Part shown: piece by piece, positions 1 to 11,205 of the stretch
How positions within the stretch are numbered: position 1 is the first letter of the stretch
How the letters are laid out: each line of letters opens with the position of its first letter
Virus record (IMG/VR): IMGVR_UViG_2711768052_000003
Span: 1-11,205 of that record
Source: a virus
Taxonomy: Duplodnaviria; Heunggongvirae; Uroviricota; Caudoviricetes
Length of the DNA stretch: 11,205 nt
Reading direction: 5' to 3' (one strand)
The notes under the pieces: generated by a model
The model's input: the letters and a program-made list of their open reading frames with translations, nothing else
Database searches by the model: none
What the model was told of the DNA's origin: nothing
Translations under genes and position numbers: made by a program

Positions 1-21
1 GTAAACCGAGGTTTTGGATAA
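1..21. other. Partial serine-invertase crossover site (gix/hix type), truncated by the window edge
   Basis: Positions 1-21 read GTAAACCGAGGTTTTGGATAA. This contains the half-site GGTTTTGGATAA and matches, as I recall it, the last 21 bp of the 26-bp Mu gixL site TTCCTGTAAACCGAGGTTTTGGATAA. It lies about 55 bp upstream of a Gin-family invertase gene, the usual position of the invertase-proximal site. Confidence 0.55.
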
Positions 22-75
22 TGGCCGTTTCCGGCCTGCATGGCATGATTTGCGCTTTTGGACGGGAGATTCAGC

Positions 76-675
76 GTGCTGATTGGCTATGTAAGGGTAT
101 CAACAAATGACCAGAATACAGACTTGCAACGAAACGCTCTTGTTTGTGCAGGATGCGAACAAATATTTGAAGATAAATTAAGCGGGACAAAGACAGACCG
201 ACCGGGATTAAAACGCGCTTTAAAGCGCCTTCAAAAAGGTGACACGCTGGTTGTCTGGAAACTGGATCGCCTCGGGCGAAGCATGAAACATCTGATTTCT
301 CTCGTCGGGGAACTACGGGAGCGAGGGATTAATTTTCGCAGTCTGACCGACAGCATAGATACATCTTCTCCAATGGGGCGTTTTTTCTTCCACGTGATGG
401 GTGCCCTGGCTGAAATGGAACGTGAATTAATTGTTGAACGTACACTGGCCGGACTGGCGGCAGCGCGCGCACGGGGGCGCACAGGCGGACGTCGACCGAA
501 GCTGACAAAAGAACAGCATGAGCAAATAGCAAGGCTAATCAAAAACGGGCACGACAGAAAACAACTGGCAATAATTTACGGCATTGGCACATCGACGATT
601 TATCGTTATCACCCTGTAGGCGATATACAGACTGAAGAAACAACCGGGCAGACTCAGGAAAATGAAAACCGCTAA
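76..675 (+). CDS. Site-specific serine DNA invertase, Gin/Pin/Hin/Cin family
   Basis: The translation MLIGYVRVSTNDQNTDLQRNAL...VVWKLDRLGRS...GINFRSLTDSIDTSS.MGRFFFHVMGALAEMERELI has the catalytic Ser at position 9, the resolvase/invertase core and a C-terminal HTH (IYGIGTSTIYRY). GGGAGA at 64-69 is a plausible RBS for GTG at 76. The track ORF begins at TTG 58, which I consider less likely. Confidence 0.9.
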   Translation: MLIGYVRVSTNDQNTDLQRNALVCAGCEQIFEDKLSGTKTDRPGLKRALKRLQKGDTLVVWKLDRLGRSMKHLISLVGELRERGINFRSLTDSIDTSSPMGRFFFHVMGALAEMERELIVERTLAGLAAARARGRTGGRRPKLTKEQHEQIARLIKNGHDRKQLAIIYGIGTSTIYRYHPVGDIQTEETTGQTQENENR

Positions 676-699
676 TCTGACCATTAGCGGTTTTTGTGT
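664..699. terminator. Bidirectional rho-independent terminator between the convergent invertase and gpU genes
   Basis: A 9-bp stem pairs ACCGCTAAT (668-676) with ATTAGCGGT (683-691) around the loop CTGACC. TTTTGTGT follows on the plus strand and an A-run (664-667) precedes it, giving a U-tract for the minus-strand transcript. It overlaps the invertase stop (673-675) and sits 5 bp from the gpU stop (704-706). Confidence 0.5.
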
Positions 700-703
700 A
701 AAA

Positions 704-1192
704 TCAGAACAGCCCTTTAACTGAACTGGCCGCGCTGTTAAGAGATGATGTCACCTTATCTTTGAAGCCGGACAGCATATCACTGAACGATGAGGATTGC
801 AGGCGCTCCCGCAAATCCTCATCACAGCGTTCAAGGGTCAGTGAAAATTCTATCTTTTTCGCCTTACCGTAGCGATCAAACTCGGAACGGGTCGTATTCG
901 TTTCAGTCAGCACATACATGCCGTAAATCTGCCCGACGCCATCAATCAGAGGCCAGGGTCGTCCTGTATACGCCTGCGTGGTCAGCAGCGACAGCGATAC
1001 TTCGCCACCTGTAATTTCAGGATAAAGCACACCAGAAAGAACGATGCGATCATCTCCTGCACCGATATACTGCCAGCTTGCTGAACGGTTAACGCGTTCA
1101 TTTTTCACATGCCGCCAGCTTTTGTTTTGCTGTAACTGCTGATGCGGCAGCGTGCGCAGCTCAAAAACAAACATGCCGTAGATCATCATCAT
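704..1192 (-). CDS. U: P2 gpU-like tail protein (tail terminator/completion)
   Basis: The translation MMMIYGMFVFELRTLPHQQL...WRH...VLSGVLYPEITGG...WPLIDGVGQIYGMYV fits the P2 gpU family pattern as I recall it. GAGGAG lies 8 nt upstream of ATG at 1192; the track start at 1198 would leave only a 2-nt spacer. Confidence 0.8.
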   Translation of the reverse strand: MMMIYGMFVFELRTLPHQQLQQNKSWRHVKNERVNRSASWQYIGAGDDRIVLSGVLYPEITGGEVSLSLLTTQAYTGRPWPLIDGVGQIYGMYVLTETNTTRSEFDRYGKAKKIEFSLTLERCDEDLRERLQSSSFSDMLSGFKDKVTSSLNSAASSVKGLF

Positions 1193-1204
1193 GGCCATGA
1201 CTCC

Positions 1205-4048
1205 TCAATCTTTATCGTAAAAACTGCCACGCCCGGCACGGGCGCGCCGTTCCATTTCTGCCCTGACCATTTCACCTACCAGTTTCGCAAGTTCGCGGGG
1301 ATTCTGCGTAACAACGTTATGCAGATGAACATGAATTTCACCGCCAAATCCGGAGGCAACCGGCTCCCGATTACGGGAAGCTGCAGGAACTGATGCCACT
1401 GGCGATCGTATGGCCTCCGCCACCGGGCGGGAGCTGGCCGCAACAACAGGGACCAGCGCCGGAGGCAGCGGAGCCGGGACCACGGGTGTGATATTAATTG
1501 CGGGGGCAGGCTTACTGACCTGCGCAATCTTCCGCTCCTGCCACTCCCCACGAACGGCAAGTGCGCGGGGCAGGTTCTTAAAGACAATATCGCCGGGGCC
1601 AATGCGTTTTTTCGTCTCATCAACCAGCTTACCTGTGTTATCAGCAATTTTGCTGAGTCTGCGCAGCGTACCGGTATTGCTGTCTGTGAGCGGTTTATTG
1701 TCTTTGGGGTTATCACCTCCGGTACCATTGCCATTTTCCACAGGCTTCGGCGGATTGATTTTCGCCAGGTCCCCCTGAAGCAAGGCAACCTTGTCCTGAA
1801 GAATGGCCGCACGCTGTGCGTCTTCGATTTTCTTGCGCGCCCTTTCCGCTTCATCCGGAAGGACGCCAAGTTTTTCAAGTATCCACGCCAGCGTATCCAG
1901 CAGCATTTTTGCAGGTGTCAGAACAAGCTGTAACGCACCGCCAAGAACGTTACCGAATATCTCGCCAGCACTGGTACATTTATCCAGCGTTTCCTTGCTG
2001 GACTCCATCGGTGACAGCAGCGATTTAAACCAGTTAAACACCTGGCTGATCCCGCTCCCGATTGCGTCAAAAACAGGACCAAACCGTTCAAAAGTTTCGC
2101 GCAACGGGGTCAGCCTTTCCATAATCCCGCTGAACACCCCGGCAAAAAATGCCCTGATGGGATCCCAGTATTTCCAGATAAGAACGGCAGCTCCGGCAAG
2201 CGCAGCCACGATAAGACCAACCGGACTGAACAACGCCCCGATAGCGCCTCCCAGCAAAGAAACGGACCCCGTCACCATTCCCCATAGTGCTGGCAGGACC
2301 CTGACAGCATTCATTGATCCGGTCAGGAGAGAAAAACCAAGACGCAGTTTTGCCAGCGGACCAGCAAGCACACCAATAGCCAGCGACAACGAGCCAACCG
2401 TTGCAGTCATTGCCAGCAACGCACCGCCTGCTATCAGTAGCTGGCGCGTCAGTGCCGGATGGGCCTGCGCCAGCGCCGTCACCCTTGATACCACCCGCGT
2501 GAGCCACTGCGTGACAGAACGCAGCGAACCGTCAATCAGATCTGCAATGCGGATGCGCAACCCTTCCCATGCACTGCCGAGTGATTTCAGATCGCCGTCA
2601 AGGTTGTTGGCCATAACCTTTGCTGTGCGTTCAGCCTCACCGCGCGCGCCTTCAAGTTCTTTTCTCAGTTTGGGTAAGGAACCGTCACCCGCTGCATCAA
2701 CGAGCGCCATAAACGATGTGAAAGCCTCTTCTCCGGCAATGTCCTTAAAGAACGATACCCGGTCAACTTCCCCGTATTTGCGGGTGGCTTTATAAAGGTC
2801 GGCCAGCACATCCTCCATCGGGCGCATTTTGCCCCCGGCATCCGAGACGGACACGCCCAGCTCTTTCAGAGCTTCTGCCGCCGCCTTTGGCGGTGATGCC
2901 AGACGAGCCAGGCTGGCACGCATTGCCGTCCCGGCATCACTCCCTCTGATGCCCATATTCGCCAGCACGCCAGCCATCGCTGCGGCCTGCTCCAGCGATA
3001 TTCCCAGCTTCCCCGCCACCGGACCTGCATATTTCATGGTTTCGCCCAGTGCGCGAAGGTCAGTGTTGGTACGGGTAAACGCTGCGGTGAGTGTGTCACC
3101 GACCCGGTCCATCTGGTCAGCAGAAAGGCCGAACTGCGTCAGGATATTTGAGCCAATATCTGCCGTCTCGCCGAGATCCATACCGCCAGCCGTTGCCATG
3201 CTCAGCACGCCGGGAAGCGCAGCCTGAATGGCCTGCGGAGTGAAGCCAGCCATTGCAAGAAATGCCTGTCCACTGGCGGCATCGCCTGCGGTGAACTGCG
3301 TTTCAGAGCCAAGTTTTAACGCCTGCTCGCGCAGCGCTTTAAACTGCGGGCTGTTCTGGTCGATTCGCGTCAGTGCCTGAACGCGGGACATCTCTTTGCC
3401 GAACCCGATCGCAGGCTGCAAAAAACGCCCGGCAGCATAGCCGCCCGCCGCTGCCGCACCAATTGCCAGCGCACCACCTGTTTTCAGTTTTTCCGCTGTT
3501 TCCTGCGCGCGCGAATACCGCTCACGCGCCCGCGTTACACGCGCAAGCGCCTGCCGTTCGCGTTCAAGCTGGTTGTTGTATTGTTCGGTGCGTCTGATGG
3601 CCTGCTGGATGGTGTTATCGCTGCCTGTCAGGGAAATGCCGTGGCGTTTCAGCTCTCCGCCAAGCTCCCGCATTTTCTGAATTTCCCGTGTGCGCGATTC
3701 ATTCAGGCGTTCAAGCCGGGTGCTTAACTGCTGCATCAGCTTTTGTTGTTTTTCGCTGAGCACTGTACCCGTGCGTTGTAACTGATTAAGGGCGTTAAGC
3801 TGGCGTCGTGCTTTCACGATACCCGCATCCGCTTTACTGACAGCGTCGCGGGCGCGCTCAAATGAACGCGCCTGACGCTCGAGATTTTTGATCGCCCCCT
3901 GCGTTCGCTGGATGGAGTCACCAAACTGCCCCATCAGGCGGCGTGCGTTTTCGGCAGGTCGGGTCAGCCTGTCAACGGCGCTGAAAGCGACCCGGATATC
4001 AAGAGTCTTCATTGTCTGCATTCCCGCTGCGAAGTGCCGCCCGCTCAC
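1205..4048 (-). CDS. T: Tail tape measure protein (P2 gpT-like)
   Basis: A 947-aa ORF with an Ala/Gly/Leu/Arg-rich, coiled-coil-like N-terminal half (repeated ERxRxA, QQL motifs) and a central hydrophobic segment sits between the E/E' chaperone genes and gpU. The start is uncertain: GTG at 4048, or ATG at 4021 or 4012. Confidence 0.8.
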   Translation of the reverse strand: MSGRHFAAGMQTMKTLDIRVAFSAVDRLTRPAENARRLMGQFGDSIQRTQGAIKNLERQARSFERARDAVSKADAGIVKARRQLNALNQLQRTGTVLSEKQQKLMQQLSTRLERLNESRTREIQKMRELGGELKRHGISLTGSDNTIQQAIRRTEQYNNQLERERQALARVTRARERYSRAQETAEKLKTGGALAIGAAAAGGYAAGRFLQPAIGFGKEMSRVQALTRIDQNSPQFKALREQALKLGSETQFTAGDAASGQAFLAMAGFTPQAIQAALPGVLSMATAGGMDLGETADIGSNILTQFGLSADQMDRVGDTLTAAFTRTNTDLRALGETMKYAGPVAGKLGISLEQAAAMAGVLANMGIRGSDAGTAMRASLARLASPPKAAAEALKELGVSVSDAGGKMRPMEDVLADLYKATRKYGEVDRVSFFKDIAGEEAFTSFMALVDAAGDGSLPKLRKELEGARGEAERTAKVMANNLDGDLKSLGSAWEGLRIRIADLIDGSLRSVTQWLTRVVSRVTALAQAHPALTRQLLIAGGALLAMTATVGSLSLAIGVLAGPLAKLRLGFSLLTGSMNAVRVLPALWGMVTGSVSLLGGAIGALFSPVGLIVAALAGAAVLIWKYWDPIRAFFAGVFSGIMERLTPLRETFERFGPVFDAIGSGISQVFNWFKSLLSPMESSKETLDKCTSAGEIFGNVLGGALQLVLTPAKMLLDTLAWILEKLGVLPDEAERARKKIEDAQRAAILQDKVALLQGDLAKINPPKPVENGNGTGGDNPKDNKPLTDSNTGTLRRLSKIADNTGKLVDETKKRIGPGDIVFKNLPRALAVRGEWQERKIAQVSKPAPAINITPVVPAPLPPALVPVVAASSRPVAEAIRSPVASVPAASRNREPVASGFGGEIHVHLHNVVTQNPRELAKLVGEMVRAEMERRARAGRGSFYDKD

Positions 4049-4528
4049 GCCAGCTAACCACTTCGCCGGGCGTCATCATGAAGATTTCGGCGGGCGACCA
4101 GTTAAAAATAACGGCAATATCTGCCACAAAGTCTTCTATGTGCTCAAAGCACACAACCGTGATCAGGCTTCCGTCGCCTGTTCGTTCTTCCCGCCAGAGT
4201 CCGCACCGCTCAAAAAATTTACGGCAACCACACATAACTGAATAAAGTCACGGGATGCCATTTTTTTGATCGTCACTTCATCCAGTCGCGGTGATGTCAC
4301 GCGTGACAGCAGCGTAAACATGGATTCCGCTTTCAGACTCAGCACATCAGACAGCGACAAATCTCGCAGAGATCCAGCCTGCTCAATAGCCCCGGTGATC
4401 TCCACATACGTGATTTTTTCGCCGCTTCGCTCAATTGGTTGGGTAAGTTTTACGCCACGCTCACTGGTTTCTTTCACAGTGTCAGTAACTACCGTGTTTT
4501 CGGTATCGATGTTTTTCGTCTCTTTCAT
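3999..4528 (-). CDS. E+E' fusion chaperone made by programmed -1 frameshift (inferred)
   Basis: The minus-strand slippery heptamer TTTTTTG (plus coordinates 4217-4211) lies inside E. The -1 frame stays open from there to 3999 (track ORF 3999-4235 is in the -1 frame relative to E) and overlaps the T start, as in the P2 E/E' and lambda G/GT arrangements. Confidence 0.55.
4163..4528 (-). CDS. E: Tail assembly chaperone gpE-like (short product)
   Basis: A 121-aa ORF lies between FII and T, the position of P2 E. AAAGGAG sits 7 nt upstream of ATG at 4528. A TTTTTTG slippery heptamer lies 18 codons before its stop. Confidence 0.75.
   Translation of the reverse strand: MKETKNIDTENTVVTDTVKETSERGVKLTQPIERSGEKITYVEITGAIEQAGSLRDLSLSDVLSLKAESMFTLLSRVTSPRLDEVTIKKMASRDFIQLCVVAVNFLSGADSGGKNEQATEA
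4211..4217 (-). other. T6G slippery heptamer for the E to E' -1 ribosomal frameshift
   Basis: The plus strand reads CAAAAAA at 4211-4217, which is TTTTTTG on the coding (minus) strand. Frame arithmetic places the downstream open frame at -1. Confidence 0.55.
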
Positions 4529-4582
4529 CAGGAAACTCCTTTCAGTCAGAGGCGACGCACTGCGCCGCCTGCATATTACTTA

Positions 4583-5095
4583 TCAGCCAAGCCCAAGCGC
4601 GGAACGGATGCGATCGGGCACAATGTCCTTGCCGTCCTTCCGGTAAATGAAGTTCAGCAGGTCAATCTCCCACAACGGGCGATCGTTAACACTCAGCTTG
4701 TAGTAGGTGTTTTTAATGGCATAAGTGTGTGATGTGGCTTCGCCCTGTTTGGCTTCCCCCATATCAATTTCCGTCACACGTCCGCGCATTTCGACTTCAT
4801 ACAGGTCGCTTTCTGCATCGGTGTAGTATTCACCCGCAAAACGCAGCAGTGTGCCGTCAATCGTGCCGCCATACTTAAGGAACAGCTCACGAACTGCGCC
4901 CCCCATGACAAAGCTCGCATCAAGCGCTGAGTCGTCCAGGCCGAGATCAATACTTACCGCCCCCATCATGCCACCACCCCGGTAGCTGTCGGTTTTGCGC
5001 GTCAGCTTAGGCAAAGTGACGGACGTCACCTTACCCACTTCGTTTTCACCATCCACAAACAGCGTAAAAAAGCGAAGATGTTTTGGCACAGCCAT
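4583..5095 (-). CDS. FII: Tail tube protein (P2 gpFII-like)
   Basis: A 170-aa ORF, MAVPKHLRFF...VTLPKLTRK...YRGGGM...IDLGLDD...LRFAGEY...VEMRGR...EIDMGE, has the size and motifs of the FII tube family. GGGAGG RBS precedes it, and its ATG overlaps the FI stop as TGATG (plus 5093-5097). Confidence 0.9.
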   Translation of the reverse strand: MAVPKHLRFFTLFVDGENEVGKVTSVTLPKLTRKTDSYRGGGMMGAVSIDLGLDDSALDASFVMGGAVRELFLKYGGTIDGTLLRFAGEYYTDAESDLYEVEMRGRVTEIDMGEAKQGEATSHTYAIKNTYYKLSVNDRPLWEIDLLNFIYRKDGKDIVPDRIRSALGLG

Positions 5096-6279
5096 CAGGC
5101 ACCTCCCAGCACCGCAAATGCGGGTTCAAAGTATTCATCAGTAAACGTCTGGTAAAGCTCCATGTCTTCCAGTGGCGGAACGGGCGTATATTTGTAGCGA
5201 ATACGCACACGCCCCTGACGTAAATCCGTGGTGCTGTTATCCACCACGTCATACCAGCACTCCGCGCCAATCAGTTTCCCGGCAGTCACCAGTGAATCCA
5301 GTTTTGCCCTGATGGCGCTGATAACATCCTTCACGTTCGCAGGCGTCAGTGGACTGTCGATGGTTTCAAACTGCGCTTCCGCAATTGAATCAGCCAGCAC
5401 CTGTGCGGTTCGGGTATACACCTCAAAAATGTAGGCGTTCGTTTCCGGTGTGCGGTTGCCCCAGAAGCGGAACCCGTTGCGACGAATAATGGTCGTGATT
5501 TCTTTGTTGTTGAGGCTGTTGGCATCGCTGTCTTCGGCCTGCAACGACCAGAACACATGCCTCGACATCCCCAGCACATTTTTAACCGGAACGTTGGACA
5601 GCGATTTGTGCCAGCCCTGCTCATGGTCAATGTACGCACGAAGGCCGCACGCATAAGCAGGCGCGGGGAACGTTTCGTTTTCGCCACTTTTCGGGTTGTA
5701 GGCGATGAAGTCCGGCCATAAGAGCATCACTTCACGTTCGTTGAATTTCTGGCGGTAGGTAATCGCTTCAGCCATCGTGTTACAGCCGTGACATGAGGCA
5801 TACACAAATGCGCGCAGTTTACCCGCAATCACGCACAGGGATTTTGTCACCGCCTCCGTGTCCAGCTCCGGCGCGGCCAGAATACGCGGACGGTATCCGA
5901 TGCTTTCATCCTGCTCTGCAACAAGCAGCGCATACATCCCCGTATAGCTGCCGTCATCCTCAGAACCACCGATAACCAGTTGATCCTGCGTCTTTTCGTC
6001 TTCTTCTTTGTGTTCAGCCACGCGAACGACGATCACCTTTGTGCTCACCTGGTCTGCGATGGCCTTAAGCGCACGATAAAGCGTCCCCGTTGTTCCGCAT
6101 TTTCCCAGCACGTCATTGACGCGGGTCAGCAGTGTGGGCTTGTTCAGCGGGAACAGCTTCGCGTCCGCATCATCCGCCGTTGCCACGATACCGATAACGC
6201 TGGAATCAACATCGTTAATCGCTGTTACCAGGTCGGTATTTTCCGTAACACGGGCACCATGAAAACGAGTTTCACTCAT
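5095..6279 (-). CDS. FI: Contractile tail sheath protein (P2 gpFI-like)
   Basis: A 394-aa ORF has motifs that match P2 FI as I recall it: FPLNKP, LRAFVYAS, WPDF, EQGWHKSLSNV, IRRNGFRFWGNRT, YTRTAQV and YKYTPVPPLE. AAGGGG RBS lies 8 nt upstream of ATG at 6279. Confidence 0.9.
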   Translation of the reverse strand: MSETRFHGARVTENTDLVTAINDVDSSVIGIVATADDADAKLFPLNKPTLLTRVNDVLGKCGTTGTLYRALKAIADQVSTKVIVVRVAEHKEEDEKTQDQLVIGGSEDDGSYTGMYALLVAEQDESIGYRPRILAAPELDTEAVTKSLCVIAGKLRAFVYASCHGCNTMAEAITYRQKFNEREVMLLWPDFIAYNPKSGENETFPAPAYACGLRAYIDHEQGWHKSLSNVPVKNVLGMSRHVFWSLQAEDSDANSLNNKEITTIIRRNGFRFWGNRTPETNAYIFEVYTRTAQVLADSIAEAQFETIDSPLTPANVKDVISAIRAKLDSLVTAGKLIGAECWYDVVDNSTTDLRQGRVRIRYKYTPVPPLEDMELYQTFTDEYFEPAFAVLGGA

Positions 6280-6436
6280 AGCTTCAGCCCCTTGTATCCG
6301 TTAAATGATTCGGCAACAATCATCACCCACCACGCGCGTAATCTCACCCCTGCGCCGTTCTCCCGCCACGGCGACAACAAAAAGCAGTAACCCCCTCCGC
6401 ACGCACATGCGACCATGCCACACAGGGAGGGAGCAG

Positions 6437-7546
6437 ATGACCGACACCACCATGCAATTGCTCAGTCAGGGCACAGACCCCGTGAAAATGCCGGATTTTG
6501 ATATTCTCGCCGAGGGTAAAACGCTGTCCGGCGTGGCAGAACGCCTGATGAGCCTGTCACTGACCGACAACCGGGGATTTGAGGCGGACCAGCTCACCAT
6601 CACGCTGGATGATGCCGATGGCCAGTTGCAGCTACCGCCACGGGGCGCGCGTCTGACGGTTCTCATTGGCTGGAAAGGGGAACCGCTGACAGAAAAAGGC
6701 ACTTACATTGTTGATGAAATCGCTCACGAAGGACCGCCGGACAGGCTGACTGTTTCAGCCAGAAGCGCAGATTTTCGGGATGAATTTAACGTTAAACGTG
6801 AGGTGTCCTGGCATGATGTGACCGTTGAGCGTGTGGTATCCGCCATCGCTCATCGGTATGGTCTGAAACCGCAAATCAGCGAAATGCTGATGGATATCGA
6901 AATCGACCACGCCGACCAGACCGAAGAAAGCGACATGTCCTTCCTTACGCGCATGGCGGAAATGCTGGGCGCAATCACCACGGTAAAAAGCGGTAATCTG
7001 TTATTCATCATGCCCGGAGGTGGCGTGAACGCGCAGGGCCAGCCGTTGCCCTCGTTCGCCATCACACGCAGCAGCGGCGATCGCCATCAGTTCCGCATTG
7101 CTGACCGCGAGGCGTATACGGGTGTACGCGCCTACTGGCTTGATCTTAATTACGGGAAAAAGAAAAAAGTCAGCGTGAAACGCCGCAAACCGCCAAAACC
7201 CAAAAAGGAGAAAAGCAGCAGCCGCGAAGGTGACTATATGGAAGGTGCGGAAGGCAACGTATTTGTGTTACGCAAGACTTATCAGAACGAGCAGGCAGCA
7301 AGACGCGCAGCGGCGGCAAAGTGGCAGCAGCTACAACGCGGAGCCGCATCATTTTCCATCACGCTGGCACGTGGACGCGCAGAACTCTACCCCGAAATGC
7401 ATGGCACGGTAACAGGATTTAAAAGCGAGATTGATAATCAGGACTGGATTATTGCAAAAGCCGAGCACACCATTGATAACAGCGGCTTTACCACGCAGCT
7501 TGAGCTTGAGGCAAAAATCCCGGAATGGATAGCAGAAACAGAGTGA
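6437..7546 (+). CDS. D: P2 gpD-like tail/baseplate hub protein (late control gene D family)
   Basis: The translation MTDTTMQLL...SLSLTDNRGFEADQLTITLDDADG...RSADFR...SWHD...FLTRMAE...ITRSSGDRHQFRIADREAYTGV...KKKK...EGDYMEGAEGNVF...QRGAASFSITLARGRAELYPE...FTTQLELEA agrees closely with my recollection of P2 gpD. GGGAGGGA RBS lies at 6425-6432. The track ORF extends to 6305 but has no RBS-supported start there. Confidence 0.85.
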   Translation: MTDTTMQLLSQGTDPVKMPDFDILAEGKTLSGVAERLMSLSLTDNRGFEADQLTITLDDADGQLQLPPRGARLTVLIGWKGEPLTEKGTYIVDEIAHEGPPDRLTVSARSADFRDEFNVKREVSWHDVTVERVVSAIAHRYGLKPQISEMLMDIEIDHADQTEESDMSFLTRMAEMLGAITTVKSGNLLFIMPGGGVNAQGQPLPSFAITRSSGDRHQFRIADREAYTGVRAYWLDLNYGKKKKVSVKRRKPPKPKKEKSSSREGDYMEGAEGNVFVLRKTYQNEQAARRAAAAKWQQLQRGAASFSITLARGRAELYPEMHGTVTGFKSEIDNQDWIIAKAEHTIDNSGFTTQLELEAKIPEWIAETE

Positions 7547-7934
7547 GCAATTTTGATACATTAGATTAAACATGGGCGCAACACTTACGACACAGAGTAA
7601 ACCTGATCTGCCAGTCACTTCTGCACCAAGAGCGAAAATTTATGACAGCGCTATGTGTTTATCTCCCCGAAAAGCTCAGTCAAATAGTAATTTGTCAAAT
7701 CCCCACTCAGTATCAATAGAGATAGTTGACCGAGTGTGCTCAAAGCCATACCTGCCACGATGAGCTTTGCATAACAGACTTGTTTTTTTAGGTGATTTTC
7801 GTTATAAATTTTCAGCGTTGCTTAGATGTTATGTGTTTATGCTCAATATGCAAATTTTGAGTTTTTTGTGGCTATATTATAACATTAATAGCAACATCTC
7901 TATGATTGCTTTATTTAAATGGATGAATTTGAAA

Positions 7935-10037
7935 ATGAGAGCATATCATAATGACCAACCTATACTAGGCGGTCAAAATGATCCAGACTTACTAAATAGA
8001 CTTACCTTTGCAAATAATTTGGCAAATATTTTACTATTAAATAACGACGATGATTGTTTCACTGTATCTATAGAGGCTGAGTGGGGATATGGTAAAACGT
8101 CAGTCATAAATCTTATAAAAAATGCCTTAAATGAAAAGGACTCCTTACCCATTATAATAGAATATAATCCATGGTTGGCTGGCCAACCTGAATCCTTGAT
8201 TCAAGATTTTTTATTGCAGTTTTCTTCACAACTAAATATTAAAGACAAATCAAAAGTTGCATTAAAAGTATCAAAAGAGCTAATTGCATACTCTAGCCTC
8301 TTTAGTGCTGCTAAACTTATCCCTGGAGCAGAACCATGGGCATCTATCATAGAAAAATCTCTTTCAAGATTTGGACATGCTACTAAAAAAATAGCTGAGT
8401 TAAAAAAACTTGATCTTTTAGATAGAAAAAAACAAGTGGCTAATGCGATAAAAAAAATAAAACATCCTATAATTGTAATAATTGATGACATTGATCGTTT
8501 AACACCCTCTGAGGCTTTTCAAGTTTTACGGTTAGTCAAAGCTGTTGCGAATTTCTCAGGCACTTCTTTTTTACTTGCATTTGATCCTAATTACCTAATT
8601 TCTGTGCTTGATAAAAATAACATTATAAATCCGTCAGAATATATTAATAAGATTGTTCAACTTCGAGTTTCACTTCCCGTAATTTCAGAAAGAGGACTGA
8701 ATGAAATCGCAAATTCAGAGCTTGAAAAACTAGGTGATAGTTTTTTAACTGATAAATTTGAAAAAGATCAAGAAAGATTAGATTGGATTTACCATAATTA
8801 TTTCAAGCAATTAATTAATAATCCAAGAGAGTTGAAAAGGTTTTTCAACCACTTGAGATTTACTTTAGAGCAAATTAAAGGTCAGGTGTGTTCTTCAGAT
8901 CTTTTTTCTTTATCTCTAATCGCAACCAAATCAAATTTAATTTATGAGCATATAAAGAATACTCCTGAAGCGTACATTGGGAATAGATTAACCATCAATA
9001 ATTTGTTAATGAATAAACATCAAGATATTATAAAGCATTATAGCCATGAACGATGCAATAAACTAAATATTTTTTCTCAACGAGAACGTACATTGATGCA
9101 GGGGCTATTAGAGTATATTTTCCCTCTTCTACGCCCCAATCAATCTTATCCTTATGATGTATCTGATTCAGATGCAGCAGGAAGAATTTCTGCCCCCCAA
9201 AGACTTCATATTGCCCTTCATTTTAAAACTCCAGTAGGATATATTTCCGATCATGACATTCTTCTTTTCATCGAAGGGAAAATTAATAGAGAAAAATTCC
9301 TTGAGGATGTGTTATCTCAAAATGCCGAGGAAAGATTTTTCGAAATGATGAATATTTATACAGACGCTTGTTGTAAAGTTGATAGTTTTAATATATTAAC
9401 GTGCATTTATGATAGATTTCTTTTCTCTCAAGAGTTAAAATCTTCATTAGAAAAAAACTATGGTCTCATTAGAGAAGATTCTTATAGAAGGATGTATTGG
9501 CTCACTGATAAAATTATATCTGAAAGTAGTGAGCAATATGAGCTAATAAAAAAAATTATTGGTCGATATGAGAATGCGCCACTTGGAGCAGAAGTACTAT
9601 ACAACGTACGAAACTCAAGTAATATACAGATTAATAAAGATCAGATTGTTGAACTTGAGAATGTCTTCAAAGAAACAGCTACTATTGCTTTAAATAAAAA
9701 AATATTTTTTGACTATCATCTAGAATCAAATATATTTTTCGAATTAAAGAGAATCTCTGTTGAATTCACATCAGAATTTCTTGCTTCCATCTTATCAGAA
9801 GATGGCATAATTAGATTGTGTGAAATTATTGGTGAAACTGGTAGAGATTCAACGAATGGCCCTTATGTTATTTTTGACGAACATTATTTTGGGGAAATAC
9901 TTGATGTAGATGAGGTTAGAAATAAAGCTAAAAACATAGATATTTCAAAGCATCCGACTCGCATTCAAGCTGTACTTAAGAGCATTGCAGATGGAAAAAA
10001 ATATTATTTAAGAGATGCAACAATTAGCTTAAAATAG
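7935..10037 (+). CDS. KAP-family P-loop NTPase; candidate anti-phage/exclusion protein
   Basis: Walker A is AEWGYGKTS (8082-8102), followed by the KAP-typical NPW (IIIEYNPW), Walker B IIVIIDDIDRL (8472-8501), LLAFD, and an NPRELKRFFN motif (8820-8849). About 300 C-terminal residues carry no motif I recognise. The gene is strongly AT-rich against GC-rich flanks. The start is ambiguous: in-frame ATGs at 7902, 7923 and 7935, none with a strong SD (GGA 9 nt before 7935); the track ORF begins at TTG 7767. Confidence 0.7.
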   Translation: MRAYHNDQPILGGQNDPDLLNRLTFANNLANILLLNNDDDCFTVSIEAEWGYGKTSVINLIKNALNEKDSLPIIIEYNPWLAGQPESLIQDFLLQFSSQLNIKDKSKVALKVSKELIAYSSLFSAAKLIPGAEPWASIIEKSLSRFGHATKKIAELKKLDLLDRKKQVANAIKKIKHPIIVIIDDIDRLTPSEAFQVLRLVKAVANFSGTSFLLAFDPNYLISVLDKNNIINPSEYINKIVQLRVSLPVISERGLNEIANSELEKLGDSFLTDKFEKDQERLDWIYHNYFKQLINNPRELKRFFNHLRFTLEQIKGQVCSSDLFSLSLIATKSNLIYEHIKNTPEAYIGNRLTINNLLMNKHQDIIKHYSHERCNKLNIFSQRERTLMQGLLEYIFPLLRPNQSYPYDVSDSDAAGRISAPQRLHIALHFKTPVGYISDHDILLFIEGKINREKFLEDVLSQNAEERFFEMMNIYTDACCKVDSFNILTCIYDRFLFSQELKSSLEKNYGLIREDSYRRMYWLTDKIISESSEQYELIKKIIGRYENAPLGAEVLYNVRNSSNIQINKDQIVELENVFKETATIALNKKIFFDYHLESNIFFELKRISVEFTSEFLASILSEDGIIRLCEIIGETGRDSTNGPYVIFDEHYFGEILDVDEVRNKAKNIDISKHPTRIQAVLKSIADGKKYYLRDATISLK

Positions 10038-10262
10038 TGATAACAGGTGATTTATTTTATTATTTGAAGTGATGAAATATACTCTTCACTACATTTAATG
10101 CACTGATTATCAAATAGAGATAGGTGTCGCATGAAAGAGACTATTGATGTGGCACCGGTAGTCTCATTTCCGACATTACTCCAGAAGAGGTGATTCGTTA
10201 TTAATAGATAATTTTAACCACTTCGCTAGACGTATCATTTTTCGTTTGTTGCTCAAAACTCA

Positions 10263-10291
10263 TTGGCAGTTAAAGTCTGAACCAGTACAAC
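10263..10291 (+). promoter_or_regulatory. Putative sigma70-type promoter for ogr
   Basis: TTGGCA (10263-10268), a 17-bp spacer, then TACAAC (10286-10291), about 40 bp upstream of the ogr ATG. This is a by-eye match only. Confidence 0.25.
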
Positions 10292-10328
10292 TTAGAATGG
10301 CACCAACATTACGTTAAGGGAGGTCGCT

Positions 10329-10589
10329 ATGTTCCGTTGTCCGCTTTGTGGCGCATCTGCCCGTATCCGCACCAGTCGTCCGGAAAATGATTCAAACACC
10401 GTGCGGCAAAAGTATTACCAGTGTAACAATCTGGAATGCGGCGTATGCTTCTCAACACTGGAAGCTTTCCATAAATTCACATCGAAACACGCCTCCGGCG
10501 TTCACTCTTCAGAAGGTATCCCGTGGCATGAGCTGCCAGCTTCACACAGGGGAAACAATCAGATGAGTTTGCCTTTGCCTCAGAATTAA
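10329..10589 (+). CDS. ogr: Ogr/Delta-family zinc-finger late transcription activator
   Basis: The N-terminus MFRCPLCGASARIRTSR...YYQCNNLECGVCFSTLE has the CxxC...CxxxxC arrangement and resembles P2 Ogr as I recall it (MFHCPLC...RTSR...YHQC.N..C...F). AAGGGAGG RBS lies at 10316-10323. Confidence 0.85.
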   Translation: MFRCPLCGASARIRTSRPENDSNTVRQKYYQCNNLECGVCFSTLEAFHKFTSKHASGVHSSEGIPWHELPASHRGNNQMSLPLPQN

Positions 10590-10649
10590 CAGGCAGAATT
10601 GCCGGAGCAACAAAAAAGCGATAGATTACGCGCGGGTGCCTTTCGGCTG

Positions 10650-10862
10650 ATGGTCGGAGGGAATACCCGAAGGCCAGATGTGGAAAGGCCCCGGAAAACA
10701 TCTCTGTTTAACCGAGGCCCTAACCGCATTACCTTGACAAGTGAAAGGTTAGCGCCTCTCCGGAAAAGGAGCAAGTGCTATGTCGCAAAAATCGCTTACG
10801 GCCATCACGTTCTGTGTGACGGCAATCCTCATCATCTGGATGTTGCACGGTTCGCTGTGTGA
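10650..10862 (+). CDS. Possible mok-like overlapping leader ORF of the hok locus
   Basis: A 70-codon frame from ATG 10650 overlaps the 5' two-thirds of the hok-like ORF in another frame and ends inside it, as mok does in hok/sok loci. It has no strong SD, and the track ORF begins at TTG 10599. Confidence 0.3.
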   Translation: MVGGNTRRPDVERPRKTSLFNRGPNRITLTSERLAPLRKRSKCYVAKIAYGHHVLCDGNPHHLDVARFAV

Positions 10863-10920
10863 AATACGGATGAGCTTCTGGGGAGCGGAGTTTGCGGCGT
10901 TCTTACAGTGTAAGCAGTAA
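10780..10920 (+). CDS. Hok/Gef-family type I toxin (small membrane peptide)
   Basis: A 46-aa ORF, MSQKSLTAITFCVTAILIIWMLHGSLCEIRMSFWGAEFAAFLQCKQ, has an N-terminal hydrophobic helix and the SLCEIR...E.AAF motif, which aligns without gaps to Hok (…[21 protein letters not shown]…) and HokA as I recall them. AAAGGAG RBS at 10765-10771. It is below the length cutoff of the supplied ORF track. Confidence 0.7.
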   Translation: MSQKSLTAITFCVTAILIIWMLHGSLCEIRMSFWGAEFAAFLQCKQ

Positions 10921-11008
10921 GGAAACCGCGACGGGGGAGCTATCCCCCGTCAATCGGTTGCCAAGGTAGGGCCGGATAAGGCACCCTATCTCACAGATAT
11001 GAACAACA

Positions 11009-11041
11009 AACCCGCAGCGTAAAAACTGCGGGTTTTCTTTT
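11009..11041 (+). terminator. Rho-independent terminator, likely the 3' end of the hok-like transcript
   Basis: Stem ACCCGCAG (11009-11016), loop CGTAAAAA, stem CTGCGGGT (11025-11032), followed by TTTCTTTTT. Confidence 0.55.
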
Positions 11042-11205
11042 TGGTGCCCTCACCGACTTGAAACAGTGATCAGACTATAAGACAAAGCCCGCAATGTAGC
11101 GGGCTTACTCCCCTCACCCTACACTGAATGTGGACACACAGTGGAACGAAGAGGCATAAGATATTATAAATCAATCAGTTATTGAAAGAAAAAAGGCCGC
11201 AGAGC

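Follow-up and report, generated by a model that had tools for sequence, protein, structure and literature searches.

A gix-type crossover site and a Gin/Hin-type invertase gene mark the probable fixed end of an invertible tail-fibre cassette in a P88-like Escherichia coli prophage

Introduction

DNA inversion systems of the Din family, such as Hin/hix of Salmonella, Gin/gix of phage Mu, Cin/cix of phage P1 and Pin of e14, are alike in possessing a small serine invertase and 26-bp crossover sites. Their invertase genes also contain an enhancer, some 100 bp away from the proximal site, in which two Fis sites lie 48 bp apart. What is inverted differs among them: Hin flips a promoter, whereas a switch of the type considered here flips fibre genes. 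The best match to the latter is the G segment of Mu, which is bounded by gixL and gixR and served by Gin and the sis enhancer. Among P2-like phages, Escherichia phage P88, Xuanwuvirus P884B11 and Citrobacter phage Shae_phiSM have an annotated DNA invertase; the words inversion and invert are absent from the P88 paper (PMC5285337). Inversion in the P2-like prophages of EPEC E2348/69 has been demonstrated by sequencing and PCR (PMC4272514).

Here we analyse a stretch of 11,205 nt, referred to as the window, which is the entire contig CXXR01000060.1 of assembly GCA_001268205.1. An earlier note, made from the letters of this stretch, had recognized the 3' portion of a gix-type site at positions 1-21 and proposed that a switchable tail-fibre segment lies immediately to the left. 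We confirm the observation and find support for the interpretation. Window 1-675 very probably constitutes the fixed right-hand end of an invertible tail-fibre cassette of the Mu G-segment type in a P88-like (Xuanwuvirus, P2-like) E. coli prophage. As such, it is a textbook Din-family tail-fibre switch of an already known kind, in a prophage family that is extremely common.

Results

The first 21 nt of the window read GTAAACCGAGGTTTTGGATAA. In the Mu record (AF083977.1; L003 4996-5021), the right G-segment boundary is the 26-bp gixR, TTCCTGTAAACCGAGGTTTTGGATAA; the same 26 nt, in exact reverse complement, form the left boundary. Comparison with this published sequence gave an exact match, with window 1-21 being identical to gixR positions 6-26 at 21/21 positions. 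In the complete site, a 2-bp core separates two inverted half-sites of 12 bp, and 21 of the 26 nt are inside the window. The first five nucleotides, located off the contig, are TTCCT in a near-clone (L021, described below) and complete a 26/26 match to Mu gixR. We thus assign window 1-21 as the invertase-proximal (right) gix-type site, from its identity to Mu gixR and the full 26-mer of the near-clone. When up to three mismatches were allowed, the gix motif occurred once in the window and in none of 200 dinucleotide-preserving shuffles. Staggered cleavage and strand exchange are expected at the central GA dinucleotide (window 8-9), where the G-segment boundary is drawn in the Mu record; the P1 crossover is annotated at the equivalent centre of cixL, although the central dinucleotide is TT in P1 cix and GA/TC here. 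The site is directly upstream of the invertase gene, as the earlier note had stated, with 54 nt separating it from the GTG start as in Mu. The parallel that the note drew with P1 was inexact, as the proximal cixL overlaps the 3' end of cin in the P1 record (AF234172.1; L010 1251-1281) rather than preceding the invertase gene as the site of Mu and the window does.

Exact-pattern scans with the window's first 36-47 nt revealed no match in GTDB species representatives or JGI metagenomes. In IMG/VR, the single record matched was L005, which is not identical to the window. L005 (1-1100, IMGVR_UViG_3300029458_000135) is a deleted prophage remnant with an orphan gixR beside an intact invertase gene; attL occupies its positions 1-198, and an unrelated ORF for a 146-aa coiled-coil/TM protein occupies 209-649 on the minus strand.

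The gene next to the site (76-675, plus strand) is predicted by Pfam and by alignment with PDB structures of Gin (4m6f) and Hin (1hcr) to encode a Gin-family serine DNA invertase of 199 aa with a GTG start and catalytic Ser9. Its domains are Resolvase (PF00239, 1.4e-50) and HTH_7 (PF02796, 4e-13). In a program-made ORF list, the gene begins at an upstream TTG (58-675). Because of the alignment with the annotated ribosome-binding site and start of Mu gin, we take the homologous gene to be 76-675, with GTG at 76, and not 58-675. The predicted ribosome-binding site, GGGAGA (64-69, plus strand), is the one aligned with that annotated for Mu gin. Gin (4m6f) was matched at 3e-100, and there is a single substitution over residues 1-113 (K39, against R39 of Gin). 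The protein departs from Gin from about residue 114 onwards, and its DNA-binding domain aligns better with that of Hin (1hcr) at many positions. This boundary in the protein agrees with the end of DNA similarity to Mu gin near nt 455-464. Judged by these alignments, the gene is a Gin/Hin-type mosaic, with a DNA-binding domain closest to that of Salmonella Hin. The E-helix and the DNA-binding domain, encoded at window positions of about 406-675, are more like those of Hin than of Gin. The protein finishes with a 16-aa acidic C-terminal extension, ending ...IQTEETTGQTQENENR.

Residues K47/R48/K51 and Q151/R154/L155 of Hin are uniquely conserved in Fis/enhancer-dependent invertases (McLean et al., PMC3798978). 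The invertase of the window, which is one residue shorter than Hin at the N-terminus and is numbered accordingly, possesses the equivalents K46/R47/K50 and Q150/R153/L154. An identical protein was found in 13,761 blocks of the assembly collection. Its RefSeq label is only 'recombinase family protein'. A hairpin with a 12-bp stem and T runs on both strands (665-694, from a terminator scan) is situated between the convergent invertase and gpU genes and is likely a bidirectional terminator.

A Fis-dependent enhancer early in the invertase coding sequence had been anticipated by the earlier note, and homology bears this out. In the P1 record, the enhancer of Cin-mediated inversion is annotated at cin coding nt 19-90. 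As no gaps are needed to align the N-termini of Cin, Gin and the window protein, the P1 enhancer maps codon-for-codon to window 94-165 (coding nt 19-90 of the invertase gene), which we predict to be a Fis-dependent recombinational enhancer. This stretch is identical to Mu gin at 70/72 positions, with differences at 124 and 156, and it has conserved blocks in common with P1 cin. A candidate proximal Fis site, TATCAACAAATGACC (98-112, centre 105), agrees with GNNYRWWWWWYRNNC at 13/15 positions. It is conserved among the window, Mu and P1 at 14/15 positions, and its centre is about 96 bp from the gix centre. A candidate distal Fis site, GTGCAGGATGCGAAC (146-160, centre 153), is proposed from homology and spacing only; its G...C ends and core are conserved with Mu and P1, and it scored under the 13/15 cut-off of the consensus scan. 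The two candidate centres are 48 bp apart. We tentatively equate 98-112 with the proximal and 146-160 with the distal Fis site of hin. The geometry of the candidates agrees with that of the hin enhancer, in which two Fis sites have 47 bp between their centres and lie about 100 bp from hixL (PMC3798978).

Scanning for Fis sites, as the earlier note had in mind, yielded candidates, but the scan alone is non-discriminating, with about 1.9% of all window positions scoring at least 13/15. A second Fis-like pair with 48-bp spacing (centres 116 and 164) was also obtained. The pair at 105 and 153 was preferred, being within the stretch equivalent to the P1 enhancer and conserved in Mu and P1. Taken together, homology and geometry support an enhancer in window 94-165, to which Fis is predicted to bind.

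A near-clone provides a view to the left of the window. Contig JAPMCG010000018.1 of GCA_027979435.1 (L021) carries the window at 1538-12742; over the 11,205 nt, the two differ by 5 substitutions and are free of indels. This contig begins inside the segment, so that at least 1.5 kb of the segment is covered and the left site is outside. The switchable fibre C-terminus and chaperone that the earlier note had placed left of the window are seen there in inverted orientation. A silent tail-fibre C-terminal ORF (L021 672-1583, minus strand) passes through the site in the same frame, reading IIQNLGLQE, and a Caudo_TAP fibre-assembly chaperone gene (L021 141-668, minus strand) is just to its left. Positions 78-1700 of L021 are 99.9% identical to the complete genomes CT30 (L009) and TUM9812 (L006), both of which possess an inverted partner site 2.9 kb upstream, in the tail-fibre gene. 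The first 77 nt of L021 have no contiguous match in any complete E. coli genome, and the whole window is matched at more than 96.8% identity by none of the complete E. coli genomes.

An inverted partner a few kb upstream was likewise an expectation of the earlier note, and such a partner was found in relatives, at a distance of 1.9-3.0 kb and inside the tail-fibre gene (L001, L002, L004, L006-L009 and L011-L020). It was present in 14/14 complete relatives fetched that carry the cassette. The loci with a partner were those of Shae_phiSM, UTAK-3 and strain 100181, four genomes sharing the window's first 120 nt, and ten loci with the identical invertase protein, all ten of which possess both sites. 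Partner sites in relatives have the same GA/TC core, and the outer half-sites differ at 2/12 positions (left GGTATTCGATAA, right GGTTTTGGATAA). Between the sites, the order is fibre CDS, Caudo_TAP, inverted Caudo_TAP and inverted fibre fragment. In the source strain, a partner site would be expected at a similar place; a perfect inverted partner inside the fibre gene would read TTATCCAAAACC.

The site at the window's edge could instead be an orphan. The source prophage would then be deleted and its left partner lost, with the invertase and the 21-nt site being relics or acting only in trans. That such loci exist is illustrated by L005, which shares the window's first 47 nt exactly and retains of the segment only the last ~270 nt, adjacent to the site, joined to the unrelated ORF and attL. 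By contrast, the window keeps a complete, uninterrupted tail module, and both sites are retained wherever the identical invertase was inspected, in the ten loci above. As the upstream genes of the near-clone, namely the silent fibre C-terminus and the chaperone gene, are intact, we consider an orphan site very unlikely here and a cassette border with an inverted partner by far the better reading.

The segment occurs in both orientations in nature. The flanks of STK77-E (L007) and CT30 (L009) are collinear and 99.9% identical, and 3065-6025 (2.96 kb) is 99.76% identical in reverse orientation. Chaperone WP_063119431.1 is encoded on opposite strands in two pairs of genomes. Two junction types contiguous with the invertase flank were found in 136 and 228 complete E. 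coli genomes, respectively. Within the sites, the change between orientation variants is confined to the 5 nt inward of the central dinucleotide, which swap sides (TTCCA/TTCCT, or TTCTC/TTCCT in another lineage), and the outer half-sites stay fixed, as predicted for exchange at the central dinucleotide. In RefSeq, the silent inverted fibre C-terminus is called a pseudogene ('incomplete; missing N-terminus'; L007/L008 5051-6025 and L002 11300-12010).

These orientations might also be old, inherited states of a frozen switch, in which the chimeric Gin/Hin invertase or the asymmetric half-sites do not recombine. The DNA-binding domain is indeed unlike that of Gin, and the outer half-sites of relatives do differ between left and right. 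However, L007 and L009 are 99.8-99.9% identical in segment and flanks alike apart from the inversion, which implies that the inversion was recent. Both junction types are frequent, and the catalytic and Fis-contact residues of the invertase are intact. Furthermore, Din-family invertases tolerate half-site variation and cross-complement. A frozen switch is therefore very improbable in our estimation, and the invertase of the source strain is probably active.

The ends of the contig deserve a comment. Its left end is 21 nt of the gix site, and its right end is 21 nt (window 11185-11205) into a 25-nt att core, AAAGAAAAAAGGCCGCAGAGCGGCC, which is common to attL and attR at the btuC-ihfA site and lies within the ihfA terminator. 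That each end breaks off after 21 nt of a repeated recombination sequence is suggestive of an assembly graph built on 21-mers. There are two ways in which such a graph could have branched at 1-21. One is a second copy elsewhere ending at position 21, for example a perfect Mu-like partner. The other is a mixture of cells that differ in the base preceding position 1, exactly the place of the T/A difference between the L007 and L009 orientation states. Either cause is consistent with a paired or active site, for which the contig end is circumstantial evidence. As the first base of the contig is also the first that the two orientation states have in common, we tentatively raise a more specific reading, which we find possible but rather doubtful: the contig stops at gix because the culture held both orientations, and the chimeric invertase would then be active in the lysogen. 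If this is true, the ending of contigs at this 21-mer in thousands of E. coli draft assemblies could provide a population-scale readout of tail-fibre switching. For the right end, a mixture arising from excision (attP/attR) was considered and rejected, as the last 4 nt of the att core are missing from the contig.

Beyond the invertase gene, the window is, by its predicted gene content, a P2-type tail module of the P88-like (Xuanwuvirus) kind. Pfam identified gpU, tape measure, gpE, tube FII, sheath FI, gpD and ogr, and the genus Xuanwuvirus (Peduoviridae) is from the taxonomy line of OR565851.1. On the minus strand are gpU (704-1198), tape measure (1205-4012), tube (4583-5095) and sheath (5095-6279); on the plus strand are gpD (6437-7546), a KAP NTPase gene (7902-10037) and ogr (10329-10589). 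The tape-measure protein has one private substitution. In P2, the FI-FII-E-T-U block, gpD, ogr and the fibre genes are collinear. Here, the FI-FII-E-T-U block (704-6279, minus strand) is opposite in strand to gpD/ogr (6437-10589, plus strand) and to the fibre genes. Near the right end of the prophage, a hok-like gene (10780-10920, plus strand) may encode a 46-aa Hok/Gef-type toxin (NCBIfam HokA-like, 2e-8, below cut-off), and an Rfam scan of the window returned 0 families, sok included.

The KAP-family P-loop NTPase (711 aa) matches the PADLOC PifA model in its N-terminal half (9e-65), and the exact protein was found in only 5 contigs. It occupies a slot between gpD and ogr that is empty in some relatives and contains a GmrSD-domain gene or HxsB/HxsC radical SAM genes in others. 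Because of this variation, the slot is a candidate for variable cargo or for defence genes. The cassette itself is not universal in the family. L027, L029 and L032 have an identical gpD and the same tail module without the invertase cassette; their interval from fibre/chaperone to gpU (about 2900-4250) holds a 190-aa unknown, a Peptidase_S74 fibre or a glycosyltransferase. As some family members are without it, the invertase cassette is an exchangeable module.

Discussion

Comparison with the Mu G segment reveals how closely the two systems correspond. Apart from the identical crossover site, the first ~455 nt of the window, including the 5' region of the invertase gene, are 92% identical to Mu, and the site, ribosome-binding site and start codon are placed alike. 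The segment order of relatives is likewise S-U followed by inverted U'-S', and much of their segment is 90-94% identical to G. Mu is transposable and has com/mom downstream, whereas the phage of the window is a P2-like myovirus (Peduoviridae, Xuanwuvirus) with gpU and the tape-measure gene at this place. Unlike Mu Gin, the invertase is Hin-like from about residue 114 and its C-terminal tail is 16 aa longer. The left site of relatives differs from that of Mu in its outer half (TTATCGAATACC), and the fibre C-termini are unlike S/S' in their receptor-binding middle.

A resemblance in gene context is also found with P88, P884B11 and Shae_phiSM. Over window 1-1200, these P2-like phages are 96-99% identical in nucleotide sequence, and they have the order of the window family: fibre, chaperone, inverted chaperone and fibre fragment, invertase, gpU and tape measure. 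Their proximal site reads ...GGTTTTAAATAA, 2 nt off that of the window, and they are without the KAP NTPase cargo gene.

From these likenesses, a mechanism can be proposed. Invertase dimers would bind the right site and its inverted partner, which would lie in the tail-fibre gene about 2-3 kb to the left. An invertasome would be assembled by host Fis bound at the enhancer (about 94-165) inside the invertase gene. The segment would then be inverted by cleavage at the central GA, followed by a 180-degree rotation of subunits. Inversion would swap which of two fibre C-termini is joined in frame to the constant N-terminus, each C-terminus carrying its cognate assembly chaperone. The host range of the phage would alternate with the swap of fibre C-termini.

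The finding has little importance beyond correct annotation, as the host-range switch is well understood and widespread in E. coli P2-like prophages. It does matter for annotation, since automated labels such as pseudogene, 'incomplete' or 'recombinase family protein' hide a functional switch in standard records. Contigs of draft assemblies are also prone to end at the cassette or inside it. Consequently, fibre alleles and host-range predictions obtained from short-read assemblies would be orientation-dependent.

What the first reader, a model, noticed from the sequence alone, without database searches (positions are those of the whole stretch)
704..6436. Tail block FI-FII-E/E'-T-U is inverted relative to D and ogr, next to a Gin-family invertase
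In P2, as I recall the map, FI, FII, E/E', T, U, D and ogr are colinear and D is co-transcribed after U. Here FI to U run on the minus strand while D and ogr run on the plus strand, so U is convergent with the invertase gene (stops 28 bp apart) and FI is divergent from D (157 bp apart). Reading 6280-6436 by eye, I found no TGT-N12-ACA Ogr/Delta-type activator site on either side of that interval, so neither FI nor D has an obvious late promoter in this arrangement. This could be an in-place inversion, possibly invertase-mediated at a pseudo-site, that disconnects the late operon and leaves a defective prophage or domesticated tail cluster. It could equally be the normal layout of a lineage I do not know.
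Basis: partly seen in the sequence, partly recalled or inferred. Interest (0 to 1): 0.6.

Follow-up and report, generated by a model that had tools for sequence, protein, structure and literature searches.

The report
Normal P88-type phage tail gene layout
The tail-gene block really is flipped compared with phage P2, but this is the fixed, normal gene order of a large group of working P88-like phages, not damage caused by the neighbouring invertase, so the finding is ordinary.

Summary
U-T-E/E'-FII-FI lie on the minus strand (704-6279). The Gin-type invertase, D and ogr lie on the plus strand. The gaps are 28 bp (invertase/U) and 157 bp (FI/D).

The proposed defect is not supported. The same layout, at 95-97% identity, is found in phage P88, which is mitomycin-inducible, forms plaques and has a contractile tail. 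It is also found in Citrobacter phiSM and other Xuanwuvirus phages. It appears in every sufficiently long locus among 127 related loci from about 20 genera (D 61-100% identical), and most of those have no adjacent invertase. The FI/D junction is present in 1357 of 5426 complete E. coli genomes. The hypothetical flipped junction is present in none.

No gix-like site or inverted repeat marks the breakpoints. The invertase's real substrate is the tail-fibre segment, whose right gix site is window 1-21.

The FI/D gap does carry a late-promoter signal. It is a one-mismatch Ogr-type dyad, GTTCT-N12-ACAAC (6357-6378). Fifteen relatives have a perfect TGT-N12-ACA at the same position, and -10-like hexamers lie about 46 nt to each side. 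This matches the geometry of P2's shared pP/pO site.

The real ogr is at 10329-10589, after a low-GC PifA-like insert.

The parts
1..21 (+). Right gix recombination site of the invertible tail-fibre segment, cut by the window edge. This is the invertase's real substrate.
   Evidence: It is the only match in the window at up to 3 mismatches. P88 has the equivalent site at 26902-26922 and an inverted partner at 23826-23846 inside the fibre gene. The Mu record annotates the matching stretch as 'G-segment boundary'.
76..675 (+). Gin/Hin-family serine DNA invertase. The ORF is open from TTG 58; the likely start is GTG 76 (MLIGYV...).
   Evidence: Pfam Resolvase E 1.5e-50 plus HTH_7 E 4e-13. It is 92-97% identical in DNA to the gin genes of Mu and D108. 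The phiSM annotation corresponds to window 76-675.
665..694 (.). Bidirectional intrinsic terminator hairpin shared by the convergent invertase gene and the F (FI..U) operon.
   Evidence: 12-bp stem with U-runs on both strands. Free energy is -17.1 and -16.9 kcal/mol, z -4.4 and -4.3. It is retained in PhiR44_2, which lacks the invertase; that match starts at window 617.
704..1198 (-). Tail protein U.
   Evidence: Pfam Phage_P2_GpU E 5.5e-39. 99% identical to P88.
1205..4012 (-). Tape measure protein T. The start is taken by analogy with the P88 annotation; the ORF stays open up to GTG 4048.
   Evidence: Pfam PhageMin_Tail E 3.7e-58. P88 coordinates with offset 26896. Sequence.
3999..4217 (-). 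E' extension, reached by a -1 frameshift at the slippery TTTTTTG (4217-4211).
   Evidence: Sequence and translations. P88 and PhiR44_2 annotate a GpE-family ORF here. The P2 record annotates a -1 frameshift for E+E'.
4163..4528 (-). Tail assembly chaperone E.
   Evidence: 100% identical to P88 E and 31% to P2 E by tblastn. It has no Pfam hit.
4583..5095 (-). Tail tube protein FII.
   Evidence: Pfam Phage_tube E 7.5e-47.
5095..6279 (-). Tail sheath protein FI.
   Evidence: Pfam sheath domains. 99% identical to P88.
6319..6324 (-). Predicted -10 hexamer (GATGAT on the minus strand) of the leftward late promoter for FI..U. The predicted start is near 6312.
   Evidence: A conserved block ATaaTC lies 43.5-48.5 nt left of the dyad centre in 45 unique related intergenic regions. 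Inference only; no transcript data.
6357..6378 (.). Ogr/Delta-type activator dyad GTTCT-N12-ACAAC (TcT-N12-ACA, one mismatch), centre 6367.5. It is proposed to serve both divergent late promoters.
   Evidence: It is the only exact match in the window. The same 10-base dyad lies in the P88 P/O gap. The best dyad match is at the same position (70-80 nt from the FI ATG) in all 45 related intergenic regions, with an invariant right half, a free spacer, and a perfect GTTGT-N12-ACAAC in 15. P2 annotates one shared site for pP/pO.
6411..6416 (+). Predicted -10 hexamer (GACCAT) of the rightward late promoter for D. The predicted start is near 6423, followed by the SD GGGAGGGAG at 6425-6433.
   Evidence: A conserved block aAxcaT lies 43.5-48.5 nt right of the dyad centre in relatives. 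Sequence. Inference only.
6437..7546 (+). Tail/baseplate hub protein D, intact at 369 aa.
   Evidence: Pfam Phage_GPD E 3e-17. 99% identical to P88 D over its full length, and 49% to P2 D.
7547..10328 (+). Low-GC (about 31%) cargo insert between D and ogr. It holds a PifA-like KAP P-loop NTPase (7767-10037) and a doubtful 63-aa ORF (7572-7763). It is not part of the tail block.
   Evidence: GC profile. Pfam KAP_NTPase E 7e-47. PADLOC PifA E 1.1e-64. The insert is absent from P88, which accounts for the 74% coverage.
10329..10589 (+). The real ogr gene (late activator, Cys4 zinc finger).
   Evidence: Pfam Ogr_Delta E 5e-14. CX2CX24CX4C motif. 99-100% identical to the ORF that directly follows D in P88, phiSM and PhiR44_2.

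Best explanation
The window is the right-hand end of a P88-like (genus Xuanwuvirus, Peduoviridae) prophage in its normal gene order. An ancestor of this clade inverted the FI-FII-E/E'-T-U block once, long ago, and the arrangement has been fixed ever since. It is not a switch and not damage. The Gin-type invertase is an optional neighbour. Its job is to flip the tail-fibre segment on its other side, whose right gix site is window 1-21.

The proposed way late expression works in this layout is an inference. One Ogr-type dyad (6357-6378) sits in the middle of the 157-bp FI/D gap and activates two back-to-back late promoters. One runs leftward into FI..U, starting near 6312 and ending at the bidirectional hairpin 665-694. 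The other runs rightward into D, starting near 6423, and possibly on into ogr. This is the same design P2 uses for its divergent pP/pO pair.

Shown here: the layout, its distribution, the absence of the alternative orientation, the function of relatives, and the conservation of the dyad and the -10 blocks. Inferred: Ogr binding, the transcription start sites, and any read-through into ogr.
For: Identical layout in characterised phages:
- The layout is the same at 95-97% DNA identity in P88, phiSM, P884B11, 500465-2, PhiR44_2 and Chuche.
- P88 is mitomycin-inducible, forms plaques, has a burst size of about 65 and a contractile 137-nm tail (PMC5285337).
- phiSM is a functional temperate phage (PMC6456863).

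Distribution of the layout:
- Every sufficiently long locus shows U- T- E- FII- FI- D+ Ogr+. This covers 47 genome loci from about 20 Enterobacterales genera and 80 IMG/VR contigs, with D 61-100% identical.
- An adjacent invertase is present in only 22 of 99 loci that extend beyond U.
- P2, 186 and phiCTX are colinear, so the inversion is derived and old.
- The FI/D junction is present in 1357 of 5426 complete E. coli genomes, the invertase/U junction in 622, and the hypothetical flipped junction in 0.

Intact genes:
- All tail genes in the window are full length and 98-100% identical to those of P88. The E/E' slippery site is present.

Late promoter signal:
- GTTCT-N12-ACAAC occurs exactly three times in P88, against about 0.07 expected from base counts (my own estimate). 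Two of the three lie in the only two divergent late-gene gaps, P/O and FI/D.
- In 45 unique related FI/D gaps the dyad stays 70-80 nt from the FI ATG. The right half GACAACAAA is invariant, the spacer is unconstrained, and 15 have a perfect TGT-N12-ACA.
- Conserved -10-like hexamers lie 43.5-48.5 nt on each side of the dyad centre.
- The P2 record annotates one activator site for both pO and pP, with starts 55.5 nt to each side.

Activator and terminator:
- An Ogr homologue with four cysteines is encoded at 10329-10589.
- The terminator hairpin is strong in both directions.
Against: - No transcript, footprint or reporter data exist for this lineage. The promoter model rests on sequence conservation and analogy.
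- The window's dyad departs from the TGT-N12-ACA consensus at one of the six core positions. The proposed -10 hexamers (GATGAT, GACCAT) are weak, and the predicted D leader is short at about 14 nt.
- The dyad pattern was derived post hoc from two P88 gaps. A third exact copy in P88 lies inside gene T.
- Only the right end of the prophage is in the window. Heads, replication genes and the rest of this particular prophage could still be damaged.
- In the closest full-length E. coli match (strain 100181, 96.8% identical), D is annotated as a shortened CDS, so some copies of the family do decay.
Confidence: 0.85

Rival explanations
1. A recent in-place inversion of the FI..U block, catalysed by the adjacent Gin-type invertase at pseudo-gix sites. 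It cuts the late operon off from its promoter and leaves a defective prophage.
For: An invertase gene does abut the block. The block is inverted relative to P2, 186 and phiCTX. There is no exact TGT-N12-ACA in the FI/D gap.
Against: Inducible, plaque-forming P88 has the same layout. The layout is present in 77 of 99 related loci without an adjacent invertase, down to 61% D identity. PhiR44_2 has the layout and no invertase. The only gix-like sequence in the window is at 1-21. The breakpoint regions share no inverted repeat beyond chance: the longest exact match is 7 nt, and 7 nt or more was reached in 268 of 300 shuffles. None of 5426 E. coli genomes holds the flipped junction. A conserved dyad and -10 elements lie in the gap.
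Confidence: 0.02
2. A domesticated tail cluster (R-type tailocin) or decaying prophage remnant that merely resembles P88.
For: Only tail, regulatory and cargo genes are visible in the window. The family is very common in E. coli chromosomes, and some copies carry IS elements or a shortened D.
Against: All tail genes, ogr and the frameshift site are intact and 98-100% identical to those of a functional phage. The nearest full-coverage genome match lies in a prophage that has replication, portal, terminase, capsid and lysis genes. The gix site and invertase for fibre switching are retained.
Confidence: 0.05
3. The layout is normal, but D is not driven by a shared Ogr dyad. FI uses the dyad alone, and D and ogr are transcribed from an independent promoter, such as a sigma-70 early or middle promoter like P2's own ogr promoter.
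For: The generic sigma-70 scan finds no match in the gap, so nothing excludes an unconventional promoter. In P2, ogr has its own promoter. The predicted D leader is short, and GACCAT is a poor -10.
Against: The rightward block TG.aA.caT is conserved at a fixed distance (+40.5 to +48.5) from the dyad centre across genera, while surrounding bases vary. It mirrors the leftward block. It also resembles P2 pO's GAAACT at the same offset. P2 already uses one site for two divergent promoters.
Confidence: 0.12
4. Assembly artefact: the block was mis-oriented during assembly.
For: None found.
Against: Both junctions recur in hundreds to over a thousand independent complete genomes and in several phage genomes sequenced from virions.
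Confidence: 0.01

Closest known systems
Escherichia phage P88 (Xuanwuvirus P88, Peduoviridae; NC_026014) and its relatives Citrobacter phage phiSM, P884B11, 500465-2, PhiR44_2 and Chuche
   Same: The gene order and strands are the same: invertase(+), U-T-E'-E-FII-FI(-), D(+), ogr(+), hok-like. DNA identity is 95-97% over the shared 74% of the window. The FI/D gap is the same 157 bp and carries the same dyad.
   Different: The window carries a 2.8-kb low-GC PifA-like insert between D and ogr that P88 lacks. PhiR44_2 and Chuche lack the invertase.
Bacteriophage P2 late region (FI-FII-E/E'-T-U-D-ogr; promoters pP, pO, pV, pF)
   Same: The gene set is homologous (D 49%, FI 46%, U 46% identical). 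The E/E' TTTTTTG frameshift is shared, as is the Ogr-type Cys4 activator. The dyad belongs to the same family, GTTGT-N12-CCAAC/CCATC. P2's divergent pP/pO pair shares one activator site with starts 55.5 nt to each side.
   Different: In P2 the block is colinear with D, and D is the last gene of the F operon. Here FI..U is inverted, D is separated and heads its own unit, and the shared-dyad design appears a second time at FI/D.
Mu gin / G-segment (and the P1 cin, e14 pin and Salmonella hin systems)
   Same: The invertase gene is 92-97% identical in DNA to the gin genes of Mu and D108. A gix site lies just upstream. In P88 a 3-kb segment with two alternative fibre ends and assembly genes lies between inverted gix sites.
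   Different: The tail block FI..U is not bounded by gix sites and is not a substrate. The invertase sits in a P2-type rather than a Mu-type genome.

Membership tests
P2-type (Peduoviridae) contractile tail module | Sheath FI, tube FII, chaperone E with -1 frameshift product E', tape measure T, U, D and an Ogr/Delta activator are all present. | tested here: met
   Pfam hits for FI, FII, T, U, D and Ogr. E is identified by homology. The slippery TTTTTTG and the E' frame are present.
P2-type (Peduoviridae) contractile tail module | P2 map order: FI..U colinear with D and co-transcribed with it from pF. | tested here: not met
   FI..U are on the minus strand and D on the plus strand. This is a feature of P2, 186 and phiCTX, not of the whole family.
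Genus Xuanwuvirus (P88-like phages) | High nucleotide identity and shared gene order with P88. | tested here: met
   97.2% identity over 74% of the window, colinear apart from the cargo insert. Only the right end of the prophage is in the window, so genome-wide identity is not testable.
Gin/Hin/Cin/Pin serine invertases | Resolvase catalytic domain plus C-terminal HTH, with an adjacent gix/hix-type site. | tested here: met
   Pfam PF00239 and PF02796. A gix site lies at 1-21, and its inverted partner is present in P88.
Invertase-controlled invertible segment (as a description of the FI..U block) | Inverted recombination sites at both ends of the segment. | tested here: not met
   No gix-like sequence lies at 676-703 or 6280-6436. 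There is no inverted repeat beyond chance.
Invertase-controlled invertible segment (as a description of the FI..U block) | Both orientations found among closely related genomes or within a population. | tested here: not met
   0 of 5426 E. coli genomes hold the flipped junction, against 622 and 1357 for the native junctions. All 127 related loci show one orientation. Within-population reads are not available.
Ogr/Delta/B-dependent late promoters | A dyad of the TGT-N12-ACA type centred about 55 nt upstream of the start. | tested here: inconclusive
   The window has TcT-N12-ACA at 6359-6376, one mismatch. Relatives have perfect sites at the same position. The -10-like blocks lie at the distance expected for starts about 55 nt away. 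The start sites themselves are not mapped.
Ogr/Delta/B-dependent late promoters | A cognate Cys4 zinc-finger activator is encoded by the element. | tested here: met
   PF04606 E 5e-14. CX2CX24CX4C, against CX2CX22CX4C in P2 Ogr (PMC3931495).
Ogr/Delta/B-dependent late promoters | Transcription depends on the activator. | not testable with these tools
   Needs reporter fusions or RNA mapping.
R-type tailocin / domesticated tail cluster | Tail and lysis genes without head, packaging, replication or integration genes. | tested here: not met
   For the relatives, P88 and the strain 100181 prophage carry full head, packaging and replication sets. For this window's own prophage, the upstream part is not available.

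The most novel reading that the evidence does not exclude
In the whole P88-type clade a single Ogr dyad in the FI/D gap drives two back-to-back late promoters, giving a second copy of the P2 pP/pO design. The ancient inversion thereby detached D (and, by read-through, ogr and any cargo inserted between them) from the 6-kb F operon. The result would be a short D-ogr late transcript that could give faster positive feedback on Ogr. In the E. coli branch it would also create a late-transcribed slot in which defence cargo such as the PifA-like gene accumulates.
Probability: 0.45. Interest if true: 0.3.

Novelty: already known. Interest (0 to 1): 0.15.

Why it matters
It matters mainly as a correction. 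The P2 reference map should not be used to call this widespread prophage family 'rearranged' or 'defective'. About a quarter of complete E. coli genomes carry its FI/D junction. The inverted tail block is the family's native order.

Two modest points are new. First, late expression of FI..U and of D is probably organised around one shared activator site, re-using the pP/pO design of P2. This is easy to test. Second, the D-ogr gap in the E. coli branch is a cargo slot that holds different defence-type genes in different strains.

Tried and rejected
- A search for inverted repeats across the whole window and between the two breakpoint regions found nothing above chance.
- A search for gix cores (AAACCNNGGTTT at up to 2 mismatches, and the 21-nt gix at up to 3) found only the site at 1-21. 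The count for the short core equals the chance expectation.
- The exact TGT-N12-ACA scan found only two hits, both inside the low-GC cargo and at chance frequency.
- The generic sigma-70 scan found nothing in the FI/D gap. The total of 15 sites against 13 expected is uninformative, as expected for activator-dependent promoters.
- Rfam at gathering thresholds gave no hit anywhere, including the hok-like region.
- I took the 63-aa ORF after D as a candidate ogr and rejected it. It has no Pfam hit and no cysteine motif.
- I looked for a P2-like pV site upstream of the R-S-V genes in P88 and found none by eye. I did not pursue whether this lineage lacks pV.
- Literature searches for 'Xuanwuvirus', and a search of the P88 paper for any mention of an inversion or gene order, found nothing. 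Nobody seems to have commented on the layout.
- The first attempt to fetch the E. coli context failed on size. Two paper queries failed on syntax.
Full report
**What is in the window**

ORF listing and Pfam give the following order.
- A Gin-type serine invertase lies on the plus strand. The ORF runs 58-675, and the likely start is GTG 76.
- Five tail genes follow on the minus strand: U (704-1198), tape measure T (1205-4012/4048), E (4163-4528), tube FII (4583-5095) and sheath FI (5095-6279).
- D follows on the plus strand (6437-7546).

E has no Pfam hit, but it is 100% identical to P88 E. It carries the P2-type slippery heptamer TTTTTTG (4217-4211, minus strand), which leads into an E' frame.

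One correction is needed on ogr. The 63-aa ORF just after D (7572-7763) has no family hit and no cysteine motif. The real Ogr/Delta zinc-finger gene is 10329-10589 (PF04606 E 5e-14; CX2CX24CX4C). It is separated from D by a 2.8-kb insert of about 31% GC. That insert encodes a KAP P-loop NTPase resembling PifA (PADLOC E 1.1e-64).

**Is the block inverted relative to P2?**

Yes. The annotated records of P2, 186 and Pseudomonas phage phiCTX represent three genera of Peduoviridae. All three have FI-FII-E-T-U-D on one strand. The colinear order is therefore the likely ancestral state, and the order here is derived.

**Is it a defect?**

No. Megablast against phage records shows the same arrangement at 95-97% identity in several phages: Escherichia phage P88, Citrobacter phage phiSM, Xuanwuvirus P884B11, and phages 500465-2, PhiR44_2 and Chuche.

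The P88 record reads as follows:
- invertase (+) 26977-27564
- U (-) 27600-28094
- T, E', E, FII
- FI (-) up to 33175
- D (+) from 33333

The spacings are the same as in the window. P88 was induced with mitomycin C, forms plaques, has a burst size of about 65 and shows a contractile 137-nm tail in electron microscopy (PMC5285337). phiSM is described as a fully functional temperate phage that lysogenises K-12 strains (PMC6456863). All tail genes in the window are full length and 98-100% identical to those of P88.

**How wide is the layout, and does it depend on the invertase?**

A search with the D protein returned 47 loci from about 20 Enterobacterales genera, among them Salmonella, Edwardsiella, Serratia, Erwinia, Pantoea, Klebsiella, Brenneria and Pectobacterium. 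D identity was 65-99%. A search with a D alignment returned 80 IMG/VR viral contigs with D 61-100% identical.

I placed the eight window proteins on every locus by tblastn. Every locus long enough shows U- T- E- FII- FI- then D+ Ogr+, and there was not one exception. An adjacent Gin-type invertase is present in only 22 of 99 loci that extend at least 900 nt beyond U. PhiR44_2 has G(+) directly convergent with U(-) and no invertase. The inversion is therefore an old, fixed trait of a large clade and is independent of the invertase.

**Is it a switch?**

No evidence supports that.
- The only gix-like sequence in the window is at 1-21. In P88 the equivalent site pairs with an inverted partner inside the tail-fibre gene. 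Together they bracket a 3-kb segment with alternative fibre ends and assembly genes. That segment is the invertase's substrate, as in Mu.
- The two breakpoint regions share no inverted repeat beyond chance. The longest exact match is 7 nt, and 268 of 300 shuffles did at least as well.
- Among 5426 complete E. coli genomes, the native FI/D junction is covered at 80% or more in 1357 and the native invertase/U junction in 622.
- I built a synthetic junction representing the flipped state, with the invertase end joined to the FI start. It is covered in none.

The same numbers exclude a mis-assembly.

**How are FI and D expressed?**

But the gap contains GTTCT-N12-ACAAC at 6357-6378, that is TcT-N12-ACA, and this is the only exact match in the window. 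In P88 this 10-base pattern occurs exactly three times. From base counts I would expect about 0.07. One copy is in the FI/D gap, one is in the gap between the divergent terminase (P) and scaffold (O) genes, and one is inside T.

P2's own sites belong to the same family and have the same spacing. They are GTTGT-N12-CCAAC at pF and GTTGT-N12-CCATC at pP/pO. So a one-base departure from the textbook consensus (PMC3931495) is normal.

I extracted the FI/D gaps of the relatives, which gave 45 unique sequences. In every one the best dyad match lies 70-80 nt from the FI start codon. The right half GACAACAAA is invariant and the 12-nt spacer varies freely. Fifteen have a perfect GTTGT-N12-ACAAC.

Anchoring all the sequences on the dyad reveals two more conserved blocks placed symmetrically:
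- ATaaTC lies 43.5-48.5 nt to the left. It reads GATTAT toward FI. In the window it is GATGAT at 6319-6324.
- aAxcaT lies 43.5-48.5 nt to the right, toward D. In the window it is GACCAT at 6411-6416.

These are the positions expected for -10 elements of promoters that start about 55 nt from the dyad centre. The P2 record annotates a single 'activator binding site; pO, pP promoters', with starts at 3016 (-) and 3127 (+). Each lies 55.5 nt from the centre of its dyad.

My reading is that the clade re-used this design. One Ogr dyad serves a leftward promoter for FI..U, with a predicted start near 6312 and a 33-nt leader. It also serves a rightward promoter for D, with a predicted start near 6423 and the SD GGGAGGGAG at 6425-6433. 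This step is inference from conservation and analogy. No transcripts were available.

**The other junction**

The 28-bp invertase/U gap, with the last bases of the invertase gene, forms a 12-bp hairpin (665-694) with U-runs on both strands. Free energy is -17.1 and -16.9 kcal/mol, z about -4.4. It is a bidirectional terminator for the convergent units. It is kept in PhiR44_2 even though the invertase gene is gone. That fits a role as the terminator of the F operon.

**Context**

The closest full-coverage E. coli match is strain 100181, at 96.8% identity. It places the equivalent region at the right end of a complete-looking prophage that abuts ihfA. That prophage carries genes for the replication endonuclease, ParM, portal, terminase, capsid, lysis, baseplate and invertible fibres, then this region, then hok/gef. 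The upstream part of this window's own prophage is not available, so its completeness cannot be shown.

**Comparison with what is known, and verdict**

The window is a member of the P88-type phages (genus Xuanwuvirus). The layout is visible in deposited, annotated genomes of working phages, although I found no paper that remarks on it. The invertase is a standard Gin-family enzyme with a standard fibre-switching role.

The only mildly new points are the inferred shared-dyad pF/pD promoter and the D-ogr cargo slot. The D-to-ogr gap is 51 bp at the median in 128 loci, but it holds 1.0-4.0 kb inserts in 13 loci of the E. coli branch. GmrSD, HxsB/HxsC, DUF3800 or the PifA-like gene occupy that position in different genomes.

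The finding is real as an observation, ordinary in meaning, and low in interest.

Noticed in passing
window 7547-10328: A low-GC (about 31%) insert lies between D and the real ogr. It encodes a KAP P-loop NTPase that matches the PifA model of PADLOC over its N-terminal half (E 1.1e-64). The D-ogr gap is 51 bp at the median in 128 related loci. It holds 1.0-4.0 kb inserts in 13 loci, all from the E. coli P88 branch. In other E. coli genomes the same slot holds GmrSD, HxsB/HxsC or DUF3800 genes, so it is a cargo or defence hotspot.
   Followed up: partly
window 7572-7763 and 10329-10589: The small ORF directly after D is not ogr. It has no Pfam hit and no Cys4 motif. The true Ogr/Delta gene is 2.8 kb further on and has a CX2CX24CX4C motif, two residues longer in the loop than P2 Ogr.
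   Followed up: yes
window 1-21; L001 23826-23846 and 26902-26922: The window starts inside the right gix site of a Mu-like invertible tail-fibre segment. P88 has the two inverted gix sites 3 kb apart, around alternative fibre C-termini and assembly genes.
   Followed up: yes
window 10781-10921: A Hok/Gef-type small toxin ORF follows ogr. It is annotated as such in P88 and in strain 100181. Rfam found no hok/sok RNA at gathering score.
   Followed up: partly
L001 28823-28844 (minus); window 1927-1948: A third exact GTTCT-N12-ACAAC dyad in P88 lies inside the tape measure gene. The window copy has one mismatch. It could be chance or an internal late promoter.
   Followed up: no
L001 18978-19116 and 20208: In P88 the S and V homologues overlap, and I saw no dyad upstream of the R-S-V genes. 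This lineage may lack a separate pV promoter and run on two bidirectional late promoter regions only.
   Followed up: no
L134 25701-26554: In E. coli strain 100181, the closest full-coverage match, D is annotated as a shortened 801-nt CDS next to a pseudogene fragment. D may be damaged in that copy, though it is intact in the window.
   Followed up: no
L006, L047: Contigs labelled Vagococcus sp. WN89Y and Planococcaceae UBA3378 carry D genes 98-99% identical to this enterobacterial prophage. This is most likely contamination of those assemblies.
   Followed up: no
window 11008-11106: Two strong terminator-like hairpins (11008-11035, bidirectional; 11085-11106) lie at the prophage's right end, just before the position of ihfA in strain 100181. 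The attR site should lie nearby.
   Followed up: no
L133 3963-3988 (phage 186 record 12962-12987): The 186 record annotates a 'Mu-like inversion crossover site' inside its tail-fibre gene although 186 has no invertase. This is a relic showing that fibre-inversion modules come and go in this family.
   Followed up: no

Follow-up and report, generated by a model that had tools for sequence, protein, structure and literature searches.

The window analysed here, a whole stretch of 11,205 nucleotides, has a P88-like (Xuanwuvirus) prophage as its backbone, and the AT-rich block lying between gene D and ogr is a foreign insert in this P2-family prophage of E. coli. The features of the locus are given below.

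6446-7546, + strand: gene D (tail/baseplate hub); Pfam Phage_GPD E = 4e-17, P88 annotation, 97% DNA identity to P88-like phages
7548-7557, no strand: direct repeat (~10 bp), left copy CAATTTTGAT; consensus CAACTTAGAT; from comparison of the junctions with P88 and 14 other loci
7558-7571, no strand: terminal inverted repeat, left arm ACATTAGATTAAAC; consensus GTATTAGCTCAGAC; alignment A4
7572-7763, + strand: 63-codon ORF, unlikely to be a gene; overlap with the conserved non-coding T1 element
7584-7634, + strand: T1 boundary element, decayed here; consensus ...ACAGAACCAAACCTAATCTGACA-GTCCGCTCTGTGCCAGAAGCGGAC; nhmmer E = 8.6e-4 in 1.5 Mb
7935-10037, + strand: KAP-family P-loop NTPase, 700 aa; Pfam KAP_NTPase E = 6e-47, PADLOC PifA E = 8.8e-65
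~aa 16-355 of this protein: N-terminal KAP domain; AlphaFold2 model and fold searches
8073-8102, + strand: Walker A EAEWGYGKTS (aa 47-56); G51, G53, K54, T55 and S56 invariant in 34 homologs
8469-8498, + strand: Walker B IIVIIDDIDR (aa 179-188); D184, D185, I186, D187 and R188 invariant in 34 homologs
~aa 360-700 of this protein: predicted C-terminal helical-repeat domain; AlphaFold2 model and fold searches
10131-10193, + strand: 20-codon ORF; 10038-10288 matches identical cassette copies only, and gene or gene-fragment status is without support
10249-10269, no strand: T2 right boundary element, remnant TTGCTCAAAACTCATTGGCAG; consensus TCGCTCAAAGCGGACTGTCAG; seen only in alignment A4
10270-10298, + strand: putative ogr promoter; -35 TTAAAG (10270-10275), 17-nt spacer, -10 TAGAAT (10293-10298)
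10275-10288, no strand: terminal inverted repeat, right arm GTCTGAACCAGTAC, inside the promoter spacer; alignment A4
10288-10298, no strand: direct repeat, right copy CAACTTAGAAT, containing the -10 box; junction comparison
10329-10589, + strand: ogr (late-gene activator, zinc finger); Pfam Ogr_Delta E = 5e-14, RefSeq annotation in relatives

Gene D forms the left anchor of the site and ogr the right one. The D reading frame is open from 6305 and its start was assigned from the 1,101-nt D gene of P88. The limits of the insert were set by comparison with the empty site of phage P88, in which the D stop and the ogr ATG are separated by 41 bp. By this reference the physical insert extends from 7548 to ~10288 (2,741 bp), and it holds one gene, at 7935-10037, coding for 700 aa. 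The G+C content is 0.32 within 7548-10288 as compared to 0.54 and 0.50 in the flanks, and in sliding windows it drops from 0.52-0.58 (6900-7500) to 0.28-0.34 (~7650-10200) and returns to 0.50-0.54 past 10350. The KAP gene has a GC of 0.312 and a GC3 of 0.215; the tail genes U, T, E, FII, FI and D have values of 0.49-0.575 and 0.52-0.61, respectively, and ogr has a GC of 0.494. With the tail genes as reference, codon adaptation of the KAP gene is 0.48 versus 0.67-0.77 for the tail genes themselves. The sharp compositional break, which had been noticed by eye in the first-pass annotation, is borne out by sliding-window G+C, GC3 and codon adaptation. The extent given there for the AT-rich block (about 7780 to 10125) was also essentially right, as judged from the sliding windows and from a maximum-likelihood two-state fit which places the composition boundaries at 7765 and 10315. 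A foreign cassette had been proposed at the D/ogr junction, and its position is exact, since P88 and 64 of the 131 sampled sites have only 41 bp there. The related prophages were either empty at this site or held other AT-rich cargo, and none had the same gene there with a host-like composition.

The low GC does not, in itself, show a recent acquisition. Members of the KAP gene family have a GC of 0.31-0.375 in all hosts examined, even in Serratia and Aeromonas with flanks at 0.55-0.61, and two E. coli paralogs which have diverged by ~20% in DNA are both still AT-rich. Because the gene has the same AT-richness in every host, and in the 20%-diverged paralog too, composition is no clock here, and the recent transfer from a low-GC donor which the first-pass annotation had deduced is not readable from it. 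The flanks of intermediate composition (GC 0.425 in 7548-7766 and 0.402 in 10125-10328) had been suggested as possible remnants of the old intergenic region. The empty site lacks such flanks, so they are not original intergenic DNA; they come with the cassettes and are cassette-borne frames. The remainder of 7548-7934 and 10038-10288 is found only alongside this KAP gene, and the 20-codon ORF at 10131-10193, earlier suggested to be a gene fragment, has identical cassette copies as its only relatives. The 63-codon ORF at 7572-7763 gave no Pfam, PADLOC or PHROG match and is unannotated in RefSeq relatives. A recent and direct acquisition from a low-GC donor organism, with the flanks left over from the original D-ogr intergenic region, is hence very improbable. 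The sharpness of the break would agree with it, and the occurrence of the exact cassette in only 3 of 5,426 complete E. coli genomes (98.5-99.1% identity) would fit an allele that is young or rare, but the gene is AT-rich regardless of host G+C, its diverged paralog is AT-rich too, the flanks travel with cassettes, and the 425 homologs show no low-GC donor lineage, the organism-named ones being all Gammaproteobacteria.

The 425 homologs of the protein are ~707 aa long. The start at 7935 is the one common to the paralog; alternative ATG starts are present at 7902 and 7923, and the counterpart of ATG 7923 in L002 is ATA. The Pfam KAP profile (PF07693) matches with 160.7 bits (cut-off 20; E = 6.2e-47) over profile positions 3-289 of 293, at aa 28-314 in the 704-aa translation from ATG 7923, which corresponds to aa 24-310 numbered from ATG 7935. 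Both Walker A (GxxxxGK[ST]; GYGKTS, aa 51-56) and Walker B (hhhhDD; IIDDID, aa 182-187) are intact, and the retention of these motifs suggests an NTPase half which is catalytically intact. This half is a distant relative of PifA. No transmembrane helix is predicted in the protein, as the maximum Kyte-Doolittle 19-residue mean is 1.27 and below the usual 1.6, and the insert between Walker A and Walker B appears amphipathic helical in the AlphaFold2 model; the protein is probably soluble. Transmembrane helices inside the NTPase domain are typical of many KAP members, not of all. Searches of Pfam, NCBIfam, PHROG and PDB sequences gave no match for the C-terminal half, and no effector domain was recognised by fold searches with the AlphaFold2 model or by profile and PDB sequence searches. 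On the basis of the model, this half is predicted to be a family-specific alpha-helical-repeat domain. PADLOC also gave weaker matches to QatA and PDC-S20. A QatABCD system was rejected, because the NCBIfam QatA score is 44 bits against a cut-off of 600 and the cassette comprises one gene, with no qatB, qatC or qatD. Promoter-like sites in the AT-rich DNA (14 versus 13.1 in shuffles) are not above chance, and no terminator-like site was found by scanning the cassette.

PifA of the F plasmid (KAP family, PADLOC PDLC02361) resembles the cassette protein in having an N-terminal KAP P-loop NTPase domain and in being a single large protein of ~700 aa on a mobile element. However, the match covers only profile positions 3-353 of 720, i.e. 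the N-terminal half, and the tblastn identity to a plasmid pifA is 26.9% over aa 44-351 only; the C-terminal half of the cassette protein is unrelated, and the gene is prophage-borne and lies outside any pif operon. PifA excludes T7 and T3 by abortive infection, with the gene 1.2 and gene 10 products as triggers and with membrane leakage (cited in PMC13552941). In the enterococcal EF_KAP (PLoS Biol 2026), Walker B and the C-terminal region are both needed for defence, which is reported to take place without cell death (PMC13552941). Phage protection is also conferred by the 'Reve' KAP system, found at P4 hotspots (NAR 2026, PMC13586616). EF_KAP and Reve, the latter compared by description only, share with the cassette protein a KAP NTPase joined to a C-terminal region of no assigned function, encoded by one gene in a mobile-element hotspot. 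The likeness shown is one of architecture, and EF_KAP has been modelled with two transmembrane helices, which are not predicted here.

The D/ogr junction itself is a hotspot, as many unrelated cargos and an empty state are found between conserved core genes. Among 131 D/ogr sites, 64 were empty and 67 were occupied by 24 cargo clusters, all of them low in GC (0.33-0.42 in 23 of the 24). In complete E. coli genomes the site is occupied by GmrSD, PIN, HxsDBCA, YecA, ParA, DUF3800, hypothetical genes or nothing, and another occupant is a 1,039-aa protein annotated as MFS transporter. Recognised defence genes are present in this cargo (GmrSD, a PIN-domain protein and the PifA-like KAP gene); for DUF3800, HxsDBCA and the others a role is unproven. 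A fixed core-gene junction, many mostly AT-rich cargos and an empty state are also the marks of the P2-family defence hotspots, and the KAP family also occupies one of these, A/Q; D/ogr is neither of the two described ones (A/Q and Z/fun). The junction is not named in PMC13586616 or in the P2 hotspot preprint, 'ogr' being absent from both texts, and it may or may not correspond to the 'third hotspot' of the preprint. The D/ogr hotspot of P88-like prophages is a rich one, with roughly half of its sites occupied and at least 24 cargo types, and since the hotspot surveys (PMC13586616 and the preprint) do not name it, candidate systems can readily be drawn from it. The association of occupancy with flank SNPs is weak and short-range, close to the junction, and does not tell site-specific from homologous exchange.

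Taken together, the insert is probably a single-gene accessory ('moron') cassette carrying an anti-phage KAP gene in the D/ogr hotspot, with cassette-borne frames. Anti-phage defence expressed from the prophage is the most likely function, as suggested by association and distant homology. A paralog copy of 79.5% DNA identity occurs in other P2-like prophages of E. coli, at the classical A/Q defence hotspot, where it adjoins a RES-domain gene; A/Q is the junction of replication gene A and portal gene Q. A 64% identical homolog is the sole cargo at the A/Q hotspot in Serratia, and in Vibrio and Aeromonas the KAP gene forms a solitary single-gene islet. The helical C-terminal domain may sense a component of an infecting phage, with the NTPase acting as a switch, and infection would be blocked either by abortive infection, as with PifA, or without killing the cell, which is what has been reported for EF_KAP. 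It is quite unlikely that the gene is a foreign accessory gene with some other role, e.g. membrane signalling, element maintenance or addiction, or plasmid exclusion. Such a role draws on the founding description of the KAP family, which proposed membrane-associated signalling, and on the view that phage exclusion may not be the primary function of PifA (both as summarised in PMC13552941). It would also suit the lack of a recognised effector domain, and the presence at D/ogr of cargo whose annotations (YecA, ParA or MFS transporter) do not name an established defence. On the other hand, GmrSD, PIN and DUF3800 genes occupy the same site, the paralog sits beside a RES-domain gene in the best-validated P2 defence hotspot, the PADLOC PifA model is matched strongly, the gene moves alone with a patchy distribution, and anti-phage activity has been measured for three independent KAP single-gene systems (PMC13552941, PMC13586616). 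With defence as the preferred function, the cassette would add one uncharacterised single-gene KAP-NTPase family to the candidate anti-phage systems.

As an element, a defence moron at a hotspot is nothing unusual; the interest lies in the cassette frame. The framing sequences are conserved across most D/ogr cargo types. Empty sites have exactly one copy of the ~10-bp repeat, of which the left copy here shows 3 mismatches in 10. The 14-bp inverted repeat is paired in 63.8% of cells when in register, versus 30-38% with the partner columns slid. T1, which contains a GTCCGCT-N8-10-AGCGGAC palindrome, was searched with an nhmmer profile built without the window sequence; the T1 of the window aligns to a P2 Z/fun-hotspot copy, and the profile also finds T1 upstream of the KAP paralog. 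The T2 remnant at 10249-10269 is weak, as the T2 profile misses it. Outside D/ogr, the cargo lies between a T1 and a T2 that follows it in 7 of 7 loci; these two elements enclose unrelated cargo at P2 Z/fun, P2 A/Q and chromosomal islands (Ag43/YeeP-type), and a tandem array T1-A-T2.T1-B-T2 was seen. T1 occurs in 420 of 5,426 genomes, with a median of 1 and a maximum of 2 copies per T1-bearing genome.

In the aligned sites, the positions conserved in the right frame agree with a sigma-70 promoter driving ogr. The invariant columns of alignment A4 are TTG and TAnAAT. The -10 box starts 36 nt before the ogr ATG and is kept at 130 of 130 sites. At 17-nt spacing, 56 of 66 occupied sites show a -35 of TTGGAG, TTGGAA or TTGGAT, versus only ATAGCG or ATAGCA at the same position in empty ones, and in the present cassette this box has decayed to TTAAAG. 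The cassette would therefore supply the -35 box with the -10 box lying within the repeat, and since the cassette end brings one and the repeat holds the other, insertion should not separate ogr from its promoter. Such a cassette-borne -35 would explain how the phage tolerates insertions directly upstream of ogr, a key regulator.

As one and the same T1...T2 frame is found around unrelated cargo at other hotspots and in islands, the frames probably travel with the cassettes. They may supply short homology through which cargo is swapped between hotspots. It is possible, though doubtful, that the T1...T2 cassettes represent an undescribed cassette system of enterobacterial mobile elements, whose portable ends, a left one with the GTCCGCT-N8-10-AGCGGAC palindrome and a right one with an outward -35 box, would allow single accessory or defence genes to be exchanged between the hotspots of unrelated elements, either via short shared homology or by an enzyme acting at the ~10-bp core. 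Related repeats may already have been described by Nilsson et al. 2004 (Mol Biol Evol 21:1). How mobile elements exchange defence genes without the help of transposons or common flanking genes was explicitly left open by a recent survey (NAR 2026, PMC13586616); the frames make this question testable, and the T1...T2 system, if true, would answer how such genes shuttle between elements which have no common flanking genes.

It is rather unlikely that the frames are recombination sites of a dedicated cassette-mobilising system, at which a trans-acting site-specific recombinase or transposase-like enzyme inserts and excises T1...T2 cassettes at the ~10-bp core. In its favour, an inverted repeat lies inside the direct repeat, of which exactly one copy is left in empty sites, the termini joined end to end give a 14-bp / 9-bp / 14-bp palindromic site, and T1 and T2 bracket cargo in unrelated elements, including the tandem array, between which the movement of defence genes was left unexplained by the recent survey (PMC13586616). 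However, no recombinase is linked to the cassettes, the only one in the window being a tail-fibre-type serine invertase 7 kb off, and T1 is low-copy. Conservation of the arms is at the level of sequence, covariation being marginal at best (the observed values are reached by 13/500 and 26/500 shuffles), and pairing of left with right arms is no better in matched than in mismatched combinations (p = 0.48). The ogr promoter accounts at least partly for the right repeat copy and the adjacent bases, and some linkage of occupancy with flank SNPs near the junction is as expected from homologous exchange. On the same covariation and pairing values, a long-range RNA helix between the cassette ends was rejected as a selected structure.

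Other origins for the ends were also considered and rejected. Fold-back inhibition, in which CGCTCAAAGCGGAC of the right frame would pair with ogr codons 4-8 (GTCCGCTTTG) and silence read-through transcripts, was discarded as the CGCTCAAAGCGGAC/GTCCGCTTTG duplex is no better than controls (-16.6 versus -16.6 kcal/mol for interior windows and -19.1 kcal/mol for shuffles; z < -2 in 0/23). Comparison of the left frame with the ogr leader and 5' end gave no sign of a decayed duplication (mean z 0.5, 0/21 above 3), and ARAGORN found nothing to suggest a tRNA-like origin of the TAGCTCAG arm. No Rfam family was found in the cassette, the only notable match being sok, downstream of ogr. High-copy REP/MITE-like repeats were rejected for the cassette ends because T1 has at most 2 copies per genome.

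Dif modules are flanked by XerC/D-like sites on Acinetobacter plasmids. The T1...T2 cassettes resemble these modules and integron cassettes (attC) in being promoter-poor single-gene cassettes of unrelated functions, with conserved and partly palindromic borders and possible tandem arrangement, but this is an analogy only. A GTTRRRY core is not seen by eye, as the conserved GTTGGAG/GTTGGAA misfits at position 7, and no integrase is annotated adjacent to T1...T2 cassettes. Integron cassettes have one attC whereas two distinct ends (T1 and T2) are present here, the cargo here is in either orientation, and covariation of the folded-strand-site kind is not convincing. Terminal inverted repeats with a flanking duplication, by which IS and MITE elements are recognised, are found here (14-bp arms and a ~10-bp repeat which is single-copy in empty sites), but no transposase is present in any cassette inspected and MITE-like multi-copy dispersal is also absent. 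In promoter arrangement the cassettes resemble IS elements with an outward -35, known in general for hybrid promoters. In both, terminal inverted repeats lie inside a short direct repeat, and the -35 of the right cassette end would likewise pair with a target -10 to drive the downstream gene; the cassettes differ in having no transposase, at most 2 T1 copies per genome and insertion always at the same site. Regarding the backbone, the orientation of the FI-U tail block relative to D was considered as a possible inversion and rejected as a rearrangement, this order being normal for P88-type prophages.

The genes of the window are as follows.

58-675, + strand, serine recombinase/invertase (Pfam)
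704-1198, - strand, gpU (Pfam)
1205-4048, - strand, tape measure protein (Pfam)
4163-4528, - strand, 121-aa ORF without a Pfam match, its position and length fitting the E-type tail protein gene of a RefSeq-annotated related prophage (L001) and of phage P88
4583-5095, - strand, tail tube (Pfam)
5095-6279, - strand, tail sheath (Pfam)
6305-7546, + strand, ORF of gpD (Pfam)
10329-10589, + strand, Ogr (Pfam)

The backbone is shared at 94-98% DNA identity with P88-like phages (Xuanwuvirus and Gemsvirus, Peduoviridae), and a prophage lying beside ihfA-pheT in E. coli strain 100181 is 96.9% identical to the window over 10 kb. The tail block is opposite in strand to D and ogr, which is the normal P88 gene order, and a rearrangement of this block was rejected.

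Between D and ogr the base composition changes abruptly. The G+C content in 300-nt windows is 0.52-0.58 over 6900-7500, 0.28-0.34 from about 7650 to 10200 and again 0.50-0.54 after 10350; the composition break is large and genuine. The KAP ORF, which is the only long ORF of the AT-rich block, has a GC of 0.312 and a GC3 of 0.215, compared with 0.49-0.575 and 0.52-0.61, respectively, in the tail genes (U, T, E, FII, FI and D); ogr has a GC of 0.494. Codon adaptation is 0.48 for the KAP ORF versus 0.67-0.77 for the tail genes used as reference. The block edges were placed at 7765 and 10315 by a two-state likelihood fit. Phage P88 has just 41 bp from the D stop to the ogr ATG (GAACTTAGAATAGCGACAGCACCACGTTAAGGGAGGTCGCT, lying between GAGTGAG and ATG), and the insert in the window amounts to 2,741 bases beyond this empty site, from 7548 to about 10288; hence the moderate-GC flanks of the AT-rich block lie inside the insert. 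The proposal of a foreign cassette at the D/ogr junction was thus borne out. The flanks had been proposed as possible leftovers of intergenic DNA, which does not agree with an empty site of only 41 bp, and the reading of a 20-codon ORF in the right flank as a gene fragment found no support either.

The KAP ORF is open from 7767. Three in-frame ATG codons, at 7902, 7923 and 7935, could start it, and RefSeq uses the one at 7902 in relatives. Since a paralog has ATA at the equivalent of 7923 and homology begins from 7910 onward, 7935 was taken as the conserved start, giving a protein of 700 aa. Its N-terminal half belongs to the KAP family of P-loop NTPases (Pfam E = 6e-47), and 34 homologs all keep the residues of Walker A (GYGKTS) and Walker B (IIDDID). 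The PADLOC model of PifA matches with E = 8.8e-65 over only positions 3-353 of its 720, the QatA and PDC-S20 matches in PADLOC are weaker, and the protein falls far under the cut-off of the NCBIfam QatA model. Many KAP proteins have a membrane helix whereas none is predicted here, as no hydrophobic segment is long enough (maximum 1.27). For the C-terminal half, searches of Pfam, NCBIfam, PHROGs, PADLOC and the PDB sequences gave no match; AlphaFold2 modelled about aa 440-700 as almost entirely helical with pLDDT of 80-96, the N-terminal half being poorly modelled because the alignment is shallow, and the best Foldseek hit against the PDB had E = 0.16. Owing to the missing sequence and fold matches and the helical model, the C-terminal half looks like an interaction or sensor module and not an enzyme.

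This protein has 425 homologs, which are conserved end to end (about 707 aa, 63-76% identity) and come from Escherichia, Salmonella, Enterobacter, Klebsiella, Yersinia, Serratia, Vibrio, Aeromonas, Shewanella, Photobacterium and others. No close relative was found on plasmids, and plasmid pifA is about 27% identical over aa 44-351 only. At least 18 E. coli genomes carry a copy with 79.5% DNA identity, which in the one genome inspected lies at the classical P2 hotspot between replication gene A/DinI and portal gene Q. The prophage there is a different P2-like one (L002), in which the copy, a small hypothetical gene and a RES-family NAD+ phosphorylase gene stand in this order (8026-11821). The A/Q hotspot of Serratia holds a 64% identical homolog and no other cargo, and in Vibrio vulnificus and Aeromonas the homolog stands alone between housekeeping genes; in the contexts examined this family always moves as one gene. 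Its GC is 0.31-0.375 in every host examined, even where the flanks have 0.55-0.61, so the AT-richness does not support the recent acquisition from a low-GC donor that the first-pass annotation had read from it.

Judged from its sequence, the KAP cassette is a foreign, intact, single-gene unit with a predicted catalytically competent NTPase and a conserved helical C-terminal domain, residing in prophage cargo hotspots. It is probably an anti-phage system expressed from the prophage, in which the helical C-terminal domain would detect some part of the phage, with the KAP NTPase serving as the switch. Comparable systems are on record: PifA of the F plasmid excludes T7, and the enterococcal EF_KAP defence requires both Walker B and an uncharacterised C-terminal region and reportedly acts without abortive infection (PMC13552941), while "Reve", a single-gene KAP system of P4 hotspots, protects E. 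coli (PMC13586616). As a candidate defence system of one gene, carried at a cargo hotspot of a prophage, the cassette belongs to an already known type; the D/ogr hotspot and its shared T1/T2 frame (left and right boundary elements) are what lift the case above the ordinary.

Between the D and ogr flanks, complete E. coli genomes have either nothing or GmrSD nuclease, a PIN-domain protein, hxsDBCA, YecA, ParA, DUF3800, several hypothetical genes or a protein of 1,039 aa with an MFS transporter annotation. A scan of viral contigs for the start of ogr, combined with the other loci of the analysis, yielded 131 usable D-ogr intervals, 64 of them empty (74 nt between anchors) and 67 occupied by 24 cargo clusters. 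The cluster GC is 0.33-0.42 in all but one, which is probably a mis-anchored interval. Few genomes share the window's KAP cassette, which is present in 3 of 5,426 complete genomes (98.5-99.1% identity) and in two viral contigs. The D/ogr junction is not named in the P2/P4 hotspot literature examined, and it is a rich hotspot that appears undescribed. Some E. coli prophages carry there a complete His-Xaa-Ser system (hxsD, hxsB, hxsC and hxsA; L007, 1129-4526) with two genes for radical-SAM maturases, and this location raises the possibility of a role in phage defence.

The interval ends are alike in architecture across 23 cargo types, regardless of the cargo or its orientation. The left frame consists of the D stop, CAACTTAGAT, GTATTAGCTCAGAC and then about 100 conserved nt, and it contains the palindrome-bearing T1 (consensus ...AACCTAATCTGACA-GTCCGCTCTGTGCCAGAAGCGGAC); the right frame reads ...TCGCTCAAAGCGGACTGTCAG-TTGGAG-TCTGAGCTAGTA-CAACTTAGAAT-AGCG... 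and leads to ogr. The core palindrome of T1/T2 is GTCCGCT-N8-10-AGCGGAC. A direct repeat of about 10 bp has one copy at empty sites. In the 14-bp terminal inverted repeat, 63.8% of cells are paired in register versus 30-38% with the partner columns slid. The covariation values were reached by 13/500 and 26/500 shuffles and matched left and right ends paired no better than mismatched ones, on which grounds a long-range RNA helix between the ends was rejected; the inverted repeat is preserved through its sequence rather than through compensatory change.

In the right frame, the columns without variation are TTG and T-A-n-A-A-T, at a distance of 17 nt. The window is one of 55 among 66 occupied sites where a -10 box (TAGAAT or a close variant) begins 36 nt before the ogr ATG, and all 64 empty sites have the box in identical sequence. 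At 56 of 66 occupied sites there is a -35 box (TTGGAG, TTGGAA or TTGGAT) at 17-nt spacing, whereas empty sites have only ATAGCG or ATAGCA at this position, within the D coding sequence. Because of this difference, the ogr promoter appears to receive its -35 box from the right end of the cassette, the right repeat copy holding the -10 box. The promoter predicted in the window comprises TTAAAG (10270-10275) and TAGAAT (10293-10298), from which transcription would start some 7 nt past TAGAAT, close to 10305, and its role is well supported by the conservation pattern.

Between T2 and the -35 box, some right frames are longer by about 33 nt (GTTTGATTGCATTCTGGTTACGCAAACTGCCAG), with repeated CTGYCAG flanks. 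These are the frames of two D/ogr loci (L008 and L059, about 100 nt before ogr) and of two loci outside D/ogr (L144 7203-7290 and L148 4741-4830), and the variant is shared with the P2 Z/fun hotspot. The T1/T2 core GTCCGCTTTGT is also present within ogr (10339-10349, codons 4-8, Cys-Pro-Leu-Cys zinc-finger). Fold-back silencing of ogr through pairing of these codons with the right frame was tested and is unsupported; the ideas that the ogr leader had undergone a long, now decayed duplication and that the origin was tRNA-like were tested and rejected.

Using a frame-only query, a 40-47-nt piece of T1 was found in 420 of 5,426 E. coli genomes, always in unannotated DNA and at most twice per genome, which rejects a high-copy repeat. 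All six T1 contexts inspected lie at the edge of a variable region: the classical P2 Z/fun hotspot between the tail-fibre assembly and sheath genes (cargo of a hypothetical gene plus DUF3800, or DUF4145), Ag43/YeeP-type chromosomal islands (three genomes, three different cargos, one including ParA) and one further island. With T1 and T2 profile HMMs built without the window, T1 (+) was followed by T2 (+) 1.2-3.4 kb downstream, bracketing cargo, at 7/7 loci outside D/ogr. These include the A/Q hotspot with its KAP paralog and a locus with two cassettes in tandem (T1-A-T2.T1-B-T2).

T1 to T2 brackets at the loci outside D/ogr
L144, 3985-7230
L145, 3993-6816
L146, 3996-6472
L147, 3496-6955
L148, 3485-4766
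L149, 3489-5234
L002 (KAP paralog), 7673-10398

The T1 profile finds 12 of 24 D/ogr cargo types at E <= 0.01 and a decayed T1 in the window at 7584-7634 (E = 8.6e-4); T2, being too short, was not detected in the window by its profile. The shared frame could explain the movement of genes between mobile elements. In a 2026 survey of P2/P4 defence the exchange mechanism was left unresolved and repeats were not mentioned (PMC13586616). The title of Nilsson et al. 2004 points to a similar idea. The geometry of direct repeat plus inverted repeat and the precise empty sites would fit a dedicated site-specific or transposition-like mechanism, which we regard as rather unlikely. Whether a site is occupied is weakly associated with SNPs lying up to about 35-100 nt from the junction and not with those past 300 nt, and homology-driven swapping of cassettes via the frames and flanking genes is the favoured explanation.

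Some further observations concern the backbone. The Hin/Gin-type serine recombinase gene (58-675, +) adjoins gpU, and in L001 two oppositely oriented sets of tail-fibre and assembly genes (2652-5368) lie just upstream of the serine recombinase, which suggests an invertible host-range segment in that prophage. In RefSeq relatives, gene D is often split into an 801-nt CDS annotated as "VgrG/Pvc8 family" and a short pseudogene piece (L001 11394-12247), and its reading frame is intact, at about 1,101 nt, in the window (within the ORF 6305-7546) and P88; the shortened form may be an annotation or frameshift issue. Directly 3' of ogr there is a hok/sok-type toxin-antitoxin locus (10634-10793, +, and 10780-10920, +), where the Rfam sok RNA match has 48.4 bits (E = 5.6e-9), under the gathering score of 59, and a 46-aa ORF over the 3' end of this match is Hok-like by eye. 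Relatives have a Hok/Gef family protein annotated at the corresponding place after ogr (15482-15622 in L001).

Follow-up and report, generated by a model that had tools for sequence, protein, structure and literature searches.

A KAP-family NTPase gene, lying as cargo between tail gene D and ogr in a P88-like (Xuanwuvirus) prophage of Escherichia coli, probably encodes a self-contained, horizontally mobile, single-protein anti-phage defense. We infer this defensive function, together with an output directed at the membrane or at cell energy, from the architecture of the protein, its genomic contexts and the selection acting on it. By sequence, the closest characterized relative of the protein is PifA of plasmid F. 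If active, the gene would amount to a compact immune module made of a single gene, which travels alone among three or more kinds of prophage hotspot, a plasmid-like region and islets of the chromosome, across Gammaproteobacteria. The window (the whole stretch of DNA analyzed) comprises 11,205 nucleotides; its relevant features are listed in Table 1.

Table 1. Features of the cargo site and the KAP gene (positions in the window)
Feature	Positions	Strand	Evidence or remark
Tail gene D, left anchor of cargo site	6437..7546	+	Pfam Phage_GPD, phrog_52; stop 7544-7546
AT-rich foreign insert, ~2.74 kb	7547..10288	.	Missing in phage P88, which matches the window on either side
Left end of insert	7547..7610	.	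Related to left ends of other D-ogr cargoes; degenerate copy of AACTTAGA repeat
36-nt stretch, 78% reverse-complementary to Walker A codons 8061-8096	7691..7726	-	Inverted repeat
Conserved translation-initiation region	7918..7934	+	aATGGA 8-9 nt before ATG; homologues of E. coli, Serratia, Vibrio, Shewanella
KAP-family NTPase gene	7935..10037	+	700 aa plus stop
N-terminal KAP P-loop NTPase half, residues 1-344	7935..8966	+	Pfam, PADLOC, BLASTP against F PifA
Walker A AEWGYGKTS, residues 48-56	8076..8102	+	Sequence
Helix-turn-helix LIAYSSLFSAAKLIPGAEPWASIIEK, residues 117-141, in the Walker A-Walker B interval	8283..8357	+	Strongly conserved, with moderate hydrophobicity
Walker B IIVIIDDIDRL, residues 179-189	8469..8501	+	Sequence
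NPRELKR motif, residues 296-302	8820..8840	+	Sequence; aligns with PifA TPREI
C-terminal half, residues 345-700, predicted all-helical HEAT/ARM-like solenoid, likely sensor domain	8967..10034	+	
Right end of insert, common to other cargoes	10219..10298	+	AACTTAGAAT repeat at 10289-10298
ogr late-gene activator, right anchor	10329..10589	+	Pfam Ogr_Delta E 5e-14; annotated ogr in matching genomes

The insert between D and ogr

The original prediction described AT-rich cargo between D and ogr with a single substantial gene, which was borne out, and proposed a survey of the site across prophages to see whether its cargo varies. The G+C content is 31.2% in the KAP open reading frame and 32.4% in the insert, against 53.9% in the remaining window. 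In phage P88, which is without the insert, only a 27-nt spacer and the ribosome-binding region of ogr lie between D and ogr. An open reading frame survey of the insert found no other credible gene; a 63-aa frame at 7572-7763 was considered as a partner gene and rejected, as it has no conserved counterpart. In a spread sample of 38 E. coli genomes, 19 had an empty D-ogr site and 19 a filled one, with at least nine insert sizes and with cargoes that differ between prophages. A query covering D, the KAP gene, ogr and hok (window positions 6437-11000) has matches in ∼1,650 E. coli genomes. D-ogr is thus a genuine variable cargo site. Its cargo types include PIN, HEPN-like and DUF2971 genes, which are nuclease-flavored candidates without a validated defense role; of the other cargoes, DUF2971 is the sole one with a match to a PADLOC candidate (PDC-S31). 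The site is a busy single-gene position in P88-like prophages and a cheap place to seek more defense genes.

The insert was found in 3/5,426 complete E. coli genomes, and a D gene of 369 aa is called at the same position in identical loci. The locus is not a product of chance, because an identical 700-aa protein is placed in the same way on many contigs and both of its halves are under purifying selection. An assembly or inversion artifact was also considered for the minus-strand FI-U tail block and rejected, since phage P88 has the identical gene order.

The ends of the insert were compared by aligning those of six different cargoes. The right end holds a promoter-like pair, TTAAAG (10270-10275) and TAGAAT (10293-10298), with a 17-nt spacer, which probably serves ogr. 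Upstream of the KAP gene, the minus-strand translation of the 36-nt inverted stretch, TISIDTEWGFDK, is similar to TVSIEAEWGYGK (E 6.6e-4 in pairwise blastn), and the stretch may be what remains of an inverted KAP copy. The upstream 390 nt do not accompany the KAP gene in other contexts. Promoter-like sites were as frequent as in shuffled sequence (14 versus 14.5 expected) and none was assignable; a scan for terminators found none, and an Rfam scan of the window at gathering thresholds found no RNA family.

Reading frame and domain architecture

The frame is open from 7767 (TTG) to 10037 and encodes 700 aa when counted from the ATG at 7935. Several lines of evidence favor this start. First, the homologue consensus opens with MGKYHNDQ at the matching position. 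Second, the upstream aATGGA is kept in all homologues examined. Third, an identical protein of 700 aa is on record (P0001). The other start, called by PGAP at ∼7902, is not conserved.

The KAP P-loop signature had been read from four motifs in the expected order (Walker A, NPW, Walker B and NPRELKR), and profile searches leave little doubt about it. All four motifs are present, NPW at residues 78-80, and Pfam KAP_NTPase (PF07693) matches residues 24-310 over profile positions 3-289 of 293 with an E value of 6.1e-47 and 160.7 bits, far above the cutoff of 20 bits. Both motifs that define KAP membership are intact: Walker A, GxxGxGK[ST], as GYGKTS (51-56) and Walker B, hhhhDDhDR, as IIVIIDDIDR (179-188). 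Among 64 homologues, the invariant residues are W50, G51, G53, K54, T55 and S56 in Walker A; I183, D184, D185, I186, D187, R188 and L189 in Walker B; and P297, R298, L300, K301 and R302 in NPRELKR. The link to PifA, also part of the original prediction, was recovered by PADLOC, whose best model for the protein is PifA (E 1.2e-64), matched over model positions 4-353 of 720, i.e., the N-terminal half of the model only.

The transmembrane segments of KAP-family proteins are reportedly inserted in the NTPase domain, in the interval from Walker A to Walker B. In the present protein, this interval contains the helix-turn-helix at residues 117-141, in which Y119, S120, L122, F123, A126, K127, L128, P130, E133, P134, W135, A136, S137 and K141 are invariant. 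It overlaps a more hydrophobic 19-residue window that is itself below transmembrane level. Kyte-Doolittle analysis found no transmembrane helix in the KAP protein or in PifA (top 19-residue mean of 1.27 in both), in agreement with the description of PifA as lacking such helices (PMC13001434). Transmembrane segments are therefore optional for KAP membership, since the founding member has none.

In the AlphaFold2 (AF2) model, confidence is moderate for the NTPase half and low over residues 125-159, and Foldseek searches with the full model gave RdrA, ORC and STAND ATPases as best matches, with weak TM-scores of ∼0.2. The solenoid predicted for the C-terminal half is confidently modeled. Fold comparison of the predicted structure found no catalytic or enzyme fold in this half, and a profile search of PDB sequences gave nothing below an E value of 0.6. 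The C-terminal half had been put forward as a possible sensor or effector; its helical-repeat fold is sensor-like, and the model suggests that it is likely a sensor domain.

Family distribution and selection

The family is compact (∼707 aa), shows conservation over the whole protein length in different genera and occurs in Enterobacterales, Vibrio, Aeromonas and Shewanella. It is also uncommon: a close member (≥36% identity) is present in ∼27 of 185,579 species-representative genomes, several of these as partial matches. The contig collection contained the identical protein in 82 blocks. In E. coli, the gpA/DinI-portal hotspot of P2/186-like prophages holds a homologue with 74% identity, and in Serratia one with 64% identity is the sole gene of the gpA-portal hotspot. 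This hotspot of P2/186-like prophages is an experimentally validated reservoir of defense systems (PMC9122126, PMC9519451). In a lambdoid prophage, another member lies in the interval from O/P to Q, a Shewanella member adjoins ParAB/RelE/Tn3 genes in a plasmid-like region, and the Vibrio cholerae member is a lone islet in the chromosome.

The gene had been described as standing alone, and it is solitary in every context examined; these contexts comprise hotspots in prophages, small islets and a plasmid-like region rather than the housekeeping operons that would have spoken against a mobile defense gene. Since partners vary or are missing from site to site, the KAP gene appears to act alone. 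A tblastn search of 50,697 deposited phage genomes found no homologue, which limits the evidence to prophage regions, and 72,556 PLSDB plasmids held no close homologue, the best match being 27% identical.

Both halves of the protein are under purifying selection, and the C-terminal half evolves faster: the dN/dS ratio equals 0.09 over the N-terminal half and 0.29 over the C-terminal half, with amino acid identities of 85% and 65%, respectively. Such a contrast would be expected if a conserved motor is coupled to a domain that sets specificity.

Proposed mechanism and alternative explanations

We propose that defense would proceed in three steps. The C-terminal solenoid (residues 345-700) would bind a protein or complex made by the infecting phage. 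Binding would then switch the KAP NTPase, with ATP binding or hydrolysis leading to a conformational change or oligomerization, by analogy with ATPases of the STAND, ORC and RdrA types. The activated protein would finally halt infection, most likely in the manner of PifA, by disturbing the inner membrane or cell energy and so causing abortive infection; this output may run through the invariant hydrophobic helix-turn-helix at residues 117-141. A PifA-like output is favored because the KAP protein has no recognizable domain of the nuclease, protease, TIR or pore type, and for the same want of a recognizable effector the last step is a guess.

Defense could also take a course unlike that of PifA, with phage replication blocked directly or ATP drained by runaway hydrolysis, no membrane lesion and no requirement for cell death. 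Context, architecture and selection fit this explanation as well as the main one, and the protein has neither a transmembrane helix nor a pore-like domain. EF_KAP is reported to be non-abortive and protective at high MOI (PMC13552941), so KAP proteins do not necessarily act by abortive infection, and Tmn causes a fall in ATP, plasmolysis and increased ATP turnover without depolarization or membrane damage (PMC13001434). However, PifA, the nearest characterized relative, makes the membrane leaky (PMC13001434, citing Cheng 2004 and Schmitt 1991), and Tmn and EF_KAP carry transmembrane helices (two predicted in EF_KAP) that are missing here. We regard defense without PifA-like action as unlikely, though it is the most serious rival to our proposal.

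Slightly less probable is that the gene has another role, either as an accessory gene directed against rival mobile elements (other P2-like phages, P4-type satellites or plasmids) or as a nonimmune fitness gene with a regulatory role at a membrane complex. The cargo is prophage-borne, and systems of the P2 hotspot can act on related P2-like phages (PMC9122126); some cargo of that hotspot is nondefensive, e.g., cytolethal distending toxin (PMC9122126), and the other D-ogr cargoes are uncharacterized. KAP NTPases were, moreover, first proposed as regulators of membrane-associated complexes (Aravind 2004, cited in PMC13552941). Nevertheless, the gene occurs in P88-like, 186-like and lambdoid prophages, in a plasmid-like region and in bare islets, and such varied carriers and taxa disfavor a function tied to the biology of one carrier. 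The faster evolution of the C-terminal half also fits an arms race.

A bolder extension of the proposed defense is doubtful. PifA and the KAP family described here may belong to a single superfamily of immune sensors without effectors, whose killing element would be the hairpin at residues 117-141: sensing of a phage protein by the solenoid would drive ATP-dependent oligomerization, and the hairpins would enter the inner membrane. If true, this would explain the membrane leakage in F-mediated exclusion of T7. None of the present results overturns current ideas.

Finally, an inactive or decaying passenger gene without present function is very improbable: although the gene is rare among complete E. 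coli genomes, has a short upstream relic resembling an inverted KAP fragment and lacks a clear promoter or terminator, its 700-aa frame is intact with all motifs invariant, the protein recurs unchanged across the 82 contig blocks and its family is preserved from end to end in different genera, and the dN/dS values largely refute this reading.

Comparison with known systems

Single-gene KAP defenses have already been published (PifA, EF_KAP and Reve), and the family described here adds a candidate member; a literature search found no published phage protection test of this family.

EF_KAP and three KAP NTPase fusions from gut metagenomes are single-gene phage defenses (PMC13552941, PLoS Biol 2026), and protection of this type requires Walker B and the C-terminal region (PMC13552941). 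The likeness to the present protein is one of architecture: each is a single gene encoding a KAP NTPase and a C-terminal region of ∼300 aa that is uncharacterized. EF_KAP differs in its Gram-positive source, and EF_KAP and the metagenomic proteins are found beside small serine recombinases.

Reve (pFD425) is a lone KAP gene from a P4 hotspot and strongly protects E. coli against Drexlerviridae (PMC13586616; bioRxiv 10.64898/2026.02.27.708500). Like the present gene, it is a lone gene with KAP/AAA_22 annotation in a hotspot of the E. coli P2/P4 system and has ORC-like Foldseek matches, but it encodes 586 aa and is carried by a satellite rather than a phage. Identity of the two proteins was rejected: against the Reve protein, translated from the DNA in Dataset E1 of the preprint, BLASTP gave an E value of 0.2 with likeness at Walker A only, and the family profile scored ∼3 bits. 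The conserved DNA k-mers of the KAP family are absent from the supplement of that preprint.

Similarity to other systems is more limited. QatA of QatABCD is also a KAP-type ATPase, and QatA (E 3e-12) and the PADLOC candidate PDC-S20 (E 3e-20) match weakly, over parts of the NTPase domain only. The locus is not QatABCD: the NCBIfam QatA model scores 44 bits against a cutoff of 600, and the neighbors are D and ogr rather than QatB, QatC or QatD. In STAND/Avs-type NTPases and in RdrA of RADAR, a P-loop switch ATPase is likewise followed by a helical-repeat domain that is a possible sensor, but the KAP protein lacks an N-terminal effector domain and KAP is a separate NTPase family.

PifA, the T7 exclusion protein of plasmid F, is the founding prokaryotic KAP NTPase; F exclusion of T7 is abortive, is triggered by gp1.2 or gp10 and is accompanied by membrane leakage. 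Each of the two, PifA and the present protein, stands alone, is 700-741 aa long, starts with a KAP NTPase half and has a mobile carrier, a conjugative plasmid for PifA and a prophage here. BLASTP aligns them over residues 26-356 with 25% identity (E 5e-20), including Walker A, Walker B and (N/T)PRE(L/I), and profiles of the two families align over 668 columns with a probability of 99.8%. Plain orthology to PifA is nevertheless not supported, since the C-terminal halves cannot be aligned by BLASTP or the PADLOC model. The last ∼170 residues of the KAP protein are faintly and colinearly similar to PifA, whereas residues ∼350 to 530 are without detectable similarity. An iterated profile of the C-terminal domain matched PifA residues 551-733 with an E value of 7e-9 in a single comparison, and hhalign of the C-terminal halves alone gave a weak match (probability 24%, E 8.5e-4). 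The gene neighborhoods also differ: in F-type plasmids the repressor gene pifC lies directly 5' of pifA, while here tail gene D is upstream and there is no pifC-like open reading frame. The present proteins are soluble, well conserved and distantly tied to PifA, and their sensor-like domain is modeled with confidence; as a further family beside PifA, they would, if active, offer a tractable route to the way in which effector-less KAP NTPases stop phages.

Prophage context and the D-ogr site

The window forms the right arm of a prophage of P88-like type (genus Xuanwuvirus, Peduoviridae). P88 itself covers 74% of the window at 97% identity, with only a middle stretch missing from the phage, and ihfA adjoins the prophage end in matching E. 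coli chromosomes. The placement of the FI-FII-E-T-U block (window 704-6279) on the strand opposite to D and ogr is the native P88 order; the gene order of P2 is different. The Gin-like serine invertase beside the tail block is 92 to 97% identical to Mu/D108 gin across its first ∼450 nt. The Hok/Gef-family toxin ORF lies downstream of ogr, just within the prophage end, and no Sok-type antisense RNA was found in an Rfam gathering scan of the window. Several RefSeq/PGAP genomes annotate D in a shortened form, an 801-bp “VgrG/Pvc8 family” gene with a small opposite-strand pseudogene beside it; the full 1,110-bp frame is open in the window, and at least one other genome is annotated with the full gene, so the difference seems to lie in inconsistent annotation and not in a mutation.

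Features of the window and of comparison loci (handles beginning with L)
Feature	Sequence	Positions	Strand	Size
Gin-like invertase	window	58-675	plus	
Tail genes U, T, E, FII, FI	window	704-6279	minus	
D	window	6437-7546	plus	1,110 bp
KAP ORF	window	7935-10037	plus	700 aa
ogr	window	10329-10589	plus	
hok/gef-like ORF	window	10780-10920	plus	46 aa
D, shortened annotation	L001	8147-9000		801-bp gene plus pseudogene
D, shortened annotation	L025, L026, L028, L029	357-1210		801-bp gene plus pseudogene
D, full annotation	L027	101-1210		1,110 bp
Cargo: PIN_4 protein	L025	1436-2938		500 aa
Cargo: DUF2971 protein, matching PADLOC candidate PDC-S31	L026	1333-2118		260 aa
Cargo: SEC-C-motif protein	L027	1610-2749		379 aa
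Cargo: ParA-like ATPase	L028	1360-2418		351 aa
Cargo: protein with sub-threshold HEPN match (HEPN_RiboL-PSP-like)	L029	1331-2353		339 aa
Cargo: insertion sequences				
RES-domain gene, gpA-portal hotspot	L009-L012	8642-9796		384 aa
KAP family member, lambdoid prophage	L037 (IMGVR_UViG_3300022879_000179)	6944-9124		

P88 has 27 nt between the D stop codon and the ribosome-binding region of ogr; in the window, 2.74 kb (7547-10288) lies between the two. Of 5,426 complete E. coli genomes, 1,653 gave a match to a query running from D through the insert and ogr to hok. Sixty records were sampled at even steps down the ranking, and both flanks were joined in 38: the spacing was that of an empty site (∼1,815 to 1,820 bp) in 19, and the other 19 had inserts, which came in at least nine sizes. 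This bears out the suggestion that D-ogr is a variable cargo site. The sampled cargoes comprise one gene each, on either strand, and KAP cargo is rare (3 of the 5,426 genomes). Since the other cargoes include no validated defense gene, the site is a cargo hotspot and not yet a defense hotspot, and its alternative single-gene cargoes could represent further defense or toxin candidates.

Unrelated cargoes have related left ends (GCAAyTTAGA..ATTAgCTCA; window 7547-7610) and common right ends (..GCTCAAAAC..CAGTTGGAGTnTGAGcc..ACAACTTAGAATAGCG; window 10219-10298) in the window and in comparison loci L004 and L025 to L029. A direct repeat, AACTTAGA, is present in one copy at each insert end and in a single copy in the empty P88 site (L003 8133-8159). 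These common ends suggest either that cargoes are exchanged as cassettes inside a conserved frame or that deletions occur between the repeats. The right end of the insert can also be read as a −35 element, 17 nt, and TAGAAT, probably a promoter for ogr.

The KAP gene and its family

The ORF has a GC content of 31%, compared to 54% in the remaining window. Support for its start at 7935 comes from the homologue consensus (MGKYHNDQ...), from a database protein of 700 aa identical to the product, and from an aATGGA motif 8 to 9 nt before this start that is kept in homologues of four genera; an alternative PGAP start at ∼7902 has no conservation. All four motifs on which the original prediction relied (AEWGYGKTS, NPW, IIVIIDDIDRL, and NPRELKR) are present in the ORF, and the motif cores (W50-S56, I183-L189, and P297-R302) are invariant among 64 homologues, with variable flanking positions. 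Upstream of the gene, 36 nt on the minus strand (7691-7726) are 78% reverse-complementary to the Walker A codons (8061-8096; pairwise blastn E value of 6.6e-4) and translate as TISIDTEWGFDK, compared to TVSIEAEWGYGK in the KAP protein. Possible explanations for this stretch are a remnant of a KAP copy in inverted orientation, 5′-leader pairing, and chance.

The family search returned 428 proteins (E ≤ 0.001); nearly all of the best 120 are 700 to 713 aa long, with full-length identities of 63 to 76%, and come from E. coli, Salmonella, Enterobacter, Klebsiella, Yersinia, Serratia, Vibrio, Aeromonas, Shewanella, and relatives. Close members occur in ∼27 of 185,579 species-representative genomes, several as partial matches only. 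As in the original prediction, the gene is solitary in every setting examined. All settings are mobile or variable, rather than mainly nonmobile housekeeping contexts: the D-ogr site of the P88-like prophage; the gpA/DinI-portal hotspot of 186/P2-like prophages in E. coli, and the same hotspot in Serratia, where the homologue is the sole gene; a lambdoid prophage, between replication genes O/P and antiterminator Q; a Shewanella ParAB/RelE/Tn3 neighborhood and a chromosomal islet, with an identical protein in both; and a lone islet in V. cholerae. Only ∼30 to 50 nt before the start codon move with the gene.

The richness of the gpA-portal hotspot in anti-phage systems has been demonstrated experimentally (PMC9122126; PMC9519451). 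With the lambdoid O/P-Q region, the KAP gene is seen in three types of phage accessory region. The lambdoid member (L037) is 59% identical and lies between O/P and a DUF6338 gene on the Q side. In most E. coli 186-type prophages, a RES-domain gene follows the hotspot homologue; in strain CT29, IS903, a hypothetical gene, and a HIRAN-domain gene take its place. The RES gene probably represents a system of its own that shares the hotspot.

The C-terminal half

A profile of residues 345 to 700, run against 1.84 billion cluster representatives, matched only 95 proteins. In the 42 that are ≥600 aa long, the domain begins at approximately residue 345, and a simple pattern search recognized Walker B N-terminal of it in 41 and Walker A as well in 28; the C-terminal domain was thus seen in no other architecture. 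Compared to the E. coli 186-type homologue, the N-terminal half (residues 1 to 344) has 85% identity and a dN/dS of 0.09 and the C-terminal half 65% and 0.29, the latter diverging ∼2.7 times faster. Both halves are under constraint, and decay of the gene is essentially excluded. Profile search found no sequence relatives of the protein in the PDB, and it has no transmembrane helices. The full-length predicted model is weaker (pLDDT of 68.6), and its best Foldseek matches are RdrA, ORC, and STAND ATPases, with low TM-scores.

Proposed mechanism

The data fit a one-protein immune sensor, in which a conserved NTPase switch would be coupled to a faster-evolving helical-repeat domain recognizing a phage product. 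Protection by published single-gene KAP fusions requires Walker B plus a C-terminal region of unknown kind (PMC13552941). The output would be a PifA-like loss of membrane integrity or energy (PMC13001434), leading to abortive infection; this output is favored because a recognizable effector is absent and PifA is the nearest characterized relative. A candidate output element is an invariant, moderately hydrophobic helix-turn-helix (residues 117 to 141) positioned between Walker A and Walker B; the title of Aravind et al. (2004) reports transmembrane segments of the KAP family as inserted within the NTPase domain. ATP depletion or a nonabortive block, as in Tmn or EF_KAP, are alternatives to the PifA-like output; a role directed at competing mobile elements, or one outside immunity, ranks lower.

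Comparison with known systems

The observation behind the original prediction was sound and its interpretation reasonable, with the anti-phage role standing as a candidate. Reve, a recently validated single-gene KAP defense from P4 hotspots (PMC13586616), was rejected as the identity of the protein, the Reve sequence from the preprint dataset being unrelated apart from Walker A. QatA and PDC-S20 gave weak matches. The PifA sequence was taken from an IncF plasmid, on which pifA lies directly after pifC. By BLASTP, PifA is 25% identical over residues 26 to 356 of the KAP protein, with no similarity beyond these, and the strong match to the PADLOC PifA model is confined to model positions 4 to 353 of 720; plain orthology with PifA was rejected, as neither method aligned the C-terminal halves. 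Profile-profile comparison with the PifA family gave 99.8% probability over 668 columns, a score driven by the NTPase half. The C-terminal halves alone gave an hhalign probability of 24% (E value of 8.5e-4) in a colinear stretch of 163 columns at the very C terminus, a profile of all 95 C-terminal-domain representatives matched PifA 551-733 (E value of 7e-9, single comparison), and a distant family member (P0200) provided an independent link to the PifA C terminus (E value of 1.2e-4). The favored reading is of a distinct family that probably shares a remote full-length ancestor with PifA.

In supplementary Pfam tables of PMC13586616, KAP_NTPase appears at 0.2 to 0.7% among noncore, nondefense P2 genes and intergenic ORFs, which suggests that defense annotation by current tools misses such genes. 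Anti-phage systems in which a KAP NTPase with a C-terminal region of unknown kind acts alone, in P2/P4-type hotspots, are already in the literature; judged by sequence, the present case is a distinct family of that kind, a candidate defense with a remote tie to PifA.

Follow-up and report, generated by a model that had tools for sequence, protein, structure and literature searches.

Background

PifA, one of the earliest abortive-infection genes to be described, is the source of the "P" in KAP. Transmembrane (TM) helices are typical of most KAP proteins but are missing in PifA (PMC13001434), which aborts T7 infection via membrane depolarisation and nucleotide leakage; sensitivity to it is determined by T7 gp1.2 and gp10 (PMC13001434, PMC8594841). 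Phage defence has also been shown for KAP proteins that carry an unannotated C-terminal region, and both the Walker B motif and that region are needed (PMC13552941). The P2/P4 hotspots are reservoirs of defence genes (PMC9122126, PMC13586616), and the P4 hotspots have yielded "Reve", a single-gene KAP defence system (PMC13586616).

The protein studied here is encoded in a stretch of viral DNA of 11,205 nucleotides (IMG/VR record IMGVR_UViG_2711768052_000003, positions 1 to 11,205; hereafter the window). An earlier, sequence-only reading had singled out the region from 8850 to 10037, the C-terminal part of a KAP protein, as an unassigned domain that might be an effector or a sensor. Our analysis partly supports this interpretation.

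A lone KAP gene in a P2-like prophage

The window corresponds to the tail end of an E. coli prophage that is P2-like (P88/Xuanwuvirus-type), with the following features:

58-675, + strand: serine invertase
704-6279, - strand: gpU, tape measure protein, E/E', tail tube and sheath
up to 7546, + strand: gpD
7572..10300 (approximate), no strand: low-GC single-gene cargo islet between gpD and ogr, from GC profile, phage similarity and annotation
7902..10037, + strand: gene for a KAP-family, PifA-like P-loop NTPase, from ORF, PGAP annotation, Pfam and PADLOC
10035-10037, + strand: stop codon of the KAP NTPase gene
10329-10589, + strand: ogr
10780-10920, + strand: hok/gef toxin gene

Across roughly 7570-10300 the GC content falls from about 0.55 to about 0.31, and similarity to sequenced P2-like phages ends at window position ~7571. 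The KAP gene therefore stands alone as cargo that was acquired horizontally. The slot between gpD and ogr holds a different gene in phage 500465-2, encoding a 340-aa protein with a sub-threshold HEPN match, and no annotated gene in P88; we flag this site in P2-like prophages of the P88 type as a slot for cargo genes. The exact KAP locus is present in just 3 of 5,426 complete E. coli genomes. Other E. coli genomes carry a paralogue of 79.5% identity, which at the one locus examined, in strain CT29, occupies the classical P2 GpA-GpQ hotspot, as does a Serratia homologue in its own P2-like prophage.

The pifC-pifA organisation is present on F and on a Klebsiella IncF plasmid, and no pifC-like ORF lies beside the KAP gene. 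The flanking intergenic regions hold no plausible small partner ORF, and a scan for promoters and terminators around the gene gave counts not above shuffled expectation.

Two start codons come into question, ATG 7902 (the PGAP start, giving 711 aa) and ATG 7935 (giving 700 aa), and both are more likely than the TTG of an over-extended 756-aa ORF. PGAP annotates the gene in E. coli loci of 98.6-99.2% identity, a 700-aa database protein (P0029) is 100% identical to the KAP protein, and homologues from other genera begin at the equivalent of ATG 7935, which is probably the conserved start. Unless stated otherwise, we number residues from ATG 7902. The flagged region, which the sequence-only reading had put at about 300 residues, is longer: 8850-10034 translates to the last 395 aa of the KAP protein. 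It is genuine coding sequence under purifying selection, with no alternative-frame ORF above 44 aa within 8850-10037 and, against the 79.5%-identical paralogue, pN of 0.19 and pS of 0.46.

The NTPase half and its boundary

The N-terminal half contains the expected elements of a KAP NTPase:

8004..8864, + strand: Pfam KAP_NTPase (PF07693) match, aa 35-321 of the 711-aa CDS
8085..8102, + strand: Walker A GYGKTS, aa 62-67, from sequence and regex, intact
8469..8495, + strand: Walker B IIVIIDDID, aa 190-198, from sequence and regex, intact
8820..8849, + strand: NPRELKRFFN motif, aa 307-316 (from ATG 7902), aligning with PifA TPREIHQAIN
8850..8996, + strand: rest of the KAP/PifA-conserved helical part, the first ~49 flagged aa (317-365), from BLASTP, hhalign and AF2

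The Pfam match has a score of 160.5 bits (cutoff 20; E=7.3e-47) and covers profile positions 3-289 of 293; in the numbering of the 756-aa ORF it spans aa 80-366. We found NPRELKRFFN at the position given before, along with the short CNK, ACCKVD and TCIYD stretches that had been noted further on. The KAP similarity, however, does not stop at this motif as had been thought, and runs about 50 aa further, to aa 365-367 (nt ~8996-9002). With BLASTP, aa 37-367 align to residues 31-372 of F-plasmid PifA at 25% identity (E=3e-20), and an hhalign comparison with PifA extends to aa 350. The PADLOC PifA HMM matches at E=1.1e-64 over profile positions 3-353 of 720 only, reaching aa 407 of the 756-aa ORF. 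In the full-length AlphaFold2 (AF2) model (pLDDT 71), a five-stranded P-loop core is followed by helices at 308-324, 331-343 and 345-353, continuing to about aa 359; then comes a low-confidence linker at 362-371 and, after it, a far better predicted C-terminal part. From the BLASTP alignment, the extent of the PADLOC HMM match and the position of this linker, it follows that aa 317-365 (8850-8996) still belong to the NTPase unit. These data demonstrate the boundary: a separate C-terminal module starts at about aa 366 (nt 8997).

Because no 19-residue window of the protein exceeds a Kyte-Doolittle value of 1.27 (1.24 within the C-terminal module), it has no TM helix, in agreement with the earlier reading. 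Hydropathy rules out a transmembrane or hydrophobic insert for PifA as well as for the KAP protein, and by the shared lack of TM helices the protein belongs to the soluble, PifA-like branch. It does not match the Tmn or YobI-like type, whose P-loop domain is interrupted by two TM helices: there is no TM segment, and no Tmn model was among the PADLOC matches of the protein.

The C-terminal half is related to that of PifA

An HMM built from the C-terminal module alone matches F PifA at aa 555-737, colinearly, with 25.9 bits (E=2.6e-10), while the best of 2000 shuffled PifA C-terminal halves reached 5.0 bits. Using hhalign, the profile of the whole family aligns colinearly over PifA 22-737 (99.9%, E=2e-36). 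The comparison of the two C-terminal halves, made against that of a 39-sequence PifA-family alignment, gives 97.9% and E=5e-13 over 274 columns, and pairs RFFE with TWFEH and G.DS.NG.Y with SS..G.Y. Identity between the KAP protein and PifA in this half is only ~11%, and the significant core of the alignment excludes the first ~70 columns of the module, where homology is weakest. The PADLOC PifA HMM gives no alignment to the module, and a narrow PifA-family C-half HMM is marginal against the single window sequence (E=0.034); the homology of the C-terminal halves is therefore a profile-level result. F pifA was not among the matches at E<=1e-5 in a tblastn search of plasmids with the full KAP protein.

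Judged by these profiles, the module and the C-terminal half of F-plasmid PifA are best described as homologues that have diverged. Because the KAP core and the module are both homologous to PifA, we regard the whole protein as a prophage-borne PifA paralogue. The C-terminal half of PifA likewise has no Pfam model. To our knowledge, its function has never been mapped and it has neither a domain model nor a structure, so the homology carries over no mechanism.

Fold and conserved sites of the C-terminal module

The module and its most conserved elements are as follows:

8997..10034, + strand: C-terminal module, predicted all-alpha solenoid with a small terminal beta-sheet, aa 366-711, homologous at profile level to the PifA C-terminal half
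9177..9206, + strand: conserved loop AGRISAPQRL, aa 426-435
9333..9350, + strand: conserved RFFEMM motif, aa 478-483, aligning with PifA TWFEHIL
9840..9866, + strand: conserved GRDSTNGPY beta-hairpin motif, aa 647-655, aligning with PifA SSHRGAY
9990..10016, + strand: conserved C-terminal DGKKYYLRD motif, aa 697-705

Modelled alone from a 77-sequence alignment, aa 362-711 give an AF2 model of high confidence (pLDDT 90.2, pTM 0.81); it consists of some 20 helices plus, close to the C-terminus, a small sheet of three strands. Structure prediction, one of the checks suggested for this region, thus returned a confident independent fold. On this model, aa 366-711 (~345 aa) are predicted to be a separate, autonomously folding, compact HEAT/ARM-like solenoid with a beta-sheet cap. 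The idea of a separate domain is borne out for this module, which no curated model covers, but not for the first ~50 flagged residues, which are part of the NTPase unit.

In the search for fold homologues, Foldseek against the PDB found nothing at E<=1e-3. The weak matches were to designed helical repeats, 14-3-3 and ARM/TPR proteins; the fold resembles HEAT/TOG/ARM-like structures only, with no enzyme or pore-former among the matches, and the repeats are not recognisable as TPR by sequence. Searches of the PDB gave only chance-level matches to BasR and GFP with the single sequence (E>=0.16) and nothing at E<=0.1 with the module's family profile. As first reported, the region is unassigned: HMM scans of all 395 aa against Pfam, PADLOC, NCBIfam and PHROGs gave no significant match. 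They returned noise only (E_motif and Orthopox_F14, E>=0.1) and the tail of the PifA HMM over the first 46 aa.

Conservation in the module peaks at 387-461, which includes GR.SAPQRL with RFFE just beyond, at 637-661 (G.DS.NGPY) and at 687-711 (DGKKYYLRD), and is lowest mid-module, at 487-636. Within the AGRISAPQRL loop, G427, R428, R434 and L435 are conserved at >=80% across the wide family. Positions reaching at least 80% in the diverse alignment are occupied by G, P, R, F, L, A, S, D and Y, and no invariant residue of a catalytic type was found in it. We also considered a metal-binding or catalytic Cys/His site. The scattered Cys and His residues of the region do not form one, since none is conserved at >=80% in the wide alignment.

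Family spread and evolution

Hundreds of gammaproteobacterial proteins share the full-length architecture of ~707 aa and are 63-76% identical, among them homologues from Escherichia, Salmonella, Klebsiella, Serratia, Vibrio, Aeromonas and Shewanella. An exhaustive profile search of 1.84 billion representative proteins with the C-terminal module found 88 clusters, and in those of approximately full length (about 660-770 aa) the module is the C-terminal half, typically ~360-715. These full-length and exhaustive searches overrule the impression of a tiny family given by a word-indexed search with the C-terminal part only, which had returned just 28 close relatives. KAP_NTPase was detected in 60 of the 61 members of the module alignment that are long enough (>=460 aa) to include the N-terminus, and no other non-P-loop domain was found in these 61. 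The module HMM also matches behind the KAP domain in a haloarchaeal Natribaculum protein (E=5e-31) and in a protein of the Bacillota genus Salimicrobium (E=6e-19). The picture from these searches is of a fixed partner of the TM-less, PifA-like KAP branch in bacteria and archaea. No protein-level match was found by tblastn in 50,697 sequenced phage records, so the link of the module to active phages rests on prophage annotation.

As a diverged and widely conserved version of the PifA C-terminal half, the module is not a new kind of module or system, but PifA-type. The expectation that novelty would reside here is not upheld, given the hundreds of full-length proteins that share it.

The two halves of the protein differ in their rate of change:

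KAP core, aa 12-321: dN 0.081 and dS 0.85 against the paralogue (L002); mean identity 80% to 37 full-length relatives
C-terminal module, aa 366-711: dN 0.225 and dS 0.71 against the paralogue (L002); mean identity 53% to 37 full-length relatives

Both are under purifying selection, and the rate of change in the module is about 2.8 times that of the NTPase. In immune NTPases the faster-changing part is typically the one that determines specificity. The faster evolution of the module fits such a role, but is only suggestive of it.

Proposed function

The reading that we favour, as a fairly probable one, is that the flagged region comprises the end of the KAP helical part and a module homologous to the PifA C-terminal half, and that the protein is a PifA-like abortive-infection switch carried as lone cargo by a prophage. 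We base this on the full-length homology to PifA, on a C-terminal module that is scaffold-like and faster-evolving, and on the lack of any enzymatic or membrane-spanning signature. The module would recognise a phage protein, or keep the NTPase in its off state; the KAP NTPase would turn recognition into an NTP-dependent conformational or oligomeric change; and the outcome would be a PifA-like permeabilisation of the membrane and loss of the infected cell. The whole protein would then work, like PifA, as a single-protein abortive-infection switch. The role of the module in trigger recognition or regulation is inferred. Of the two functions first suggested for the region, effector or sensor, the evidence leans to a sensor or scaffold: HEAT/TOG/ARM-like fold matches with no enzyme among them, no catalytic residues, and faster evolution. 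The last of these and the scaffold-like fold suit a sensor, but would also suit a regulatory or oligomerisation domain.

A bolder proposal, which we hold as possible rather than probable, is that the module represents an unnamed bacterial-archaeal domain family, "PifA-C", through which soluble KAP NTPases would sense phage proteins. Trigger specificity would lie in its variable central face, and the prophage paralogue would sense another protein than T7 gp1.2 or gp10. If the sensor reading is true, the high-confidence model would offer a tractable route to the mechanism of Pif exclusion. The sharing of the PifA C-terminal module by widespread prophage and chromosomal proteins, its confident solenoid model and its faster evolution make this a testable sensor hypothesis, in which specificity should follow the module, and natural paralogues are available for domain swaps.

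The module might instead be the effector and damage the cell itself: it could, for example, bind to the inner membrane and make it leaky, or tie up a host factor that the cell needs, and the trigger would be sensed elsewhere, such as in the helices inserted between the Walker A and Walker B motifs. No other domain of PifA-type proteins is a candidate for the effector, PifA makes membrane lesions without TM helices (PMC13001434), and the conserved arginines R384, R428, R434, R463 and R478, which lie in the best-conserved patches, could bind phospholipid head groups or nucleotide. Deletion of the C-terminal region in an Enterococcus KAP protein abolishes defence (PMC13552941), which fits a sensor equally well. 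We consider this reading unlikely, however: the module has no hydrophobic or amphipathic TM-like segment (maximum 1.24), its fold matches include neither an enzyme nor a pore-former, it lacks invariant residues of a catalytic type, and it evolves ~2.8 times faster than the NTPase, which one would not usually expect of an effector whose host target is conserved.

It is more doubtful still that there is no separate module, and that the region is an extended helical part of the NTPase fold (compare the AAA+/STAND lid or winged-helix) that serves oligomerisation and not specificity. The standard helical part of a KAP domain, the outcome that would have spoken against the original interpretation, does account for aa 317-365, but not for aa 366-711. 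Least probable of all is a prophage moron with a role other than anti-phage defence, in lysogen physiology or plasmid/phage maintenance, as suggested for PifA. In its favour, the phage range of PifA is very narrow and its dedication to immunity has been questioned (PMC8594841, PMC13552941), and the small variable islet of the chromosome that holds the Vibrio parahaemolyticus homologue is not an obvious defence island. Against it, that islet also carries an Imm49 immunity-type gene, which together with a YcxB gene is a neighbour of the homologue, the P2 GpA-GpQ defence hotspot repeatedly holds members of the family (PMC9122126, PMC13586616), the KAP gene is a low-GC lone cargo, other KAP fusion proteins experimentally defend (PMC13552941), and so does the single-gene Reve (PMC13586616).

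Comparison with known systems

With QatA and the PADLOC candidate PDC-S20 the protein has the KAP NTPase core in common. The QatA match, however, reaches only 43.5 of the 600 bits set as cutoff and is confined to the surroundings of the P-loop, and the neighbours of the KAP gene are gpD and ogr, not qatBCD as in QatABCD. The PDC-S20 profiles, of ~450 positions, end shortly after the NTPase and lack the C-terminal module.

The RdrA ATPase of the RADAR defence system (PDB 8fnu, 8fnt) is among the closest known systems. The layout of the KAP protein may follow that of the STAND/NLR-like Avs proteins, with a putative helical-repeat C-terminal domain behind a P-loop switch, and its C-terminal part, as in Avs, evolves faster than its NTPase. 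In Avs the helical-repeat C-terminal domain binds a phage protein. Unlike in Avs, the NTPase is of the KAP and not of the NACHT/NB-ARC type (no such Pfam match up to E=1), and there is no separate N-terminal effector domain.

EF_KAP and its metagenomic relatives are likened to the protein by architecture, as in them too an unannotated stretch of >300 aa follows the KAP P-loop domain (PMC13552941); EF_KAP differs by two predicted TM helices, whereas the KAP protein has none.

The comparison with PifA differs in gene setting, as pifA follows the pifC repressor gene in the plasmid pif operon while the KAP gene stands alone in the gpD-ogr slot. In other respects the two agree: both are of similar length (741 aa for PifA and 711 aa here), both lack TM helices and both are carried on mobile elements, and they resemble each other throughout, with a KAP N-terminal half that is 25% identical and a C-terminal half that is profile-homologous and colinear to the end of the protein.

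Start and position of the KAP gene

The 756-aa open reading frame of the KAP gene begins at a TTG codon, and the starts of its homologues correspond to the ATG at window position 7935 (MRAYHNDQP...). Its first 45-56 codons look hydrophobic and lack conservation; the extension upstream of this ATG (window 7767-7934) is probably AT-rich non-coding promoter sequence rather than a signal or transmembrane segment.

Phage 500465-2 carries different cargo between gpD and ogr, which suggests that the contents of the cargo slot at this junction vary and may be related to defence. The protein found there matches a RiboL-PSP HEPN domain below threshold (E=1.2e-4) and has no match in PADLOC. A short way downstream of ogr, close to the prophage end, the window also encodes a Hok/Gef-family toxin; E. 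coli AST81 and the phages P88 and 500465-2 carry it under the same annotation.

L014 (phage 500465-2), 4168-5190, minus strand: hypothetical protein of 340 aa, cargo of the gpD-ogr slot
Window, 10780-10920, plus strand: Hok/Gef-family type I toxin ORF, 46 aa

In classical P2, the tail block genes, gpD and ogr are all co-oriented. Here, the sheath, tube, E/E', tape measure and gpU genes (window 704-6279) lie on the strand opposite to gpD (6305-7546) and ogr, and a Hin/Gin-type serine invertase (window 58-675) adjoins this block. Because phages P88 and 500465-2 share the divergent sheath/gpD layout, it appears to be characteristic of these phages as a group rather than the result of a rearrangement at this locus.

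Neighbors of related KAP genes

Directly upstream of the Serratia KAP homologue, within the GpA-GpQ hotspot, lies a conserved gene with no Pfam or PADLOC match. Since it is missing from the window, it is either separate cargo or an optional partner. On the Klebsiella IncF plasmid pKPN23_1, a NACHT-domain gene follows the PifA-like KAP gene immediately downstream on the opposite strand, and the regulator, KAP and NACHT genes look like a small plasmid defence cluster.

L008, 6820-7467, and L009, 302-949 (Serratia P2-like prophage): conserved 215-aa gene
L010 (pKPN23_1), 1771-7338: pifC-sized regulator gene (1089 nt), then 728-aa PifA-like KAP gene, then NACHT-domain gene

F exclusion is suppressed by FxsA, a small membrane protein of the host. 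Protein P0235 has 99% identity to F PifA, yet NCBI gives its cluster of 741-aa PifA proteins (2,596 member sequences) the name 'exclusion suppressor FxsA', a label that looks like a propagated misannotation.

What the first reader, a model, noticed from the sequence alone, without database searches (positions are those of the whole stretch)
10599..11041. Unlisted hok/mok-like type I toxin-antitoxin locus downstream of ogr
A 46-codon ORF with a strong RBS encodes a Hok-like peptide (hydrophobic helix plus the SLCEIR...E.AAF motif). It is overlapped out of frame by a longer upstream ORF, as mok overlaps hok. A strong GC hairpin lies 10 nt after the stop (10931-10950, ACGGGGGA/TCCCCCGT), and a terminator about 120 nt downstream would define a structured 3' UTR like the fold-back region of hok mRNAs. 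No Sok-like antisense promoter was located on the minus strand, so it is unclear whether the locus is functional or belongs to the prophage or the host.
Basis: partly seen in the sequence, partly recalled or inferred. Interest (0 to 1): 0.5.

Follow-up and report, generated by a model that had tools for sequence, protein, structure and literature searches.

The report
Known Hok/Sok toxin locus in prophage
The 46-codon gene is a real Hok-family membrane toxin with its regulatory RNA elements, sitting at the right end of a P2-like (P88-type) E. coli prophage, but it is already annotated in thousands of genomes and is ordinary.

Summary
ORF 10780-10920 encodes a 46-aa peptide that passes Pfam's Hok/Gef threshold; 9 shuffles of it do not. 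The exact protein (WP_000078916.1) is annotated "Hok/Gef family protein" in RefSeq. The 421-nt locus occurs in 1757 of 5426 complete E. coli genomes and in free P88-type phages.

The RNA anatomy is collinear with hok/sok of plasmid R1:
- a promoter at 10599-10627;
- an mRNA of about 10634-11042 whose 5' end pairs with 10971-10986 (tac/fbi) in the full-length fold, and with 10685-10692 (tac/ucb) once the 3' end is removed;
- a protective hairpin after the stop codon;
- a terminator.

The same -10 hexamer sits at the homologous place as the one mutated in the tested sokW promoter.

Two corrections. The long overlapping "mok-like" ORF is not conserved: 21 of 46 leader variants have no start codon in that frame. 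The locus also belongs to the prophage, because the attR core lies at 11185-11205.

Nothing here is new in kind. The only mildly novel point is that this HokA-like subfamily may work without mok.

The parts
10599..10627 (+). Predicted hok promoter: -35 TTGCCG (10599-10604), 17-nt spacer, -10 TAGATT (10622-10627); transcription start about 10634
   Evidence: Read from the sequence. A TTGnnn-17-TAnAnT pattern stays at a fixed distance from GGGTGCC even where the surrounding sequence has diverged: lambdoid, ykgM-island, E. albertii and other copies. It scores 8 of 12, below the scan's threshold. Transcription was not tested.
10634..11042 (+). Predicted full-length hok mRNA (about 409 nt)
   Evidence: The 5' end is set by the first position of the Rfam RF01794 match and by the R1 control. 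The 3' end is set by the terminator. The fold has MFE -177.8 kcal/mol with the two ends paired.
10634..10647 (+). tac element: the 5' end, GGGUGCCUUUCGGC
   Evidence: It pairs with 10971-10986 in the full-length fold (P 0.93-0.997 for the first 8 pairs). It pairs with 10685-10692 in 3'-truncated folds. It is nearly invariant in 39 relatives.
10685..10692 (+). ucb / anti-SD box (AAGGCCCC)
   Evidence: It is the alternative partner of the 5' end in truncated folds; that helix is 98.9% paired across relatives. In the full-length fold, the overlapping GGCCCCGG (10687-10694) pairs with CCGAGGCC at 10712-10719.
10678..10739 (-). Predicted Sok antisense RNA (about 60 nt; ends are +/- a few nt)
   Evidence: The 5' end was placed 6-8 nt after the -10 hexamer, by analogy with sokC as annotated in K-12. 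The RNA folds into a single-stranded 5' tail plus a GC-rich hairpin followed by UUUCC: -28.5 kcal/mol, z = -3.2. No transcript data.
10746..10774 (-). Predicted Sok promoter: -35 TTGCTC (complement of 10769-10774), 17-nt spacer, -10 TAACCT (complement of 10746-10751)
   Evidence: TAACCT is present in all 95 copies examined, and the -35 is TTGCTC, TTGACT, TTGCTG or TTGCCT. sokW of Sp5 has TAACCT at the same place. The published promoter-less mutant primer YO-421 replaces exactly this hexamer (PMC8621323). R1 has TATCCT and TTGCGC at the homologous positions.
10714..10758 (+). Sok-target hairpin of the truncated mRNA: GAGGC..CUAACC / GGUUAG..GCCUC (the 'mok SD'/dcb stem of R1)
   Evidence: It forms only in truncated folds and is 98.6% paired in relatives (helix 6). 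It aligns to the corresponding stem of RF01794.
10766..10771 (+). hok Shine-Dalgarno sequence, AAGGAG
   Evidence: It lies 8 nt before the ATG. It sits inside an 11-bp hairpin with CUCC/GCGC (10751-10781) in the full-length fold and in the fold with the Sok target blocked. In the truncated fold only tiny helices involve it.
10780..10920 (+). hok coding sequence, 46 aa plus stop
   Evidence: Pfam PF01848 scores 29.9 bits against a cut-off of 22. The protein is identical to WP_000078916.1, 'Hok/Gef family protein'. All residues conserved across the family (C, T, LCE, E, second C) are present at the right spacing.
10929..10952 (+). Post-stop GC hairpin, the homologue of the protective 3' stem-loop of truncated hok mRNA
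   Evidence: It is 98% paired, with 4 pairs showing compensatory changes among relatives (helix 16). It is collinear with the GGCGGGC..GCCCGCC hairpin of R1.
10971..10986 (+). fbi (fold-back inhibition) element; core AAGGCACCC at 10978-10986
   Evidence: It is the partner of the 5' end in the full-length fold. The helix is 94.9% paired in 39 relatives, and every change in the fbi core (GGCACCC) is C-to-U, which keeps a G-U pair. Homology between loci ends about 10 nt after this element.
11008..11042 (+). Intrinsic terminator of hok mRNA (AAACCCGCAG..CUGCGGGUUU plus a U-run)
   Evidence: It is present in phages P88 and Chuche. In other prophage backbones it is replaced by unrelated hairpin plus T-run sequences.
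10599..10862 (+). 87-codon ORF overlapping hok out of frame; judged a chance open frame, not a conserved mok
   Evidence: The frame is closed or lacks a start codon in 21 of 46 leader variants. Its stop at +80 is a by-product of the Leu-Cys-Glu codons and disappears when TGT becomes TGC.
11185..11205 (.). attR core (context only): the ihfA terminator AAAGAAAAAAGGCCGCAGAGC, which runs off the window
   Evidence: The same 21 bp is repeated next to btuC at the other prophage end in strain 100181, and occurs once between btuC and ihfA in K-12.

Best explanation
This is an intact hok/sok-type type I toxin-antitoxin cassette carried as the last gene module of a P88-type (Xuanwuvirus, P2-like) prophage. 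The prophage is integrated at the ihfA terminator.

Inferred mechanism, by homology with R1 hok/sok and hokW/sokW:
1. A constitutive promoter (10599-10627) makes a stable mRNA of about 409 nt.
2. The extreme 5' end of that mRNA (tac) pairs with the fbi box near its 3' end. This locks the leader so that the hok Shine-Dalgarno sequence sits inside a hairpin.
3. Slow 3' trimming back to the GC hairpin after the stop codon removes fbi.
4. The 5' end then switches to the ucb box, the GAGGC/GCCUC target hairpin forms, and the message becomes translatable.
5. A short-lived antisense Sok RNA of about 60 nt is made from the minus strand (TTGCTC-17-TAACCT). It pairs with the target region, blocks expression and probably triggers RNase III cleavage.
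6. When Sok synthesis stops, the 46-aa Hok inserts into the inner membrane and kills or depolarises the cell.

What is shown here: family membership of the peptide, leader homology, both alternative 5'-end pairings in silico and their conservation, promoter motifs at homologous positions, and residence in the prophage.

What is inferred: transcription, processing, Sok action, toxicity and the biological role. The role could be prophage retention, exclusion of other phages, or help with lysis on induction.
For: Peptide:
- Pfam HOK_GEF passes its threshold, with 0 of 9 shuffles hitting the family.
- It is 43% identical to K-12 HokA and 27-30% identical to HokC, R1 Hok and HokW, with the invariant residues C, T, LCE, E, A and F.
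- The exact sequence is named Hok/Gef or HokA by public sources and was seen on at least 1000 contigs.

Leader:
- RF01794 matches 10634-10793 on the hok strand (48.4 bits, E 1e-9).
- An R1-type plasmid control matches the same model on the same strand, from +1 to the hok AUG, at 87.2 bits.

Folding:
- The full-length MFE pairs 10634-10647 with 10971-10986 (P > 0.99).
- Truncated RNAs pair 10634-10642 with 10685-10692 and form the target hairpin.

Conservation in 39 distinct relatives:
- The full-length structure is 92.6% paired, against 37-46% when partners are slid. It has 37 pairs with compensatory changes, against 12-23 in the slid controls.
- The truncated structure is 95.9% paired.

Promoters: both are conserved in position across divergent contexts. 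The Sok -10 is identical to the hexamer replaced in the published sokW promoter-less mutant.

Selection: among DNA-selected P2-type copies there are 5 synonymous changes and 1 non-synonymous change.

Prophage residence.

Precedents: hokW/sokW in prophage Sp5 is an experimentally proven type I TA (PMC8621323). 42 of 45 tested Hok homologues were toxic, and hok is enriched in prophages (bioRxiv 10.1101/2025.08.07.668861).
Against: - The Rfam score is below the family's gathering threshold (48.4 against 59).
- Both promoters are weak matches to the consensus (8 of 12 and 6 of 12) and were not found by the scan. Their conservation could partly reflect RNA-structure constraints on the same bases.
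- No conserved mok frame exists, so the canonical mok-coupled step of the R1 model cannot apply as such.
- Folding predicts only a modest change in SD accessibility between states.
- The tested structure was derived from the window's own sequence, which inflates 'cells paired' relative to the slid controls.
- The tac/fbi helix shows only one-sided (G-C to G-U) changes, with no double compensations.
- No transcript, processing or toxicity data exist for this locus.
- The larger synonymous-to-non-synonymous count (16:2) is biased, because the IMG/VR loci were chosen by protein identity.
Confidence: 0.88

Rival explanations
1. It is a canonical mok-dependent hok locus. The overlapping ORF (10599-10862, or a shorter version starting at ATG 10650, GTG 10680 or TTG 10734) is a real Mok. 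Its translation is needed to open the hok ribosome-binding site, and it is the true target of Sok, as in R1.
For: The ORF is open in this window and in about half of the leader variants. From ATG 10650 it would be 70 codons, the same length as the annotated mokW reading frame of Sp5 (213 nt). The GAGGC box at 10714-10718 aligns with the mok SD of R1 and hokW.
Against: 21 of 46 distinct leader variants, including free phages P88 and Chuche, have a stop at -43, -28, -16 or -76 and no ATG, GTG or TTG in that frame. No start codon lies 5-10 nt after GAGG in the window; the nearest are AUU at 10728 and TTG at 10734, 16 nt away. ATG 10650 lies inside the tac stem, far upstream of the Sok target. The frame's stop codon also varies (TGA or CGA at +80). 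hokW keeps GAGG-7 nt-ATG and a 70-aa frame, so loss of this arrangement here is real and not an alignment artefact.
Confidence: 0.1
2. It is a decayed, non-functional hok relic, like the K-12 chromosomal hok copies that are disrupted by IS elements. It is carried passively by the prophage.
For: K-12 hokA and hokC are flanked or truncated by IS150 and IS186. The promoters here are weak matches to the consensus. The mok frame is not maintained.
Against: The ORF is intact and the protein is identical across many prophage backbones, with mainly synonymous DNA change. Every RNA element is kept, and some helices show compensatory changes. The cassette has spread to P2-like prophages, lambdoid prophages and island contexts as a unit that ends just after fbi. 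No IS or rearrangement lies within 10599-11042.
Confidence: 0.07
3. This rival concerns the biological role. Rather than stabilising the prophage by post-segregational killing, the cassette may act as an abortive-infection or exclusion module against other phages, or as a lysis helper on induction as hokW/sokW does.
For: R1 hok/sok reduces T4 plating, and hokW/sokW speeds lysis and doubles Sp5 release (PMC8621323). In this window the cassette is the second gene downstream of a low-GC insertion encoding a PifA-like KAP NTPase, a known defence protein family; ogr lies between them. The position is next to attR, a typical moron site.
Against: There are no data for this locus. A large survey found hok not enriched near defence systems (section title of 10.1101/2025.08.07.668861). 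The PifA-like gene is absent from most relatives that carry hok.
Confidence: 0.4

Closest known systems
hok/sok (parB) of plasmid R1
   Same: The order of elements is the same: promoter; a 5' tac element starting GG(G/C)(U)GC; the ucb box; a hairpin that is the Sok terminator on the other strand; the GAGGC box; the dcb and Sok -10; AAGGAG; hok; a GC hairpin after the stop; fbi complementary to the 5' end; terminator. Both match the same Rfam model, and the Sok promoter is at the same position (R1 TTGCGC/TATCCT; here TTGCTC/TAACCT).
   Different: The peptides are only about 30% identical, and this one is 46 aa against 52. The leader scores 48 bits against 87. There is no conserved mok frame. 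The tac/ucb helix is stronger (7 bp plus one bulged U). The element is a prophage, not a plasmid.
hokW/sokW of Stx2 prophage Sp5 / 933W (Takada et al. 2021, PMC8621323)
   Same: It is a prophage-borne hok/sok. The Sok -10 hexamer TAACCT is identical and sits within the AGGTTAGC(G)CCTC box. The leader architecture is the same. It has been shown experimentally to be a type I TA.
   Different: It belongs to a different Hok subfamily: 51 aa and 30% identity. hokW has an intact 70-aa mokW with GAGG-7 nt-ATG. It sits in a lambdoid phage at a different genome position. The label 'MokW-like host killing' on P88 and Chuche records is an annotation transfer, not orthology.
HokA of E. coli K-12 (NCBIfam NF007290)
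   Same: It is the closest characterised Hok: 43% identity, with shared W-M, SLCE and AAFL.CK motifs. It is also the best NCBIfam hit.
   Different: The score of 34 bits is far below the equivalog cut-off of 89, so this is not HokA itself. It is 46 aa against 50, and mobile rather than at the fixed cspA-linked chromosomal site.
The same 46-aa Hok subfamily in lambdoid prophages (next to lom or J) and the ykgM island of O157:H7
   Same: The same cassette is present, from the promoter through fbi, at 74-82% nucleotide identity. All helices are kept and several show compensatory changes.
   Different: The host elements and terminators differ, and the peptides are 48-74% identical.

Membership tests
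Hok/Gef toxin family (Pfam PF01848) | A peptide of about 50 aa that scores above the family's curated threshold | tested here: met
   29.9 bits against a cut-off of 22, E 4.1e-7, covering profile positions 5-42 of 42. None of 9 shuffles hit the family.
Hok/Gef toxin family (Pfam PF01848) | Residues conserved in more than 80% of 1264 Hok peptides (M1, C16, T18, L30, C31, E32, E41), at the right spacing | tested here: met
   The residues are M1, C12, T14, L26, C27, E28 and E37, with spacing identical to the published logo, plus the second Cys (C44).
hok/sok type I TA locus (R1 paradigm; Rfam RF01794) | An mRNA leader homologous to the hok leader model | tested here: inconclusive
   The match covers the full model length on the hok strand with E 1.1e-9, but scores 48.4 bits against a gathering score of 59. 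The R1-type control scores 87.2 bits.
hok/sok type I TA locus (R1 paradigm; Rfam RF01794) | The 5' end (tac) is complementary to a 3' fbi element, closing the full-length mRNA | tested here: met
   A perfect 8-bp core, extended to 14 pairs, forms in the MFE structure with P > 0.99. The helix is 94.9% paired in 39 relatives, with one-sided changes only. This is in silico only.
hok/sok type I TA locus (R1 paradigm; Rfam RF01794) | Alternative tac/ucb pairing and a target hairpin form after 3' truncation | tested here: met
   Truncated folds switch the 5' end to 10685-10692 and form the hairpin at 10714-10758. These are 98.9% and 98.6% paired in relatives. This is in silico only.
hok/sok type I TA locus (R1 paradigm; Rfam RF01794) | A cis-antisense Sok gene with its own promoter, overlapping the leader | tested here: met
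   TTGCTC-17-TAACCT lies at the position homologous to the R1 and sokW promoters. The -10 is invariant in 95 copies. The predicted RNA folds as a tail plus hairpin, z = -3.2. This rests on sequence and homology only; expression was not tested.
hok/sok type I TA locus (R1 paradigm; Rfam RF01794) | A mok reading frame that overlaps the hok start, begins just after the Sok-target SD, and is translationally coupled to hok | tested here: not met
   An ORF is open in this window, but it has no start codon 5-10 nt after GAGG. The frame is closed or lacks a start in 21 of 46 leader variants, including P88 and Chuche.
hok/sok type I TA locus (R1 paradigm; Rfam RF01794) | A stable stem-loop after the stop codon (the 3' end of the processed mRNA), with a terminator downstream of fbi | tested here: met
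   The hairpin at 10929-10952 shows 4 compensatory pairs, and the terminator lies at 11008-11042.
hok/sok type I TA locus (R1 paradigm; Rfam RF01794) | Hok is toxic to the membrane, Sok neutralises it, and the mRNA is processed at its 3' end | not testable with these tools
   Only precedents are available: hokW/sokW, and 42 of 45 Hok homologues found toxic.
HokA equivalog (NCBIfam NF007290) | A score above the equivalog cut-off | tested here: not met
   34 bits against a cut-off of 89. The relationship is HokA-like, not HokA.

The most novel reading that the evidence does not exclude
This 46-aa, HokA-like subfamily, which is spread among P2-like prophages, lambdoid prophages and islands, may be a naturally mok-less hok/sok variant. 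In this reading, the dcb box GCGCCUCUCC toggles directly between the hok Shine-Dalgarno sequence (in full-length and Sok-bound RNA) and the upstream GAGGC box (in processed RNA). Sok would then control hok translation by structure switching, without a leader peptide.
Probability: 0.35. Interest if true: 0.3.

Novelty: already known. Interest (0 to 1): 0.12.

Why it matters
This mainly serves as quality control. The gene is real and should appear in any annotation of this prophage, but it adds nothing new in kind. Hok/Gef genes of exactly this sequence are annotated in RefSeq and in phage records, and the enrichment of hok in prophages has been published.

Three modest points of value remain:
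- The full regulatory anatomy (promoters, tac, ucb, fbi, the Sok gene, terminator) is now mapped for the P88-type copy, which has not been studied experimentally as far as my literature searches show.
- The subfamily offers a natural test of whether mok is dispensable.
- The cassette sits at the very edge of the prophage, where automated provirus boundary calls often cut off its 3' UTR.

Tried and rejected
- Rfam at gathering thresholds found nothing in the window. Only the E-value mode exposed the sub-threshold sok match. The other weak Rfam hits in 10955-11205 (leader peptides, assorted sRNAs; E 0.05-6) merely reflect terminator hairpins and were dismissed.
- The sigma-70 scan found no promoter on either strand. 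I rejected this as evidence of absence, because the R1 and sokW promoters score just as poorly on the -35 hexamer.
- I first suspected that the terminator at 11008-11042 might be the att core or host sequence. I rejected this because it is present in free phages P88 and Chuche and in the ykgM-island copies, and because the true att core is the ihfA terminator.
- I considered a leader ORF starting at ATG 10678 (19 codons) as an alternative mok. It ends 43 nt before hok, and it is missing or differs in length in relatives, so I rejected it.
- PADLOC has no model that hits the Hok peptide.
- The genome-contig scan gave only 6 loci, and 3 of them came from implausible hosts.
- A literature search for hok plus ogr plus prophage found nothing. 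Two papers on P2 defence hotspots do not mention hok.
- A supplement search for the exact peptide failed on term-length rules.
- SD-accessibility calculations gave only a small difference between RNA states. I treat them as weak support only.

Full report
**Observation**

- ORF 10780-10920 (+) encodes MSQKSLTAITFCVTAILIIWMLHGSLCEIRMSFWGAEFAAFLQCKQ.
- AAGGAG lies 8 nt upstream of its ATG.
- An out-of-frame ORF spans 10599-10862.
- The hairpin ACGGGGGA/TCCCCCGT starts 10 nt after the stop codon.
- A hairpin plus T-run terminator lies at 11008-11042.

**Is the peptide a Hok?**

Yes.
- Pfam HOK_GEF scores 29.9 bits against a curated cut-off of 22 (E 4e-7). None of nine shuffles of the peptide hits the family.
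- BLASTP against R1 Hok gives E 5e-7 over the C.T...SLCEIR...E.AAF core.
- An alignment with K-12 HokA and HokC, R1 Hok and HokW keeps M, C, T, LCE, E, A and F invariant. HokA is the nearest, at 43% identity.
- The residues reported as conserved in more than 80% of 1264 Hok peptides are all present with the same spacing (10.1101/2025.08.07.668861).
- NCBIfam's HokA equivalog is hit well below its cut-off (34 bits against 89). The peptide is therefore HokA-like but not HokA.

**Is it already known?**

Yes.
- The window is E. coli DNA. The identical protein, WP_000078916.1, is annotated "Hok/Gef family protein" directly after ogr in RefSeq genomes.
- The exact sequence occurs on at least 1000 contigs under that name.
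- The 421-nt locus is found in 1757 of 5426 complete E. coli genomes.
- Free P2-like phages P88 (Xuanwuvirus) and Chuche carry it between ogr and the integrase region, labelled "MokW-like host killing".
- Copies at 74-82% identity sit next to lom or J in lambdoid prophages and in the ykgM island of O157:H7.

**Prophage or host?**

Prophage. In the 99.6%-identical strain 100181, the element lies between btuC and ihfA, which are adjacent genes in K-12. The 21-bp sequence AAAGAAAAAAGGCCGCAGAGC, part of the ihfA terminator, is present at both ends, at window 11185-11205 and next to btuC. The hok cassette therefore lies about 140 nt inside attR and is the last module of the prophage.

**RNA anatomy**

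Rfam finds nothing at gathering thresholds. In E-value mode, RF01794 ("sok") matches 10634-10793 on the plus strand over the whole model (48.4 bits, E 1e-9). As a control, an R1-type plasmid locus matches the same model on the hok-sense strand, from the mRNA start to the hok AUG, at 87.2 bits. In practice the model describes the hok leader, and the window's leader is a diverged homologue.

Reading the two sequences side by side gives the same order of parts. I list them for the window:
- A promoter: TTGCCG, 17 nt, TAGATT, at 10599-10627.
- A 5' end GGGUGCC at 10634.
- The AAGGCCCC (ucb) box.
- A hairpin that serves as the Sok terminator on the other strand.
- A GAGGC box.
- The AGGUUAGCGCCUC (dcb) box.
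- AAGGAG, then hok.
- A GC hairpin.
- AAGGCACCC (fbi), complementary to the 5' end.
- A terminator.

**Folding**

The predicted full-length RNA (10634-11042) has an MFE structure in which 10634-10647 pair with 10971-10986. The first eight pairs have probability 0.93-0.997. In this fold the hok SD lies in an 11-bp hairpin. When the RNA is cut back to just past the post-stop hairpin (ends at 10955 or 10960), the 5' end pairs instead with 10685-10692, with one bulged U, and the GAGGC...GCCUC hairpin forms. This is the tac/fbi to tac/ucb switch described for R1 (summarised in PMC9841398).

**Conservation of the folds**

I tested both folds on 39 distinct relatives.
- The full-length structure is 92.6% paired, against 37-46% when partners are slid. 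It has 37 pairs with double changes, against 12-23 in the slid controls.
- The truncated structure is 95.9% paired.
- The post-stop hairpin and the terminator carry clear compensatory changes.
- The tac/fbi helix shows only G-C to G-U changes.

One caveat applies: the structure was derived from the window itself, which favours it in these counts.

Homology between loci stops about 10 nt after fbi. Beyond that point, different prophage backbones supply different terminators. This marks the functional 3' edge of the cassette.

**Sok**

The scan found no promoter, but the position homologous to the R1 sok promoter reads, on the minus strand, TTGCTC-17 nt-TAACCT. These are the complements of 10769-10774 and 10746-10751. 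TAACCT is present in all 95 copies I examined, and the -35 is always TTGnnn.

sokW of prophage Sp5 has TAACCT at the same place. The published promoter-less sokW mutant was made with a primer that replaces exactly that hexamer (PMC8621323).

I placed the start 6-8 nt downstream of the -10, as for the annotated sokC of K-12. This gives an RNA of about 60 nt (about 10739 to 10678) with a single-stranded 5' tail and a GC-rich hairpin: -28.5 kcal/mol, z -3.2.

**mok**

The frame overlapping the hok start is open from 10599 in the window. In P88, Chuche, the lambdoid copies and the island copies it is closed at -43, -28 or -76 and contains no start codon. Of 46 distinct leader variants, 21 have no ATG, GTG or TTG in it, and its stop codon also varies. 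No start codon follows the GAGG box at a workable distance. hokW, by contrast, keeps GAGG-7 nt-ATG and a 70-aa mokW. The window's 87-codon ORF is best read as a chance open frame in a structured leader, and its TTG "start" is the -35 of the hok promoter.

**How Sok could act without mok (inference)**

In folds where the Sok target is blocked, the dcb box returns to the hok SD, as in the full-length RNA. The predicted change in SD accessibility is small, so I treat this as a hypothesis only.

**Selection**

Among P2-type copies chosen by DNA similarity, there are five synonymous changes and one non-synonymous change in the coding region. The larger 16:2 count is biased, because the IMG/VR loci were picked by protein identity.

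**Function**

The molecular mechanism is inferred from R1 and from hokW/sokW. The latter is a proven type I TA in which Sok disappears on induction and HokW goes to the inner membrane. The biological role here is open: prophage retention, exclusion of other phages, or help with lysis.

**Verdict**

This is a genuine, apparently intact hok/sok cassette of a known and widely annotated subfamily, at the attR edge of a P88-type prophage. It is ordinary.

Noticed in passing
window 7767-10037 (+); RefSeq start equivalent about 7902: A KAP-family P-loop NTPase (Pfam PF07693, 160 bits) matches PADLOC PifA at 1e-64 over its N-terminal half. It lies between gpD and ogr in a block where GC falls from 0.55 to 0.31. 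The gene is absent at this spot in P88, Chuche and the serS-integrated relative, so it is probably an acquired anti-phage gene at a site that the P2 hotspot papers I checked do not mention in their main text.
   Followed up: partly
window 58-675 (+): A serine recombinase (Resolvase plus HTH_7 domains, 171 bits) lies next to gpU and the tail genes. It may be a Hin/Gin/Cin-type invertase. No inverted repeats or invertible segment were looked for.
   Followed up: no
window 11185-11205; L013 3873-3893: The prophage attachment core is the ihfA transcription terminator (AAAGAAAAAAGGCCGCAGAGC...), duplicated at both prophage ends. Relatives with the same hok cassette sit at serS or next to tRNA genes, so the integration modules are swapped.
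   Followed up: partly
window 11085-11106 (-): A second, minus-strand terminator-like hairpin (AAGCCCGC..GCGGGCTT plus TTGTCTT) lies between the hok terminator and attR, in 140 nt of phage DNA with no ORF assigned. Its purpose is unknown.
   Followed up: no
IMG/VR loci L024, L026, L030 and others (length 841): More than half of the 80 provirus contigs end exactly 3 nt after the hok stop codon. Automated provirus boundaries therefore cut off the hok 3' UTR (hairpin, fbi, terminator) and the true attR.
   Followed up: no
L014, L015, L018: Assemblies labelled Planococcaceae MAG, Vagococcus sp. and Xanthomonas pisi carry this E. coli-type hok at 72-98% protein identity, on short or odd contigs. 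They are most likely contamination.
   Followed up: no
L005 (plasmid pMTY1886_IncFII) 445-659: In this R1-type hok locus, the ATG at the mok position is in frame with hok and the usual mok frame has no start. RefSeq annotates only a truncated hok CDS (558-659). This is a possible natural mok variant or a fused Mok-Hok.
   Followed up: no
window 10678-10737 (+): A 19-codon leader ORF (MWKGPGKHLCLTEALTALP) starts at an ATG that is nearly invariant because it lies in the tac/ucb stem. Its length and frame differ between relatives, so it is probably not translated.
   Followed up: partly
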